From contig NC_047077.1 in the NCBI RefSeq assembly GCF_902459465.1, forward strand, positions 3,286,001 to 3,350,000: DNA of 64,000 bases. The letters are read 5' to 3'. Below are positions 1-64,000 of the stretch, piece after piece (the first letter of the stretch is position 1; every line of letters starts with the position of its first letter). A model generated the notes under the pieces. That model worked only from the letters and a program-made list of their open reading frames with translations, had not been told where the DNA came from and ran no database searches. The translations under genes were made by a program, and so were the position numbers. The stretch is from Asterias rubens (Eukaryota).

Positions 1-140
1 CAAATGTACAGGCCTAAGAACTTCTAATAAAGTGCAATAAGATGGGGTTAAGAGGATACCATAGGAATAAGAAATGAGAAGGAATGAACTACATGTAGGG
101 GTTTAATATTGAGGAGGGAGGGTACATGCTAAGAGTTCAC

Positions 141-397
141 AAGAGTTCAGGAGACTGACGATGACTATAGCAAGCTAGTCGAAACGTTGAGACCAATTTC
201 AGAACTGACTCTGCGGCAGTACAGTTAATAACGATCCTATAAGCTAAGTAGTAGTCCAGTCTAATTTCTATACCATCCGTCCTGGTTATAGTTAAAAAGC
301 AGGACAGTTCTTTTCAGAACTGAGAAGTCTCCCGAACCTCCGATTATCTACTCAACGGCAGTAGAATAAAGCAAGACAGTTCCCTAAGAACAACTCT
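141..397 (+). mobile_element. Penelope-like (PLE) pLTR-type repeat, family A, copy 1 (5' part; resumes at 1353-~1410 after a MITE insertion)
   Basis: Same sequence recurs on the minus strand at ~21084-21405, ~56417-56750 and ~59681-60000. Carries a hammerhead-like motif at its 5' end. The run 'aagaacaaactctacc' of the other copies is split here by the 398-1352 insertion. Confidence 0.7.
150..193 (+). ncRNA. Minimal type I hammerhead ribozyme motif (family A), 5' arm of stem I disrupted
   Basis: CTGACGA(155-161)-T-GACTA tagcaagc TAGTC-GAAAC-GTT-GAGAC. The stem I 5' arm GTCTC seen in other copies reads GGAGA here. Confidence 0.65.
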
Positions 398-1352
398 TAG
401 GGCCACTGATTTTCCGTTTCAGAAAAGTGCAAATTCCGTTTGGCAAAAACATGAATTCCGTTTCAGGCACAAAAAATTCCGTTTCATGTTTTTTTAATTA
501 GATAAAAGGTTGTTTAATACCCAGGGACACACTTATAAAAATCAATTTGAGATAAGTTGCACTGTTGACTTCGTAAAATGTTCATTTGAACTGACAAATT
601 TCAAAAAAATACTTTTTTTTATAATTGTGGATTATTTTGTATACTGCTGTTCTAAAAAGGTTGCACTGTGACTGCAGTATCAATGCACATGATGTGATAG
701 ACTTGATTCCAAGTCTAAAACTGCAGTTGATTCTCTGCATCAGCCACATTGTAGGCTAATGACAGGAGTGTATCCACAAGAGGGCGCTGTTTCAGCATGA
801 TCAAAGACTTGGGAACAAGTCTATGGACGTGACCATTCTCCATCCACAAACAAAATGGCAGCCATTTTGTTTTCGCTTTGGCGACAGAATGTTGACAGTT
901 TACGGTTTTATTTTAGACCTTTCCGAGATGAAAAAACATTGTATGGGTTCGTATAGATCATAGGTAAGCTAGTTTGTGTATTATTGTTGGTAAAAGAGAG
1001 GGAGAAAATGCAATTTGGGTGAACAAAAAATGTTTAAAACGTGCCGCGAATAATGCCCTTCGCTTAACCATGTTAACAACGTGTGTACATCATGTGTGTA
1101 AACATTGAGGATGGTGTGAAGTAGAACAGAATGATCCACGGTTACGATCTCGTACTTTTTAATGGTCTGATTTCTGATGCCTTTTTAGTTTAACAAAAAG
1201 AATCTTAATAAAGAATGCAATTTCAATAGTTTTGGCGTCAAGAAAAAAAAAAAAAAAAAAATCAAATTTTCTGAAATCCCGTTTTCCGTTTCAAAGGGCG
1301 GATTCCGCGAATTCCGTCCGTTTTCCGCGATCGCGGAAAATCAGTGGCCCTA
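398..1352. mobile_element. Non-autonomous DNA transposon, 19-bp TIR, 6-bp TSD (hAT-like)
   Basis: TIR tagggccactgattttccg / cggaaaatcagtggcccta; flanking direct repeat aactct (392-397, 1353-1358); subterminal ttccgttt repeats at both ends; interrupts a family-A repeat. Confidence 0.85.
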
Positions 1353-2561
1353 AACTCTACCAGGCAAGTAGATACACACACGGTGTTACCGCAAACCAAA
1401 TATACATTACAAGGTGGCAATTATCTTAGCAGGGCGGCCAATTCTTTGGCAGGGCGGTCTTAAACCCTGCCCTCCCAAAACCCTGTGTTAAGAACATTGC
1501 ATGGGACACACAAGGTAGTCACAAAATTTAAAAAAAAATTACAGGCTTTTAGACTTAGTTCATTTCACTTGTTTGCGTGTTACAAGGAAGAAATATTGAG
1601 CACTCGAGGGCACTTTCAAAACGATGCGATAAAATGAGAGCAATTGCCCTCGGTTGGTAAAATATACTAGCCCATTACGCTGTACACGACATTGTCGCTG
1701 CTGCTGCGCATGTGAAAGCTGTTAGCCAGAATTGTCCAGAGCAGTTCCCCATTTAGCTTGTTTACGAAAAACTTTACAAGACTTTATTTTACTAAAATGA
1801 TTTAAGTTAGGAGACCCTGGATGAACGAAAAAGATTATTTGACAGTACAATGTATTTATAAGATTTGCTCTTGCTTTGATTGTTTGCCTTTTGAACGTTC
1901 AAAGTCGAAGCGCTGTGATCAATCGCAATGTTTAATCACAGGCTCAGTCAAAAAATGTTCGTGAAAAACTCTTTACTTCACTAAAAAAATTACACAACAT
2001 TTAATTTATTTTAAAAACTTGCCACGTCATGGCACACACCAATGGATGGGGAATGGAGTTACAATCAGCACCTTGACGGACATGGGTGGGTGACGCTCGT
2101 GGACTCCTACACACTTCCAACAGATTTGTGGAATATTTTATTCGTTGATGCATAGAAAAGAACAAATTATGCACTTACATGCGACTAGAAAACACACTAA
2201 CAGATTGTTCGTTCACATTCGCTCATGACACATAGAAAAATCAAATGTCAAGCTTTCACATCTACATGTAGGTTTGTACACGATGGATGCATCAATAGTG
2301 CTTCAAAACGCAAGGCAAGTAAGCGCCCTAGTCTATAGCCTCTTTAATGTTCACCATGGCATTGATCCTGGTATCCGGTTTGATGAATTACTAAGCAATG
2401 CTTACCTCTCTACCGTCATTCCCCATGTGGAGGGCCTGGAACATGGTGTTCATCTTACCCACCTCACCCGATCGCACCTGCAAAAAGCACACAACAAAAT
2501 ACAAAATTACAACTCGTTCATCAGATGTTTCTGTGATCTACATTGCTTGTTCCATTTACTA

Positions 2562-2915
2562 CAGGCCCGTATGCTTCGTTTTTGAAAACGCAAAGGCACC
2601 AAGACATTTTCTTCTTGCACCCAATGAGGAAATTGTTAATTTCTACATTTCAAGGGCACCAAGGCAATAAATAACCAGGGGGCAGGAGGCAATAGACGAT
2701 TCATTAAGCTCCGCCCCATTGCGTATTGACCTATCACAACACAACTAAGGTCCGACAAATAAGGTCCGACATGCGTGCACATATGCTTGGCGCGCGGCAG
2801 AGTTGTGCAGAAAGGCATTGCAGAGACTCGCGTGTTCTTGCTCACACGTGCGTCGTGGGTGGAGCCTAATGGATTGGTCTATTGCCTTCGTTGCCACCTT
2901 GAAGTATCAGGCCTG
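2562..2915. mobile_element. CAGGCC-ended MITE (same family as 17908-18066) carrying a nested insertion
   Basis: Begins caggcccgtatgcttcg, ends gaagtatcaggcctg; internal gggcaccaaggcaa repeats shared with 17908-18066. Confidence 0.75.
2694..2880. mobile_element. MITE with ~23-bp imperfect TIRs and apparent AT TSD (ISL2EU-like)
   Basis: agacgattcattaagctccgccc ... gggtggagcctaatggattggtct inserted into ggcaattgcc of the host MITE; the uninterrupted site is seen at ~18028-18037. Confidence 0.65.
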
Positions 2916-3059
2916 TGTGAACATATTGTATGGGTGCCGAAACTACATGTACTTTAACCCTTACTATAGACTTTTCCTCAACCTATCAGAAACCTTCCTC
3001 TCGAATTTATAAGCTTCTGACTGGCACCACCGAGCAAAGATATTGACATAATAGGGGCA

Positions 3060-3210
3060 CCGCCACATTGAGTAGAGCTATAAAGCTCAGTCGGTAATCC
3101 AGACGTTATTGGTTCCAGTTCCACTATCGACAATTCCTCTTTGTTCAACCCCAAATCATTTACAAATTTACCCAGACAGTTTCCCTTGTGGTTTATTAGT
3201 TGATATTCAT
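3060..3210 (+). mobile_element. Degenerate tRNA-derived SINE
   Basis: Shares the tail ctttgttcaaccccaaatcattt..aatttaccca with ~8875-8985, ~58650-58785 and ~10180-10267 (minus); decayed A/B-box head. Confidence 0.55.
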
Positions 3211-3299
3211 GTAATTAATTCATACCCAGCATCCATACCGATAGAGTCAACCTTGCCTCATAATAAGCAATTGGTGGGTTTTGTATCCATTCAAACCAG

Positions 3300-3445
3300 G
3301 GGCCGATTTCACAAAGATCTAAGATTGACCGTAACTGCAAATCAATCGTAGTTGCTAAGAAAAGTGTGATGTCACAATACAAATCACTATGGTGATACCT
3401 AAAATTTGTCTTGCGATGAATTTTATTGCTTTGTGAAATTGGTCC
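3300..3445. mobile_element. MITE with CWG TSD (PIF/Harbinger-superfamily-like)
   Basis: gggccgatttcacaaag ... ctttgtgaaattggtcc flanked by cag/cag. Confidence 0.7.
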
Positions 3446-6400
3446 CAGGCCAAACCTTGGCATACATTTTGAAGGAAGCATGTCATGTTTCTCACTGGGG
3501 TTGGCTAATGTATGCCCAAGCCAGGGTCAGCTACTAATGGATATTTGGCTGAAACACAGTAATCAATTCAAACAAAATAGCAAGAAACAATAAAAACGAA
3601 CGCATACATTTTTAAAAAATTCAATACATGGGCTTAAATTGTTCCTAAAGCATCTTAAACTAAAGCATTATTTACTATGTTACAATTTTAATTTGCCCTG
3701 AATGCCAGTTTAGGACAAACAAATCAAAACCCCTAACACAAGGAATTTATTTTCCTACATACTGTATTCATGTTTGTTTTAAAATTAAATCTGCCTTATC
3801 TAAACAAGTAGAACGTCAATGGCCCTGGAACATGCATTATCAGCTGATATTTCATTTTATGTCCACTTTTATATTTCTTTCCATTAAAAAGGCAATATGA
3901 TGCTTACAAGTAAATAATTTCACAGAATAATATGTTAACGATTTCTGGGATTCAATTTTCAGGAAGTATTTACTGGCAGCTAGAATGTTCATGTACATAG
4001 CTTTCTCAATGTACAATCCCAAATTGACTAGACCTGGACAACTCCTCCCATCCTATACAGCTCAATGTAACCCAGTTGCATGCATAATGCTATGTAGCCA
4101 GGGAAAGCCCTTTGGTGCAGCCAGTTCTTTGTGTGGACAACGCATGCAGAAAAGAGTCATCTGCACTCACTGTACTACAAGTAGGCCTACATGCAGTAGC
4201 AGTGTTCTAATGCATCAGCCAGTCTGCAACCAAGCATGTGTACGTGCGCATTGGCCGTACCATACATGTACTACATCTGCACACACCCGCACACAAAGGA
4301 TTTACAGCCACAAATTGTACAGGAATCTAATACATGTGATTGTAAGTGGCTTAGTGCAAGGATGTACAGTACATTGCCTTGTCTAGCAGTATTACAATTA
4401 GTTACAGTATACTACTTTTGAACTGAAAGTGCAACTTAAAATGTATACTCGTACTCTAACAGCATAATTTAGTTTGAAGCCTCTTAAAAGGGGTGGAGGG
4501 CATTGATTGAAATTAATTATTGTCTTGTTTATAAACAACAAAAGGCTAGGCAGCCCTATTGAGTTAGGAAATACCTCATTGATTATGTTGTGGTCAAGAC
4601 ATTGTCAAATGTACCCTGCAATGTTGGAACACACCATGCCAAAAAAATGGTCACCAGACCAACTTTTGTGCTTGCATACATTTATAATAAACATGTAAAC
4701 GTAGCCTCTTTACATTCCGCCATGTTTACAGTTCTGATGTGTCCCTTTTACCATTTTCTAGTTTCTTAATTAACCAGATGTATAGGAGAAGTAGAGCCTG
4801 TACAAAGACACTCAATTTCATTTTCTAATGATCTAAACTTGGAAAGTTCACATAGCAAAAATGGCGGTGTAAATGTTTCCATTTATAATACATCCTCAGA
4901 AAATGACTTACAGTGTACAACATGTAGAATATAGGGTACATTGTTGCATTTCTATAACTGTTTTAAATTAAAAGCAAATTTTGTCAACCACCTTCCAACT
5001 AACTGACCATAGAAATCAAATCTGAACCAGAAGGAGTGATTTTCTGAAGCTTCAGATTACCTTGCAGGAGGATTACAGGGTGTTGATTTACATAATAATT
5101 TATAAGACTTTCCATAAAATAACATAATGAATTTAAGATTTTATATCATAAATTAAGATTGGTAATGATCTCAAAATCAAATCAAAAGAAATCTGAACTA
5201 TTTCTTTCATCAACATTATGCTGGTAAAAGTTGTTTTGAGAAAAACAATTTTGTCTGAAACAGTGATGTGTACAAACAAAATATCATTCAAAATTAACTT
5301 TTCCCCCATTAAATTAACAACCTCCAGACAAATATCAACATGGGGACAAAAGAAAATGGGAAAACATGTATTCTTTGTTCTTGAAATTATGATTACTTTT
5401 TCCTCTGATATTTACACATGAAAAATGTATGAAAACAATGTTTAGAAGATTGCACTCTTCTTATAACAATTTTAGCATCAACACCTAAATGTCGCATACA
5501 AGTATTGTATGTCAAAATCAGAAAATAAAATCAATGCTAACTGAAAAGCAAGGTTGTTCACCTCAAAAAAGACAGGTCAATATATTTTTGCGAGAAAAAT
5601 TAACACGTGTCAAACTACAGGTCTGAGTTATCCCAATCTTCATGCCAGGTGAGGTAACTAAAGATAAAATAACTTCTGGTTGAATAAAAAAATTAAAATA
5701 AAAACAGAAGGTGACCACCTTATTACAACTTGTGCAAGAGTGCTTTTAAAACGTTAGGGAAATACAGACACTGTAGTAATGTCATGAATAGGAAAAACAT
5801 GTTGATGCTAGTTTTAAGATAAAAAATGGACAACAAATGATGTCTTGCCTGCATTATGTGACCTCCTCCTGTCATGAAAGAAAAGGCAAATGATCACCGG
5901 CTGATCTCCAAATTATCAAAAATGCTGTAAGTACAGACGCACAGTACATCCATTGCAGTGCTGCACTATGGGGAAGCTTGCGACAGAGCACCACGCTAGC
6001 TCATCGAAAAATCGTCAAGTTGCAGGTAGGTGGGTGGGGGAGAAAAAAAGCCCCTCGACGACGGCTTCCCACTGACTGACCACGGCAGACAGTTGATGAT
6101 TGTGATTACATATGCACGCCGTCTCTCAACTCTCTCTTTCTCTCTTGTCCGACAAGTCTGTTGGTTTCAGTCAAACCCCCAGAGCTAATGAGTCACTGCT
6201 TTGTGGCGGAGACAGTGTATCGGATCACACATCGCTGGGCCGTGGCGATCTGGGCACAGACCCTGGTGTGATGCATCGCCACAAGGCACCAAAAAAAAAA
6301 AAAAAACTCTGAGCATCGACAACAATGCTCACTCAACCTCCCTCCAGGGAGACGAGAGAGAGCAACCTTTTAAAAAACCTCCGCTACGCATTTTCCAACT

Positions 6401-8874
6401 TCAACCCTACTAGAAGCTCATTCATAAAAAAAATTATCAAAATTGATCAGCCATGAGGCTCAATCATGATAGACAGACGGAGAACAACAGCCTAATCAGA
6501 TACTTCCCTCTAAGTTATCAAACCAATCTACAGAGATGAAAACGTAAAATATTGCACATCCAGTCGCAATAAAGCAACAAAAGACTACGGGGTGAGTACC
6601 CCACCATCAATCTCAAGAGCTCGGAGGAAGATGGAGCTGGTAAGGGCAATGCTTCCCCTGCACTCCAAGCAGAGACTGGGACAAAAGGGCCAAGTGACTG
6701 ACAACTTCTGTCCTTGGGTTATGTTTAAGGAGACATGAAATTGGCATAACACCCCCTGGGGGATTTGATCAATCTGTCTGATATCTGAACGCCCGTCTGT
6801 ATTGCATGAAAGTGACTAAAATTTACATGTTGCTAAAATGTCAATGAACTATATGCACCCAGGGTATGCAAATCATATAAACACTTTTCAGGCACTCACA
6901 TTTTTGTTGTCACGCAAACTTGATAATGACATTTTATTCATTTATTTTTTTGAAGAAGCAAAAATCCTAATGAAGATAGAAATCAGTACGATAGGGAAGT
7001 CCGAGTAAAAGTGTGGTCTTTGTAACAAACTAAAAGGCGTTTTAAAGAAGGTGATCGACTGCATGCACCGTTTACTAATGTTGTAGTTACCATGGCAATG
7101 GGGCACAAGATTATTGACATATCCTAAGGGCAATCCAACCTACTCCACGGTCTAAAAAAGTCTTTGATGGAAGTACGTATATAGGTAAACAGACTGTACA
7201 CTCGGCACAGACTGTACACTCGACAAAGCCTGCCTCCTGCATGGTGGTACGGGGTGGGGGGGGGGGGGCAATCACAATCTGGCTTTAAATTGCACTTTTC
7301 CTAGTCAGCTACACTGTAGTCGGTCTGAAGCTTTCCAATGAGACGACTACATTTCAGTGTTTTGCGTCTCAACTAATCGCCTAAGGCCTAAGCAGTACGA
7401 GGATAATACACCATTGGAAACTCTGTAGCAATTCTTCCTCAACTTCTTCAGCCAAGCTGACAGCATAGCCAGAGCTCGATTCGCCGACCAACGGGCAGAA
7501 GTGGATTGGAAGGGGGGGGGGGCTCTGGGGGTTCTCTTTTTTTGTCTGATTAAAATGCCCTCCAATATCGCTGCTGGACAAGCCCAGACAAATGAACACA
7601 GACAATCAAGGAATGATGTCTCTGTAGAATTGTCGGGGGTCCATGGGTTGATTGAGAAAATCTAGAGTATCCAGGAAAGAGAAGTAGGGGTAGGGCTGGA
7701 GGCAGGGGGCAAGCTGGCAATTACATAATTTGAACATCTATCATACGTACATGTACAGTACTCACTCAGACAGATGGGTGGGGAGGGGTTCACCAGGGTT
7801 CTGCTCACAGTGGCCGGTGCGGTGCGGACTCCCCAACCACCACTAAAAGAATTTACTCTGTTTCTGACCTCCACACATTTTCCAGATTTTTTAAATTGCA
7901 CAAAGAAATTTGCAAATTCTTTTGAAAGGTTTTCAACTAAATGTAAAATTGGGTATTAACCAGTAAAAATATTATCCCAAGTCATTAATTTTTTAGCACT
8001 TCTTTGATTTGAGTCTATTTATATGATCTACCATGTAACTGATCCATCTGGCAATGGTTTCAAAGGGAAACATTTTTCCACCACTAAAGAAATCCTGGGC
8101 AAACATTTATATAATTGAGGGACGCTGTATAGCTTCAGTAATGATGTACATGTTTCGTACTAACAGATTTCATTCCCTTGCAAAAATTTGATTACAGAAT
8201 GGTGGTGAAATGAAATACAATTTACAGAAGTAAATTAATAACATTGTTCTTTTTGTGAAAGTCACTGTGGTTGGATAATAGGCCTACATGTATTGTTGTT
8301 ATCATATCATAGAAAGTTATATGCTACATATGAATATGTAGGCCATTGTAAAACTCTCAACAACAACTAAGAAAAGAACTATATAAATTATATGTACAGA
8401 CCAGATACAAAATATACTCCAACTGTAAAGGGAACAATGGTCAACTCAAAGATAAGCCGTTCACAATAAATGTACACATATTTATGCATTGATGAATTGA
8501 TTACAGAGCTTGTATTAAACAAACATTCCATCAGAAGTGCTGACATTGTGTCGTTGGTTGTTTCTTTTCTCTGGCCTGGGATTATCCCTAGAGTATTTTG
8601 TTGAAACTGATTGCTTTCCGAGTTATTAGGCAAACATTTAAGTAATGACTGCCGGGCCTAGTCTCATGATAATATACTCTGGTAATGGTTAGCGCTGTGG
8701 ATATTCAAGCTAAAAAGCCAGCCAAAGTCAAAGAAGACTAAAACCATGTCTGAAGTGGTGGCTGCAGCAATATGTTCACCAACATCGACGTAGTCAACCT
8801 ACATGTACATGTACATTGCAACTGTACCATAGTTGCAAAAAGTATTAAAAGCATATTGTAGGGAGACAGCCAAC

Positions 8875-8985
8875 ATCTAGGGCTAGAAAGCTGTTGGTAG
8901 AGCACTGGCACATTATGCCTGGAGGTCATTGATTCGAGTCCCAACCACTCAGGTCAATTTTTCTTTGTTCAACCCCAAATCAAAA
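8875..8985 (+). mobile_element. tRNA-derived SINE
   Basis: A-box-like gctgttggtagagc, B-box-like gattcgagtccc, then the family tail ttctttgttcaaccccaaatc. Confidence 0.6.
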
Positions 8986-10179
8986 ACATATTGTATGTTG
9001 TGTTGCATGCATGGTTGAAATTTTTTAAATCCTCGTAAATTTATACGCTATACGGAACTCTACATGATGTAAATCTCATATTTCAATCTACATGAGAACA
9101 TGTTGTCAAATATTTTGAAAATTTAAAAGATAAACAGTTTGCTTTCCTGAATGCAGAAAACATTTAATCGGTTAAAGCCAGGGATGGAAGACTTGTAAAC
9201 CCGTTTTTAAAATGTCGAGGATGCAGTTGGTATTTAACGAGTCATTTGTTGTCTTAACTTGAATTAGCCATGGTTTCAATTAATCCATAAACAAAATATA
9301 AAAAAATTAAAATAATCTTGGAAATTCTGGAATTTAATTCCAAAAAATAAAAAAACAAACTGGCAATGATAATGATTTTAAAGAAGCAACACTTTTTCTA
9401 CAGGAAACTATGAAACCTGACATCCTGCAAACTGTTACCAACCTGGCAGCTTGACTAAAAATGTAGCTATCGATAGCTATGAAGTTTATCAATAAATCCA
9501 AACCAGAACATTTTTATTTCTCAACCAAAATAAAAAAATTCCTCACAGAGCAGGCACTACATCTAATTTGGTTAAGAAAAAATGACTCATGTTTTGAAAA
9601 GTCTTTCGCTTTTAACTTTGCTTTTGTTCGCAGTTTTCCTACATTTTCAAGACATCTTGAACGCACCCTTCCAATACAACACAACAGATGCTTCAGTGCT
9701 TATATCCCATTACCAGGATGCAGGCAAACTATTAAATTACCACAGCAACACAATGCCTTAAGTGACATCTGATTGATGACCAAAGACAAAAAACCATCAC
9801 TCTCGCCCAAAGCAAAAGAGAAAATGAGTATCCGGGGCTTAATATATCTTTGTGAGCTACATGTAGCAGAAGCATGCCCATCTGAGCCCTGCTAGCGCTA
9901 ACAATCAGTATTGCCTACCAAAATGAGCCTTTGTCCTTCCAAGATACTACGTATGCACGTCACGTGTACCAACATTTCCTGAGTACAGCTTCTCTATTGA
10001 AATTTTACTTAGACTCTAGGCACTTTCCTTTGTCTTTTGTCAATTGGGGGAAATTCATGGAAAGTCTTGCAGAGAGGATAAACATGATGGAATGCTAAGC
10101 AGAGGGAGATTTTCATTCCTTTTATTCCGACTGCTAATTGACACACATACAAGCAGCTGGGGAAATGTATCTGGAAATT

Positions 10180-10267
10180 ATTTTGGGGTGAACAAAGACA
10201 AAAATGACTACAGCTGGACTTGAAGCTGCGACCTCCGGATTAACGCTCTACCAACTGAGCCTAGCCC
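10180..10267 (-). mobile_element. tRNA-derived SINE (minus)
   Basis: Reverse complement reads gggctaggctcagttggtagagcg...cttcaagtccagc...tctttgttcaccccaaaa. Confidence 0.6.
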
Positions 10268-10289
10268 TAATATTTGAAAGCCAGTTTAA

Positions 10290-10628
10290 AGGATTTGGGT
10301 ACTTTTTCAAAATGTCCATAGATTAACAGTAAACTTACAGGGTTTGAAGATAATGATAGTGGAAAGCTTCCCTTCAAATCTTACTTACTGAGGTGCTGTA
10401 GTTTTTGAGAAATGAGTAAAACAATGTCATGAAAATATGTTTGTAAATGATTAAAATAATTTTCGTCTCATTTTCATGACATTGTTTTACTCATTTCCCC
10501 AAAACTACAGCACCTCAATAGTAGTATTTTCAGGGAAGCTTTCTACTCTCATAATCTTCAAACTGTGTAAGTTTAGTGTAAATCCGTGGACATTGTGTTT
10601 TTTGTCCTACAAAAGTTACATAGACCCT
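10290..10628. mobile_element. Fold-back MITE with TTAA TSD (Kolobok/piggyBac-type)
   Basis: TTAA on both sides; ~10300-10440 is an inverted repeat of ~10470-10620; a fragment recurs at ~19500-19570. Confidence 0.7.
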
Positions 10629-11729
10629 TTAAAGTCTCTGATTACCAACCAAAACAATTGACCATGGTTCTTCATCTAAACATGATCAATTAAGGTCATA
10701 TAATGACCTCCATTCAGTTTGAGCAATTTAGCTAGTTTAAAAATGCGTTCAAGCATGTTGGGTGATATTAATTTGCTGAGTTAATATTATGGCTGGAATT
10801 TTCTTGCAGCGGGGGTGAGGTACAAGAAACATGTAACAGCAACCACAGTAGAATCATCATTGTATTACCAGTTAAAAACAGATAAAATTGTATTTTCTTG
10901 AAATCTCTCTGAAAGAGAAAAGAACAGCTGCCTAGTCTACATGTATAATATTGAATACAATAAGAGGTTAATTTATCAAGGTTGAAACTTGTTGAAGATA
11001 CAAATAGCACAATACAAGAAAGCAGCTCTCAAAACATGGAACTCTAAATTCAATACAAATATGGGCTTCCATTCTTGCAGGGGGAAAATCCCTTCATGAA
11101 TTATTCAGCTACACCCACCGACCCCACAGAGGTCACGAGAGTAACACTGGTGTCAGGGATAATCTATCACACACACAGTGATTACATCATGGTAGGTCAA
11201 GTCAAATGTGCTTGGCTGGTACCCTGAAAGCTCTGCCATGGATTCCATGGCTAAAATTCAAAGTGCTGAAAACGCCATAGTTATTTGTTTGTACATGAAG
11301 CCATTCAGGCCTTGAACTTTTCCCAATTTTTCCTCCAGTAAGGGGCACTTGTATGGGGCAAAAGGTAAGTTTGTGTTGGAACCTTACAAAGGGCACCACA
11401 GCAAAAGCACGGGGCACAACAGCGATTGCTGTGGATAAATGATTTTCTTTACTTGCATACAGCCCATGCACGGAGTCCATTTTGACGAAACAGCCCATGC
11501 AAGAGTCTGTCAGGGTGACAGCGTTGGATGTCAGACACTTTGTACCTTTACCACCTCGTACCCTGAACACTTCGTACCTCGGGTCACTTGGTGCTTGGTA
11601 CCTTGGTATTTTACCTGCACAGTATTTGGGACTACGTTTGAATTATGAGACCTACATGTAGGGCCTACTCCATTTTACATAGCACCATGTAATGTTTTAC
11701 ACGGTGCTATGGCACAATATACAGCCAAT

Positions 11730-11957
11730 TAAACCAGGAACACCGGGGCAAACCCCTTATCTTTCTGATTGAGTGCACCGGGTCCTTTTACGTGCATTGC
11801 ATGACACAACACACAGGACCAACGGCTTTACATCTCATCCAAAGGAAGAAGCATCATGGTTAAGTGTCTTGCTTTTAGGACGCAGGTGTCACACTCTGCT
11901 GATCAAAAACACCAGAGCTTGGGTCCGGTGCTCTTAACCGCTAGGCCATGACATGCC
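11730..11957 (-). mobile_element. tRNA-derived SINE with CORE-like body
   Basis: Reverse complement: ggcatgtcatggcctagcggttaagagc (A box) ... gcaagacacttaacc (CORE-SINE-like) ... ggggtttgccccggtgttcctgg; tail fragments at ~40890-40930 and ~50205-50250. Confidence 0.6.
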
Positions 11958-12197
11958 ATTACATGTACCTGTAATAACACATGTAGATCTTGCTCTCCAG
12001 TTTCATACACTTAGAGAGTGAACAAAGTCAGCTCAATGAGGTTCCATTTCAAGTCAAAGCTAGATTGATGAAACTTTCAATTTGATGTACAAGTACGCCC
12101 AAATAAAGTTTTCAATGTCCCAAGACTACACAAGAAACAGTAGTGCATATTCGACCAAACAATTTTAAGAAACTGGAAAAAAAAAGTTTACCTTTAC

Positions 12198-13040
12198 CTG
12201 GTCTATAACCATATCGTCACCAACTGCCCAGCGCTGTTTACTCCCAGATTGTCCACCTCCATCTGGTGTCATATCGTTGTCTGGTCGCTGGTAGAAATAG
12301 CCCACTGCAGCATCGTCACGAGCCCGCTGGGGTGGTACCGGACCCCCTTGGTGCTGGGGCCGGGGACCACCTGAGCTCTGGTGGGCTGCAATGCGCGAAT
12401 CATCCCATGCACTTTCGTTCATTTCTGCACTGGAGCTTGTGGGGTCAACTCCACTCGTTTCCGGACGGGGATCACGCATTCCATGAACTGCAAAATCAAT
12501 CATACAATCATACATGTTACCACCGAACTGCATCCATTAATACATTGTTCAAACCAATTTTCCCCGCCAGTCAACAACACAAATGAGGGAAGAGGAGAAT
12601 TACCTACATTTCCATGGAAATGCACATCGCTCAATGGACCGTACTGCACAGCCAATGGCTTGAAGTTGTAGTTGTTTCCTTCAGACTTTCCAACAACAAA
12701 AAGATGAGGTTTTGATGCAAAAGACGTATGACCGTCTGTACATGCGACCAGTGACATCAAGGGGTCATACACATCATAATCAATATCACACATAATCACT
12801 TTTTGAAAAAGCAAATACACAGCAAGGCATGTGATTGTGATTGATGGGGCCAACCCATTTCATATTTTTCATTGTCTTTGGCCCCAGCAATCATTAGTTG
12901 CGGTGGTTGCGATGATCATCAAAACCCTCCATCCTCCTGACGGTCGGGAGGATGAAGGGTTATGATCATCGCATTTTTTAAAACATATGCCCAATGAAGC
13001 TACAAATTTGACCTCATTCTCGATCAGGAAACTTACCCAT
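12198..13040 (-). CDS. PUM: Pumilio (PUF-family RNA-binding protein), N-terminal coding exons; the gene continues towards or beyond position 1
   Basis: Coding exons 13037-13040 (ATG G|gtaagt, in-frame TAA 9 nt upstream), 12604-12798 and 12198-12487, phases 1/1/0, 163 codons. RARDDAAVGYFYQR and SKQRWAVGD match the conserved PUM1 N-terminal motifs RSQDDAMVDYFFQR and SKHRWPTGD. No downstream exon was found within 1-12197. Confidence 0.85.
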
Positions 13041-13958
13041 CAAATTTTACTGCACTTGTAGATTTAGCCCTCCTTATCAAATTTTCTAAAAAGCATCACG
13101 CTTTGAGGGAAGTCAAATGATTTCACAATTGCTACCACCACTTGGTTGGTACCAGACTGATTAACTTGCCCTTGGCGCCGCCGGCACGGATAGGGTAACT
13201 TCAATAATCACGTGGGCACAACATTGATTGCGTTGCCACTAGGGCCAAAGATACGCTTGCATTTACGATGGTTCTAATTGGGGTAAATTGTTTAATGTGG
13301 CGAGACTATTCTTTTAATTTAAGTGTTAAAAAAAACAGACTTTTTTTCTTTTCTTTTTTCTTGCTCATGTTACTTGATTTAGTTTACTCCATTTACGCCC
13401 CCTAGCCTTACGTTACGAGTTATCTATCCTTCTCTGTACGTAATGCAACACCAGTCCCTAGAACTAGAATATTTATTACTGTGAATTATTATCAATAATA
13501 TTAATTTATTATTTTTCCATGTTTGGGGGGGGGGGTGGTCTCTAAAAAATCATGCAAGGCATGGGGATTATGAAAACATGGAAAAAAAACATCGTCTCAC
13601 TCTCATCTCCTAATTCAACAACCAGAAGTACCAATTTAATATTCGAGCTTGCATATGCCTCTCAAGGCCTCGCAAATTAATTTTATCAAAACTAAATGTG
13701 ATTAATTTCAGCTCATTTTAACGATGAGTTGTACGTACATTTACCATTAACAAAACAATGAACAGCCAATAATACACACGGTGCATGCAAACAGTACGCA
13801 ATCAACAAAACTTAAACACGGCGCCGTTCAACCCACCAGTTGCGACCCCAAATATATCCTTTAGGATCCCGTTGATTTCGCTGAGCATACTTGATAGCGA
13901 GCATCAACTTTTCAACCTCAATATTAGTCAGATTCAATAGAATTAATGGAAATCTTAC

Positions 13959-14035
13959 CGGGATGACGACTGATTAACAAGACCCCATTAATGAATCATT
14001 CCACTGGTGGCGTACGACATCTTGAATCGAGCCGC
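13959..14035 (-). other. Probable non-coding first exon of Pumilio, containing uORFs
   Basis: Donor ccg|gtaaga at 13958-13957; a second leader exon 13037-13085 has acceptor tttttag; two short ATG-initiated uORFs. The 5' boundary is approximate. Confidence 0.55.
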
Positions 14036-14072
14036 AATGAATCATGGGATATCATGCATGTGCAGCTTCACA

Positions 14073-14080
14073 TGACGTCA
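14073..14080. promoter_or_regulatory. Full CRE site (TGACGTCA) just upstream of the putative Pumilio first exon
   Basis: Exact palindrome, positioned at the inferred promoter. Confidence 0.45.
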
Positions 14081-15639
14081 CCATTCTGGAATGCATTTTA
14101 GTGCAACGTTTTCAACACAAATTCGTGCAAGGATATACTGTTTATAAGCGAAAAAAACATTGTTTTAGGAACTTTTAAACACAATATTCAGAAAGAACTT
14201 GACTTGGGCTCTTAAACCTGCAGCAGAGTGTTTATTTGTCTAAAACAATTGGATCGTGCCATCCCCGTTTTTTTGATAAAATAAAATCCCAAAAAGTAGT
14301 GTTTTGGAAAAAAAACCTGCTCTACGAAACCGTACTGTCGTAGTGCTTTTCAAAGGGGATTTTTTCTTGAATAAAGTTGATTCAAAAAAGAAATCCGGAA
14401 AATTTTGAGGATGGCAATCCTAAGGCGCAGATCCCCCACCCCACACCCAAAATAGTTCACCCCAAAACGTTGTAAAGTTTGTTGTGCTGTGGTGGTGAAC
14501 GGTCTTCAAGGTATAGCGCCACCAACTGAAAATAATTATTTACTTACGGTCATCTAAAGACACACTAACCAAAATACAAACACAAACAGTTATTAAAGAC
14601 AGTAACTAAATCGCTGTTGCTTAAACAAATAGTTACAAATAACTTTTTAAGAAAGACCTCAATTAACCTCAGGGTCCATGTCCAATCATGGAGCTGCAAA
14701 AATAATGCTAAGCAAAATTAATCAGCAGGACACCGGTCACTACAAAACATGCTTCATGGCATTTTGGCCTAGGCTTTCAATTAGCCACAAGGGCAGATAG
14801 AACTTTGGCAAAATTCTCCATGATACCTCAATGATTATTATTACATAATAACTCAATATGCCGATAATAATATTCTGAGTCCGAAGTCCACCATTGAAAG
14901 GCAATGTCTATAGCAAACCATTTTATTTTTTATCTTTGGTTAAGCCCGACGCCATAAAAATAATTGGTTGGTTGTTGGGTGTTGAAGCTTTGAATTTTGA
15001 ACCACTGCCTGCCGTGAACGCCATTTAGACTTCTTCATTTTTTCACCGCCTAACAAAAAAAGGCTGAAAGCACTACTCGTCTCGTCTGCGAAGGGGAGTT
15101 GTTGGGGAGTTGTTAAATCCCCAATGAGACTTCGTTGTATGACCTTCCAAGTGTTTAAATCTGAGAGGAAAAGATGGGTTTCACAATCATGGGATGGTTC
15201 GTTCTGACATGCATTGCTGTCGGTGGCCTACTGATATTCAGTTGTCTGCGATGGATATCAAAAACTATAACTAAGACAGGTAAGCCTAAGCTTAGGTCAA
15301 CAAATAGTCACTCAGGCATATATGGTATCCAAGCATGAGGTAGGCCTATAGGCCTAGCCTACTGTTGACATTTTACTCTCTTTTTTTCGTGCGGCTCTCT
15401 AGCCCTGTGTGGAGGACGTGAATGTTTCTACTGCATTTTGACACATCGGGGGAACAAATCATTGCCAACTTGAATTAATAAAATTGTTATTCCCGAGATT
15501 CTATGCCTAGCACCATTCCTGGCGCTTAATAGAGCATGATGCATGCACGCACGGCGTAGAGACCAATAGGGCCGCATTTTATAGAGCTGCTTTTAAAATG
15601 ACAAGTAGCCAAAGACAACGATGATCTGATACCATCAGA

Positions 15640-15847
15640 ATTGTTTTATGATATTGACCCCCCCCCCCTTGAGGTCTCGAAATCAAATTCGTGGAAAATT
15701 ACTTCTTTCTCGAAAACTATGGCACTTCAGAGGGAGCCATTTCCCACAATGTTTTATACCATCATCAACCTCTCCCCATTACTCGTCACCGAGAAAGGTT
15801 TTACGCTAATAATTATTTTGAGTAATTACCAATAGTGTCCACTGCCT
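15640..15847. mobile_element. Partial TTAA MITE (aggcagtggacac family)
   Basis: Ends ccaatagtgtccactgcct|ttaa; matches 25646-26023, 28578-28927, 29179-29491 and 48475-48854. Confidence 0.75.
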
Positions 15848-16533
15848 TTAAGTCATAATATTATGAGATTTAGCCCGAAAGTCATTACCTTATTAGTAGC
15901 GCTCTAGAATTGATAGGAAGAAGAAACTACGGACAAGTCTACTATCATGAACAAAAAGTACAAAGTGCATAACTTATTGAACGTTATGCATAATGAGTAG
16001 TCTGCGCTTGTGCTCAAAATGTTAATTAAAGTGGTAGTTATACGTTCTAATTAGTGTCATACTTAATTAGTGTTCTTAAGTAACTTTATCCAACCTTTTT
16101 TCATTCTTAAGTTACAAATACTGTTTCAGGTCACTTGTAAGACTTATAATTGTCACAAAAATTACATTTTGTGCTCAAAATGTGAATTAAAGCGCTAATT
16201 ACGTGCTAATTAATGTCATTCTTAATCACCTTCATCCGACTGTTTTTTGTTCGTAAGTTCTTAAATTTATTATCGGGGGTCCAAAAACGGTACTTATGCT
16301 CAAAATGTTAATTAAACTCAATTTTTTTTACCTTTTAACAAGGTCACCTAGTCACGTGACCTCAGTCAGACCCAGGGGAACTTCAGAATTGCCATTTCAG
16401 CACCACCCACAACAGACAAAGACTGGTACCGTCAAACCTTTTGTGCTTGAATTGTTAATGAAATTTCACCAGGCTCTCAGTCTGGACGACGTCAGGGTAC
16501 TTTGTGCATTCTGCTAGCATGTCAAATTGTACT

Positions 16534-17004
16534 CGGTCCTACTACTTGCCGTCAACTCGCCGACTTGCCGTCAACTCGCCGTCAAATCATTTTCGTGCCG
16601 TCAACTCATTAAATTTACTTGAAAAATTTATAAACGGGGCACGGAAGTGTTAAGTCTGGGCTAAACTACATATTTCTTATGGTTTTCGGTACAAATTCAT
16701 TCACAAAAACGACTTTGTGTTGGTAAAAAAAGTACCAATCATTGACATCTTGGGCCAAGATTAATCCATATGAAAAAGCAAGATGGCGGCCGACGGTTTT
16801 GCTGCTTCGAGATAATTTTTTCACAAGAAAAAAAACTCAATTTTTATTCCGAAATACGACCTAAAACTTACGCAAGTTCTCTTTCAGCTAATACGTCACC
16901 GTTCTATGCTTCTTTTGTGGATTTTAAATGTATATTGGAGGAGTTGACGGCGAGTTGACGGCACAAGTGAGTTGACGGCGAGTTGACGGCAAGTAGTAGG
17001 ACCC
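16534..17004. mobile_element. MITE with ~27-bp TIRs and 8-bp TSD, 87 bp upstream of the SDR start codon
   Basis: ggtcctactacttgccgtcaactcgcc ... ggcgagttgacggcaagtagtaggacc; TSD attgtact (16526-16533, 17005-17012); subterminal gccgtcaactc repeats. Confidence 0.85.
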
Positions 17005-17091
17005 ATTGTACTTGTTTGTTTTGAGGAGGATGACCGAAAGTAAAAGCCAAAAAACATTGTGAATTTTGTTTTAAAAACTTAAGGGAGCAAG

Positions 17092-20000
17092 ATGTCGCTT
17101 CAAGCTGTGGTCTTCGGTTTGCTGAGGGATCTTTTTCTCATCGTGTGGTACTTCCTGGAGGCAATAGTGCTGTCAGTTATTCCTCGATCTTTGCGGAGAC
17201 GCAAAAGTGTGGCAGGGGAAATTGTGCTGATCACTGGTGCAGGTAAGGCCAAACGAAAAGTCTATTGACATTACCTACCGGTATATTGTACTCGTTAGTA
17301 GGCGAGTCCCGTTTAAACGGTCAGTGAGTGCATGGAGGAATAAATTATTCCTCCATGGTGAGTGTGAAGATGGGCCGGGCACTCGATACGAACTGTGGAT
17401 TTTTTCATGAATTAGGGGAAAGCAAAAAGAGGGGTTGTATTTATTTCTAAACTAAAATGAGGTGTATCAAAAAGAGGGCAGGAGATTTTGAAATGCACTC
17501 CTTACTAACTTTATTTTATATTTACTAAAAAAATTTCTAAACCTCCTCCAAGTCCAACCAATCCATTCCAATCCAATCCAAATCCAATGACCTTTTTATT
17601 ATATTTGTATGCACTGTGTAGTGCAGTGTGAGTAACATTACTTTAAAGGTTTATAACCCAATGCGTTAGGTAATTAACTTTGCAAGTTTTTGTTAACCAA
17701 GTGCATTCTTCACTATTGTTTCCTACTCACATTAAGCAAATGTTTGTACTGTAAAAATCTAAGGTTCCTCAGAGTCAGAACATAATGTTTAAAAATGAAG
17801 AAGACAAAAATGAAGACTTGCACAATCGGTGATACCATGGTCGGTGATATACACACTTTAAATTTGTGTTTCTGAAATGAAGACCAAAATATTTTCCTTT
17901 ACAGTCTCAGGCCTGTATGCTTCGTTTTTGAAAGGGCAAGGGCACCAAGGCATTTTCTCCTAGGTAAAGGGCACCCTATGACTATGAGCATTTCAAGGGG
18001 ACCAAGGCAATGACCAGGGGCAACGGAGGCAATTGCCTCCGTTGCCTCCGTGAAGTATCAGGCCTGCAGTCTGGTTTCATGTTCAGCAGTTGAATCATGG
18101 TTGAATGATTGTAAGAAAGGATATTGACCAATTAACAGTTTCACCTTTAATCAAACAAACAGGTAGCGGAATTGGAAGACTCTTGGCTCACAAGTTCTCC
18201 GATCTTGGTGCGACGCTTGTTCTATGGGACGTCAACGAGACTGGTAACCAGGAGACAGCCAACCAGGTCCGAGAAAATGGCGGAACTGTCCATGACTACA
18301 CTGTGGACATTAGCGTCAGTGATAATGTGTATAATGCAGCAGAGATTGTCAAGAGAGATGTTGGTGATGTGAGTCGACTACCTTGAACTCTTGGTGGCAG
18401 CAACCACTGCGGTTGTACGTGGGTTGTACTGCGCTGCCTAGTAATGGGTTTAAGGGTTGGGCTACACGCAATCATCTGGGGTGGATTTCACAAAGGTAGT
18501 CCTAACTTAGGACTAGTCCTAGGCAATGCTACGAGATAGGACTGGTCCTAAGTTAGGACCAGTAACTCATCCCAACTTAGGACTGGTCCTATCTCTTAGC
18601 ATTGCCTAGGACTAGTCCTAAGTTAGGACTACCTTTGTGAAATCCACCCCTGATTAGTTAAGGGGCTATTGGACTTTTACTAATTTGCAAATCGCTTGTA
18701 CAAAGGAATGTTGGCAAACTTGACGGAAATTGTCCAAGTACCACCGCAGTGTCTGCAGCCACGTACATGTAGGCCTATAGGGCCTTTCTCAAACCCTGGC
18801 TTGGGATCGGGCTCCAGGGCCCAAATTCGTAGCGCTGCTTAACAATAAGCAAATTTTCTTGCTTACTATAGCAGACAAATTTGCTAAGGTGTAAACTTAT
18901 TTTACAGGTTAGCAAGAAAATTAGGCTGCCATCTTGCACGTTTATCATGGATTTGTAGTGTTACGTCATTGATTTTCATGCAGTGAGCACCGGAAGATTA
19001 GCATGCCTTTTCGTGTGCTTAAAAGTACCATTGCACGCTGCCAGCATGCAATGGTACTTTTCGGATGGAACGAAAAAGCACGGTGAGTGACTCAGCGTGC
19101 AATGGTACTTTTATTTGCTATCACATGACGGACAATCCTCCAATCAAATGGCAAGGATCTGGGTGTTATATAAAACCTTTTAACTTGCCATTTTTCATTC
19201 AGGTCACAATACTTGTCAACAATGCAGGAGTTGTGACTGGAAAAATGTTCTTGGACTGTCCTGACCATTTGATCAAAAGAACAATGGACGTCAATATCAG
19301 TGCACACTTTTGGGTAAGTCATTTTTAATATTAGGGAATAACTCATGTGCTTTATTTTAATGTGAATGACTTAAAATGTTGAAAGCATTTACAAGCAAAG
19401 TACTATAATGTGTCACCGTGGCCACTAGCTTTGGTACAGTATCGTAGAGCCACTGTAAGGCAGGGTGTACTTTTTCGTATACTCAATTTTACCTGGCACT
19501 TGATAAAGAGTACTGGAGAGCTGTTTATATTTTAAAACATTACTAAAACTACACGCTTTGAGGTAATGTAGTTTTAGAGAAAGAGGAAAATTTTCACCCA
19601 AAATTTGAATCTGAGAAAAATTATATGCTACAATACAAGGGTGTTTTCTGATAAAATCTAAACTTAAACAAATCCCATTTGCAATACAGGTTAAATTGTG
19701 CATTGTTATTATCCTTTGCAGACATTGAAAGCATTCCTCCCATCCATGATTGCAAAGAACAAGGGCCACATTGTCAATGTAGCCAGTCTGGCTGGACTAT
19801 TTGGCATGAAGAATCTGGTAGACTATTGCACCAGCAAGTTTGCTGCTGTGGGCCTGCACGATGCATTGCAGTATGAGCTGGTGTTCTCTGGAAAGACTGG
19901 AGTCAAGACTACAGTTGTGTGTCCGTTCTTTATTGACACAGGCATGTTCAGTGGAGTCAAAGTAAAGTGAGTGTTTGTTTTGGGGGTTGCTAATACACTT

Positions 20001-21554
20001 AATCATTTTGAGTTGGCTCGACAGTCTGCAGGTGTACCCCTCACCTTGAAGTGACTGTTGGGTCTTACAGTGATGTTAGGCAATATCTCATAAATGAAAT
20101 GCAAAAAATCTCTTAAATAGTTTGAAGTCATACAATCTTGACATGTCATAATCTCTTAAATAGTTTGAAGTCATACAATCTTGACATGTCATTTCTTATT
20201 TTGTAATGGTACTAGAGATCCATTGATGACGCTTTCCTTGCTGAAGCCATCGTACGTCATTAGAAACATCATGGATGCTGTCCTTCTGGAGGAAAAGATG
20301 TGTATTCTCCCCAGGCTAATCACCTTTGCGGCGTACATTAAATAGTAAGTCAAGTCTAGTTATCAACAGTTAAGGCACACAATATTCAACAGTCTTATGA
20401 ATTTGACGTGGTGTGAATCATTGTATTGTACTTTAAAAACATCTTTTCAACTGTATTTATTTTATGACAACATTTTTATAACCCAAAGCACCCAATCCGA
20501 TGGCAAATTGCTACATGTAGGCGATTTGCAAACACAAAGAAATTCCAATCAGAGACTGCATGGTTGTAAAAATAATAATAATCAATAAATGAGTTATTGC
20601 TAAAAAGATAACACATTTATAATCTGTCTTTAGACATAGATTACCGTCTGTTTTTTTTCAGCTTAGCATAATAATACTAATAGGGAAATCATAATAACAA
20701 TAATAGGGAAATCACAGGGCGGGATGCTTTGCAGGTACACAGCTCTGCGTTAGGAAACATCAAGTATTGTTATTTTACAATGATTGCAGCCTACAATTTC
20801 ATTTACCTTCCATATGAAAAAAAGGCGCCTTATCTCAAAATTGTCTGGCTGTTCTGCTATTAATAAATACTTCAATTTATATTGAAATTATGACAAACAA
20901 TGAAATATTATGTCTACTTACCTCCTTGCACCTGGACAAGGCGTAGCACACTTACAAGGGTCTATCCTATCCTTTTAAAATGTTAAAATGTACACAAGGG
21001 ACTCCTAAAATTGTGGAAATGGTAGAGTAGACCCACATTGTGAGGAGGTGCATTCTGTGTTATGGAAGGGGTGAACTTATATGTATATAGGATTTGAGGC
21101 ATTGCATAGTGAGGTAACAATATGTATTTGGTTTGCGCAATGTAGCCAGGTAGAGTTTGTTCTTTAGAGAACTGTCTTTCTTTATTCTACTACTTCGCAG
21201 TAGATTGTTCGGGAGTTCATGAGACTTCTCAGTTCTGAAAAGAACTATCCTGCTTTTTAACTATTACCGGGGCGGATGGTATAGAAATAGACTGGGACAA
21301 CTAGTTTAGCTGAAAGGATTGTAGTTAATTGTGCTACCGCGGAGTTGGTTCTTAAATTGGTCTCAACGTTTCGACTAGTTTGCTATAGTCAACATCAGGA
21401 GACTGTGAATGTAATTTTTTAAAATTTAATTCACTGTGGATTATTTTTTTTTTTTTCTAGCTTGCTGCCAGAGAAGGCAACACTACTTGTCTTCCGCCGT
21501 CTTGGCTTCGATGTATGTATGGAATCATTTGTTGGTAGAGGCAAAAAGGACTAA
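17092..21554 (+). CDS. Short-chain dehydrogenase/reductase, SDR16C family (epidermal retinol dehydrogenase 2/RDH10/HSD17B11-like), 311 aa
   Basis: Exons 17092-17242, 18163-18368, 19203-19313, 19722-19966, 20216-20344, 21461-21554 (936 nt, all GT-AG and phase-consistent). N-terminal hydrophobic segment, TGAGSGIG cofactor motif, NNAG, catalytic YCTSK. Confidence 0.92.
17908..18066. mobile_element. CAGGCCTG-ended MITE, 6-bp TSD
   Basis: caggcctgtatgcttc ... gaagtatcaggcctg; TSD cagtct (17902-17907, 18067-18072). Confidence 0.85.
18479..18649. mobile_element. Palindromic MITE, CTG TSD
   Basis: gggtggatttcacaaagg ... cctttgtgaaatccaccc flanked by ctg/ctg; internal gtcctaacttaggac palindromes; relatives at ~24746-24862 and 58059-58175. 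Confidence 0.85.
19005..19150 (+). repeat. Dispersed repeat nearly identical to ~22880-23017
   Basis: aaaagtaccattgcacgctg...caatcctccaatcaaatg is present at both sites. Confidence 0.8.
21084..21405 (-). mobile_element. PLE pLTR-type repeat family A, copy 2, with hammerhead motif at 21360-21403
   Basis: Reverse complement: cagtctc-CTGATGT-t-gactat agcaaa ctagtc-GAAAC-GTT-gagac; core A9 is changed to T. Confidence 0.7.
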
Positions 21555-22535
21555 CAGTCTGGGAAAAGGTTGTCATGTCCCAACTAGAGTATCAGCTTTA
21601 ACCAAAGTTGGGCCTAACCCAACTTGGGAAAATTCAAGGTGGGCCTGTATACAACCTCGCTCCCAGGGGTGAACAATCTCGCCGCGCTACTTTTTCCCGG
21701 CATGCCTTGCTTGATCATAAGCCTTGGAATTTGTTCATTAAAATTGTGCTGGAAAGTAGCACATTTTAATGAGCGTCTGTAATCAATCCTTTCTACGCGC
21801 CACGGAAAAGAATCATTTTGTTTTTCTTTTAAAAAACGTATTCGTGCCATTAAAAAAAATGCGGGCGTGATCAACATGCAAATATCTTAAAACAACGCGC
21901 ACGCACACTTTACATCTTATGCGTAGCCATTTCATGAGCAAATGGCGTTGTTTCTCAGTTCATTCCTTTCCAGGGGTATCGATACGGTGCGCTGCCCATG
22001 GAAGCGAGGCTGGCCTGTTTAGTCCCCACCCTGGATGCCAAGTTTGGACATGCCCAATTGTGGATGGGATAATTATGAGTAGTCATTATTAATAAGGGGA
22101 ACAGGTTTTGTTAGTTTTAATAACGGGAATTAAGGTTCTTTAATTTTCATCAAGGGGAAAAGGTTCTTCTACCTACTGCCCAATTTCTTAAACTATTTCT
22201 GGACTTATAATTGTTTGTGTACTGTAGCAGAAGATTATGATAACAAGCAAAGGGTGCTTTTTAAGGGGCTCCATAAGCACCGATGATGTACTTGCTCCTT
22301 CAGCAATTGGTACATGAAAACCTATTCATCAGGTATAACAATTTAATTTAAACTAGAAATGTTAATGTTTCCTGAATCACTATCTTTCACATACAGTGCT
22401 TTTTTTATAGTTTTTTTTTTACTATGTAAAGCAAATGCCAAAAAAGACACACAAAATCTGAAAATATCAATTAAGTTAAATGTGTACTGTATATTCAGCA
22501 AATATAACATTGTTTGAGGGTGAATAGTATACACA

Positions 22536-22690
22536 TAATGAATGTTTATGAGTGCAATGGTGCGAATATGTTCATGAGTTGAAAGATGGAATGTTCTATT
22601 CAACGAGGCGGAGCCGAGTTGAATGGAACATTCCAGCTTTCAACGAATGAACATATTTCGCACCATTGCACGAATGAAAAACATTCATTA
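22536..22690. repeat. Long hairpin (~70-bp arms) forming the left part of a ~22520-23017 element
   Basis: taatgaatg...ttcaac [gaggcggagccga] gttgaa...cattcatta. Confidence 0.75.
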
Positions 22691-23363
22691 TTTGTTTTAT
22701 ATAACATCCAAGTAGAACTTTGTCATTTTGATTGAAAGAAACAACTTTCAAAACAAACAATTTCAACTGTAGAAGCCGAATGCTAGTAATTTTACTATGC
22801 CTTCTTGCAGTAACACCTGCTGCGTTACCAAAGACACGCGCACGCAGTGATGTTTTTACTCAGCTTTTTCGTTCCATCCGAAAAGTACCATTGCACGCTG
22901 GCAGCGTGCCAGCGTGCAATGGTACTTTTCGGATGGAACGAAAAAGCACGGCGAGTGACTCAGCGTGCAATGGTACTTTTATTTGCTATCACGTGACGGA
23001 CAATCCTCCAATCAAATGAACTCCCAGCAGAGCTATTGGAAGTTGACAAACTCATTCCTGAGGAGAAGCAGAGGAACTAGTTGGTCAACTTCCAATACTC
23101 GCGAGCATGCTTGGTAAAAATAGCAAAGATAGCTTGTGAGGATGAATGGACCAGTGAGAACTCGACTCTCGGTCATGAGTATAAACAAGGTATAGTAAAA
23201 AAGTAATATCTTAACGGTGGAAGAATTGGTTGGTGTGTACTTGATTTTATAACCAGTGTTTTCTCTAGTTGTATTCAGGAGTCTAGGTCATCTCAGGGCG
23301 CCTGGCAACTTAACACACATTATCCTTATTTATTTTTAGAACTGGTCCACTCAGCACTGTGCT

Positions 23364-23627
23364 TAGTCTTGGCCCAAGACTATGGTGCTTGATATTGGAT
23401 GGTGTACTACGCGCGGTTGAATTGCCAAAGCGCGCCCGCCACGGTATGATTTAGTTAACTGGATGGCTTGAAATCTAGACTATACTGGCAAGCCACCATA
23501 CCAGTTTAGTCTAGATTTCAAGCCGTCCAGATAACAAAATCATACCATGGCAGGCGCGCTTTGGCGATTTACAACTGCGCGTAGTACACTATACAATATC
23601 AAGCACCATAGTCTTGGGCCAAGACTA
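23364..23627. mobile_element. Fold-back MITE with TAG...CTA ends and 9-bp TSD
   Basis: TSD cactgtgct (23355-23363, 23628-23636); ~120-bp imperfect inverted arms. Confidence 0.85.
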
Positions 23628-24365
23628 CACTGTGCTATGAAACTGGCAATGGTACCAGAAATAGTCGACTAGCGTAGACCAATTATCATTGACTTGACAG
23701 AGATCAGGCAAACTTAATCAAACTATGGTCAAGCACGAGCACAAGCAAACATTCCCTCCTAACCCATGAACTACGATTGACGTAAGCGCAATGCTTCTGT
23801 AAGCGCCGACTCTTTGCTTACAGTAAGCAGAGCCATCAAATTGGGAGCAGTTATCATTCTGTTGAGTTAACTCATGTGATGATACTCGGAGTATCGTCAC
23901 ATGATGGGCAGACAATCTACTTGTATATTTATCAAGGTGCTAGAGCTGCCAACATTTGTATCTTGCAATCAGGGAGACTTTGTAAAATAATCAATTTGAA
24001 AATAATTTTGAATTACATGGAAGATTAATTTATTTTTTAGTGAAATTTCTGCAGAATGAGGAGAGTGGGCAGCTCTGAAATTTAAATGTAAACACATCCC
24101 TGAGAATATGTAATGAATTTTGTTATAATGGTTGAATAAAACTAACTTATTAGTGAAACAATTGTTCAAGAATTCCAGATTTGTAAAGTTTTTTTAGTCA
24201 AATAATATCCATTGGTGACCGTGTACAGAACAATGAAGGGCATCTCAAAGCGCTTATTAAGTTTTTGAATTATGAGACCCATTTATATAGCACATTGTAA
24301 GGGTTTTTACAGGGTGATGCATCGGAATCTGCAGCCAAGCCAACCATACCAAAAACACCCTTTAC

Positions 24366-24729
24366 AGCCATTGGACACTTTCTGAACAGAACAAAAACTA
24401 AAAGTTCACAGATTTACAAATAACTTATAGGGTTTACAGAAGGTAGTGGTGAAAGACTTCCCTTGAAATATTACTCCATGAAATGCTTTACTTTTTGAGA
24501 AAACATTAAACAATTATCAATTCTTGATATCGAGAATAACGGATTTATTTTAAACACATGTCATGACACGGCGAAACGTGCAGAAACAAGGGTGGGTTTT
24601 CCTGTATTTTCTCCCGACTCCGATGACCAATTGAGCCTAAATTTTCACAGGTTTGTTGTTTTACATATAAGTTGTGATACACGAAGTGTGGGCATTTGGA
24701 CAACTGTTTACCGATGTTGTGCGATTGCT
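24366..24729. mobile_element. TTAA-type MITE (agccattggacac family)
   Basis: Matches 37997-~38310, ~52780-52937 and 58917-59281. Confidence 0.7.
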
Positions 24730-25645
24730 TTAAGAAAAGTGTACTGGGTGGATTTCACAAAGACTTGAGACTAGTCTTATTTCCAGTTTGTACGAGTAAG
24801 TGAGCTACTCATCCTAACTTGGGACTAGTCCTAATAAGTCCTAACTCCTTGTGAATCGACCCCAGTCTCCTTTTACATGCACTACACAACATACATGTAC
24901 ATGTATGGGACCAACGACTTGAGGCTACATGTATACACCCAGTTTGTAGGATGAAGCAATGATGGTAATGGTCTTTACAAAAGGTCAATAAAAGAAATGT
25001 TTTCAGTAGTAATTTATAAAAACCTTGAAAGAACAAAAATAGCAAGGCAATACAAAACTATATAATGTATGCTAAATGTTTGTATGTTATAACCTTTTCA
25101 CGTTAGGCTCTTATATATCTACAATAGCAGTATACACTGATCACCTGGAAAGTATTGTGTCTGATGGCTTTTCATTTGAGGACAACTTTCATGTGGACCA
25201 CAAAACAATTTATGGAAGTTGAGATACTTTCATGCATGATATTTTATCCTTTGAAAACAGGAGGAAAACATTTTCTGGGCGGGCACAAGGGCTGACCTAC
25301 TTGTTCAAGAGAAGTGTAGGGTAAAAATTGTTGGCTATTTAATAACAGTTTTTACGATTGTTCCAAGAACAAATAAAAAACCAGACCGAAGAAGGAAAAC
25401 TATCTTGCCTGTATTACTTCTCAATTGTGTTGATAGCGGTCTCATCTCAAATCTCATACTCTATCTTGGTCTTCCAGAGCAAGAACTTGAACTATGTAGA
25501 ACTAAGACAGTACAAAGACATGTTTGTTAATTGAAAGAAAAAATCTCTTTGATTTCCTTTTTTATTTGAAAGTGAAATAGGCAGAGAGAGTACAATGGCA
25601 GTATTTACATGATTTCAAAACTCAAATAAATGTCAGGTAGATTAA

Positions 25646-26023
25646 AGGCAGTGGACACTATTGGTTATTACTCAAAATAATTATTGGCATAAAACCATTA
25701 TTGGTGACGAGTAATGGGGAGAGGTTGATGGTATAAAACATTGTGAGAAACGGCTCCCTCTGAAGTGCCATGGTTTTTGAGAAAGAAGTAATTTTCAGCG
25801 AATTTGATTTCGAGACCTCACATTTAGAACTTGAGGTCTCGAAATCAACCATCTAAACGCACACAACTTCGTGTGACACGGGTTATTTTTCTTTCATTAT
25901 TATCTTGCAAGTTCATTGACCGATTGAGCTCGAATTTCCACAGGTTTGTTATTTTATGCATATGTTGGGATAAACCAACTGTGAATGCTAGTCTTTGACA
26001 AATACCAATGGTGTCCTCTGCCT
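25646..26023. mobile_element. TTAA MITE (aggcagtggacac family, Kolobok-like)
   Basis: ttaa|aggcagtggacactattgg ... ccaatggtgtcctctgcct|ttaa. Confidence 0.85.
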
Positions 26024-26072
26024 TTAAATGGTGTTTGTAGCTTTACCTGATGTGAAGAATAAGAAGTAACTA

Positions 26073-26330
26073 TAAATACTAAATAGTAAACTTGCATCAC
26101 AACCATGTATAAAATCTCTCTTTTTAAGGAGTGTTGGCCCTGAAAAGAGCCTGTGTGGTCTCCAAGGACATTTAGAACAGTTTACTCTGCCTCTGCTCGT
26201 CTTCGTTCTCCTGACGAGGAGCAGAGTATACTGTTAGAAACATCAAGACCAAACCGGCTCTTTTCAGAGCCAACATTCCCTCAAAAGAACATACATGGTT
26301 GTACCCGCATGTTTACTATTTAGTATTTAT
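26073..26330. mobile_element. Fold-back PLE-type element with a central hammerhead-like motif (family B, 26206-26249, +)
   Basis: Arms ataaatactaaatagtaaac..caaccatgta..ctgaaaagagcc and its reverse complement; centre CTGACGA-g-gagcag agtata ctgtta-GAAAC-ATC-aagac. Confidence 0.65.
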
Positions 26331-26548
26331 TGTCAGGCAGATTGTTGGTTTTAGTAAAGCACCTTTTTGTACAAAAGAAAGTATGTTAAACTAGAAAAGC
26401 ATTCGTCTCTAAAAATACAAGTCTAGAACCAACAATGATTTTACATGCACTGCATGTCTCTTGATTGAGCCATTTGAAGACGATTGAAACAAGCAACATG
26501 GCGAAACAATAATCATCCAAACCCCAACAATGTTATTGGTTTTCACCT

Positions 26549-29500
26549 TCAGACAGCAGCTGGGCTTTCCACTTCACCAGTTACCACCTCTGCATGTCCC
26601 TCATCCATAGGTTCCCCTTCTGTCACCAACTTTGCACCTCCAATGGCATGTGAACCAGTAACTGCCTGTATGCCTCCCACAGCCTGTGAACCAGTAACTG
26701 CCAGTGAAGAAGTAACTGACTGTGCACCAGTAACTGCCTGTGAACCAGTAACTGCCTGTGAAGAAGTAACTGCAGGTAGGCCTCCCACAGCCTGTGAACC
26801 AGTAACTGCCTGTATGCCCCCTACAGCATGTGAACCAGTAACAGCCTGTGTGCCTCCCGCAGCCTGTGCAACCATAACAGCCTGTCTGCCTGCCACAACC
26901 TGTGCTTGACCTCCTGTTAATGTCGGGGCACCTACCACTGCCTTACCACCTACCATGAACAGGCCTGTTGGAACTGTCTTTAATCCTGCCACCTGTCCAG
27001 CTGATAGCACTTGCATGCCTGCTGCACTGCATGCTGCAACCTGATTGCCTGACACAGGTACAGCTACCATCTGCGCTGGGGTCACTCCTTGTACTGGCAT
27101 GTTTGATGCCTGTTTACCTACTGTACTTGGTGGGCCGGCCATGACCGATGTCTGACCACCTACAACATTTGACCTCTGTGCACCCTGCCCACCAGAAGCT
27201 GGCCCCTTCCCAACAACCATGATTGTTTGCCTCCCTTCCTTCGTCCGGACTGAAAGCATGTTTTGTTTCTCTACCGGCTGACCCACTGTAAGGTTCTGCC
27301 CTGACCTCTGTGCACCCTGTCCACCAGACGCTACATTTGCCCCTGGTGTATCTGGCTTCTTCCCAACAACCAGGATTGTTTGCTTGCCATCTCTCATCCG
27401 GACTGTAACAGTGTTATGCTGCTCTGGCTGCTGACCAGCTGTAAGGTTCTGCCCTGCATCGATGGCCCCTCTGAACATCTGAGCAAACAAGCTATTCGGG
27501 GCTGTCCTACAAATCTTCTCCATGAACTTCCTCTTCTCTTCAGCAGATGGCTTTGGAATCTTCCCCAACAGGGACTGGGCAAATATGTCTTTCTTCTTGA
27601 ATAGATCTGTGATCTTGACAGGTCTAACGCTTTCATCTTGGTCGTCTTTAGATTTGCGGGTGCTTGTCTGACTGTCCGTTGAGTCCATCTCTCTGACAAG
27701 ACGCTCTACACGAAACAGAACAGCTATCACATGATTACAGCACTGGTACAAGTCATCTGTGCATGTGCAACAAGACACAACAATGTCCCCATCTGATGTC
27801 ATTAAAATCTTGCTAATATTGGCAGGTTTCTTTGCATCATATCCATCTCCGCCTGCATTCAGCTGAGCAACAGACCCCCTCACAAAGATGAAATCTGTCG
27901 AACTCTGAACTTTGATACTTCGAACGCAGACAGATTCCAAGTACTGGTATGCTTTTTTGGTTTTATAGTCGCCCAAGTAGTACGTGTCAAACGCTTCCTT
28001 GGTTAGGATGTAGTGGAAGATCTTTCCAACATCTAGGATTGGTAGAGCTGAGATATCAACACTCCAGGCATTGAGGACATCAGGATCTGTCAGACCATAC
28101 TCCTCCAAGATGGCAGTATACTCTCCCTTGCTCTGCTCCTGCTCGATCTTGAATTTCTTAGGCTCGCTGGGTCCTGCATTATTCTTCCGATTTTGAGCAA
28201 GTAAAGCACGTTCCACCAGTTCAGCTCTACGGCCTGTTGTTAAAGTGAAGAATCCAGAACAAATTAATGAAAGATTTGAATTTTTGTTTTATTTCTTGTT
28301 ATTCATAAATACCCCAGACACAGGCAGTCCTATTGGTTGAAAAGGTGGTCACATCCATGTTTACCTGGTTATAAATGGCTGACCAGTTGGCTAAAGTGCG
28401 TTTGGCATTCATAGCCATTCCTGTATTGGTACGCACGCTAAAAGTGGGCGCTAATACTGAGAACAAAATCAGTACGGTACTCGACATATAGCTGTAAAGT
28501 GTGTGGCCTGCAATTTGATCATTGCCAAAATGGCAAGAGGACAGGAATTTAACAATCTTACAAAAAGACACGTTTAAAGACAGTGGACACTATTGGTAAT
28601 TATCGAAGACCAGTCTTCTCACTTGGTGTATCTCAACATATAAGCATAAAATAACAAACCTGTGAAAATTTGAGCTCAATTGGTCGAAGAAGTTGCGAGA
28701 TAATAATGAAAGAAAAAACACACTTGTCACACAAAATTGTGTGTTCTAAACTTGAGGTCTCGAAATCAAATTCGTGGAAAGTTCCTTCTTTCACGAAAAC
28801 TACATCACTTTGGAGGGAGCTGTTTCTCACAATGTTTTATACTATCAACCTCTCCCCATTACTCGTAACAAAGAAAAGTTTTATGACGACAATTATTTTG
28901 AGTAATTACCAATAGTGTCCACTGCCTTTAATTACAGTCGGGTATTCATTAATGGGAATTAAGGATTATTGATGACTTGGTCTTAAATGATCATTTGAAA
29001 CCTTGCATGGTCAAGACCACGGCCTGATTTCATAGAGCTATAAGCACAACAAGTAACTGGGCAAATTATAAACAAGGCAAAATACCAGCAAAAATACCAT
29101 GTCACATCAACAATTTGTGACTGGTGTCCTGCTCAATTCTGCTAGGCAGAAAATTGTTAAGCCTTTTTTTTTCCTTGAAGGCAGTGGACACTATTGGTAA
29201 TTACTCAAAATAATTATTAGCATAAAACCTTTCTTGCTGACAAGTAATGGGGCGAGGTTGGTGGTATAAAACATTGTGAGAAACAGCTCCCTCTGAAGTG
29301 CCATAGTTTTGGAGAAAGAAGTAATTTTCCACCTCAAGTTTAGAACTTGAGGTCTCGAAATCAACCATCTAAACGCACACAACTTCGTGTGACAAGGGTA
29401 TTTTCTTCTTTCATGAGATCTTGAGATCTTGGTTGAGATACACCAACTGTGAAGGCTAGTCTTTGACAATTACCAATAGTGTCCACTGCCTTTAAGAAGC

Positions 29501-29759
29501 TAGCAGCTCTATGAATTTTGGCCAATGTGATAAAGGAACTTGCCTTTGGCCTGTTCCTTTTTACGCACGACCATGCCAGTTTTGAACTCAGGATGATCCA
29601 AATCTTACCAACAATCGAGTCCCCGAGATTAAGTAAGAAGAATTTCAATTCTGCCGTGGAAAACTCCAGGAAGTCTTCGATGGTGAGCTCCGATTCTGGT
29701 TCTTCAGATTTAAGTTGAACAGTCTCAACAAGACTACTGTCTATGGCAAGGTATTCCAT
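26549..29759 (-). CDS. SAP domain + SWIM-type zinc finger protein with low-complexity C-terminus, ~611 aa, probably transposon-derived
   Basis: Coding exons 29609-29759 (ATG 29759; donor GTT G|gtaaga) and 26549-28233 (acceptor aacaacag|GC). The phase-1 join builds a SAP-like motif DFLEFSTAELKFFLLNLGDSIVG/RRAELVERAL. SWIM-like CTC-x6-CCNH followed by VIAVLF. Probable 5'UTR exon with donor at 31764. Confidence 0.8.
26650..26900. repeat. Coding 18-bp tandem repeat (gcctgtgaaccagtaact), giving VTGSQA-like hexapeptides
   Basis: Repeated units are visible directly in both DNA and protein. Confidence 0.85.
28578..28927. mobile_element. TTAA MITE (aggcagtggacac family) in an intron of the SAP-SWIM gene
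   Basis: TTAA on both sides, family TIRs. Confidence 0.85.
29021..29523. mobile_element. ggcc..atttcatagagct MITE with a nested aggcagtggacac MITE (29179-29491)
   Basis: Outer ends ggcctgatttcatagagct / agctctatgaattttggcc; the inner element has its family TIRs. Confidence 0.75.
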
Positions 29760-29836
29760 TTCTTGAATCAGTGTTTGGGGATAACTGTCAAATAAATACA
29801 TCAGAGCATTGTACAAGAAACGGGATTCTAAAGTAA

Positions 29837-30195
29837 AGATGCTATGTCAGATTTTTGGCCCCAAACATTAAAAAATAGATTTTTTTGAGTGAATGGTATT
29901 TCAAAGAGTATCACCCGCTCTAACGAAAAAAAGTTGAACTTAATTACTTTTTATGGTCAGGAACCATGACAAAAATTGAAAACATTTCTGATGAAACACA
30001 TAAGAATTGGTCATGGATATATTGTCGCACTTATAATTTTGAGCACTTTTTTTCACTGCTACTAATAATTGGCGGACTTTTTCGAGCAATGGCTCAAATG
30101 AAAGCTTGTAACTTTTTCGACCCCCATCAAAATACCTATTGAATTTTAAATCAAAATTTTTGGGTCAAATCGGCCAAAAATCTGACACAGCATCT
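29837..30195. mobile_element. TTAA-type MITE (agatgct family)
   Basis: TIR agatgctatgtcagatttttggcc / ggccaaaaatctgacacagcatct; flanks gtaa/ttaa. Confidence 0.8.
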
Positions 30196-30652
30196 TTAAA
30201 AAAGCTAACGAAGGTGTGCAAAAGTTAGTATAATTATTTGTTATAAATCAGAATGTCAATTGTTGTGGCCCAAATTAAATTGTGGCAAAAGTCTGTTTTC
30301 ATCTGCAGTGCATTAAATAACATTCAAAATACATCATGGTGCACTGCAAATGCAAAACCCTGTTGTACTACATTAGTTTTAATAGCCTATAGCCCTTTCC
30401 CTTATCAGTTGCCGAAAGGCATTGTGGGAAGGAAAAGGGAGCTTACAAACATGTACCATGGAGGAAGAATTTGTACAATGCCCCTTTTTCCTTCCTCTTT
30501 TTCCTCCAACAATTGAGAAAAATCCGGCAAGGCTGGGGGGGGGGGGGGGGGGGGAGAGTCGCGATAAGGTCTAAAGGCAAATTTCAAAAATCCAACGAAC
30601 ATGACATGTCCTTGATTGTTTCATTGGCTTACGCATTCAGTGTTATTCCGGT

Positions 30653-31325
30653 GTCATGACAAAAACTGTCCGCTGAGCATGTGCAGTAGACCCCAGACAC
30701 TATTTGGCACGGATTACGTGACAAATAGTGTCCGCCCAACAAGTATTGTCCGGGCGTCATGCTGCGGGCGCGTGCTGATTATTTATAATCAAATAAATAC
30801 AAACCATGGAGGAATGTATACAACCAAGAAAGCGTTCAAGTAAATACAAGCCAAGTTAAAAAATAGAACACTTACTCTCAAAAGTATGTCAAGATTATTT
30901 TTGTACTATGGTAAAACAGTGCAGGTTTTACCGATTGTGCTAAAAGTGACGAATTATTCATAATAAAATACGACCGAGAATGCCAAGTCAAGTTACAAAG
31001 TAGACGAACTCTTAATCTCAAAAGTATGTAGATTAGTATTTTACTTATGTAATTAAAAAGAGCAGGTTAAAAGGTATGAATTGTGAACGTGCTAAATGAT
31101 AAATAATACAAATATTTATATATAAATCAATCACAAGCAGGAAAGCGTCACAAAAATGTAAAACTAAAAGGTTAAAAATGAAGCAGCAAGGCACGCAATG
31201 ATGATGCACGCTTACCGCGAACACTATTTAGCAAGCTTCCGTAAACGTCAAAGACGCTTGACCAATCAGAGCGCAATATGCTAATGAGTGGACACTTACT
31301 GCCAGCGGACAGTTTTTGTCATGAC
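30653..31325. mobile_element. TIR element, 23-bp perfect TIRs, no evident TSD
   Basis: gtcatgacaaaaactgtccgctg / cagcggacagtttttgtcatgac. Confidence 0.75.
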
Positions 31326-31764
31326 GAGAGCTTTATTCTATTTCTAAATGAATGAATGAAACATTTCTTTAAAAATTAAAAAGCTGTTGACTTACATTTA
31401 ATACAATACAAGCAATCTTTACAGTTTACACTGCCAAAACTGTGTTTAGCATGGTCAGTAAGAACATAGCACCATCATTGTAATAAAAAGAACTGATGAA
31501 CCGTTCGTTACCAATCAATCATTGGATTTTGAGGTAGGTTCTACCTCCCATGGTCATGATGGTATGATGGTTAAACATCAGTTCAGTGTCAGTGTTAAGT
31601 GTCAGTTCAGTACAGACAGTAGGCCTAGCTAGTGATGTCTGTTTGCAAGTTACACTTACAGACAGTGTGATTCACACTGTGCCGTCAGTCATCAAGTTTT
31701 TGCAGAAAATACTTCTTCTTTATCTCCCTTAATCTAGGTCATTTACACTGAATTAAATTCTTAC

Positions 31765-31925
31765 CTGTCAAGAAGGTTTGACCGAATACATACAGCCAGA
31801 AAGCAGGCATAGGAAACGTCCAAGTGCAAACGAAATCACACGTTTTCTCAGTGATGGTCCTTTTTTTGTACTTCGAAAATGGCGAAAAAGTAGCAAACAT
31901 GCAAGGCGCCCTCTGTCGGTTCTAT
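31765..31925 (-). promoter_or_regulatory. Putative first exon and promoter of the SAP-SWIM gene
   Basis: Donor gacag|gtaaga at 31764; YY1-like aaaatggcg (~31877) and CTCF-like ccgacagagggcgcc (31905-31919, minus). Confidence 0.5.
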
Positions 31926-33045
31926 AAAAATCTTTTCCCAGGGACTGCTTTATTTTGTTGTTTCAACAAAAGAATAAAGGAAATGTTTGGACCTAAAGGG
32001 ATCTTTTGAAACATTGCGATGACCGTCAAGTTGGATCAGCACACCTTTGAAATGTATTGTTCTCTGTGCTTATTATTAGTAGCGTTTTATTTTGTATTTC
32101 ATTTCTGCCAGCCCTGGCATAAGCTACGCCCTTCTCTACCACCCGCCGAGTTTAAAAACATTTCAACGACTAGATTTATCTTCTTTTTTTTGTACCTGCT
32201 TACCAAACAAAGTGACAGAAAAACAAAACACTTGACTCTTTTTATTCGAGTTAAAATGTTATTAATATTTATTTGGTTTGAGGACAAAGCTGAATGCTTA
32301 TTGTAGGATGAGATAAATAATGTTATAATAATAATATTACTAGTTTTTATTATAAAAATATAATTATAGTTTACAATTTTTGACAAGGCACAATCAAACC
32401 CATTTTAATGTGATATTAAAAGAATTGCAGTTTCCCATGAAATTAGTTTATATGAAAATAGTTTGAATTTTTGTATATCAGAATTCAATTTGATTGCAGC
32501 TTTCAGTTAAATTTTTCATTTTTTGTTTTGAGCTCTGAAGTAGGTTTACAAAGCAAATCCTTTAGAATTTAGTGAGTTTACAAAACATGATTTCCCATTA
32601 TTGAAGTCAGAAAATTAACGTAGGCAAGATTTGACAAAGTGATTTGTTTTGTGCCAGTCAATTATACTGTTGATAATAAATACAACATGATCTATGGCTC
32701 TATATGGCAAGATCTCTGGCTCTAGGTTCACCACAATGCATGATAAAAAGAAAATGGCCGACATTGAACGAGGTGAAATTATTCAGCTTGGCTACTGGCT
32801 TGTGATGATTGTGCAAACAACTTGAACCTTTCTTTAAGGTTTAAAGATGGATTAATTGCAAACTCTCATGCAATTTGTTTCAAGATTGTAAAGTACCAAA
32901 ACCAAAGTTTTTCTCCAAACTCTTGTGACAGCTTAGGGATTTCCCCTCACAAACCATTGGAGTCTCCCATCTGAAAGCTTTGCACTTTGAGATTGTCTAA
33001 AATGTAAATTCATAAAATATGACAAATTTTTAAGAACCACAGTAT

Positions 33046-35329
33046 TCAATGCGAAACCTTGCTAAGCATTTTACAAACTTTATTCATCTGTGGGCGGTTT
33101 TTAGGATTCCTCCTGGAGCACTTTTTGCCAATGGATTTCAGGAAGTGCACATTTGCTTCTTTTCCAACTAACTTGAAGATTTTCCCAAGGGAGTGAACAT
33201 CAGCAGCCATAGCAAGTTGAGCTTGACCCTTGATTCCCTCAGGTGTCAGCTTAGCAAATGTGCAATTCCCAAGATCACATATCTTAGCTCTCCAACACCT
33301 CCAGTTACCATCAGTGGCATACAGGAGGATGTTATCAGGGCTAAGATCTTGATGAATATACCCCTGATCATGAAGATGCTGGAGTCCTTGGCAGATGTCT
33401 TGCCCAATCTGCAACCAGTCCTTCTCTGGAATATCTGAGATGATGACTTTATTATTTCTCAATGCATCCTCCAGGGTTATGTTTTCTGGAATGGATTCAT
33501 TGCCAACAAACTCCTGTAGGATGCATCGGAAGGGAGATTGGTGGACAACTCCAATTACCTCAGGAAATGAGGGGTGCCCTTGGACTAGGTGGTGGGCATC
33601 AAGTTCATTACGGAATTCATCCTCCGGATGATGGTTGTAAACAATCTTTGCTGCTGATAGTCTATCATCAGGCATGACTTTAACGAGGCGTGTTGATGAC
33701 GTCTCACCACACCCTAACTCTAACCACTCTCCAAATATGCCTTCCTCTGGAGCCAATTCACTGGGTTGGTACAAACGGGTTCCAAAGTAGGTAGGTTGCC
33801 CAAAATGAGTATAAAACCCTGATCTGTTGGCACATTTTATTGAAGGTACAGGTTTGGGGGGAGTAGGTAGAGATCTATCATCCAAAGACGGAGCTGTCTC
33901 TTTGGCAGGAGATGCAGTTGAGATATTTGTTTCTGAAGATGGAGAAGTTTCTGAAGTCTCAAAGGATGACACTGAAGAGGCAGAACAATTTGATGATGTC
34001 TCAAAGCTCTGCTCATCTTGCACAAAGTCAGTAACTCTTGATTGTGTCTCATCATTGATTCCAATCTCTTGCCTGTTTAGAGATGTAAGAAGACACTTAT
34101 TATTCAATCATTATTAAAATATAAACACAAGTCTTTGTTCTCACAAACAAAGAAATCAACAGGGCTAGAGTTTAGAGGAAAGATGATACTGACTGCTTGT
34201 GTTTTTCAAAGGAGTGAGCTGATTTAAATAAATTATATGTTTTGTTATAGTCCCTTCTTGTATTAAAAATGTTCAACAATAACACTTAAAAAGAAGGAAA
34301 AAATCAATTAAAATTTAAAACTAGTAAATATTGACTACTTTTACAAACCTTGAGGACTTGATTTGTTGGGCGGAGCCAGATTGCTTTGGGGTCAGTATTT
34401 TGGCGACCTTGTCTTTCCGCCTAAAGATTGCCCGGATTGCTTTTCTCAAACCAGACATACTCTTTTGTTTTTTCCTGCGAAGAAGAGATGGTCGAGTGTC
34501 ATTAGAGAATGCTAACAAGAAATAAAAGTTTTGTGCTTGTTGTTGTTTAATTTTTTGTGTTACTTGTCTTAGTCCAGGCCTGGAATTAGGCCATGGCCTA
34601 TGTTGCCCCTGGTCTTAGCCTTGCTGACCATCAAAAGTTTCCTACTGACTTTAAGATTTCCGAATGGTAGTGCCCTTTACAAACTGAAAAATGGCCTTGC
34701 CCTTTCAACATGTTCAAAGATGAAATTCCATGCATGTCAGTCCAGATATGAGATATTATTTTGAATGATTAAGTTACAATAAAAACACATTGGAGAGCAT
34801 TCAGATATTAAGTTTTAGTTCAGATCAATAAAACAACAACCAAACATCATCTGTGCCCTCTCCTTCACCTATTTGTTGTTATGAACTTGAAATGCAGCCT
34901 TTTCTAGAACTCATTTCTTTACAAAAAAATACAATATTTATGCTTTCTTTCTAGCAAAACAGCGCAGGAATTTCATCTTAAAAAAGCCACAGCCATTTTC
35001 ATTTTGAAATGGGCACTTCCACTGAAAAAAAATAATCTTAAAAGTCAATCAGAAACTTTGAAGGGGCACCAAGGCCAACACCAGGCAGCCAGGGCCAAAG
35101 GAGACCATGCCCCTCCATTGCCCTCCAATCCAAGGCCTGCATGTAATTCCAAGCCTGTAGTGTTTGCATTGAGGTCTTACTTTTGAGTAGCTGTACTCGG
35201 CTTGTTGTATTGAGTCTCAGCAGACTCTTTGGGTAGTGCCAGCTTGACACTCATGAATGACTTGAGCTCTAAGTCAGAGGTCATCATATCTTGCATGGCT
35301 GCCATTTTAGGTAATCTGGGGGAGGACAT
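33046..35329 (-). CDS. Divergent compact protein kinase (TKL/tyrosine-kinase-like fold), ~433 aa
   Basis: Exons 35181-35329, 34349-34474 and 33046-34072 (phases 2/2, 1302 nt). LGCGETS G-loop, AAK lysine, alphaC Glu, HQDLSPDN catalytic loop, DLG, TPE, DVHSLG, C-terminal NRP. Ser/Thr-rich linker N-terminal to the domain. Probable UTR exon with donor at 35789. Confidence 0.85.
34575..34736. mobile_element. Degenerate CAGGCCTG-ended MITE, 6-bp TSD with 1 mismatch
   Basis: caggcctggaatt ... gaaattccatgcatg; flanks ttagtc/tcagtc. Confidence 0.55.
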
Positions 35330-35789
35330 TGCAGACTGAAATAATCAAACTGACACAAGTCACTGGCATAATAAAGAACTTCGTTCAGGTCTAATAAATT
35401 TACCTAACTAAAGACCCTTGTTAACGTTGGTTCTCCTTTTGCCATTTGGCATGTATGTATGGAGGACTTTCCGTATTCAGCCACCATCATCATAGGCCTA
35501 CCACTTTGTCACTCATTTTCACAAAAAGAAATATATCATTTGAATAAAAAAGTGGTGGCAGGCTTTGGACATGTTTCCCTTCATGTTTCCTTTCCAATAA
35601 TGGCGGAATTAGTTATACATGATGGAAATAAGTTTGTCTTTGTTCAACACCATTAGTTTTGCACGCAAGGCGGCGAGATGGTGTTTTCAGTTTAGTTTCT
35701 AAAACAATTGGTCCAATTTACTTTATTTATAATGTCAAAAAACAAACTAGAGAAAGTTTCAAATAAGAGTTTGAAGTCTCTTCACTTAC

Positions 35790-36582
35790 CGGTTATAAAT
35801 TCAATTCTTGGAAAACTTGGATAGCGAGGCAAATTTCAACAACAGCGGGAGAAAAAGTCCGCGTGTGTTCCGTTGTGTTGATTTTTGGCGATTTGTTTAC
35901 TTTTTAACAACTTTTGTTTACCTGATGTCGCACGCGCGCGTCTCTAGCTCTTTTTGAAGTTAACTTTTTTCTTTCTGCCCGTGTAGATGATGTAAGATTA
36001 TTTTTTCCCCATGATTTAAACACGAGCCTTTTTACCGAAAAATTATTGTCTTTTTTTAGTCAATACTTTCTTTTTGTGTGTTTTATTGAGGTTGTTGGTA
36101 AGTTATTTGTTAAGAGTGAGACAGCACGAGCTACGAGGATTAAAACATGCCCTTTAGAAAAGTGGGTGGAAACAGTTCGAACGTTCGACTCAACAAGACA
36201 AAGAAGTATGCGCGCGCCTTTAAGCCTAGTCACACTCTCATGCTAAAAAAAATACAATTTTTCGTCTATGAATGGGCATCCTTGACCAAGATGGTCAATA
36301 AAGCATAATGATTTTCAAAAAAAAATTAAACGTTATTTTCCCTGGCGCCTCACAAAGTTAACGCCAACTTTTTCTTCCTCCATCATGCATCAACAGAGGG
36401 CGCTATTTCCAGAAAACAACTTCTTCCGAGAAATAGACAGGTAGCGAAATTATATAAATAACAATACTGAGCCTATGCCTATACTACAGTACAGGCACCA
36501 GACAGTTCTTCTAGAATAAAAAAAATCTCATGTGTTACGCGGACCGAGGTGTGTGATCTACGCTAAAAAGACAACCATAATC
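35790..36582. promoter_or_regulatory. Divergent (head-to-head) promoter region between the kinase and PDCL3
   Basis: Kinase leader exon donor at 35789 (minus) and PDCL3 ATG at 36583 (+); locally CpG-rich stretches (cgcacgcgcgcg, gcgcgcg); CTCF-like site at 36390-36404. Confidence 0.6.
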
Positions 36583-39500
36583 ATGCAGGTTTGTTTGTTT
36601 TTTGTTCACTTGTAATTGATGTTTAAGACCAATAGAAGCATGAATCAACGTTAACATTTTCTGAATTAAAAAAATCCCCGTGTAGCACTTTTTAAACCTG
36701 TGTGTGTCGCGAATGTGTTTACAAAGTCTATACAAAGTTGTGAATGTCTGACATGAATGAACAAACACAAATCTCGATTTACTTCCTTATTTGGGTGTAT
36801 ATTTAAAACACGTTCAATGACGTAATGATGAGTGGGAAATTACTATCGCCACACACACTAAATAACAAAACCATTCAATTTACTTTGTTATGTTGAATGA
36901 AGTTTGACTTGATTGAGTGAGCCATCATCATGTTTGATGAACTTCAATTCAACTTAACTTCAACTTGGACTTCGACTGGGTCTTTCTAATTCTACCTCCA
37001 TGCTTGGAGTTAGACCAAGCCAGATGACTCAGTCAGTGAGTTAGTAACTGCGCCAGGGCATGCTGGGCTGGGGCGCTGTCCAGTGTCTGTCTGCTTGTAT
37101 TTTGAAGAAGAAAAAGTACAGTTGTGGGTCTATGGTTGTCTTGACAATGCTGCTGCTGGCTATATTCCTTGCGCTGCACTCCAATTTTACTTCCTTTGGG
37201 CTTGAAATGTGAATTTTTTTTTTTTTTTAAAAGGTCAAAAAAGCGTTTCAGCTGCCAGTTTCTCCAGAGAAATATTTTTAAAAGGGATGTAAAGTCCAAC
37301 ATGAATAATAACATGTAAAAAAGGATGTTTGTTTGATTTGAACTTTATAAATTGGTGTACCACTACCATTCTTTGTATCTATCTGTTTGTTGTTAAATAA
37401 TTTTAAGCGTTTTTGTCTGTACTGTATGAATCATGGCCAGTTTTAATTTCCCTAGTGTGGGATAATAAAGTGGGATAATAATATCTTATCTTATCTTATT
37501 CACTACATTAACATGTAAATGCAATGAAATTTATTGACACAATCTTGTATGATCATTTCCCAGAACCCAAATGAAGATACAGAATGGAATGATATCCTGA
37601 GGGCGAAGGGCATCATTCCGCCCAAAGAGGCTGAGGTGACTGAAGATGACATCTTGGGAATGATGGAACAAGCAGTCAAGGAGAAGACGGAAGGTAAGGG
37701 GGTGTGGTCATGGGTGTGGTTAGCTTGTTGCTGGCGTGAGGCGTGGCGAGGGGCACTGCCCTGAGTAGTGACATTGGTAGCTTATCACCAGGGTCAAAGG
37801 ATAAATCCAGACTTTTGAATGGTCCTTTTTCACAGTTCTCGTCAGTAGTGCACATGCTCAGACCTACATGCGCAATACTAAGGATGTGCGCGCTCGCTCA
37901 GAGCCGCAAAAAATTGACCATTATGTCTGCTTACGCCAGCATCTCAAAAGTCTCTCACTGAAGCAGACTTTCTTTAGAGATTAACTTTGTAGTTAAAGCC
38001 ATTGGACACTTTCGGTAAACAGTATTGTCCAAGGCCCACACTTCGTGTATCACAACTAATATATAAAATAACAAACCTGTGAAAATTTAGGCTCAATTGG
38101 TCATCGGAGTCGGGAGAAAATAACGGTAATACCCTTGTTTCCGCATGTTTCGCTGTGTCATGACATGTGCTTAAAATAAATCTGTAATTCTCGATATGGA
38201 GAATTGATATTGTGTTCATGTTTTCTCAAAAAGTAAAGCATTTCATGGGAAAATATTTCAAGAGAAGTCTTTCACCATTACCTTCTGTAAACCCTGTAAG
38301 TTATTTGTAAATCTGTGAACTTTTTTTTTTATTATTATTATTTTTTTTTTTACATAATGCTGATTTATTGGCAATATTACCATGAAAGATACCAAAAAAG
38401 TCACATGTTGAAGTTTCAGAGAGGCAAAAAGCACACAGAAAATGCAAGAGGTGGACAATAGTTATAAAGGAGACAAAGGGGTTGGATGGAAGGGGCTGGT
38501 TTGACCACAAGAATTTGTATACGTGTATACATTGATATTAAAGTATTGATGTGCACTGTGTCCACAGGGAAAGCAATGGAAGACATGACGATGGGTGAGT
38601 TGGACGAACTGGAAGATGATGAAGATGAAGAAGTTCTTCTACAATACAGGTGAGCAACTACATGCCAAGATCCTACTCAAAAAGGAAGATCCAGAATTAT
38701 GAAATATCTATTAACTTAAAGGAAAGAAATACGTTTGATAATCATTCTTAAAATAAATGACAATAAAAACTTTTGGGTAGAAGCCTGTACAGCAGCTTTG
38801 GATAGTATAAAGCATTTTGAGAAAACATTTCACTTCTGCAGTAGTGTGGTTATGTAAAAAGATATCTGTTTTTATGCTTCAAACTTCTGCGTGGTCATAA
38901 TTTTTTGATCCAGATATTTGGCCGTATCTCAAAAACGCAACCACCTTCTGAAATAAAATTTTCACATGTTAGTTTGATTGTATACATCTACATTTATTTA
39001 GATTTATTGCAATCTAACGCTTAAAACAACAACGGTAAACTTTGCCTTTAAGTTACACTGATCTGTATACTAGACAAACAAAATGGCTCTTCCGTGGTTG
39101 TAAATTGTTTCTCGATTTGAACTCCCAGACAGCAAAGAATGGCTGAAATACAGAGACTTCAAAGAAAAGAAAAATACGGTGAAGTGAAGGAAATTTCAGC
39201 TCAAGATTACGTCCGAGAAGTAAATCAGGCAGGAGAAGGAGTTTGGGTTGTACTTCATTTATTCAAGCAGGGGTAAGTAAAAGGAATGGAACAGCATTGG
39301 TTTCCGACCAAGTAGAAGTTGATCAGGGCCCAGTTTCATAGAGCTGCTAAGCACAAAAATTTGCTTAGCATGACATTTTTGCCTCGATAAAAACAGGATT
39401 ACCATACAAATTTTCACGTGATTTTCAGGATAAATAAGCAAACGACAGCTGATTACCAGTAACAAGCAATATACAGCAACTGACAATTTGGTTGGTAATC

Positions 39501-41258
39501 ATGTTTTTATCAAGGAAGAAATTTCATGCTAAGCAAATTTTTGTGCTTAGCAGCTCTATGAAATTGGGCCCAGGCTGGCTCAGTGGTTTCTTCCCCTGCC
39601 TTTCACCTCTGTGGACCCCGGTTGGATCCCACCTCAGACCGGACAATGGTTCAAATCCCACCTCAGACCAAAGCCTTGCATGTAGATCGAGTTTAAAGTC
39701 CCTACCTGATTGTGTGGGTTTTCCCCATTGGTGTTTTCCTCCCACATCTAAAACTGAACCTTCTCATTTCCGATTTATTTGTTATTGGTGCTAATTGTGC
39801 TGTTGTGTAATAAAAAATAAATACTTTTTAACTGATCCTATTTACTTATTTATAATTAATCAAAACCTGGAGAAATGTTACTTGTCCTTGGACATGAGAG
39901 GTGAACAACAACTTAGAACAGTTAAGATAGGAGAGGGTTTAGGTAGTTGTTCTAGTTCACAAACCGAACACCCAATAAGGGCCCAACATAGCACCAATTA
40001 CTACAGAACTTGGCGCTTATGGTGCATTGTAATGGTTCTATTTGCTGTAAGCGCATAAATTAGCATCACTATTCAAAAAGGTTCCAGAATTTTGCTTCAA
40101 AATGAGCTTGTGAATAATTTTTGATAATCAATAAATCAAGTTTCTATTTTAAATCATAAAATCAAATTTGTATTGCAATTGAGCCATGTAACTGAACTGT
40201 GCTTGCTTTGAATCGTATTTATTTTGTTAGTAATGACTTAATTCTTTGTTACAAACTCCCATTTAAAACTGATGCCTTTATCTCCAACAGTATCCCCCTG
40301 TGTTCTCTCATCAACCAGTACCTCACACAACTAGCTGCTAAGTTTCCTGCCACGAAATGTTTAAAAAGTGTCTCCACGACATGTATACCCAACTACCCAG
40401 ACAAGAATCTTCCCACAATCTTTGTGTACTTTGAGGGGGAGCTCAAATCACAAATTGTTGGGCCGGTTGACTTTGGCGGGATGAATTTAACAATAGAAGG
40501 TGAGCCGTCAAGTATTTTACTCTTGTGACTCAGATTCCTGTATTGTCAGCTTCTCACAATGGGGGACTTTAAAGACGGTATGAGCAATTTTGGGTGTGCA
40601 CCTTGGTTTACTAAAAGTTTACTATTTTGACTGGAACCCAAGCTGGCAACTATTGGTTAACTACTGTGGTCAACCATTTGGAACCAGCTTTGGGACCATA
40701 CCGATAGCCTGTTTCATGCTCACACATGTAAAGCGCAGAAGGGAACCGATGACATTATAGCGAAAAGGCAGAAGGCAATGTAGTGTTGCAGTAGTACCTA
40801 TGGTTGACTAGGCTACCAAACGAGTTGTTTAAGTGTGTGTGTCACTGCGCATGTACGTTGCTGGTCAGTAGTCAATCCAGTAACAATTATCGTTAAGAGG
40901 GATTTGCCCTGGTGTTCCTGGCTGTGGCTGCTGAATGCGCCGTAGCACCTTGTAAACCCTTATAAGGTGCTACATAACTGGGTCTCAAAACTCATAACTT
41001 CAATAATCTTTCTGTACAAATGTATTGTACTAAGCGCCTCGAGTACCTTGTTGGTAGTAAGTGCGCTATATAAGACTTTGGTTATTAATTTTATTACTAC
41101 AGTATTATTATTATTTCTCCACAGAGTTAGAATGGAAGTTATCTGAAATGGGTGCTGTACTATCAACCCTTGAAGAGAAGCCCCAGCCAAAGACAAGATC
41201 AACGCTCAGCTTTGCCGCCGGTCGAGATCGTGATGACGATTCAGATGATGACTACTAA
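36583..41258 (+). CDS. PDCL3: Phosducin-like protein 3 (viral IAP-associated factor), 234 aa
   Basis: Exons 36583-36588 (ATG CAG), 37564-37693, 38568-38649, 39129-39272, 40291-40499, 41125-41258 (705 nt). [38 protein letters not shown] and [16 protein letters not shown] match PDCL3; acidic C-terminus. Confidence 0.95.
37997..38310. mobile_element. TTAA MITE (agccattggacac family), 3'-truncated
   Basis: ttaa|agccattggacactttcgg; body matches 58917-59281. Confidence 0.75.
38720..39047. mobile_element. Probable TTAA-type MITE
   Basis: ttaa|aggaaag ... ctttgcct|ttaa; short imperfect TIR. Confidence 0.5.
39327..39570. mobile_element. MITE with CAG TSD
   Basis: ggcccagtttcatagagctgctaagcac ... 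gtgcttagcagctctatgaaattgggcc; cag/cag flanks. Confidence 0.85.
39575..39790 (+). mobile_element. tRNA-derived SINE with V-domain-like body
   Basis: ggctcagtgg (A box), ggttcaaatcc (B box), gtgtgggttttcccc..ttttcctcccacatc resembling the V-SINE core; second copy at ~60453-60602. Confidence 0.6.
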
Positions 41259-42694
41259 CTAAGTAACAAGAAACAACTTCAAAGGGATAGGTTCCAAAAT
41301 GTCAGGTTGGGGCAATTACATGGCAATTACTATCCTGATCAAATGAGTAGCATTCTGTCAAGACCTTCATGCGATCACAGTCTATTGTTATACCAAAATA
41401 AGGCCTGTAAATTTACCATCCAATATGTCCACTTGAGTCGACTACACGCTATTTATTGTTCCTGATCAAATGACTGACATTCTTTCAAGATTGTGTTGCC
41501 GGACATAAAAAAACAAAGGAAAGCATACAAAGACATTCATACTGTAACCCTAATTACTGTACAAAAATAGGGCCACTCAATATTCCATCCTGTGTCAGTT
41601 TTTCAATTGCTGTAAATAGAAGAGGTGTACAATGGCTGAAGCTTCGATGATGACGGTATTACTCAATTGGAAAATGTCAGACAGGTAGAGTGATAGCTTT
41701 GCAGTGAGTAATAGGCTAGTGAGTAATGCCTGTAGCCATGATGAAGGTCTATATCGATGGAATTACTCAATTGGAAAAGTCAGATCAGTAGAGTGATTGC
41801 TTTTCAGTAAGTCATGCCTTCCTTTTTCTCTTTGAGAAGATTTCTGACCCAGAAGGAGGAGATTGGATGGGTATAGATCTTTATCATGCTCCCTCCATCT
41901 TGGTCATGTTCCCGTATCGTATAACAATAATGAGTGCTAATAATCATTTTGCAAATAGGAACCAGATTATTTTGTTCTTCCAGCCTCGGTTTGGTAACAT
42001 TGATATAAATGGGAGAATTTCAAGATGGCTGCACCATGATAAATGTCTATTGAGTTGGAATAGTTGAGTTTGAAACATCTTGGAGATTTGCGAACCATGG
42101 ATTGACTGATATTGTAGAGATGATATCATCACCTCAAGATCAATGCATTTGCCCAATCTACTTGAAATAAATTCTTATCATAGATTTTATTTATTACTTT
42201 TTTAGATATGTATTATTCAAATAGAGCTCATTTTGATTTGATTTCCTTGTTAACAAGGCAGCTATTTAGGTAAGCTACAATATATACCAACAAATATGCT
42301 AATTACACTCACGCATGCCTACAAACACTTGGTTGGCAAACTCATTAAAGTTGTGAACTACGAAGACGCACAAACATGCGTTACACAACCATCACCCCAT
42401 GTAAAAAGGCACAATGTTCTCTCATTTTTCAAACCAGTATGTGTGGATGTGTGCGCGTGATGTGCAAGTTACATGTTTCATGGGAAGAGTATATTGGTAT
42501 CAACAGCTGCATTTGTAATTTTCTTTTTTTAGTAATAAAAAATAGTGCCTAGATGGCATCAGATAGAAAATGATTAACACAATGATTTACGGTGTACATT
42601 TTTTTCCCAACTTTTCCTGTAATATATGTATTACTGTATTACTGACACTGTATATGGGGCTAATACACCTTATTACTATCTACTACTGTTTTCT

Positions 42695-43118
42695 GGGGAG
42701 CATACAACATCACCCCCCCCCCCCCCCCCCAATTGGTTAATCCAACACAATAATACATGTACTGTCTATCTGCCCTATCAGGTTATCATGTTGTACACCT
42801 GGGTTAAGAGAAGCCTTTATGGTTAAGTGCAACGTACAACGTGGGGAGCACACAGCACCCCCCCCCCCCAGTTGGTTAATCTAACACAATAATACATGTA
42901 CTGTCTGTCAGTCCTAGTAGGTTATCATGTTATACATCTGGGTTAAGGGAAGCTATTATGGGTAAGTGCAACATACACTGTGGGGAGCATACAGCACCCC
43001 CCCCCCCCCCAAATTAGTAAATCCAACATGTTAACAAAATACTTTCTATCTGCCCGTTCACCTTTCAGGTTATCATGTTGTACATCTGGGTTGAAAGAAG
43101 CAATTATGGTTAAGTGCC
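42695..43118 (+). repeat. Three tandem ~140-bp units with a variable poly-C tract
   Basis: Units start ggggagca at 42695, 42843 and 42982. Confidence 0.85.
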
Positions 43119-45018
43119 TTGCTGAATATATCTTGGCTGTGAATCAAATCCACACTCCATGAACACTCACAAACACCACACCAAGTTAGGAGGCAAGAAG
43201 ACCACTACTGGTTTTCAGGAGTTTGCATTTTTATAAATTACACCCCTTGTTTATAACAAAGATATATTGTTTGAGATAAAAATAATAGCATTTCAACATT
43301 TGTATTTAGTGTTTGCTGCCAAAACAGCAAGGTGAAGCAATGCGCGATTCGGATTGGCTCATCAGCCCAAAGTCTCAACCTCATCCGTTCATCTAGACTT
43401 GATGACAATTCGTTAGCACTGCCCATTACATACACACATTCTGCCGTGCATGCAACAGTCACAGTGCGATAATAAATACATGCAACGGTCGTAGGTAGCG
43501 CATGGCTGGTAAATGCGACTGGCTCACACACATACTGGGATCGAGGATGTGTGTACTGTCCCCGTAACTACACCGCCCTTAACCGTAATTACCGACTTGA
43601 TTTTAAGACTACCTTTCATCTGGCAGCATCATCTAAACTGCCATAGCGCCCTCTTTTGCCCAATAGTTGGGTCACCGAACCGTGACGACCGACCGTGTGA
43701 ACAACCGCGGACTTCGCTTCCATAGCAACGGCGTCCTACCATTATCTAGCTGTACTACAATCCATTCATACGTGAGTCAACACAATGTACCCCAAGCCCT
43801 GTGTGTAAACTGCCCCACGGAGTTTTGTCGGTATCAAGATTTGACAGCATTAGTTTGGTGCTGTATTGAAATCTACTTGTAAAGTCTATGAAAAGTGTTT
43901 GCAACAGGGCAACAGGTGCCTACAGCAACAAGTGAACGCGTTCACAATTGGACTTTAATACAACATCATAAATTGCTGATTTAGATGTATATCATCAACC
44001 GATTGCCTGTGTGTTTGGCGACCCGTGATTCGCAGTGTAAGAACAGTGGTTGCCCGTGTCATTTTCTCAGACGATTTATAAATGAGCCCTATAGCTGGAT
44101 GTCATCAACTTTATAAAATGAAGGTGAAAGTTACATGGTCCTTGGCTACTACGTGCCGTTTTTGAGTGGAGGCTACGCCGGGAACATAAACATTTCGCTG
44201 CAAATTTTGTTACGAGACTGCATGAAAGTCTACCAGCCTCATCGGATTTAACTTCTTGGGAAAGTGACAATTTCACGGAACAATAATAATCAAGCTGTGG
44301 CCTTTAAACAGCATAATTATTTTAAATGATTCGTTTGGAAATCTGCTCGCTGGAACATTGTGTTCACCAACTAATGGTCTCGTTATTCACTGGAAAAGCC
44401 AGGCTTTATTGTCAGTCACACAACTACTGACACATGGAGACTAAACAACGAGCTTGCAGTAGCTTGTGCTCATAGAAACACTTCCTGGTTTCAGCGTGAG
44501 TAACGGAAACATCCCCGGGCAACACGAGTGTTATTCCCGGCGGCACAGTTGCTCCAGACACAATAGAATAAACACTATTAACGAGTAACACTGAGTGATT
44601 CATGTAGTAATCAAACGGCAAAGGTTATAGGCGAATGTTATTAATTGTGTGTTGTGACTTTGTTCGGCGCTGGTGTATTTCATGTGTGGACTATGAACCA
44701 TCACTATACACGAAACTCTAATGGGCATTATAGTGAGATAAATGCAATCATTCGAGAACAAAAATATGCATAATTCAAATAGGCGGTCTGTGAATTATTA
44801 AATTATCCACAATCACTGTTGATAACACATGTAGATTTCTGAACGATACGGGCATCGACGAGTTTGCTTCAAATTAAAACTGGTTTGTTTTCAGACTATA
44901 AATTCAAGTTGAAATTTGAAGTTATTAACTCAGTCGTATTGGATCTGTAAGAAAAAACTGCTGGCCCAGTTTGTACTTCAATTAACTTTCTAACTAATTA
45001 CGCAGAACTAAGCTGAAA

Positions 45019-46071
45019 ATGGCTACTAATGACTTGAGGCTTTCGGTTCCACTCTGTCTGCCGAAACATCCCCAGCCCTTCGCGGTCATCAGTGAGCACT
45101 GGCAGGACAAGCTCCAACTCAGCTCACCACGTTCAGACAATACTGACTCTCCGGAAGATGATATTTACAGCTTCGGTCAGGTCTACGAGGAGAGCCTTTA
45201 CAAACTCATTCACAAACATCTTGAGCTGGACACCGACAATCGCCTGGCATACGTTGGTGCCAATAAAGGCAGCCTTGCAGAGAAAATCAGGGAGAAGTTT
45301 TGTCTTTTGCAGCCGATGGTCAACATTTTCCCGGGGCTTATTCATTACCAGCAGACACCCAATCAGAGGATGCTACCCTTCAAAGTATGTCATGTCGGAG
45401 CGGAAGAGTACTTCCGTCAACTTGCAGACGATCTGATCAAGGACCACAAGGAAGCGCCTTTTGATAAAATCATCTTGAAGGACTCCGTGGAGCACTTCAC
45501 CAACCTCGCCGAGACCTTCTCGCACATTATGAGAACATTGAGTGAGACTGGCAAGATGTTGATTATTCACCGACCAGGACCCATGAGCACCTTGCCGGTC
45601 TTCAGTGAAGCCACACGGCGTTTTGCCGAGGAGGACTCGACAGACGAACCGTACATCAAGATAATCCGGAGCCTTCAGGATGCCAAAGTGGACGCCAAAT
45701 GGGAGGTGGAGACCGTACCCATTATCATGCCAAAGGTTAAATGGCTAGCAATGCTCCAGGAGCGGTTCCCGCCTCAGATGGAGATCATAAGTAACTATCA
45801 AGTTCAGACTGGTCTCCGGGAACTCACAGAAGGGATGTTCAAATACCAAGGGGAGCAAGTTGAGTTCTTCGACCGACTGCTATTGATTACGGCATCGCAT
45901 AGAATGAAGAACAGTGAGTATCCGAGTATTCAGCGACATGGAGCAGCCGCCGGGAAACCTTACCCGGGTCTAATGGACATGAAGTACACGTTAAAAGTCA
46001 CTCCAGATATTTATGGTCACGTGAACAAACGAGTGGAAGAAGAGGACAAGAGAAACAAAATATTATTTTAG
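45019..46071 (+). CDS. Class I SAM-dependent methyltransferase-fold-like protein, 350 aa, single coding exon
   Basis: Long ORF with coding-like composition; degenerate motif I (LAYVGANKG) and FDKIILKDSVEHF resembling motifs II-IV; acceptor tacgcag at ~45005 just before the ATG implies an upstream non-coding exon. Confidence 0.75.
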   Translation: MATNDLRLSVPLCLPKHPQPFAVISEHWQDKLQLSSPRSDNTDSPEDDIYSFGQVYEESLYKLIHKHLELDTDNRLAYVGANKGSLAEKIREKFCLLQPMVNIFPGLIHYQQTPNQRMLPFKVCHVGAEEYFRQLADDLIKDHKEAPFDKIILKDSVEHFTNLAETFSHIMRTLSETGKMLIIHRPGPMSTLPVFSEATRRFAEEDSTDEPYIKIIRSLQDAKVDAKWEVETVPIIMPKVKWLAMLQERFPPQMEIISNYQVQTGLRELTEGMFKYQGEQVEFFDRLLLITASHRMKNSEYPSIQRHGAAAGKPYPGLMDMKYTLKVTPDIYGHVNKRVEEEDKRNKILF

Positions 46072-47325
46072 AAAGAAACAACGCGGGACTCATTTTGCTT
46101 TAAATGTAGTGATGAAGTAGGCAATGCAATAGTCAAGTGAAACTAATTGAATTCCAAAATCTGTGTTGTTTTTTATTTTGATATTATCGTTTTCGCGCGT
46201 TTTTGTTTTTTTTTCGTTTTTTTCGTATTTTTTTTTTCAGGGGGGGGGGTATCTACCTATAAGTTGCAGATAGACCGACTTTCGCCGAATTATATGCCCA
46301 TTTGTGATTCTGTTTCCCTGAACGAATTTCAAAGGACGAAATGGTTTCAAAACGATAAACGTTGGGATAATATGCCTACACAATATTTACAACAAACAAT
46401 GCAAATTTTTTTGTGCATGGCTGGTGGGTGGCCTGAGAATGTCGGGATATCGACAATGACTCGTTTGGCGGTTTCGTTACAAAACAGCAGATAGTTTTCG
46501 TGCAATAGCTGATGATTCAAGCTTATTATTGCCTCAAATCTATCAAATAAAATAAGTAGTCCTATTTGTAGAGTATATGAAAAGAGATCAGCAGTTTAAA
46601 GTTAAACTTGTAGCAGCCAATTTTCTTTTAGACGTTTTAAAGTGAAAACTTAGCAATTACGCAATTAAAAAACCACTGGTTTGCTATGAGGGATAAGGCG
46701 AAATGTACTCCTAGTACAGTATCACTCGAAAAGAACCGTCGACTAATTTACTACATGTTCTCAATAATTACTAAGCTAAAAAGTAATTTCACTGTAACTT
46801 GAATACTGATTAAAACAAATTATGCAAATAATCATTTCCTCAATGCTCATAAGTACATGCAGTATACAACAGCCTAACCATTATTTTAAAAAAAACTTCC
46901 ATTTTAAACAATGCACCAACAAAACTGTCTGTCAAAAAAGTTAAAACAAATAAATAGACATGTACATGTATCTTTCACATTGGGCAAAAGCAAGCAGTTT
47001 GTTTTTAAGGATGACGAAATAAATTTAAATATCCTCCGTATTTGTTGCTGTAAATGTGTTTGTGTTCATTTTATAAGGGGTTGTTTTCGTTTTGTTTGTA
47101 TTTATTCATAACATTTTTGTTTGGGTGGGGGGGGGGCGGACGTGCCATCTAAAAACTTCCTGTTATGAATTAATCTGGGTCCCAATGTATAGTCTGACCC
47201 AATTCTGGGTCAGTATGGCCAACATAATCTGTGTTAAAATGACCTAGGAAAAGTCAAACTGACGTAGAATCCATGCATAGCGTGACCTAGTCTTGGTCCA
47301 AGCAAGACGCCGCTATATCATACTC

Positions 47326-47369
47326 GTAACGTAACGTAACGTAACGTAACGTAACGTAACGTAACGTAA
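47326..47369. repeat. (GTAAC)n microsatellite
   Basis: 8 full units plus a partial unit. Confidence 0.95.
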
Positions 47370-48474
47370 AATAACGTTACTTGATAACCCGACAGACAGA
47401 GGGCTCACTTTTTTCTTGATTTCGTTTCGGGTCAAGAGTGTTTTCGTGGAAATTGGAAATAAAGAATAGACTTGCGCAAAGCATATTATACATGTACAGT
47501 ACATCTCTTTCCAAATCTGCACTGTATCAAATTGTCATGAACTTTTCTCCAAACAATACAATATTGAAACTTCTCTTCAAATAAAATACGACACTCAGTT
47601 GTCATGATTCGCTTCAACATACAAAGCTAATTGTCAGGAACTCCTCTTCAAAGTCCAATCCTAAATTGTCATGCAATCAAATACTGTAGCATCTTTGAAA
47701 CATTCAAGAAACGGTTTCTACTTACAGCTTTTCTCCACAATGTAGCTATGTCGCCCTTCACTCTGCCTGGTTTTACATAACCATAACCATGAGCGTGGTG
47801 TCGCACACAGCATTATTTCCACACAGGCAAAACACACAGATTCCTCAGTCTAAACTGGCCCTATATTGCACACATTGCAATCACAAACTTCTGCGCCGAC
47901 ATAGTGGGAAAAATACGTCTTGCCTCAATGCTGCCTCACGGTGAACTGGCTGAACTAATTAAAGCCCCATAACCTAAATACCATCTCCTTACTATTTGTA
48001 TACAACCCTGCTTCCATAAGAATAAACTTGCATAACTAGAACTCATTAAACTCTGACCGAGCAGAGCCATGGCCCCTATTGTACTCCACATTCCAAATGT
48101 CTATTATGTAATTCAGCTGAAAGAACAAAACCCAAACTATGTTGTCCTATACATTGCTGACCAGTGTTCCAAACTATATTTCTAGTGGGCCTAACTGATG
48201 GAGCTCAAGCTATTTAATTAAAACACAAATAAAGCAAGCCACATAGTGCCCTACCCCCCCCCTCCAAGTGTTTCTACGATGTTGTAAACTTCCACAATTA
48301 GGCATAATCACCAAGTTCTGTACATGTATATAGGAAGAAACGCAACATTGCAATTTTCCTGTTGTGCATGTAGCGTGCGTGTCTGCCGCCCCATATCCGG
48401 CGGCATTTTTTAAAATTTGTTTTCAGAAGGGGTTCAAACTATACACGATTTGTTACGCCTCTTAATAGATTTAA

Positions 48475-48854
48475 AGGCAGTGGACACCATTGGTAATTGT
48501 CAAAGACTAGCCTCCACAGTTGGTGTATCTCAACATATGCATAAAATAACAAACCTGTGAAAATTTGAGCTCAATCGGTCATCGAAGTTGCGAGATAATA
48601 ATGAAAGAAAAATAACCCTTGTCACACGAAATTGTGTGCGTTTAGATGGTTGATTTCGAGACCTCAAGTTCTAAATCTGAGGTCTCGAAATCAAATTCGT
48701 GGAAAATTACTTCTTTCCCGAAAACTATGGCAATTCAGAGGGAGCCGTTTCTCACAATGTTTTATACTGCCAACCTCTCCCCATTACTCGTCACCAAGAA
48801 AGGTTTAAAACCAATAATTATTTTGAGTAACTTTACCAATAGTGTCCACTACCT
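48475..48854. mobile_element. TTAA MITE (aggcagtggacac family)
   Basis: TTAA flanks, family TIRs. Confidence 0.85.
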
Positions 48855-49909
48855 TTAAAGGCGTATCGAGTTTTGCATTACTTAAATAATTCTTAACATG
48901 CTAATTTCCTGATCGGGCCAAGAAACACTACCTGAAATAGTAGGGGCCTAACCCCAAAACGCTTATAGCTGAAAACAATGGGCAAAAATGTTGTGCTTTC
49001 CAGCCCCCCCCCCCCCCCCACACCCGTCGCCTACTTAAAAGGATTCTGTATTTTCTGGTAAGACAGAAACACATCATGGTTTACTATTATAATGATCAGC
49101 AAGATTGCCCTAAAATATACATTACTGCTTCGCTATAGTTGTTGAGAAATTTATAAGTAAAACAATTCCACACAACAATCTGATATGCAAGAAAAAAGTT
49201 GAATGCTGCCCTCACACGTCCGATAATACTTTTATATTTTAAGCGGGAAAGGTTCGCAAAATAATCGTCCGTGCCATGTTTCCTCGTACTCAGAGCAACA
49301 GAAGAATTACTGTTGTTTTATATAATGAGCAAAGGTCCCGTGTGTGCGAGGTTGTGTCGAGTGTGACAAAAAGAGGACGACGAACGCCGATGTTTTTTTC
49401 TTCTGATGTTTTGTCTGAAATTTCAAATTTTACCAGTACTAAAGCTTATGAGGGAACCAGAAAAGAAAACAGAGATGCCACAGTAAACAGACAGCGCATA
49501 GAAACGTTCAAAGGATATGTGTAAACCGAAGTTGAAAGCCACAAAAGTGTTAACACTGGGCATGAAACTTCCAGTGTAACGTCGCGCTGGAGAAAAGCCG
49601 TGTGATAGAACTGGGTCTTTCTTTCACCATGTTCGCTGACCTAGCGAGCTGCTGAGTGATGGATATGCACAAAGTGAGTTTTCTTTACAATATAATGATG
49701 TAAATTTTAACCATGATTAGTTATTTTATAAATGATTACTTCAGGAGGCGGTTGGGTTGGTCAGAAAACTTGACTTGCGTTTGGCCTATTTGAACTGTGC
49801 ATGCCCACAATTCCTTTACTTTACAAAGCACCGTGGCGCATTATGCAGACAATCAAACCAGGAACACCACAGCCCAGTTACAAAAGCCTGAAACTTGAAA
49901 GCACAACAC

Positions 49910-50024
49910 TAGCCCACCTTGTTGAGCTGTTAATGGCTCCGCTTTAAACATCGGTCACATCACTGTCGCGTGACCGATGTTAAAACTAAAAGCGGAGCCA
50001 TTAATAGCTCAACAAGATGGGCTA
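49910..50024. mobile_element. Hairpin MITE with TAG...CTA ends and 9-bp TSD
   Basis: TSD gcacaacac (49901-49909, 50025-50033); arms tagcccaccttgttgagctgttaatggctccgcttt / aaagcggagccattaatagctcaacaagatgggcta. Confidence 0.85.
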
Positions 50025-51678
50025 GCACAACACCTGCTTAGCACAGGAAAATACTGCTAAGCTTAAACAGAGTACCATGCAGCAAACATTCCATAAATTT
50101 TACATTGTTGTGGCTGGTGCCCCAATCGTGTTTTGCTTAGAAATTTGTTAAGCATTAGGCCTATTTTCTGCTTTTAAAAAAATTAACAGCTTTATGAAAT
50201 TGGGCCCAGGGCAAACCCCTTCTCTTTACGATAAGTAAACAGGTTCTTTACACAACACTTGTGATTGCGTTTTCAAGCTGGGGTGTGGCAGGGTTGTGTG
50301 ATGAACCGGGTGTTTACATGCAGCAACAAACAAAACACTTGTCAAACTTCGTTATCAAATAATTTATTTGTAACCTAAACTGATCAACACAGTAATCTTG
50401 CAGTAAATTAAATAAACTATTGTCAAAATGAAACATAATGCAAATACTTGTTCTAATATATATACATATGTTAATAATAATTTTCTATACGCATAATATA
50501 CATGTATTAAAAATTTCAAGATTGAACAAATCGGAAAGTGCACAAAAAGGAGGAGGGGAGATAACGAAAGATATGTATTTGCCCTCCCCAAAAAAATAAT
50601 TGTTACGATTGCACTTATCCTAAAATCTAACATGGCTTTGTGATATGAATAACATGTTCAATTATGAGAAAACCTTGTTTTTTTTTAGGTTTGTGGTTTT
50701 GTTTTTTTGTAGACTTTGTTTCAAAAATCATTGTCAAAACTAACTATCTATAACAAACCAATTAAATGGAACAATTGCCACCAAGTCCTGAACAATCTCA
50801 CTCTTCAATTCCATGATTTTCATTTACCCTATATCACTAAGCAATTTTCATTACACAGTTCAAATGATTAGTCAAATAATTCACTTACTCTTGAACACAA
50901 TTACAAAAGTTCTTATTCCACTTAAAGCCAAGGAAGATTGTAAGGAAGATTGTGTACATATAATTGGCACAAAGTTTCCATATTCAGGGAGAATTTAAAT
51001 GTGTTCATCAGAACATGGATTGGTTCATTTTCAGGGAACCTTCTGTTGTATTAGGGAGAGTTGGAAGCTCTGTATATAAGATGGAGCATTTCACAAAGAG
51101 CTAAGTTTCAAGCTCTAGCAATCACCGACACACCATGGCCAAAAATCTCGACGCTTCTCACTGTGCTCTCATACATTATTGCCTTGGTGTGGACTTTCCA
51201 GCACAGACTTGTTACGTGCGTAGCATTTGCCACAACAACGTCATCTTCGTTTAGTTAGCCACACTCTGCAAAGACCTGAAGTTCCCCTGGCTGCCTTCCC
51301 AAATCCACAAAACCAACCATCTGAACCCTTTGACAGGGTGGAAGCCTGCGCTACACCTACATATCACTTGTTATCGATGACCTCAACGTCATCAGATTAG
51401 AACATGATCTGGCTGTTTGTGCGGCCCAGGATCAGCCTGGATGGCACAAACCAATTTCTAGCATTGCAAAACCCTGGTGGTCACAATGTTTTGAGCCGAG
51501 GTCAGCCCAAATAGTATCAACTACATATTGCTCTGCAAACTGTGGTGTCAAAATACATGTAAAAATCACCGTGGCGTTACTGACATCTTAAGATGAGTCT
51601 TGGTACTTTGTGAAATACAGCCTAGGTATTGGAGCCATTTCTTTAATACTTCTTCTTATTAGTCAAGTAATTTGGGTG

Positions 51679-54600
51679 TCACCTTTCTCGAGATAAACTA
51701 AGTGGGTCTGATATAATATTCTCATGGATGTCGATGAATAGTGGGGTGTAAGTAAGAAAATCCAGGAAGTCCACAGTCCCTTTGCCTTCTCGGTTGAATT
51801 TCTCAGCAACCTACGGGATAGAACAAATTAATACTTGTAACCTGTAACATCTGATGTTTTGACCCTAGCAGAGTCTTTCTCAAAGGCGTTATAGTAACTT
51901 GTGCTGAATAATTTGAAACAAAGAAAGTGCTCAGAGTTTTATGGAACATCATGATTAACAGCAAAGATTGTAGTTATAGCGTGATTTGTGACTTTACTGG
52001 ACACTTTTCTTTCTTGCCAACAACCATTCTGAGACAAACCTTTAAATGAGCGGACTTCAGAGTCCAGAACAAAATAATTCCTCATGACTTAAATTATAGG
52101 GTTTTCTGAAGATTATGAGCACACTTTGACTCAAACTTTCTCCATGATCATGAGTCTAAACTTCAGTCTTACTTAAGAAAACTTCAGACTTAACCAAAGA
52201 ACTTTTAACAGTTTCACCCAAGGAATTACGACTTCATCGAATGACTTAAGACTTCACCAAAGAGCTTCAGACCTCATCCAAGAACTTAATACTTCAACCA
52301 TGAACTTAAGACTTTCATCCAATGACTTAATACTTAACCCAAGTACTTAAGACTTCACCTAATGACCTAAGACCTCACCTAAGAATTAAAAAACTTCACA
52401 AACTTCATACCCAAGTAATAGCACCTAAGGACTGATGGATAATCCATTTACATGTGAGTATTACAGGAACAAGCATGTAAAAGATTTTGCACCATCCTTT
52501 TGAAGCATATTTTGGTAATGAGCTGCAACATTATCTTACCAGATTAACATGTTCCGGTTTGAGTCCTCCTGCTTCCAGATCTACAATAAGGTTACTAATT
52601 GGTACTTCACCACCATTGTAATCTGCATCATCATCATCAGCAAGCAGGAAAAACAGCTCCTATATGGATTTAAAAAAGTTATTCTATAAGGGATACTGCT
52701 GCAGGCCTCTACTATAAGGAAAACATAACATTGCACAAGAACCTTGATCATGCACCACAGCAGTAATTCTCGTTTTCGAGAAATGATGATTGTTTTAATG
52801 TTTTCTCGAAAAGTAAAGCATTTCATGGAATAATATTTCAAGAGAAGTCTTTTACCAATAACTTCTGTAAACCCTGTAAGTTATTTGTAAATCTGTGAAC
52901 TTTTATTTTTTTTCTGTTCCGAAAGTGTATAATGGCTTTAAATAAAAAAATACTTGTTATCGATAAATGGAGAGCTGTTGATTGTATAAAACATTGTGAG
53001 AAACGGCTCCCTCTGAAGTAACGTAGTATTCGAGAAAGACATAATTTTCAACTAAAATATTTGATTTTGATTTTGAGACCTCAGAATTTGAGACCTCATA
53101 ATTTCCTTTATTATCTCACAATTTCGACGACCAATTGGTTATTTTGTGCATATGGTGAGATACACCAAGTGAGAAGACTGGTCTTTGACAATTATCAAAG
53201 GTCAGGCCCGCGAGAGCGGGGGGTGCTGTGGGTGCTGCAGCACCCCTAGCAAAAATGAGGGGGGGTGCTGGAATATGCTATAGCACCCCTAGTTTTCGAA
53301 CGTTAACAAAACAAGTATTTCACCCCTAAAATCCCCGAGTGAAAAACTGCTGAACGATTTGTGAGTATTACCCGTGTGTTTTTTAAGGTCTTTATGAAAG
53401 CAAGGTGAAAGAAATTAATGAATCTACTAATGTTTGTCGGAACATAGCTGTCAATGCTGTTTTAACAAAAGAACAACTTTTGTAGAATATAGTGCTGTAT
53501 TTCCTTTGTGTTTGTGTTAAATAAAATGCATTGTGGGGTTATTATTTTTTTTAATTGCCTATAATATCCCACCTCCATAAGGTACATTTAAGTGCCAAAT
53601 AATGGCTCAGAATGCACCACGGAACATCTAGGATCCCAAAAATTCCGGGGCCCTTAAGCGGGCCCGGACCCCAGGCCGTAATTTCTATGATTCTCTAGAA
53701 AATGTCAGCACCCCTTGGAAAAAATGTGCACTCGCAGGCCTGTCAAAGGTGTTTTAACACTTAAAAGTGTCTTTAACAGTTTACATGGTTGGCCAAGTTC
53801 TCGAGTTGTACATGCTACTGCCCAATTAACACTATTTTTGCATTACTTACCTTTGCTCTTTGCATCTTGACCTCCAATGCCTCAAAGTTCATCTTATTGA
53901 TCATCTTCCTGATGAACGGCCTTTAAAAACAGAGAAAATAGAATTAGTTCTTGCAAACTGCCTTCCAACCAAAATGACCTATGTATATAAATGCAAAAGG
54001 TACTCACTACTGTGGTCGCCCACAGGCGAGCTAAAAGTAGTTTAATACTGGTCTGACATTTCGACCCTAGCAAAGTCTTTCTCTGCGGCTAAATTACACT
54101 CACACTTCTCAGTAAAGTACTCACAACAGACCAATTAAAGAAAATTTCTGTCATAAAAGTAATTGGTACAAAGTTGGAAGGGATGTAAAATACCAATCAG
54201 AAATTTGTGTAAATCAGTATAAAAAAGTTTACCCAATAAATAATGTTAAGTGATGTAAAACTACAACAAAAATGTTGTTCAAATGTTGTAGTAATTTCTC
54301 AACAATAAACAATGTAAAATTTGACAGCCAAGACAAAGACCATGATGATTTGAATGGATGTGCATTTAAAAAGATGGGAGTTATCATATTATTAAGATAA
54401 TAATATTGTTTCGTTGTGTTATTAATTTTGTCTAGAAATGAGTTAAACTTACTCCAATCTGGAGACCTTCTCTGATAGTGCAGCTACCACAGTGAAGAGC
54501 TTGAAGTCTATCCTATGTCTCTGGGGTAAGTCCAGCACCTATTCACGAAAAATAATAATGTGACAGGTGAAAAATTTATGGTTTTGTTGTCTCTGCTTAA

Positions 54601-57600
54601 GTTGTTTATTTCCCCTTTGAGTTTAACAAAGAGGTAGACTTCCATCGCTTTACTCTATTATTAATTACTTTGCTTTATCTTTTCGTTCGAATCATTAGCT
54701 TTCCAAGTTACAGTTTATCGGATCTGTGGGGAAATTCCTTTGTATTTATAGTTGTTTCATGTTTATTCATTAGCTTAGGAATGCAGTAAATGGTTCCTGT
54801 GGGTCTTTTTCTTAATCTTAATTCAGTTGTTCTCAATACACCATCCTGCAAGGAGTAAGGTTTTTAAAGAACATTTTATACAGTGCTTGCTGCACGCAGT
54901 TTCCAATGTGGAAAAAATGAATACAACACGCTACATCTACAGCCTGTTGCATTATCTTTAAGCTCGTAACATGGGGGAGTAGCAGAAAAATGAAAGAGAG
55001 CAAAATTATAAATGCAAAAACAAGGACTCTGTAATTATTTTTCTATTACCAAGTCACATGAATGCCCATTTGGGTATTAGGATATCGTTGGAGATCAAAA
55101 TGTTTAATCAACCGACTTACATGGTAAATATATTGGCATTCCTTCTCCGTTATGAGGTAGCTGTTTACTTGTCTCAGAGACGGCTCTAAGTCTGTCACAT
55201 CCACTTCATGCTCCTGCAAGGGTAAAATCACACAGAGGAAAAAGATTCTTTAGAAAATATGTTCTCTGGCAGTGTGTTGAATCATGGAGACGGTTGAATG
55301 TTGAATACAACAGTGATTCATTTCAAATTTAGAGTGCAACAAAATACATGACATTCATTTCAGTGCATGGCTGAAATCAGCAAAAGATTGATATGTTAAT
55401 ATTTTGTGATTTTTTGACATGACATAATATAAGTGGTCGCCCATGTCTTACAAACTAGCCTGAAATAACATATTTACAAGTAAAAATGATGACTGGACCA
55501 AACTTGATCAAGCAAATAATGAAAAATGGTATGGTAACTTGGATACATTGAGTATAAAGAAAAACCTTACCCAATATGAACACTTTACCTCTTAGTTTAT
55601 TGGCATGATTTGTGGTCAAGCTTTAATATTGTCAAAAAAGTAAGGCTGCCTTTAGAAGAATTGAGAAGGGGCTCAATTTTTGAATGTGCAGGGAAATGGT
55701 GAAAATCTAAGTATGATTTCCTGTAAAAATGAATACATATTGTTGTTTATTTATTTTTTATAGATGCATTGAAGCATAATGCTGCTTGCGACATAATTTA
55801 AAATTATTAAAAAACAAACAAATCAAATTCACAATACCTGTACTGGGTTCATCTTCTGATACATAATACTCTGTTTACGTCTGAAGTCATCGTTTGAAGC
55901 TGCACGACTGATAAGTTCCTGTCCCCTTAAGGAGCTTTCTTTCCAAGCTACTCTTGCTTTTTCATCTAGATGGGGTGAGATTTATAAGGTAGTCTTGAAA
56001 TCTGATAATTTGCTGAATTGCATTTGAGTTGTGAAAACAAGTTCGTTAACATCGCAACATTCATTCACATTGGGAAGTCAATTAATAATGCCTTGGCCCT
56101 GCTTCAGGTATGCAACTCTTCCGCGTTGCCTGGCAACAACAATGTACAACTACAATAATGTAAAATGAGCCAAGTACATGCTAACAATGCATCTCATAGC
56201 ATAATAAACCTCAACATTTTCTAGGGTACCATTGTGGTCTCATGTCCCGTGGCGTTTGTGCCTTTGAAAATTTTCCTCTTTTTTTGTCAACGGGCAGTTG
56301 CATGCCTGTGCAGCTTGGAGATAAGACTTTGGCACCCTGGGTCTTATTACATTGAACTGAATTCTTTCACCATCTTTGGTGTACTTGTTCATTTATGGGT
56401 CAGCTACTCTGATGGAATTTGAGGCATTGTATGCTGAGGTATCAATATATATTTGGTTTGTGGTAACACCATGTGTGTATCTACCTGCCAGGTAGAGTTT
56501 GTTCTCAGAGAACCGTCTTGCTTTATTCTACTACCGCGGAAGATGTTCGGGGGTTCGGGAGACTTCTTGTCGGTTAGATTATGTTCTTTACAGAACTGTC
56601 TTGCTTTATATTCTACTACCACTGAGTAGATTTGTCGGTATTCAGGAGACTGAAAAGAACTGTCCTGCTTTTTAACTACTACCTGGGGTTGTTATTAACT
56701 TCATTACCGTGGAGTGAGTTCTTAATTGGTCTCAACGTTTCGACTAGCTCTTAAGACGTCATGCCATCTAAAAACTTCCCAGAGATATAGATAGTATATT
56801 TATCTAGTTGAGAAAACATCAAGCCTGGTGGTTTGTATCAACACAATTGCTTGTTAAGTTGTAAAGTATTACCCAGTAGTCCAGCTATTCTATCTTGAAC
56901 AACTTCATATTTTTCTTGGGCTCGTTCATGTTCCAAGTCCAGTCTTCTCACAGCTGGGTCGGATTCCAACTAAAATAAAGAAGACAAATTCAATCAATCA
57001 AAGTCCTGAATGTGGTCAAACAATGTAAAACAATTCAGAACCAAGAAAAGTGCCTTCTTTATACCAAGGTGTAATGGCTAGAGATAAAACAAAAATAATC
57101 CAGGGTCTTGGGTTCGAATCCCACCCGAGTAATATGCCTGTGATATTTTTTCACAGAACTCGAGGAAGTGCTGAGTATACAGTGGTAACACACATCTGTG
57201 TATGGGTAAAAACCAAAATTAACATTCTTTATCCCCGATGCAAATTTACCATCTATTATATCGTTGCGGTACCCACTGCCAAAACATACGATTTGAACTG
57301 CTACCGGGCAATCTCGGTAGTCTAGTTGGTAAGACACTGCTCTAGAGTTGCAAGGGTCGTCGGTTCGAATCCCACCCTAGTAGTATGCCTGTGATATTTT
57401 TTCACAGGACTCTGGGAAGTACTGAGTATTGCTAACACACATCGGTGTGTGGGTAAAAACCAAAATTAATATAAAAATAATCCATTCAAAGGATATTCCT
57501 TCTGGAATTTGAATGGCTTGTGCAGCATAGAGATACACACTATAGCAGGAATGTGTTAGGTTTCATCAAATTAAAGATAAACTCCCACAACAGGAATGTG

Positions 57601-60600
57601 AGCCCTCTTTCAACTAATGATGACAACAAGGATAATCCATCCATTAAACTGGAAATAAAAACTAAAATTTTCTTGATATGAGCTTTACTCCCTTGTCAGC
57701 CTCCGACATAAATTTTTTAATTCTTTTAATTTAGTGAACAACCTAAATGAGATATGCGCTGTTTATTGTATTTAGTAAGCTTATGAACGGACCAAATCGC
57801 AATTGTTTAAAAAAAAAATAAAACCTGTGCCAAAGTATGTAAACTAGTTAATGTTTATCATGAATGACACAAGTTAACTTTTTGCAAGTCTTTATTTCTT
57901 TAGTTTGTTCAAGTTTTCAGTTAGATATATTCACCAGCAAACATTTAAAAACAAATCACACAATCAAAGTATCTACAAAAGCAAACAATACAATATAATA
58001 GTTTTAAGAACTTTAACACAAAAATGTAAGAACACCTAGCAAAATACTGAGCAACCTGGGGTGGATTTCACAAAGAGTTAGGACTAGTCTTATCTCGAGT
58101 TAGGACGAACTACTCGTCCTAACTTAGGACTACCCATGCGTTTTTTATATCTCCCTACTCTTGTGGAATCGACCCCTGGTTTGGCACAACATGGTACACA
58201 ACATTACAACATTTCTTACCATTTGAAGATGTGATGTAGTCAAACGCTCCAGCACCCAGTCGTCATTCTCAGGGTAAACCTCCTCAAGGTTTGAAGCATC
58301 ATCTTGGTTGCCATAGCCAAGCTCTTCAACCACAGAGATGAACTTTACCTCACCTAGATAGAATACAATATCAAGACCTTAAGATATTTCCTCAATTTCA
58401 TAGTTTGGGTTACGACAATCACGCATCTTAAAATCCCAACAGAAAGTCATGCATCGAACATGTGTTCATTGATTACCCACACAGACTCAAAAGCTGGCAT
58501 ACATTTGTATCTTTTCATAAAAGTTTTTAATTAAAAATTAAAAAATACAAAACAACATAGGCTTACTTCTCCCCTCAGCCTTGTCAGTCTCGATAACTAA
58601 TTCTTGCTAAAATCAAATCCTTAACATATTATCTCCCAATGCATATTTGTTATTGGTAGAGCTCAGCTCGTTAAACTCAGTCATTGGTTCAAATCCCTAT
58701 CTCCAGTAAATTTTTCTTTGTTCAACCCCAAATCATTTAAAATTTACCCAGTCAATTTCCCATGTGGTTTATAAGTTGATAATATTTGGAGTCAGAATTT
58801 ATAATGAGTTCAGCAGGATTCAATTAGGATGTTTTTAAGGATTATTTTACTAAGGAGAAACTATAAATAAATAGTAAACTTGCGGGTACAACCATGTAAT
58901 AATTAATCTCTTTTAAAGCCATTGGACCCTTTCGGTAAACAGTATTGTCCAAGGCCCACACTTCGTGTATCACAACTTCTATATCAAATAACAAACCTGT
59001 GAGAATTTAGGCTCAATCGGTCATCGGAGTCGGGAGAAAATAACGGGACAACCCACCCTTGTATCCGTGCGTTTCGTCGTGTCATGACATGTGTTTAAAA
59101 TATATCCATAATTCTCACTATCGAGAATTGATATTGTTTTACTGTTTTCTCAAAAAGTAAAGCATTTCATGGAATACTATATCAAGAGAAGTCTTTTACC
59201 ATTACCTTCTGTAAACCCTGTAAGTTATTTGTAAATCTGTGAACTTCTATTTTTTTTCTGTAGCGAAAGGGTCCAATGGCTTTAAAAGTGAGTGTTGACT
59301 CTGAAAAGAGCCGGTTTGGTCTTGACGTTTCGAACAGTTATTTGCTTGTCTTCAGCAGATTATTTTACTGTCAATAACCTCAACCAAAGTGGACAGCCTC
59401 ATCTGGGCAACAATTTATCCAAACTGGGAGGAATTCAAGCGTCGCTTACCTTTCTTTTTCTTGCCTTTTGGATTTGCTTTCATGGCAGCATTTGGGTCAT
59501 ATCCAGGCCTTAGTATCTCTGGAAACTCCTGCCTTGTAAATCCTGCGAGGGTCCTTCGTCTAGCATCGGCTGATTCAACGATGCTCAACTGAAGAGCGTT
59601 TGATTTCTTGTAGAGGTTGTCCAGTTGGAAAGCAAGTTTATCTAAATACTCATCAGCTGCAAACTGTTCTCAAAACAAAGTATATATAGGATTTGAGGCA
59701 TTGCATGGTGAGGTATCAATATATATTTGGTTTACGGTAACACCATGTGTGTATCTACTTGCCAGGTAGAGTTTGTTCTTTGATAACTGTCTTGCTTAAT
59801 TCTACTACCGCGGAGTAGATTAATCGGGTGTTCAAGAGACTTCTCAGTTCTGAAAAGAACTGTCCTGCTTATTAACTATTACTTGGGCGGATGGTAAAGA
59901 AATAGGCTGGGATTACTACTTTAACTCTACTACCACGGAGTCAGTTCTTGGGTGGGCTCAACGTTTTGACTAGCTTGCTCTAGTCATCGTCAGGAGACTG
60001 AGACATAAAATGTAGATATTAATAATGTATATGATCATAAGCAGTTGTAGGTAGACCAATTCTAGTGAGCGGATCAACAACTTTTTTTAATGGGGCCATT
60101 ATTGCTCAAGTGCAAGCTTGAGGAGTGATGGCAGGTTTTTAAACTGTTCATCTTCTGGGACCATGCAATAAATTGAATTTCGTTTTGACTGTGTTCTTTC
60201 TCTGTGACATTTGAAACTCCATCATTAGCTGTGTCTCAGATGCACATTGTGCATTAATGCTGAATTTGTTTAAATCTCTGCTGGGCGGCACAATATAAAG
60301 TTTTGAGTTTTGGGTGGGCCCGCCCAGCACTGCCCATCACATGTGGCTATAACACTGAATTCATGGGACAGAAAACCTCATAATTATTCGATCTGCACTG
60401 TGTCTAAGTCAACTTTTTTTAGTCAAAATAATACATGTAAAGAGGTTGATCTGGCTGGCTCAGTGCTTTCCATCCCTGCCTTTCACCTCTATGGACCCTT
60501 GTTCGAATCATACATCGGACTCAGAGCCTTGCATGTGGATTGGGTTTCACCCCTACTTGAATGCAGGGGTTTTCCTCCCACATCCAAAACGGAACATTTC

Positions 60601-63600
60601 TTCTTGTTTTCTACTTTCCTGTTATTTGTGTTAATTGTGCCATTGGCTGTGTCATGACTAAATATACTTACTGCATCAGAACCAAAAAAGTGTGTAGCCC
60701 CTCCCTGGTCAACCTCCTTCCCAGTGCCACTCTCTTTCCCAGAGCCAGTAAGAGCCATAGGGCTGATGTAATCTTCTTCATTTATAGTCTTGGCAACTGT
60801 AAAAGCATTCTTAAAATCCTCCCCACTGGACGATGGGTCATCATTTGCAGCACTACCATACCCTGAGGTCTCCGTGGTAACTGATGCATTGTCATGATCA
60901 GATTTTAAACTATCTCGAACGTTTGAAGACTGTGTGCTGTTGTGGACTTGAAGCGTTGCCATGGTTGGGACACTAGGCACTGTTTCTTCAATCTTGATAC
61001 CTTTCTTGCGGAGTACACCATTGAAAACATGCTGGTAATGAGGTATTCGCTGTTTACTGTGTAAAAGAAAGATAAATGAATAAATCAATTAGTAATCACA
61101 ATTGTTTGAAAATTGAAACTTGTGCCAAAGTATATAACTTAATGAATATTGATCATAAATGACACCAGTTTAGTATTTGCATATATTTGTTTCTCTAGGC
61201 TGTTCAGTGTAAAAAAAAAATAGGTTGGTGAGTGCAGGTTTTTTTTTATGGCTTGTACCAATAGAATTGTGGTGACTGCTCTATAGCCCCCCCCCCCTCA
61301 CCCCTCCATCTTCAACCTTATGTTCTGAAGAAGAAAAAAAACACCATGATTTACATACACAGTAGAGCTAGGGTTACGGTTATGAACATTCACTAGGGGT
61401 TTCAGTACATAGGGATGTCCGAACATAGTGGTGTCTGAACTTAGGGGTGTAACAATAATTGTGACATGATGATGTTGAGCTGATAATTATGTTTATCTTT
61501 CCAAGGACATAACTAATCACAAACATAATATCTGATGAGACCATAGAGCTGTGGTAGAGTGACTTACTGAACAATGCAGTACTTGGCTAGGTAGTCCAAC
61601 GCATCAATCATGATAGGCTCAGGACTCTCATGGCCATCAGGTGTGGCCTCGGTCTTGCGCCATTTCCGCTTCTTCGGTCTATCAAGAATGAAATCAAAAT
61701 GATCATTAACAATTAAGTTGTTGTACTACTCTGTTTATAAAAAAACCCAAAACATTTGGTGTGGGATACAATCAACTATGATTCCAAGGGCTGTTGCCAC
61801 CTACTCCTGGGGCTGAAACAGGGTTACCCCTCTACAGTCCATACAGATGTAGGCTTGGGTATCATCCATCAGAAGCCGGGCTGGTCGAGAGCAGAAAGCA
61901 CTACCTCCCCAACTTTACGAAGCAATCACGATACAGGGTCTTGCTTAAGGACACAAGTGTCACTGACTGATTAAGGATATTCTATGTGCTTTCTGAGGCC
62001 AGAGGCACCTTAGGTATTCTCTTAATGTAAAAGAGCGAAAAGTTCACTCTCTTGTCCGAGTGGAGTCAGTTTCTCTCTTTGAGAGTGAAAGTCAATCTGT
62101 GTCACTCTTTTTGAGGAAAAGTGGAATGAACTTCACTCTAAATCGAGTTGTGAGTACCCGTGTTTCACTCTTAAAAGAGTTGTCCGCCATATGGCTCTTT
62201 GCAAGAGTGGTATGGCGGACAAAACGAGTGGTTTTTCACTCTTTTACATTAAGAGAGTATGAATGGAAGCCATATCCTTCAACACTGAGTTTACAAAGAA
62301 TGTGAGGCCGACTTTTATAACAGTAGGTGAAATCACTGTTGTAACATTTGGTCCGGAGCTCTCCCTGTCAGTTTGATTACTAGATTTGACATCCTATAAA
62401 CCAATTTTTATTCGATATGGAAAAAAAAGTTTGTGGTAACACCATGTAATGAATAGCTCTCAATGAGTTGGGTGGTTCTGAAAAGGACCGTTGGTTACAT
62501 TTCAATGTTTCCATCAGTATGCTCTGATCGTCTTCTGGAGAAACGTCGAGTTGGAACCAACAGGTTTTTTCAGAACCACCCCACCTCATTGAGAGATATT
62601 CATTACATGGTGTTACTGCAAACTTTTTCCATACCATATTCCCACCATGCAAAGTTTCGAATCTACCAAGTTTTGTTCACCAAAATGAAACACATTTACC
62701 AACAAACAAACTGAGAAAAGACGTATTACTTCATTCCTATCGACAATTCAAGGCCTCATGGGAGACCGACATGAGTATGCCCTGAAATCATTTGTATATC
62801 GTGAGTAAAAAAGTGTCTAAACTCATTGAAATGATTGGACTGCTTGTCTCATTTTATAAGATTTAGAAAATAACTCCCCTGAAGGAAAATACAGATTATT
62901 ATTTTTTGTAAGGAAGTCGCCAGACACACAAGGCCTGAAGGCCACTTCAAGGTGTGGGCTACAATCAACTGATCAGAGTGACACTTACTTGTATTCCCGT
63001 CTCCTGCGCATAACAATTGGTTCTTGAGTCAAAGGTGGGGTGAGAGGTGGCAGCTCCACTTCTGGCTCTGGGGTAGGCGCCTTGGGCTCCTCAGGGATGG
63101 GTATAGCGGGTAAAGGTGGTACCTCTATATTGGGCGTGGGCTCAGGGGAAGGTGAAAATCGTGGGGGTGCCACTGGCTCGGGTAATTTCTTGATGACTGG
63201 CATGACAAAGGGTTTGGATTTCTGTAGAGAGAAAGCAACAAGATTGAATTAGACATGACAGTTGCATTTGAGCAAATTATTGCTATCTCTGCCTGGGCCC
63301 TGAGCCCGATTTCATAGAGCTGCTTAAGCAAAAAAATCCTTGCTTAGTAAAATCAGGTTGCAGGAATTTTTTAGGCTAATTTTGCGGGAGTAAATTTCTA
63401 GGGGTGTCAGTATCCATCTGAGTTTTCCCGAGAAGAGGAACGTCTGTCAGATTTTTGAGAGAGCTATTGAGAAGCCTAGCCTGAGCTAGCCTTTTCTCAA
63501 GGCCTTCGTGCACATGGTCTCCCGTTTCCAGTCGCTTCACTGTTTCCGTCACGAAGGCCTTGACAAAAGGCTAAGCTTGAGCTTGTATCGATATGCAAGC

Positions 63601-63853
63601 AACTGGCTGGAGGTAAGACAAAGCAAACCCCTGAATATTACTTTTTTTTTCAAACTCCTAAAAAGGAATCCAAAACAGACAATCAACCAAATAAAGTCCT
63701 GTTGTTATTTCCAGAGTCTTACCTTTTTGGGTTTATCTGGAATCTTCTTAGCCTTAACAGCGATAGGTTTCTTGGGTTGGACTGGTTTAGGCATCTTAGC
63801 ATTTCGGTTTTTCTTGACAGGTTTTGTGACTGGAGCAGGAGGCGCTTCTGGTT
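51679..63853 (-). CDS. Uncharacterised Pro/Lys-rich protein with EF-hand-like C-terminal region (3' part; gene starts beyond 64000)
   Basis: 13 phase-consistent GT-AG exons: 63723-63853, 62989-63221, 61568-61678, 60672-61056, 59450-59663, 58220-58353, 56873-56969, 55838-55965, 55121-55213, 54453-54538, 53851-53920, 52540-52659, 51679-51810 (TGA). C-terminus contains IDFKLFTVVAAL and FNREGKGTVDFLDFLTYTPLF. Confidence 0.85.
51850..51890 (-). ncRNA. Degenerate hammerhead-like motif, family C (U3:A8 core variant)
   Basis: Reverse complement: aacgcct-TTGAGAA-a-gactct gct agggtc-AAAAC-ATC-agatgtt; related motif at 54051-54087. Confidence 0.45.
52200..52400. repeat. Degenerate ~20-bp minisatellite (gacttaagacttcacccaa-like)
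   Basis: Repeated acttaagacttca-like units. Confidence 0.75.
53203..53742. mobile_element. hAT-like MITE, 8-bp TSD, inserted in the end of a TTAA MITE
   Basis: caggcccgcgag ... ctcgcaggcctg; TSD tcaaaggt (53195-53202, 53743-53750). Confidence 0.85.
56417..56750 (-). mobile_element. PLE pLTR-type repeat family A, copy 3, with internal duplication and a truncated hammerhead
   Basis: Retains ctagtc-GAAAC-GTT-gagac (reverse complement of 56729-56747); the 5' half of the ribozyme is absent. Confidence 0.65.
57306..57475 (+). mobile_element. tRNA-derived SINE with intact A/B boxes; a decayed second copy lies at ~57065-57240
   Basis: tagtctagttgg and GGTTCGAATCC (57362-57372), followed by a body shared with the upstream copy. 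Confidence 0.75.
58059..58175. mobile_element. MITE, CTG TSD (gggtggatttcac family)
   Basis: ctg|gggtggatttcacaaag ... gaatcgaccc|ctg. Confidence 0.75.
58860..59360 (-). mobile_element. PLE-type repeat family B with hammerhead-like motif (59319-59360), interrupted by a TTAA MITE (58917-59281)
   Basis: Flanks match the arms of 26073-26330. Reverse complement of the motif: CTGAAGA-c-aagcaa ataa ctgttc-GAAAC-GTC-aagac. Confidence 0.65.
59681..60000 (-). mobile_element. PLE pLTR-type repeat family A, copy 4, hammerhead at ~59955-60000
   Basis: Reverse complement: cagtctc-CTGACGA-t-gactag agcaag ctagtc-AAAAC-GTT-gagcc (G12 changed to A). Confidence 0.7.
62413..62640. mobile_element. Fold-back PLE-type element with a central degenerate hammerhead (62499-62540, minus)
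   Basis: Arms aaagtttgtggtaacaccatgtaatgaata..ttctgaaaa and its reverse complement; centre (reverse complement) CAGAAGA-c-gatcag agcata ctgatg-GAAAC-ATT. Confidence 0.55.
63484..63577. repeat. Short hairpin element (~27-bp arms)
   Basis: agctagccttttctcaaggccttcgtg ... cacgaaggccttgacaaaaggctaagct. Confidence 0.65.
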
Positions 63854-64000
63854 CTGTGGAGGAATCATGATCACAAAACATTGTTTTTTATCTGTTTTGT
63901 TCATTTGTTCCTATGTCTACTGTTTTATAGTTAATACATGTATTATTGTAATACAGGTTCACCCCTTGAGCCCAGCCTTGTGCTATTTCTACTGTTTACC

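Follow-up and report, generated by a model that had tools for sequence, protein, structure and literature searches.

A spliced sea-star gene probably domesticated from the SAP-SWIM module of an ISL2EU transposon accessory protein

The window analysed here, a stretch of 64,000 nucleotides from Asterias rubens, carries a three-exon gene on the minus strand, with a 5'UTR exon at 31847-31765, coding exons at 29784-29609 and 28233-26549, and a product of 611 aa. Joining 29759..29609 to 28233..26549 on the minus strand gives a CDS of 1836 nt, that is, 611 aa and a stop codon. The features of the locus are as follows.

31765-31847, minus strand: 5'UTR exon, a minimum extent with the true transcription start at or upstream of 31847; RNA contig X19 rec17 runs from 31765-31847 to 29784 and on into the coding exons
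29785-31764, minus strand: intron 1, within the 5'UTR, GT..AG, from the RNA-contig joint and splice sites read from the sequence
29609-29784, minus strand: exon 2, with 25 nt of 5'UTR, the ATG at 29759-29757, residues 1-50 and the first base of codon 51
28234-29608, minus strand: intron 2, 1375 nt, phase 1, GT..AG, its junction crossed by RNA contigs X1, X18 and X19
27461-28233, minus strand: first part of exon 3, a conserved and probably transposon-derived block, residues 51-308, from the alignment, hhalign, dN/dS and an AF2 model
27689-28057, minus strand: predicted SWIM module, residues about 110-232, from the AF2 model of the Patiria orthologue and fold matches
27731-27769, minus strand: SWIM zinc-ligand signature CxCx7CxH (C206, C208, C216, H218), from conserved columns
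26552-27460, minus strand: low-complexity C-terminal tail, residues 309-611, from composition
26649-26904, minus strand: array of 18/36/54-nt tandem repeats coding for the tail hexapeptides, from Tandem Repeats Finder (direct-repeat family D1)
26551-26549, minus strand: stop codon of the 611-aa gene, from the sequence
26300-26548, minus strand: 3'UTR, minimum extent; RNA contigs cover 26300-26701 at a depth equal to that of the CDS

The gene is expressed as a spliced, host-type mRNA. The initial annotation, made from the letters alone, had described an intact spliced ORF of about 611 aa with an intron inside its SAP motif, and contigs from three RNA runs (X1 rec3, X18 rec10 and X19 rec17) bridge this coding splice exactly; exon 2 codes for the first helix of the SAP-like motif, which intron 2 cuts between ...DSIVG and RRAELVERALL. 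The separate 5'UTR exon that it had placed near 31.8 kb is likewise real, joined to the coding exons in a single contig (X19 rec17) across an intron with a canonical donor (GTAAG, 31764-31760) and an acceptor AG at 29786-29785. An AATAAA lies within the 3'UTR at 26331-26326. Sequence from the gene is present in 12 runs from 6 studies of one organism, and partly in a sister species.

The gene lies beside a kinase-like ORF and a methyltransferase-like gene. No transposase ORF and no ISL2EU element were found in the window, and Rfam returned no family at gathering threshold between 25000 and 32500. As first described, the gene lacks flanking TIRs: a search for inverted pairs around it found none that brackets the transcription unit, the pairs detected belonging to a dispersed SINE-like repeat that has copies both in the intron and downstream of the gene. 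Intron 2 is packed with high-copy SINE-like repeat copies (28574-28931 and 29175-29495, word depth 1e5-1e6). The region as a whole is rich in dispersed repeats.

Residues 1-308 of the protein comprise a divergent SAP motif, a SWIM module and three basic helices. The part encoded by exon 3 (residues 51-308) runs from the second SAP helix through a helical linker, the SWIM module and an acidic Ser/Asp linker to the basic helices, which end in a PNSLFAQMF motif; mean column identity in this block is 76% (alignment A1, five sea-star sequences). An exhaustive search of a 1.8-billion-protein library recovered 206 relatives, with HMMER E values of 1e-18 to 1e-25 for YqaJ accessory proteins and a gap between the sea-star proteins (1e-163) and all others (1e-25 or weaker). 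The nearest relatives outside sea stars are SAP-SWIM-YqaJ-PHD proteins of 590-706 aa, and hhalign pairs the sea-star protein with transposon proteins at 99.9% probability (E 1.6e-36, columns 26-269, 29% identity). The resemblance of the SWIM region to YqaJ accessory proteins of transposons, which the initial annotation had pointed out, is thus far beyond chance. YqaJ occurs in 9/9 long relatives scanned, most of them also with SAP, SWIM or PHD, and a YqaJ-like region in 50/163 retrieved relatives, including nearly all of at least 400 aa that span the profile; these YqaJ-bearing proteins are known from molluscs, cnidarians, a brachiopod and a hemichordate. Two of them, P0006 and P0077, each sit on a contig of about 5 kb, convergent to THAP/HTH_Tnp_4/DDE_Tnp_4 transposase genes, and one of these contigs has perfect terminal inverted arms of 119 nt. 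A SAP-SWIM-YqaJ-PHD protein beside a THAP/HTH/DDE_Tnp_4 transposase is the published ISL2EU layout (PMC4482050; also PMC4122938, PMC9179366).

Compared with the ISL2EU accessory protein (for example P0006, on contig L003 with its THAP-HTH-DDE_Tnp_4 neighbour), the whole N-terminal part is homologous: both have the SAP motif, the helical linker, a SWIM with CxCx7CxH, a PVKIxD segment and a PNSxF helix, in the same order of secondary structure in AF2 models. The sea-star protein differs in lacking YqaJ, the PHD finger, a neighbouring transposase and TIRs, and its gene in having introns, a 5'UTR exon and a new repeat tail of ~300 aa. Homology stops at the linker that precedes the nuclease and still includes the pre-nuclease PNSxF motif. 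In P0006 this linker, of ~90 aa at pLDDT 31-58 (AF2), ties the SAP-SWIM module to the nuclease, and on this model a cut within it leaves the module intact.

The CxCxnCxH ligand signature of the SWIM zinc finger (PF04434) is present, the four ligand columns being fully or at least 90% conserved among 39 sequences from sea stars and transposons. Pfam scores the SWIM at 13.3 bits (E 0.064; 13.4 bits in Acanthaster), under the gathering cut-off of 19.6, and the best SWIM score of the homologous transposon proteins scanned is also slightly under it (19.1 bits). The SAP motif (PF02037) reaches 13.6 bits in the spliced 45-aa peptide against a cut-off of 23.9, which the aligned segment clears in the transposon relatives P0008, P0010, P0018 and P0077 (25.1-30.7 bits). 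Both domains fall below the curated cut-offs and owe their names to the predicted fold and to homology with relatives that score above them.

In the AF2 model of the Patiria orthologue (pLDDT 78 over the conserved block, 85-95 in its core), the SWIM module is predicted as helices, a four-stranded sheet and a long helix. Its best structural match in VIA-align is the SWIM region of ZSWIM8 (9rwz_M; Z 9.3 against 5.9 for the next match, rmsd 2.9 A, 99 residues), and the top matches among Swiss-Prot models are all SWIM proteins (YwqB, ZSWIM4/5/6/8; Foldseek probability at least 0.97), so that a SWIM fold is present as modelled. A Foldseek search of the PDB with the whole model gave nothing significant and SAP domains alone; ZSWIM8 surfaced only in the wider VIA-align search. 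Model residues about 20-72 resemble the SAP domains of E1B-AP5, SLX4, PIAS1, Hcc-1, MKL1 and Tho1 at Z 4.1-5.6 (Foldseek probability 0.8-0.9), a range that can be chance for short helical motifs; matches to SAP-domain folds overall span Z 4-5.9 in VIA-align. ZSWIM8 (PDB 9rwz chain M), ZSWIM4/5/6 and Bacillus subtilis YwqB have the same sheet-plus-helix module over residues about 113-233 (Foldseek 0.97-1.00), but at 13-18% identity and with no family relationship at the sequence level, and the sea-star protein has neither their Cullin-binding boxes nor their large C-terminal regions; the common fold does not show a common function. The analogy initially drawn to SWS1/ZSWIM7 found no specific support. 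SWS1/ZSWIM7/Shu2 are also small SWIM proteins without enzymatic domains and are not known to have a SAP motif; they are absent from the HMMER matches and from the Foldseek and VIA-align structural match lists.

The tail (residues 309-611) is rich in G/V/A/Q/T/S, consisting of Gly/Val/Ala/Gln-rich repeats with an internal duplication of ~45-50 aa and QAVTGS-type hexapeptide repeats. Pfam and hhalign detect no similarity to the C-terminus of the transposon proteins, and the 611-aa protein has no Pfam match to YqaJ and no match to an HMM of the YqaJ region, in agreement with the first reading that an unrelated Gly/Gln/Val-rich tail takes the place of YqaJ and PHD. A decayed nuclease was considered as the source of the tail and ruled out (hhalign probability 0.07% against the transposon profile). 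Against a 96%-identical relative, the tail shows a dN/dS of 0.62 and large indels.

The conserved domain, with a dN/dS of 0.056 (dS 0.30, 257 codons, NG86, against the L005 species), is under strong purifying selection; against Patiria, dN is 0.23 and dS is saturated. Identity to the orthologues in Patiria (LOC119724577) and Acanthaster (LOC110987979) is 69% over the initial 240 residues of the exon-3 protein; two closer relatives reach 96% and 80%. Five sea-star sequences all keep an intact ORF, two database searches found one protein per species, and the Patiria gene has the same two-coding-exon structure, intron position and phase-1 exon end. The initial annotation had called for syntenic single-copy orthologues with dN/dS below 1; orthologues, spliced transcripts and selection are all in evidence, whereas synteny is not, as the Patiria locus with its 10-kb flanks has nothing but the gene in common with the window. 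The methyltransferase-like neighbour, used as a query, matched many orthologues in echinoderms, with Patiria and Acanthaster not among them. Close orthologues of the SAP-SWIM gene were found only in sea stars.

In a tree with transposon-encoded SWIM-YqaJ proteins, unrooted and with a long sea-star branch, the sea-star clade (100/100, on a stem of 1.87) is nested among YqaJ-bearing proteins, within one subclade of them (support 93/81 and 100/99; 95 and 97 for the N-terminal partition). A chimeric origin was also considered, the N-terminal tree placing the sea-star protein inside the P0006 clade and the C-terminal tree outside it, and was rejected, as the C-terminal part fits both placements in AU tests (p 0.59, 0.585); the N-terminal part alone discriminates, with p 0.027 against the urchin group.

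We conclude that this is probably a sea-star (Asteroidea) host gene domesticated from the SAP-SWIM module of an ISL2EU accessory protein, with loss of the nuclease. Domestication is well supported because of the homology, the transposase neighbours of relatives, the orthologues, the shared intron, the low dN/dS, the spliced transcripts and the lack of bracketing TIRs; of the exapted transposon protein first proposed, SAP and SWIM kept and nuclease lost have held up, while the specific link to SWS1/ZSWIM7 has not. The N-terminal module of the ISL2EU (PIF/Harbinger-like) accessory protein would have been cut in the flexible linker just before YqaJ, the fragment later acquiring introns and a promoter as well as a new low-complexity tail. 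So read, the gene is a new case of a known type of event, the taming of a transposon gene by its host. NAIF1 and HARBI1 are vertebrate genes domesticated from Harbinger's two ORFs, NAIF1 having its source in a Myb/SANT-like DNA-binding protein whose transposase partner was co-domesticated. The event is of the same type and in the same superfamily, a non-transposase accessory ORF becoming a conserved host gene, but the sea-star gene has its source in a YqaJ-type accessory protein of which only the non-catalytic part was kept. The two-ORF biology of Harbinger is described in PMC9179366.

Because the whole nuclease is gone, the protein is not expected to process DNA ends. Its SAP-SWIM module is acidic, with a pI of about 4.8, whereas that of the transposon proteins lies at 5.9-8.5. 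The sea-star protein has also lost their Cys-rich CTSxPCxWN motif, in whose place an acidic Ser/Asp linker stands; DNA binding may therefore be weakened, and the acidity of the module speaks mildly against its contacting DNA directly. Residues 253-308 are basic (pI 10.3, KKK/KRK motifs), and a KKFK motif is a sea-star-specific insertion relative to the transposon proteins. We tentatively suggest a non-catalytic nuclear adaptor, a role that is possible rather than probable, in which the SWIM module, with the ZSWIM8 SWIM region as its nearest solved look-alike, would hold a partner protein; the divergent SAP motif, the basic helices and KKFK would provide nuclear import and weak contact with DNA or chromatin; and the fast-evolving Gly/Gln/Val repeat tail would make multivalent, low-affinity interactions.

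Alternatively, by analogy with truncated transposon proteins elsewhere, the protein could be a trans-dominant inhibitor, a decoy that keeps the targeting or transposase-binding module without the nuclease and blocks ISL2EU transposition. The second ORF of related Harbinger elements is required for transposition (PMC9179366), so a truncated copy could interfere. What was kept is precisely the non-catalytic N-terminal module as far as the linker, and in the tree a long stem gives way to tight conservation. We nonetheless think a decoy unlikely: neither an ISL2EU element nor a transposase was found in the window, conservation long enough to saturate synonymous sites outlasts the activity of most transposon families, and the ISL2EU accessory ORF has no known function according to PMC4482050. 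A sea-urchin protein, LOC594793 (P0024, 340 aa, SWIM-type domain-containing protein), is also short, homologous to the SAP-SWIM module and without YqaJ, ending about 15 residues past the same PNxxF motif; it is basic (pI 9.0) and groups with the YqaJ-bearing P0045, P0073 and P0127, apart from the sea-star clade, and grouping it with that clade is rejected by AU tests (p 0.0046 for the whole region, p 0.027 for the N-terminal part). That the ISL2EU-helper module was tamed twice in echinoderms, separately in the sea-star and the sea-urchin lineages, as a nuclease-less decoy occupying transposon DNA ends or transposase, is an improbable scenario; if true, it would be a host defence made from the transposon's own targeting module. 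Our literature search found no paper that describes SWIM in the helper proteins of ISL2EU, the domestication of such a helper, or any of the three LOC identifiers.

The direction of transfer might also be reversed, an old host SAP-SWIM gene having been captured by ISL2EU with the sea-star gene as the surviving host ancestor. An unrooted tree with the sea-star clade alone on a long branch would permit this, but we consider it very unlikely given close orthologues in sea stars only, YqaJ-bearing relatives spread across several phyla, the position of the sea-star clade inside one YqaJ-bearing subclade, and homology that ends at the pre-nuclease linker with PNSxF included. That the gene is a decaying or non-autonomous ISL2EU fragment, transcribed by chance and without host function, as the abundant dispersed repeats and fast-evolving tail might suggest, is hardly credible and already contradicted by the intact ORF, the domain dN/dS, the identical position and phase of the Patiria intron, the single protein per species, the lack of TIRs and transposase, and a spliced mRNA with a dedicated 5'UTR exon in several studies.

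New regulators are known to arise from domesticated transposon genes, and nearly all of the cases studied trace back to transposases or to the Myb-like Harbinger helper. If domesticated as we propose, a host gene that keeps only the SAP-SWIM end shows this end to be an autonomous, selectable module, and offers a handle on what the module binds and hence on the role of the helper protein in transposition. It also adds to the sea-star gene set a lineage-restricted gene of clear origin, to which sea urchins may hold at least one independent parallel.

The gene lies on the minus strand, where an ATG at 29759 starts a 151-nt coding stretch closed by a GTAAG donor, and beyond an AG acceptor at 28235-28234 the frame stays open up to a TGA (26551-26549). 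Joined, 29759..29609 and 28233..26549 amount to 1836 nt, or 611 codons and a stop, in a window without N runs. The coding intron is in phase 1 and splits a SAP-like motif between ...LGDSIVG and RRAELVERALLAQ. When contigs from four public RNA runs of the same organism were placed on 26300-32200, a single contig spanned the predicted splice in three of the four (X1 record 3, X18 record 10, X19 record 17), joining 26781-28232 directly to 29608-29784; the one-base ambiguity is a G common to both sides. The intact spliced frame of about 611 aa and the intron within the SAP motif, both proposed in the initial annotation, are thus borne out, as is a separate 5'UTR exon near 31.8 kb, because the X19 contig extends to an upstream exon that closes at a canonical GTAAG donor and is spliced to an AG acceptor at 29786-29785. 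RNA contigs also cover 26300-26701 at a depth matching that of the coding sequence, implying a 3'UTR of at least 250 nt. Expression is of host type: the gene sequence occurs in 12 runs of this organism, drawn from 6 studies, and sister-species runs contain about half of its words.

Features of the gene and its surroundings
31765-31847, minus strand: 5'UTR exon (X19 RNA contig and GTAAG donor)
26649-26904, minus strand: 18-nt repeat array encoding the QAVTGS-type hexapeptides of the protein's tail
28574-28931: dispersed SINE-like repeat copy inside the coding intron
29175-29495: dispersed SINE-like repeat copy inside the coding intron
25641-26027: dispersed SINE-like repeat copy downstream of the gene
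33046-34107, minus strand: kinase-like ORF, 353 aa (protein-kinase profile, E 9e-19)
45019-46071, plus strand: methyltransferase-like gene, single exon, 350 aa

This gene originates from the helper protein of ISL2EU, a PIF/Harbinger-like transposon whose second ORF has the layout SAP-SWIM-YqaJ-PHD. A profile of five sea-star sequences, searched exhaustively against 1.84 billion representatives, returned 206 hits at E <= 1e-3, among which the sea-star proteins (1e-163) stand far apart from all others (2e-25 or weaker). A YqaJ-like recombinase domain sits at about residues 340-540 in each of the nine long hits that were scanned (482-706 aa); six of them have SAP or SWIM at E <= 0.01, and five end in a C-terminal PHD finger; a home-made HMM of the YqaJ region found the domain in 50 of 163 retrieved relatives, including nearly all profile-spanning ones of at least 400 aa. 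The relatives with a named source belong to Mytilus, Mercenaria (where several loci share one 90% cluster), Hydra, a jellyfish, Lingula and a hemichordate. Genomic context was read for two relatives: P0006 (631 aa) is convergent to a 421-aa THAP + HTH_Tnp_4 + DDE_Tnp_4 protein on a 5078-nt metagenomic contig, and P0077 (698 aa) to a 558-aa HTH_Tnp_4 + DDE_Tnp_4 protein on a 4967-nt contig, an arrangement that has been published for ISL2EU (PMC4482050). The initial assignment of the SWIM region to the N-terminal part of the YqaJ accessory proteins of ISL2EU is therefore correct. The P0006 contig also carries perfect 119-nt inverted arms (194-312 and 4960-5078), which are likely long TIRs, the alternative being a contig-end assembly artefact.

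Profile-profile comparison with eleven full-length relatives (probability 99.9%, E 1.6e-36) pairs sea-star columns 26-269 with transposon-protein positions 5-242, and the segment FMEKICRTAPNSLFAQMF aligns to the relatives' FLxKxxxxxPxxxF helix directly before the nuclease. Nothing in the 303-aa tail resembles the C-terminal half of the relatives (probability 0.07%), in keeping with the earlier view that an unrelated tail replaces YqaJ and PHD. Pfam alone passes neither motif (SWIM 13.3 bits, SAP 13.6 bits); the four SWIM ligands are conserved across 39 aligned sequences. The AF2 model for residues 1-312 of the Patiria protein, built from a 39-row alignment (mean pLDDT 78, core 85-95), matches over residues 113-233 the SWIM region of ZSWIM8 from the ZSWIM8-CUL3-AGO2 structure (Z 9.3, rmsd 2.9 A, 99 residues; runner-up 5.9), and residues ~20-72 resemble a series of SAP domains at Z 4-6, a range that short helical motifs can reach by chance. 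Among Swiss-Prot models the best matches are YwqB and ZSWIM4/5/6/8 (probability >= 0.97). The P0006 model has the same element order, followed by a ~90-residue linker (pLDDT 31-58), a nuclease domain (pLDDT >90) and a PHD finger, so that the SAP-SWIM module is predicted to be structurally separate from the nuclease; sea-star homology stops within this linker.

The sea-star gene has lost the catalytic parts and, it appears, the mobility parts as well. No transposase ORF occurs within the window, and every long inverted pair in 24500-33000 is explained by copies of a dispersed ~330-390-nt SINE-like repeat, none bracketing the transcription unit, which upholds the reported lack of flanking TIRs. 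This repeat starts TTAAAGGCAGTGGACACTATTGGTAATTA, lies in both orientations, including within the 1375-nt coding intron, and has a word depth of 1e5-1e6 in the RNA contig sets versus 13-235 for the exons; the family must therefore be extremely abundant, and it is either transcribed or part of many transcripts. A second high-copy element (29834-30198; depth ~1e5 in all four RNA runs) sits in the 5'UTR intron with 27-nt terminal inverted arms (29834-29860 / 30172-30198). A fold-back element at 26069-26333, at or just past the 3'UTR end, has arms at 26119-26161 / 26246-26288 and 26069-26095 / 26307-26333; a hammerhead had been suggested there, and no Rfam family reaches its gathering threshold anywhere in 25000-32500. 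The kinase-like ORF lies 1.2 kb upstream of the 5'UTR exon and matches only profile positions 6-150 of 263, that is, the N-lobe and catalytic loop without the rest of the C-lobe. The methyltransferase-like gene has homologues in brittle stars, sea urchins, sea cucumbers and crinoids (61-69% identity) and in molluscs, brachiopods, annelids and Ciona (~40-47%), with no Patiria or Acanthaster protein among the matches.

Using the opening 240 residues of the exon-3 protein, a word-indexed search recovered four sea-star proteins: P0001 (96% identical), P0002 (80%) and the orthologues Patiria miniata LOC119724577 and Acanthaster planci LOC110987979 (69% each). P0001 opens with 12 residues of translated intron and thus stands for exon 3 only; in Patiria an intron of 498 nt interrupts the coding sequence at the same codon and in the same phase as here. 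The first ~310 residues are common to all sea-star proteins (mean column identity 76%), and the tails are distinct low-complexity sequences in each species. Long-term purifying selection has acted on the gene: against the 96%-identical relative, dN/dS is 0.056 in the conserved block (Nei-Gojobori, 257 codons, dS 0.30) versus 0.62 in the tail, which also has large repeat indels, and against Patiria dN is 0.23 with synonymous sites saturated (pS 0.82). This pattern is that of a gene that is old and under constraint, with a tail that evolves freely. The window's tail contains a ~45-50-aa duplication and, relative to that of the 96%-identical species (26552-27460 versus L005:229-1656), one extra ~45-aa unit (GQNLT...GGQGAQRS) and about 68 additional residues of hexapeptide repeats; the closing ~23 residues (EGEP...ESPAAV) are retained. 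A 141-aa plus-strand ORF (26484-26909, …ACEPVTAC… repeats) was rejected as a separate gene, being the reverse reading of the tail's 18-nt coding repeat.

An unrooted maximum-likelihood tree built from 53 N-terminal regions unites the five sea-star sequences in a single clade (100/100) with a stem of 1.87 changes per site and very short internal branches, nested among YqaJ-bearing proteins including P0006 (93/81, within a 100/99 clade). A sea-urchin protein, P0024 (Strongylocentrotus purpuratus LOC594793, 340 aa), is homologous to the SAP-SWIM module, lacks YqaJ and stops about 15 residues past the same pre-nuclease motif; it falls in the other main clade, alongside YqaJ-bearing proteins, and a joint sea-star and urchin clade, a group chosen after the tree was seen, is rejected (AU p 0.0046). 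P0024 may be a second case, truncated or domesticated independently. Separate trees for the halves of the region looked discordant at first; in AU tests the C-terminal half is equally compatible with both placements and the N-terminal half alone rejects the urchin grouping (p 0.027), so there is no evidence for a chimeric origin.

After capture the sea-star proteins diverged from those of the transposons: they lost the CTSxPCxWN motif that follows the SWIM helix, where an acidic Ser/Asp stretch now stands, gained an invariant PKKFKIE insertion, acquired species-specific repeat tails, and became markedly acidic in the SAP-SWIM part (pI 4.8-4.9 versus 5.9-8.5), while retaining a basic segment at 253-308 (pI 10.3). 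A literature search found no paper on the gene, on SWIM in ISL2EU helpers or on a domesticated ISL2EU helper. The protein could possibly be a decoy against ISL2EU transposition; the proposed analogy to SWS1/ZSWIM7 was supported by none of the sequence or structure searches. We infer that the sea-star protein may act as a non-catalytic adaptor in which the SWIM module would make the partner contact, and this contact, together with the weak SAP motif, the basic helices and the KKFK/KKK motifs, suggests a nuclear or chromatin role.
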